10,260 nucleotides of DNA. It comes from an uncultured archaeon (GTDB lineage: Archaea > Asgardarchaeota > Thorarchaeia > Thorarchaeales > CAZPUN01). The stretch is taken from contig CAZPUN010000051.1 in the NCBI GenBank assembly GCA_964589775.1, forward strand, positions 1 through 10,260, read 5' to 3'. The notes under the pieces are model-generated. The model saw only the letters and a list, made by a program, of their open reading frames with translations, searched no databases and had not been told where the DNA came from. The position numbers were made by a program, and so were the translations under genes. Shown piece after piece: positions 1 to 10,260 of the stretch (position 1 is its first letter; every line of letters begins with the position of its first letter).

Positions 1-294
1 CGTTTATAAAATATTAAAAAATTCCACACGGAAAATGTACCTGTAATTGCTGAACATAAAGCGGATCAAAATTACCTTGTTGTATCAGCTGCATCAATTA
101 TTGCAAAAGTGTTTAGGGATAATGAAATTAAAAATTTAAAAAGTAAATGGGGCGAAATAGGCGCAGGATATCCCGCATCAAATAAAACTATAAAATTCAT
201 ACGTGATTATTATTTGATGCACAAAGAAATTCCAAATTTTGTAAGAAAAAGCTGGAAGACAATTGAAAAAATTAAAAAATCACTTATTCAATAG
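1..294 (+). CDS. rnhB: Ribonuclease HII, C-terminal part (5' truncated by window; apparent frameshift near nt 16-21)
   Basis: Frame 1 from nt 10 reads NIKKFHTENVPVIAEHKADQNYLVVSAASIIAKVFRD...GEIGAGYPAS...FVRKSWKT. This matches the archaeal RNase HII motifs AEHKAD, VSAASIIAKVxRD, G(S)GYP and RxSW. The ORF-track start at 109 is an internal GTG. There is an in-frame TAA at 7-9. Confidence 0.93.
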
Positions 295-1765
295 GTACAA
301 ATTGTCTTGCAGCTTCAGACAAAGAATTAATCTTACCAGAGGGTGTAATTGCACGTTTTCGGATTTTAGCAAAGGTTGGAAGCCGAACTGACTCGCCAAT
401 AAATAATGCCTCTCCAACATCCAACGTGGTAATACTATCTAGTGCTGCCTTATCAATACCCTCACTTGTTTCACCAATATGTTTGAGATCATAAGGATTT
501 GTGACCCTTAAAATAACTTGAGAGTTGCATTGGCTTAAAACAGTAGTAGATAATCTAACTGGGCGTTGTGAGACCAAGCCTAATAGAGCAAAAAATTTTC
601 GACCTTCTCTAGCTATGGTTTCGATTGCAGATTTTGATAATGCAGATTCTTGGCTTGATTCCGGGCAAAATTGATGCGCTTCTTCTAACATTAAAATAAA
701 TGGTGAAATTAGATTCTTCCTTCGTAAATCTAATAATCGTGTTGCAAGCCAATAGGCAATTATTTGCTTTTTACGTAAACTCAATAAGCTACTAAGATCA
801 ACAATAATCAAATGCCCAGGTTTTACTATGCTTTTTAAATTTGGATTTGGTATTTTTCCAAATAAATTATAATGCTCGAGCTGGCTGAGCCACCCAACTA
901 AAGCTTCCTTTGTAGTTCTAGAAATTTCAGAGTTTATTATTTCTTCAATCAAATCAGACATTGCATATTCTTCTTTTTTCTTACGCTTTTGATAAATTAT
1001 CTTTGACAACTCACGCAACTGTATTGGACTCATTTGCGGAGCAAGTGACGCAAAATCGTAAACACTTAATGATGAAGTCGGAATTTCAAAATAATGGCCT
1101 GGAATCAAAAATACGCGATCTTTATATCGTGATTCTGCAAAATATGTATATTCACCATGCACATCTAAAATTATAATTGATATTTGCCCTTCATCCTTTG
1201 TTCGCTTTAATAATTCTTCAATTAGAACTGAGATAAAATATGATTTACCAAATCCGGACATAGCTAAAACTGCTAAATGCTTGCCTAATAAACGATCAAT
1301 ATCTAATTTGAGCGGAATATCATGTGATGAAACATATCCTAAGTGCAGACCATGCTCAGTCAATCCAATAAATTTGAACAACAGTTCAGAACTAATTTTC
1401 CAAACTTTTTCACCTGGTGATGGAGGATATAATGGCTTTGTAATCATATCAGCATCAATAATTCCAAGCGGCACAGCTTCAACAAGAGTGTACTCCCATT
1501 TATCAGTAGGAAAAACATTACTTAAAGGCGCACCATGTGATTGATATTCTTTTACTGCTTCAAAATGCTGATAATATCGATTAACCTTACGAATGTTTGT
1601 TATACGGGATACCATTTTTTTATTATGTACGTTACAAATTACAAATTGTCCCAATTGTATTTTTTTCTCATCACCATCATAAGATTCTAATATAAATTCA
1701 AACTTTTTTAAACTGGGACTATCATTAGTTGAAACAATAGTACCAAGAAGATCCTTTTCAAGCAA
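284..1765 (-). CDS. herA: HerA bipolar DNA helicase/translocase (FtsK-HerA ATPase with N-terminal HAS barrel)
   Basis: Motifs: Walker A (KHLAVLAMSGFGKS), ILDVHGEY, Walker B (LMLEEAHQF), IAREGRKF, SQRP, LSQCN and a beta-rich N-terminus (LGQFVIC). The start is most likely TTG at 1765, with GGAGG 8 nt upstream and overlap of the nurA stop, rather than ATG at 1840. Confidence 0.93.
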   Translation of the reverse strand: MLEKDLLGTIVSTNDSPSLKKFEFILESYDGDEKKIQLGQFVICNVHNKKMVSRITNIRKVNRYYQHFEAVKEYQSHGAPLSNVFPTDKWEYTLVEAVPLGIIDADMITKPLYPPSPGEKVWKISSELLFKFIGLTEHGLHLGYVSSHDIPLKLDIDRLLGKHLAVLAMSGFGKSYFISVLIEELLKRTKDEGQISIIILDVHGEYTYFAESRYKDRVFLIPGHYFEIPTSSLSVYDFASLAPQMSPIQLRELSKIIYQKRKKKEEYAMSDLIEEIINSEISRTTKEALVGWLSQLEHYNLFGKIPNPNLKSIVKPGHLIIVDLSSLLSLRKKQIIAYWLATRLLDLRRKNLISPFILMLEEAHQFCPESSQESALSKSAIETIAREGRKFFALLGLVSQRPVRLSTTVLSQCNSQVILRVTNPYDLKHIGETSEGIDKAALDSITTLDVGEALFIGESVRLPTFAKIRKRAITPSGKINSLSEAARQFVPIE

Positions 1766-2885
1766 TATTCTTTCCTCCAAAGGGACTGCGTTCTCTTCTT
1801 TTTCTGAATAAGCTATATGGCATACCACTAAGTAGTGCAATATGCGTTATAATTTCCTCAATTCTTTGTGAATCAATTCTTGCGCGAATATCTGCTTCTA
1901 TTAAGGGTGCAGGAAGAGCATATTCAACGTGGTGACCCATTATTGGTAACAACGCTGCCGAAAGCCTATCAGCTTCTATAGAAATATCAAAATTGTTTAT
2001 GAATTCGATCCGGACAGGTAAATCGTATTGAGAACTCTTTAAATAAAAATAATAAATGTCATGTTCAAATAAAGAATTATTTTTCTCAATTTTAAAAATA
2101 CAACTACGCTCACCTACTTCTAATAAATAATTTAATAAATCAACATCATTACAACGATTTAAGATATTGCGGTAATCATATGAGAGTATAGCATTCAAAT
2201 CCGATCGATCTTTTAATAAAATAGGTAATAATGTTAAAATATTCCGAATTAAAGAATTAGAGTGGCTGTCTTTTATTAACCCTATAAGATGAACTTGTTT
2301 TTGCTTCGATACTTCAAATAATTGATTGTATAAATCTACAACCTCTAAAAACAATTTAAAATTACGAGACTCCTTATTAGGAACATCAGTGGGATAAAAA
2401 TGTAAAGACCCATCCATAATTAAAATATCAATATGTTTATGTTTAATTGCATTGACTGCCGTTTGGATTTCTTTCTTAATTCTCATTAATGCCGCGAACT
2501 GATCTGTTTCAGTTTGATTTGTAATCCGAGTATAGATAATATCAACTTTCGGAAATGCTTCAGGAAAAAAATCAACATACGGAGATTTGTCTTTTATATA
2601 TTTAAAAAATACCGCAACAGCTCGCAATAAAATTATGTTAAACGAAGCAATTTCTCTTTGAACAATACCACCATCAACTGCACAAAAAGATATGCCATAA
2701 GGATTTATCGGATCAACTTTGTATATCAGTGAAGACTCTTTGAAATCAATCCCGAGATTTCTATAATTTTTAAGATTAACATTATTAATGGACCTAAGTA
2801 CCTTTGCAAGATTAGATTTTGCATTTTCAAACGCTTTTATTTGATTTGCAATATTAAATAAGACATCTCCAGAGTTAATATTCAT
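1758..2885 (-). CDS. nurA: NurA 5'-3' nuclease (DNA double-strand break resection)
   Basis: Acidic catalytic motifs CAVDGG and LIMDGSL, plus GLIKDS, PVRIEF and the C-terminal YALPAPLIEADxRA. It lies directly upstream of herA, and its ATG overlaps the pyrG stop (ATGA, 2885-2882). Confidence 0.9.
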   Translation of the reverse strand: MNINSGDVLFNIANQIKAFENAKSNLAKVLRSINNVNLKNYRNLGIDFKESSLIYKVDPINPYGISFCAVDGGIVQREIASFNIILLRAVAVFFKYIKDKSPYVDFFPEAFPKVDIIYTRITNQTETDQFAALMRIKKEIQTAVNAIKHKHIDILIMDGSLHFYPTDVPNKESRNFKLFLEVVDLYNQLFEVSKQKQVHLIGLIKDSHSNSLIRNILTLLPILLKDRSDLNAILSYDYRNILNRCNDVDLLNYLLEVGERSCIFKIEKNNSLFEHDIYYFYLKSSQYDLPVRIEFINNFDISIEADRLSAALLPIMGHHVEYALPAPLIEADIRARIDSQRIEEIITHIALLSGMPYSLFRKRRERSPFGGKNIA

Positions 2886-4546
2886 TTACAACATTCCTCA
2901 GAATATTCAATAGCTGATTTCATAAATGCGAAATACAATGGATGAGGACGATTCGGTCTTGATTTAAACTCTGGATGAAATTGAACACCAATGAAAAATG
3001 GATGGTCTTTCAATTCAATGCCATTAATGATTTTTCCTTCACGATCATATGAATTAATAATAAGACCTTTAGGTTCCATTTGCGATAAATAGTTGTTCAT
3101 CAAATGATATCGATGACGAAATCTTTCGCGGATAAATTCCATGTTATATATACTATATAATTTTGTTCCCTTTAATAATTTAACATCATATGCACCTAAT
3201 CGCATGGTTCCACCCTTTAGATGAATATTACGTTGTGTGTCCATTAAGTCAACAACGGGATGAGTCGTTGTAGGATCAACCTCAGTGGTATGTGCATCAG
3301 TCCAACCCATAACACTTCTAGCAAAAGCTACCGTAGCTAATTGAGCACCAAAACATATACCCAGAAATGGAATCTTATGGGCGATAGCATATGATGCAAT
3401 TTGAATCATTCCCTCAACTCCACGCGAACCAAAACCAGGTGTAAGTAAAATTCCATGTATATCGGACATCTTATTATCAATATCAATATTTTTAATATTA
3501 TCAGTATCAATCCATTTTATTTTAATACTACGCCTATTATGGACTGCCGAATGTGTTAATGCTTCAATAATACTGACATAAGTATCTTTCATCTCAGTAT
3601 ATTTACCTGGAAGCGCAATTATAATTGGATTTGACCCTTTTGCATTTTCAAAAAGAGATACTAGTTCAGACCATTCAGTATAATCTGGCTTTGGAAAATC
3701 TAAATTCATCTTACGCTCAATAACAGATGCAACATTCTCTTCTTCAAAGCTTAAGGGCAATTTATAAATAATATCAATATCAGGATTGGACACTACTGCG
3801 TCAGGAGAAACATTACAAAACTTACTAATTTTTGTTTTTGCACTTTCGGAAAGGGGTTTAGTAGATCTACAAACAATTATATCAGGTTGCAATCCTAAGC
3901 CTTGAAGCGTTCTAACACTATGTTGTGTGGGTTTGGTTTTGAATTCGCCTACGGATTCTAAGAAAGGAACTAATGTTACATGGACTATTAAAGTCTGGTC
4001 CTTATCAAGCTCACTAATTAATTGTCGAATAGCCTCAAGAAAAGGCATAGCTTCAATATCTCCAACAGTACCTCCAATTTCGATAATAAGAAAGTCAGGC
4101 CTTTTCTCATTTTGAACTTGTCTTATACGATTCTTAATTTCATCAGTCACATGAGGAATAATTTGAACAGTTCTACCCAAATAGCTGCCTTCTCGCTCTT
4201 TTAATATAACTGCTAAGTAGATTTGCCCAGAGGTTATGTTATGCGAAGGGTGAACGTTATAATTTAAAAATCGTTCATAAGTACCAAAGTCTTGGTCAAT
4301 TTCAGATATTTTAAAAGAAAAACCTTTAGCAGGCACAAACTCCCAACTATCTTCAGTAACAAAAACTTCACCATGTTCTACGGGATTCATAGTACCAGGA
4401 TCAACATTGAGATAAGGGTCAATTTTCATTACTTCTACATGATATCCTCTGAACTGCAATATTTTAGCTATTGATGCAGTAGTTACTCCTTTTCCAATTC
4501 CCGAAAGAACACCACCAGTAACAAATATAAATTTGGTTAACCTCAT
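2882..4546 (-). CDS. pyrG: CTP synthase (glutamine-hydrolysing)
   Basis: Synthetase motifs [58 protein letters not shown] and KTKPTQHSV. The glutaminase triad GICFG ... QFHPEF is intact. Confidence 0.98.
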
Positions 4547-4610
4547 ATCAAATCCACACTTGAATTTTTATATAGACAATGTGTAACAAGATTATTCGAA
4601 TATAAATATT

Positions 4611-5201
4611 TTATAATATGATTTCTTCTTCAGCGGTCTTCCTGAGAATTTTATTAAGTATATCAAGGAATACAGGCATAACATTTGTACCATCTTTGGC
4701 TATACCTGATGAAATTGGAATATTAGGTGGAATACCTAACATAAGTCTTAGTTCATCAATAGAAATTATATTATCCAAATCAATTTTATTCAGAAATATA
4801 TTTAGGGGCATACCACTTTGTATATTATCCTTGAAATATTTATTTAATTCGGTCCAACTTTGTGCATTATCATCCAATATCGCTCGTTGGCTATCAGCGA
4901 CAAAAATAATTCCATCGGTTCCAGAAAGAACAATCTCACGCGTTGAACTATAAAAATCCTGCCCAGTAGCAGACCAAATATGAACATCAACGATCCAGCC
5001 AGCACCCAATGAAAATGCTAAAAAGCCATAATCACAAAACATAGTACGACCACGAGAATTCTCAATAAATGATAACCGATCTTCCAGATTATAATATTTG
5101 AAAATTTGCTTTACCATAGTTGTTTTTCCACTCATTGCAGGACCAAATAAGACAATCTTTATCCCAATTCGTCGATTTGTATAGTCAATAATCATTTCCA
5201 T
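4611..5201 (-). CDS. MglA-family small Ras-like GTPase
   Basis: The N-terminus IIDYTNRRIGIKIVLFGPAMSGKTT resembles MglA INYxxREINCKIVYYGPGLCGKTT. Switch I is RTMFCD (MglA RTLFFD), G3 is SATGQ without Asp (MglA TVPGQ), followed by DGIIFVADSQ, G4 NKID and G5 GIA. The start is probably ATG 5201 (TGATG overlap with the upstream stop) or ATG 5195. Confidence 0.9.
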   Translation of the reverse strand: MEMIIDYTNRRIGIKIVLFGPAMSGKTTMVKQIFKYYNLEDRLSFIENSRGRTMFCDYGFLAFSLGAGWIVDVHIWSATGQDFYSSTREIVLSGTDGIIFVADSQRAILDDNAQSWTELNKYFKDNIQSGMPLNIFLNKIDLDNIISIDELRLMLGIPPNIPISSGIAKDGTNVMPVFLDILNKILRKTAEEEIIL

Positions 5202-6055
5202 CAACCCCAAAGACTTTCGACATATATTCCAATATTTGATAAAACACTATCGCGCACACAATTACGGAATTCTTCATTCCACTCAGATTGTATAAAGAGT
5301 AATATATACTCCAATGCACTTTCAGAAATACCAATAAGCTCGATGAAATTTCTTTTCCCAATTTGTATATCAACATTCAATGAACGCAATATCTTTATTT
5401 TCATTAATAGGAAATATGCACGTCTCGATGCATGATAAAAATCTTGCATTGCCTCATCAAACAAGTCGTGTATGATCATTTTAAATTCTGAATCCAGTGA
5501 TAAGACTTCTTCAAATACATCTTTAGAAATTCTATGAATTTCTTTTTCTAGATGACGCCGAACATGTTCTACAGAAACTTTCGTTTTTTCGACTATTTTT
5601 GTAATTATTTTTTCAAAGTATATATTTCGATTTCTTTTTGAAACTAATTTCGGAATTGAATCCTCTAGGCGAATGATAATGGAATTTTGAGGCATTTTAA
5701 GTTCCGAAATTGAATTTTCTAAAATACCAATTATCCATCCACTAAAATTATCAAAAGTTGTTAAAGCAATGCTAGATACTTCTGCAGGAGAGCGGATAAT
5801 AATTCGCGGCTCATTAGGCTCTTGTAATTCAAAATCCAATATAGAATATAATTCTTCTCTTGAAGTAAAACTCTTCCAAAAAACAATTTCTTTTCTAAAT
5901 GATAATAAATTCGAAAGAAAGCTTGATAATAAGTCAATATTATGTTTATTAGAGCCAATAATGATTATGGGGTCACGTAGTAAGAGACCCCAAAGAATTT
6001 TTGAGAAGTCCGAAACCCCAATTGATTTAATTATTGCGTATATATCAAATCGCAT
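5201..6055 (-). CDS. Hypothetical protein; putative DENN-core (cDENN/dDENN)-like protein
   Basis: 284-aa ORF coupled to both neighbours, with SD GGTGA ending 7 nt upstream of the ATG. The pattern GVSDFSKILWGLLLRDPIIIIGSN..IDLLSSFLSNLL ... GWIIGI ... SIIIRLED followed by a helical C-terminus resembles cDENN then dDENN. The CDS itself is well supported; the DENN call is tentative. Confidence 0.55.
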   Translation of the reverse strand: MRFDIYAIIKSIGVSDFSKILWGLLLRDPIIIIGSNKHNIDLLSSFLSNLLSFRKEIVFWKSFTSREELYSILDFELQEPNEPRIIIRSPAEVSSIALTTFDNFSGWIIGILENSISELKMPQNSIIIRLEDSIPKLVSKRNRNIYFEKIITKIVEKTKVSVEHVRRHLEKEIHRISKDVFEEVLSLDSEFKMIIHDLFDEAMQDFYHASRRAYFLLMKIKILRSLNVDIQIGKRNFIELIGISESALEYILLFIQSEWNEEFRNCVRDSVLSNIGIYVESLWG

Positions 6056-6056
6056 T

Positions 6057-6971
6057 TCATCTCACCAATGCAGGCTCTGAATATAATAAAATTTCTCGTA
6101 ATGATGGCGTAATTGATTTTTCAGCAAATGACTTGCTCAATATATTGTTCAATTTCTTAAGATAACTATTAATTAAAATACGAATCAACCCAAGTCTTTG
6201 TCTACCTTTTTCGATATTTATTCCTAATACACCATTAAGGGTAGAATACATAAAATAACGATTATATTGAGTCTCAATTAAGACAGATTCAAGAGTATCA
6301 TTTCGCATATATTTCATAATTTTACTTGTTGATTTAAATAAAGAATGAATCATAGCAGATTTAAAATGATCTTGATTTGAAGTAGATATCTCAAAAATTC
6401 CTTCAATTGATAATGAAATGTTTTTTATTCCCGGTAAGGCCTCATTTAATTCATTAAGGGTCGTTTTCAAATTCAAGATTTGTTGAGGGGGCAATAAAAT
6501 AATATGACGATCAATATGCTTTTCCTCATCAATTTTACGTTTTACTTCAAAAGACTTTGTAATTTTTGAAATATCATCTTTTGAAAAGGTCCTAAGAGGA
6601 ACAGAAATATCCTTAAATTTCAAATAGTTTGCAATTTCTACTAAAACTTGTTTTAATTCAACAAATATTGCAGCTAAATTAGTTCGACTTACGGTTGTAA
6701 TAATAAGATAATAATCAGGAGTATTTGGAATTGGTGCAATAAATACTTTTGATTCACGTGATTCTGCTAGAACATATTTTACATTTGAAAATATTTTAAT
6801 AGCAATTCCATATATTCCACTTGTTGCTGAGGCAACCTCGAACACTTCATCCTTATTAAACCACACACCAGAACTTCCAATGGGCACCCCATCACTATGA
6901 ACTAATACAACATTTTCAACACCATTAATAATAGTAATTTTATTTAATAATTTCTTAACAGAATCATTCAA
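6057..6971 (-). CDS. Tandem (double) Roadblock/LC7 domain protein, MglB-like
   Basis: Domain 1 (aa ~1-117): LLNKITIINGVENVVLVHSDGVPIGS...VASATSGIY...YVLAES...NLAAIFVELK. Domain 2 (aa ~163-279): LNELNEALPGIKNISL...SAMIHSLF...ESVLIET...RLGLIRILI. Both show the roadblock helix-beta-beta-helix-beta-beta-beta-helix pattern with the NLG/LGL motif. TTG start with SD AGGAG at 6986-6982. Confidence 0.82.
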   Translation of the reverse strand: MNDSVKKLLNKITIINGVENVVLVHSDGVPIGSSGVWFNKDEVFEVASATSGIYGIAIKIFSNVKYVLAESRESKVFIAPIPNTPDYYLIITTVSRTNLAAIFVELKQVLVEIANYLKFKDISVPLRTFSKDDISKITKSFEVKRKIDEEKHIDRHIILLPPQQILNLKTTLNELNEALPGIKNISLSIEGIFEISTSNQDHFKSAMIHSLFKSTSKIMKYMRNDTLESVLIETQYNRYFMYSTLNGVLGINIEKGRQRLGLIRILINSYLKKLNNILSKSFAEKSITPSLREILLYSEPALVR

Positions 6972-7021
6972 TGTAGTAACACTCCTGTGACTCTAACATA
7001 GAGTCCAGAAGGTTACTATAT
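6971..7021 (-). promoter_or_regulatory. Long imperfect inverted repeat/RNA hairpin covering the SD and reaching the start codon of the roadblock gene
   Basis: Minus-strand RNA is AUAUAGUAAC-CUUCUG-GACUCUA-[UGU]-UAGAGUC-A-CAGGAG-U-GUUACUACAU. Stems are 7 bp (7018-7012/6980-6974), 6 bp with one G-U (7011-7006/6987-6982) and 7 bp (7005-6999/6995-6989), with two single-nucleotide bulges. Confidence 0.7.
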
Positions 7022-7024
7022 AAA
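7017..7024 (-). promoter_or_regulatory. Putative archaeal TATA box (TTTATATA) of an internal promoter for the roadblock-DENN-GTPase module
   Basis: TTTATATA on the minus strand at 7024-7017. Standard archaeal spacing puts the TSS near 6994, at a TA step about 23 nt before the TTG. The BRE is weak, and the AT-rich background lowers confidence. Confidence 0.45.
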
Positions 7025-7035
7025 CTACCCAAATA

Positions 7036-8346
7036 TTACATATGGATATTTGCAGTTTCAGGTATTTCCCCAAATACTTTCTTTGATGCTTTCATAACGT
7101 CCAATCGGTACTGGGGCAATGTAAATACCCTAATAATATCCAAATAACCTTGCATTACTTTTGCAATACTTGAATAATCAGAAAACTTGGCATGCTCTTT
7201 AGTATCCAGCACTCTAAAAATTGGGATTTCAAATGGATTTTCTTGATATGGATTATAAGGGATCATAGGTAATGTAGGAATATCAATCCAAATAAATTCA
7301 GCAGGAACATGAGCAGTTTCAGCAATTTTTATTTGTAACATTTCTTTTGTTTTTTCATCTGCCAAAATTTTGGAAATAAACTTATCCGCAGTCTCAATAA
7401 CTTTTTGAAATGCAGGCTTATATAAATGCCTTTTTCTTAGTTTTAAGAATATATTAAAAGCTTTTTTACCGATACTCGACGTATCATTTTTCAGGCTTTT
7501 TGCAAGAGATAATACATATTCATCATCTAGTAATGAATATTCATCAGGTATTTTATAGCTTGTCAAAGAAAATATCTCTTCAAGATATTCTAAGAGTTCA
7601 ACTAACATAATCTCAACAGCACGAACTGTTTTATGATAATAAACATTAAAAAATAGTTCATATCGCGCAACAAGAAAGGATTCTATAGCCCCTTTTGCCT
7701 TTAAATTAAAATGAATTATATAATTATCTTCATTTATTTCAGAATTTATAATTAAACGATGGGTATCAATTAATCCATATTCAACCCCACAATAATGTGA
7801 ATCACGGGCTAGATAATCCATTTTGTCAGAATCAATTTGACCCGCAACAATACTACTAATAACACCATCAAGGGAACCATGTAGTTGCCCAGTAGCAATC
7901 TTTCCAATTTTTGTAGAGGAATAACCTGCATCGGATAAAATATCATGAATTTCACTATTTCTAATAAATTTACGAGTGACTTCTTCATGATTTATTTTTC
8001 TTTTTGGAATTAACAGATCTTCAAATACATGGCTAAAAGGTCCATGCCCAACATCATGAAGAAGAGCAGAAAGCCTAGCTAATTCGCAAAGATTATCATT
8101 TTGTTTACCCTTAAAAAGATAGGAACACCACAAATCAGCTATATACATAGCCCCAATAGAATGCCCAAAACGCGAATGCTCTGCGGAGGGGTATACCCAA
8201 TTAGCGCCAGATAACTGTTTAATTCGTTTTAATCGCTGGAATGTTGGCGTCATTATAATGGAATATATAAGATCATCTACAATAAATATTCCATGTATTG
8301 GATCAACAATTCTATTTGGCAAGTAGTCCATTATTACCAAATCCAT
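7036..8346 (-). CDS. HD-domain phosphohydrolase, SAMHD1-like/COG1078 dNTP triphosphohydrolase family
   Basis: Motifs DPIHG, FQRLKRIKQL, YPSAEHSRFGHSIG, LLHDVGHGPFSH, IDSDKMDYLARD and VYYHKTVR. The H..HD..D metal ligands are intact. An alternative start is the ATG at 8331. Confidence 0.9.
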   Translation of the reverse strand: MDLVIMDYLPNRIVDPIHGIFIVDDLIYSIIMTPTFQRLKRIKQLSGANWVYPSAEHSRFGHSIGAMYIADLWCSYLFKGKQNDNLCELARLSALLHDVGHGPFSHVFEDLLIPKRKINHEEVTRKFIRNSEIHDILSDAGYSSTKIGKIATGQLHGSLDGVISSIVAGQIDSDKMDYLARDSHYCGVEYGLIDTHRLIINSEINEDNYIIHFNLKAKGAIESFLVARYELFFNVYYHKTVRAVEIMLVELLEYLEEIFSLTSYKIPDEYSLLDDEYVLSLAKSLKNDTSSIGKKAFNIFLKLRKRHLYKPAFQKVIETADKFISKILADEKTKEMLQIKIAETAHVPAEFIWIDIPTLPMIPYNPYQENPFEIPIFRVLDTKEHAKFSDYSSIAKVMQGYLDIIRVFTLPQYRLDVMKASKKVFGEIPETANIHM

Positions 8347-8374
8347 AATGATTTACATATAATTTCTTGATTTT

Positions 8375-8962
8375 TTATTTTATTAATGGAAGTATATATG
8401 AAATAATTGATTTAAATACTTCATCAATTGACAATGTTCCATCAACAATAAAATAGTTGTTCATTGTTTTAATATACTTCAAGTAATTTTCACGCACCTT
8501 TAATAGGGTTGAGAATTCTTCAAATAATTCATGCCCCTTACGAGATGTATCAATGCGTTTTAATGCAACATCGGGAGGTACATCGATCAATATTGTAATA
8601 TCTGCCGCACGTATGTTTTGATTGATAGTACGGATCCAATCGGGAGAACAATCTATACTTTGATACGCAAGTGAGGACAAAATATAACGGTCCATCAATA
8701 TAATATATCCATCGTTTAAAAATGAATCCAACTGACGAACATGCTCGTAACGATCTGCGGCAAATAGTAAAGCTAATGTATGTTTAGAAATAACATATTC
8801 CTTTTTTAGAGATTTGTGAATTAACATACCGATTGGACTTGTAGTGGGTTCTTTAGTTTTATATACCGGAAAACCAAGATCATAAAAATAATTATATAAT
8901 AGTTCAACTTGTGTAGAACTACCAGCTCCATCTATGCCTTCAATTGCAATTAAATAACCCAT
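8375..8962 (-). CDS. tmk: Thymidylate (dTMP) kinase
   Basis: Motifs IAIEGIDGAGSSTQ, TKEPT, LLFAADRYEH, MDRYILSSLAYQ, DVPPDVALKRI and ELFE. SD GAGGT at 8976-8972. Confidence 0.93.
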   Translation of the reverse strand: MGYLIAIEGIDGAGSSTQVELLYNYFYDLGFPVYKTKEPTTSPIGMLIHKSLKKEYVISKHTLALLFAADRYEHVRQLDSFLNDGYIILMDRYILSSLAYQSIDCSPDWIRTINQNIRAADITILIDVPPDVALKRIDTSRKGHELFEEFSTLLKVRENYLKYIKTMNNYFIVDGTLSIDEVFKSIISYILPLIK

Positions 8963-9066
8963 ACTAATATTACCTCACAATTATATTTATCAATTCTAGA
9001 TTTAAAATGGTAAAATAAATAACTTTATCTTTATAGAAATTTCTTGATTTATCGAGGTCGAAATTC
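8963..9066. promoter_or_regulatory. Divergent intergenic promoter region (tmk vs oxidoreductase alpha)
   Basis: A 104-bp very AT-rich spacer between divergent genes. It holds several TATA-like hexamers (TTTAAA near 9001, TTTATA near 9030) and a GAGGT SD for each gene (9054-9058 on +, 8976-8972 on -). The exact boxes cannot be assigned. Confidence 0.55.
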
Positions 9067-10203
9067 ATGAATGAAGTGAAATTTTGGCAAGGAAATAAAG
9101 CATGCGCATATGCGGCAATACATGCAGGTTGCACATTTTTTGCGGGTTATCCCATAACTCCTGCATCAGAAATTGCTGAACAACTATCAAAATTATTACC
9201 CACTGTAAACGGAAACTTCATACAAATGGAAGATGAAATAGGAGCCATTTCGGCAATAATCGGCTCTGCGTGGGGTGGCGCAAGGGCAATGACCGCAACA
9301 TCAGGTCCTGGTTTTAGTCTTATGCAGGAGGGCATATCTTATGCAATAATGACCGAAACTCCAATTGTCATTGTTGATGTTCAAAGAACAGGTCCTAGTA
9401 CAGGCCAGGCTACAAAGACAGCACAAGGAGATTTTATGCAAGCAAGATGGGGAAACCATGGAGATCATTCAATAATCGTACTATCACCGAATTCAGTCCA
9501 AGAGTTTTATGATATGACAATTAGAGCATTCGACCTCTCAGAAAAATATAGAACACCTGTAATAATATTATCAGATGAAACTGTTTCACATTCACGCGAA
9601 AAAGTGATTATAAATAATTCAAATATTACTGTAAAGAGATATCTACCAAAGAAACATCCAGCACCAGCATTTTCTAATGAATGGCAAGATGGACACAGAA
9701 TATTTCCTAACTTTGGTAATGGCGATAACTTGCTGGTCACAGGTTCGACACATGATGAGTGGGGACGAAGAAAAACATCAGATCCTGAAACCCACAGAGC
9801 ATTAATGAAAAGGATAATGTCAAAAATATTTGATAATCTTGATGACATTTTTGATTTTGAGATACGTCAAGACGAAGACCCAGAAATTGGGTTCGTTTCA
9901 TTTGGCAGTACTTCGCGTTCTGTATACGAAGCAGCAGATTTTCTTAGAAATAATAAAAAATTAAAAATTCGGGAAATAAGATTAAAAACCGTCTGGCCAA
10001 TAGATGACCAGAAATTAAAAGATGCATTAAAGCCTCTAAAATATATTTTTGTTCCAGAATTGAATTTGGGACAACTAAAGTATGATATCGAACGACTTGC
10101 AAATAAGAATAGCAAAATAATACCAATAAATAAAATTGGTGGAGGAGAATTAATAACACCTGAAGAGATCATTTCCAAAGTTTTAGAGACTATATCCATA
10201 TAA
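9067..10203 (+). CDS. korA: 2-oxoacid:ferredoxin oxidoreductase alpha subunit (KorA/OorA-like, without fused gamma domain)
   Basis: Motifs QGNKACA, FFAGYPITPASEI, QMEDEIGA, TATSGPGFSLMQE, VQRTGPSTG, QARWGNHGD, GSTHDEWG and PELNLGQ. Substrate specificity cannot be determined from sequence. Confidence 0.88.
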   Translation: MNEVKFWQGNKACAYAAIHAGCTFFAGYPITPASEIAEQLSKLLPTVNGNFIQMEDEIGAISAIIGSAWGGARAMTATSGPGFSLMQEGISYAIMTETPIVIVDVQRTGPSTGQATKTAQGDFMQARWGNHGDHSIIVLSPNSVQEFYDMTIRAFDLSEKYRTPVIILSDETVSHSREKVIINNSNITVKRYLPKKHPAPAFSNEWQDGHRIFPNFGNGDNLLVTGSTHDEWGRRKTSDPETHRALMKRIMSKIFDNLDDIFDFEIRQDEDPEIGFVSFGSTSRSVYEAADFLRNNKKLKIREIRLKTVWPIDDQKLKDALKPLKYIFVPELNLGQLKYDIERLANKNSKIIPINKIGGGELITPEEIISKVLETISI

Positions 10204-10260
10204 GGATTAGTCTCTTTGATTTTTGTAAAATTAAAATGTTCTACATAAAACAGCACTTTT

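Follow-up and report, generated by a model that had tools for sequence, protein, structure and literature searches.

In eukaryotic cells, membrane traffic and the sensing of nutrients through mTORC1 are run by DENN, longin/Roadblock and small-GTPase modules. Outside eukaryotes, the MglA GTPases of group 1 carry an intrinsic arginine next to the G2 threonine and a G3 motif, TVPGQ, that lacks the aspartate of Ras, and a GAP of the MglB type acts on this intrinsic arginine (Wuichet and Sogaard-Andersen 2014, PMC4316618). A combination of all three kinds of module was predicted by Liu, Makarova et al. (bioRxiv 10.1101/2020.10.19.343400, Fig. 5b; Nature 2021) as an Asgard operon of a LAMTOR1-like Roadblock gene, a Rab-like GTPase gene and a DENN gene. 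That work proposes a folliculin-like role for the operon, draws the analogy to folliculin and Ragulator, and notes that its GTPase does not belong to the Rags. It also assigns DENN to one of the families by an independent profile analysis.

The window, the whole stretch of 10,260 nucleotides analysed here, belongs to an Asgard host: its relatives of the same order are Candidatus Thorarchaeota/Promethearchaeota MAGs, and archaeal HerA and NurA genes lie nearby. Among listed sequencing runs, none of RNA contains the sequence, and the only one that contains all of it is a hydrothermal-vent metagenome, which may be its source. It contains adjacent genes for a Roadblock protein (gene A), a predicted DENN-fold protein (gene B) and a non-Rag GTPase (gene C), whose order is conserved across Asgard lineages. 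Equated by description with the operon of Liu et al., this operon is already known. A sequence-only reading of the window had implied that the operon and its likeness to folliculin and Ragulator were new, and both were in print in 2020/21. We consider it highly probable that the Asgard Roadblock-DENN-small GTPase operon is represented here by a Thorarchaeota-related copy, encoding a self-contained GTPase switch with the mechanism proposed below.

Gene coupling and synteny of the putative operon

Genes A, B and C are tightly packed on the minus strand, and the coordinates given in the sequence-only reading were all correct when re-read. Gene A (6057..6971, 304 aa) starts with TTG at 6971 and stops with TGA at 6059-6057, and a single base (6056) separates this stop from the ATG of gene B (5201..6055, 284 aa) at 6055. 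The TGA of gene B (5203-5201) and the ATG of gene C (4611..5201, 196 aa) at 5201-5199 overlap as TGATG (5203-5199). Both the one-nucleotide gap and the overlap had been claimed, and both lie on the minus strand at exactly these positions. An in-frame TTG at 5210 is another possible start of gene C; relatives start at the position of the ATG.

The same reading had the three genes set apart from their neighbours by 64-nt spacers. The lengths are right: the upstream spacer (6972..7035, minus strand) lies between an HD-domain gene and gene A, and the downstream spacer (4547..4610, minus strand) between gene C and a CTP synthase gene. The downstream length is not conserved, with 14 nt before CTP synthase in the closest relative. 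Therefore, the separation is evident at the 5' end only. The downstream spacer contains a TATA-like CTATATAAAAA, which might serve the CTP synthase gene.

The upstream spacer contains a TATA-like TTTATATA (7024-7017) and a Shine-Dalgarno (SD) sequence, GGAG (6985-6982), 11 nt upstream of the gene A TTG, both assigned at the level of consensus. Conservation among orthologues agrees with the proposal that the operon has its own SD and a putative promoter. Of 82 different sequences upstream of orthologous operons, 75 carry a T[TA]A[TA]ATA box, most commonly placed 59 nt ahead of the start, and 73 carry an SD-like motif. In addition, a stable leader hairpin (about 7016-6976; fold energy -22.5 kcal/mol, z -4.9) is predicted to pair with the SD. 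The spacer is 95% identical to that of the closest relative, and proteins A-C only 65-87%. Such a strong hairpin is found only in the window's own family; its stability is not general in Thorarchaeota, where the median z of 81 upstream regions is -0.6.

The sequence-only reading had staked its proposal on synteny in relatives, and the outcome was the opposite of a loss. The order A-B-C is kept in 11/11 loci of a first neighbourhood comparison. Of 79 Thorarchaeota loci, 75 keep it, and the four exceptions are truncated by contig ends or have a broken gene B. All eight loci from other Asgard families (8/8) also keep it, with different flanking genes, and the HD, CTP synthase, NurA and HerA neighbours are conserved only inside the Thorarchaeota order. 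Judged from gene order and junctions, genes A-B-C are a translationally coupled putative operon that is kept together in Asgard archaea while its neighbours change.

The DENN-like gene is present in 41/41 genomes of the order and in 231 of 400 Asgard genomes, and it is absent from several Asgard families (0/31, 0/22, 0/12 and 0/12). The copy in the window comes from a divergent, low-GC family, ~33% identical to typical Thorarchaeota orthologues; a word-based search for homologues returned one relative and an exhaustive HMM search 73 representatives. The same genome gives a weak match to a candidate paralogue (311 aa), similar over the N-terminal 60 residues (E about 5e-6), with no GTPase or Roadblock genes in its neighbourhood. 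It also encodes another MglA-like GTPase, whose partners are Roadblock proteins only.

Tandem Roadblock protein and MglA-type GTPase

The protein identities put forward in the sequence-only reading, namely a double Roadblock protein, a DENN core without longin and an MglA GTPase, were each upheld by the comparisons described here and in the next section. Gene A has two Roadblock domains fused in one chain. The N-terminal domain (about aa 1-120; nt 6612-6971, minus strand), followed by a charged linker, matches Pfam Robl_LC7 (PF03259) over aa 7-80 (27.8 bits; cutoff 23). The C-terminal domain (about aa 160-296; nt 6084-6494, minus strand) is recognised by internal profile alignment and structural match. 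In hhalign, the N and C halves align in register over 108 columns (probability 63%, E 7e-5), and in the Atlas a 160-aa Roadblock/LAMTOR2 cluster is a structural match to the model of aa 160-296 (TM 0.75/0.73). Gene A thus falls within the Roadblock/LC7 superfamily with its N-terminal domain by Pfam and with its C-terminal domain by profile and structure. NCBIfam gave no match for gene A or gene B.

Gene C encodes a single-domain Ras-like G domain nearest MglA. Among solved structures, MglA from M. xanthus and T. thermophilus comes closest to it (E 3e-24, 89 bits), whereas the best Rab, Rab11, reaches about E 3e-7 (2.8e-7, 34 bits); Pfam Arf, Roc, Ras and Gtr1_RagA are all above cutoff. Among the 22 orthologues of the gene C family, GxAxSGKTT, G51-R52-T53, T79-G-Q81 and NKxD are invariant. 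R52-T53 in switch I aligns with the Arg-Thr of M. xanthus MglA, and the arginine adjoins the conserved G2 threonine. The G3 motif reads S/T-A-T-G-Q: the aspartate is absent and Thr or Ser comes first as in group 1, with A-T in place of V-P, and it is therefore group-1-like and not canonical. In addition, gene C is coupled to a Roadblock gene two genes upstream, within the span of four genes used for MglA-MglB pairs. By its motifs, gene C is an MglA group-1-like rather than a "Rab-like" GTPase. Its nucleotide-binding site is complete, and it has a switch-I arginine (R52) and a catalytic glutamine (Q81) of its own.

The predicted DENN fold of gene B

An AF2 model of gene B from only two sequences was unusable (pLDDT 44.7), and the model in use was built from a 41-sequence alignment (pLDDT 92.9, pTM 0.87). 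According to this model, strands extend as far as residue 137 and helices occupy residues 145-282, which is the architecture of a cDENN domain, a three-layer alpha/beta fold built on a five-stranded sheet, followed by an all-helical dDENN domain. The cDENN-like domain would span aa 1-140 (nt 5636-6055, minus strand) and the dDENN-like domain aa 145-284 (nt 5204-5623, minus strand). DENN modules took five of the top ten ranks in one structure search and seven of the top eight in another. The best match in VIA-align was the DENN of FLCN (Z 12.3; 182 aa, model 1-260), and the other matches were DENND10 (Z 11.0), SMCR8 (10.4), DENND1B (10.3), DENND1A (10.0) and C9orf72 (9.8). Foldseek probabilities were highest for DENND1A/B (0.97), with folliculin (6nzd_H) at 0.90; nothing in the PDB was found by Foldseek at E<=1e-3. 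What counts against gene B as a DENN protein is that the similarity lies in the fold (Z 10-12), at 9-15% identity over both domains (residues 1-260/271), and in weak, sub-threshold sequence matches. These are matches to Folliculin_C in three of the 41 family members (best E 4.8e-4) and to DENN in one (E 0.09). Gene B itself matched no Pfam family, and its family profile retrieved only spurious ferritin/coiled helical matches from the PDB sequences.

The searches also retrieve ATPases. GspE (Z 10.8), RuvB-like, VirB11 and FlaI chains rank amid the DENN matches, ORC2, RFC and ClpB head the Foldseek list when it is sorted by E-value, and the Atlas search, after gene B's own orthologues, yields AAA+ clusters only. 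Gene B might thus be a decayed P-loop ATPase, with an AAA+ or PilT/VirB11-like core and a helical lid, that has lost nucleotide binding and now acts as a scaffold, its likeness to DENN being convergent. However, the cDENN topology has been described as P-loop-like (PMC3521125), which accounts for the ATPase matches, and these (Z 10-10.8) span residues 1-140 (up to 212) of gene B, whereas the DENN matches continue to residues 260/271. The DENN modules also hold the seven ranks and the highest Foldseek probabilities given above, none of the 41 family members matches an ATPase family, and the published profile analysis of Liu et al. independently calls the gene DENN. A decayed ATPase is in our judgement very unlikely. 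Modeling and searches show gene B as a predicted cDENN+dDENN fold, in which no Walker A or other NTP-binding motif was found. R27, P29 and R54 of gene B do not vary among the 41 sequences.

Gene B has no longin (uDENN) domain, its chain opening directly with the cDENN-like domain, and its family is ~300 aa throughout. As weaker evidence, no fused forms of at least 586 aa were found, and in family members of 370-434 aa the additional sequence contains no Pfam domain. From its start at cDENN, the family length and the lack of fused forms, gene B is therefore a DENN core and not a full tripartite module.

A candidate GTPase switch and the systems it resembles

Our data suggest how the three proteins might act together. 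The tandem Roadblock domains of gene A would pair within the chain as a pseudo-dimer, the counterpart of the MglB dimer or of a LAMTOR/longin heterodimer, and would provide a platform that binds gene C at its switch regions. There it may stimulate GTP hydrolysis by positioning R52 and Q81 of gene C, as MglB does. On the model of DENND1-Rab35 and FLCN/SMCR8, gene B would be a further component of the complex, either the exchange factor or else a scaffold or co-regulator. Between them, genes A and B would determine whether their one dedicated GTPase, gene C, is in the GTP or the GDP state, and the output of the switch may lie in membrane, polarity or nutrient signalling. The three proteins would bind one another physically, and the GAP and GEF roles are divided between A and B purely by analogy. 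Dual activities have been reported for MglB itself (PMC10933270). A three-chain complex prediction with the DENN-like protein as partner scored 0.00 against a mark of 0.32, a result that weighs neither way.

Alternatively, gene B may be an effector or cargo that binds only the GTP form and carries the output of the switch, with regulation left to gene A alone, as in MglA-MglB. The second MglA-like GTPase of this genome has no partners other than Roadblock proteins, so that these can be the only companions of such a GTPase, and the sequence of gene B allows no assignment of catalytic residues. Solved DENN modules among the matches, however, alter the nucleotide state of GTPases, as the DENND1B-Rab35 GEF (3tw8) and the FLCN GAP (8dhb) do, and strict three-gene coupling with a stop/start overlap is typical of stoichiometric complexes. 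We regard an effector role as unlikely.

The nearest structural matches of gene B, FLCN and SMCR8, are members of GAP complexes, and gene A carries an invariant D27-G28-x-P30 and R264. The operon could accordingly resemble folliculin-FNIP or C9orf72-SMCR8, with the Roadblock/longin-like chain as a GAP that supplies a catalytic arginine in trans and the DENN protein as a structural partner without exchange activity. That structural role would be in dimerisation or as a membrane anchor. Yet gene C has its own invariant arginine by the G2 threonine, the arrangement of group 1, in which an arginine in trans is not required, and gene A is of the Roadblock and not the longin type in Pfam and Atlas. 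In addition, the operon has a single DENN gene and therefore encodes no DENN-DENN heterodimer. Such an arrangement seems quite unlikely, and we favour joint regulation of gene C by genes A and B.

A broader reading takes the adjacent, translationally coupled Roadblock and DENN-core genes as an unfused prokaryotic precursor of the eukaryotic longin-DENN module, with DENN already as the dedicated GEF of an MglA-type GTPase and with hairpin control. In this lineage, the conserved leader hairpin may control translation of the operon by sequestering the SD. If the precursor reading is true, the partnership of DENN and GTPase is older than the Rab and Rag GTPases. Taken as a whole, we consider it doubtful.

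An archaeal operon in which each of the three modules has its own gene and all are inherited together offers a tractable minimal system for studying the origins of these regulators, and it suits the question of what a DENN core does without a longin lobe. The idea has been in print since 2020/21 (Liu et al.), and the window's locus is one more divergent orthologue. Two modest additions are made here, an MglA group-1-like client with an intrinsic arginine finger and a fused tandem Roadblock partner. The remaining value lies in the biochemistry of the operon, of which there is apparently none in the literature searched.

Compared with the operon of Liu et al., the locus has the same three gene families, Asgard host and conserved putative operon. 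Here, instead, the GTPase is typed as MglA group-1-like and not "Rab-like", and the Roadblock protein is resolved as a fused two-domain tandem. With MglA-MglB of M. xanthus and T. thermophilus (PDB 3t12, 3t1q, 6hjh), it shares the GTPase family, the intrinsic arginine finger, the G3 motif without aspartate and the coupling in the genome of the GTPase gene with a Roadblock-fold regulator. MglB is a single-domain homodimer, whereas gene A has two Roadblock domains in one chain; G3 is TVPGQ there and S/T-A-T-G-Q here; and in this archaeal host the Roadblock and GTPase genes are separated by a gene for a DENN-fold protein. In the DENND1A/B-Rab35 GEF (PDB 3tw8, 6ekk), the DENN fold corresponds to residues 1-260/265 of the gene B model (Z 10.0-10.3, Foldseek probability 0.97), but at 12-15% identity and with an N-terminal longin (uDENN) lobe that gene B lacks. 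Folliculin-FNIP and C9orf72-SMCR8 (PDB 6nzd, 3v42, 6lt0, 7o2w) likewise combine one small GTPase with a Roadblock/longin-type platform and a DENN module, and modeled gene B superposes on their cDENN+dDENN (Z 9.8-12.3). In the eukaryotic systems, longin and DENN share one polypeptide and two proteins of this kind pair as a heterodimer, with a catalytic arginine finger in a longin domain and with Rag or Arf/Rab GTPases as clients; here, Roadblock and DENN are separate genes, with one DENN gene and a client of the MglA type. With a single longin-less DENN, a Roadblock-type partner and an MglA-type client with its own arginine, the operon stands outside the longin-DENN GAP complexes but may work like one.

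Layout and inheritance of the trio

The window is low-GC archaeal DNA (~31% GC). Its minus strand carries, in order, genes for thymidylate kinase, an HD-domain phosphohydrolase, a tandem Roadblock protein (gene A), a DENN-fold protein (gene B), an MglA-type GTPase (gene C), CTP synthase, NurA, and HerA; the plus strand holds a gene for a 2-oxoacid:ferredoxin oxidoreductase subunit. A sequence-only reading had proposed that genes A, B, and C form a coupled module at 4611-6971, and its coordinates, junctions, and spacers all match ours. Gene A (6971..6057, minus strand) starts with TTG, encodes 304 aa and stops with a TGA at 6059-6057, a single base ahead of the gene B ATG at 6055. Gene B (6055..5201, minus strand, 284 aa) ends in a TGA at 5203-5201 that overlaps the ATG of gene C at 5201-5199 by one shared base. 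Gene C (5201..4611, minus strand) encodes 196 aa. Spacers of 64 nt flank the trio on each side (7035-6972 and 4610-4547).

The three genes are translationally coupled and strictly co-inherited. Gene B occurs in 41/41 genomes of the same order, the named ones being Thorarchaeota or Promethearchaeota MAGs. Synteny among relatives, on which the proposed module depended, is retained: the A-B-C order is present in 11/11 of the loci first examined, in 75 of the 79 Thorarchaeota loci (the exceptions being contig ends or a broken gene), and in all eight loci of other Asgard families. The flanking HD, CTP synthase, NurA, and HerA genes are kept across Thorarchaeota (83, 80, 66, and 62 loci, respectively) but are absent from 8/8 distant loci. 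The conserved unit is the trio, not the wider neighbourhood. Throughout the Thorarchaeota order, the arrangement HD phosphohydrolase-trio-CTP synthase-NurA-HerA is maintained (284-8346 in the window; extracted loci L017-L095). Phylum-wide, gene B is found in 231 of 400 Asgard genomes, and several families wholly lack it: f8 (0/31), f11 (0/22), f10 (0/12), and f13 (0/12), despite mostly good completeness (including genomes G042-G064). Since it is absent from whole families, the distribution of the operon is clade-structured, not universal.

The three proteins and their relatives in the source genome

The same reading had named the products as a double Roadblock protein, a DENN-core-like protein, and an MglA GTPase, and all three assignments stand, the second at the level of fold. 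In the gene A product, residues 7-80 give an above-threshold hit to Pfam Robl_LC7, and the C-terminal half repeats the Roadblock strand/helix pattern in a family alignment of 30 sequences. Profiles of the two halves align in register over 108 columns (hhalign probability 63%, E 7e-5). The ESM Atlas also has a model of exactly the same protein, in which the segment 160-296 aligns structurally with a 160-aa Roadblock/LAMTOR2 cluster (TM 0.75/0.73). Therefore, the gene A product is a fused pair of Roadblock domains; they are joined by a charged linker, and conservation is much higher in the N-terminal domain.

No Pfam or NCBIfam family was found for the gene B product, and its relatives are named "hypothetical protein" in the databases. 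A word-based search returned one relative, and an exhaustive HMM search 73 representatives, nearly all ~300 aa. According to our confident AlphaFold2 model (41-sequence alignment, pLDDT 92.9, pTM 0.87), an alpha/beta domain (1-140) is followed by a helical domain (145-284). A search of 48,161 PDB representatives, independent of Foldseek, placed folliculin first (6nzd_H, Z 12.3, 182 residues, model 1-260). A second folliculin structure (3v42, Z 12.2), DENND10 (Z 11.0), SMCR8 (10.4), DENND1A (10.0), and C9orf72 (9.8) were also among the highest-ranked matches. When the search was run again, DENN modules took seven of the first eight places, DENND1B (Z 10.3) among them. P-loop ATPases of the GspE, VirB11, FlaI, RecA, and AAA+ types reach Z 8-10.8, as they might if gene B were a decayed ATPase by origin, but they match the N-terminal domain only. 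Such matches are expected because cDENN is a minimal P-loop-like alpha/beta domain (Zhang et al., PMC3521125), and we give the ATPase origin minor weight. No Walker A motif was found in the family; the product is a DENN-fold protein without nucleotide-binding motifs. At the sequence level, Pfam Folliculin_C matches weakly in 3/41 family members and DENN weakly in 1/41. The product has no longin lobe, and a search for fused longer forms found none. Together, these results support the reading of gene B as a stand-alone DENN core at the level of fold, with weak support from sequence.

Pfam assigns the gene C product to the Ras superfamily: the Arf, Roc, Ras, and Gtr1_RagA models each score above their cutoffs. 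Its closest solved structures are MglA of Myxococcus xanthus and Thermus thermophilus (E ~3e-24, 89 bits), far ahead of the next group, Rab11 (E 3e-7). The P-loop GxAxSGKTT, G51-R52-T53, T79-G80-Q81, and N-K-x-D do not vary among 22 aligned orthologues, all taken from copies of this operon. Group-1 MglA proteins are marked by an arginine beside the G2 threonine and a G3 without the Ras aspartate, and hydrolyze GTP by an intrinsic arginine finger (Wuichet and Sogaard-Andersen, PMC4316618). Because both marks are present, we call the gene C product MglA group-1-like, although its G3 (S/T-A-T-G-Q) deviates from TVPGQ. By its motifs, this MglA-type GTPase is intact and carries predicted catalytic arginine and glutamine residues of its own.

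The source genome (G000) encodes further GTPases. A second MglA-like protein of 187 aa, which shares 38% identity with gene C (minus strand; G000:C57:39500-42700; L105:2863-4735), is encoded within a group of three single-domain Roadblock genes; one of these also matches LAMTOR5 and another MAPKK1_Int/LAMTOR3. This cluster has no DENN gene and is of the "classical" kind, a GTPase plus roadblocks. The third GTPase is MglA/Arf-like (251 aa, ~70-aa N-terminal extension; G000:C21:12290-13840; L106:2791-4342), and its gene lies tail to tail with one for a 264-aa protein that hits the helical repeat of Pfam SNAP (soluble NSF attachment protein; E 2.6e-7). A 311-aa ORF (G000:C56:9664-10599; L096:4665-5600) shows weak similarity to gene B, confined to the N-terminal 60 residues of the latter (E ~5e-6). 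No Pfam family matches this ORF, and GNAT and methyltransferase genes lie near it, with no GTPase or roadblock gene next to it.

Putative promoter and leader of gene A

On the minus strand, a GGAG Shine-Dalgarno-like (SD) motif lies 11 nt before the gene A TTG, and a TATA-like element, TTTATATA, at 7024-7017. Among the surveyed upstream regions (L001-L104, mostly related Thorarchaeota, with heuristically picked starts), a T[TA]A[TA]ATA box recurs with a mode of 59 nt upstream of the start (44/75), an SD-like motif precedes gene A in most loci, and 61 of the 82 distinct loci have TTG as the predicted start. Since the box at a nearly fixed distance and the SD-like motif are kept in most loci, they support a predicted promoter belonging to the trio. 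The trio had been read as set off from its neighbours with its own SD and putative promoter; this is supported at the 5′ end only, and the 3′ boundary is not conserved.

Inside the upstream spacer, a leader hairpin (6976-7016, minus strand) pairs with the GGAG (predicted -22.5 kcal/mol, z -4.9). This spacer is 95% identical to that of the closest relative, versus 65-87% for the three proteins, while the equivalent leader in other Thorarchaeota has no unusual stability (median z -0.6). The leader of the low-GC family of the source genome is an unusually stable, highly conserved, predicted SD-sequestering hairpin. These features suggest possible translational control of gene A specific to that family. 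Many other Thorarchaeota leaders have a weaker GGACC...GGUCCGGAG stem.

Relation to the published operon and to known GTPase switches

An account of this operon by Liu et al. reportedly appeared in Nature in 2021. The locus is a further, rather divergent example of that published Asgard operon, and its novelty is low. [quoted passage not shown] DENN domains appear in later lists of Asgard trafficking homologues, and Asgard longins with GAP motifs have been discussed (PMC12290439). The work of Tran et al. (PMC10933270) deals with Asgard GTPases and roadblock proteins outside the A-B-C operon, on which we found no experimental work in the literature searched. Our additions are modest: two Roadblock domains are fused in tandem in the partner protein, the conserved unit is the trio together with a conserved promoter-like element of its own, and the low-GC family has an unusually stable, predicted SD-sequestering leader hairpin. 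In addition, the GTPase is MglA group-1-like, a more specific description than the "Rab-like" label of Liu et al.

Our analysis supports the sequence-only interpretation of the trio as a candidate GTPase switch with eukaryote-like regulators. The tandem Roadblock protein would fold into an intramolecular pseudo-dimer and dock on the switch regions of the GTPase in the way the MglB dimer binds MglA, and would act as a GAP by placing R52 and Q81. The DENN core would join as an exchange factor or co-regulator, by analogy with DENND1-Rab35 and the FLCN/SMCR8 complexes.
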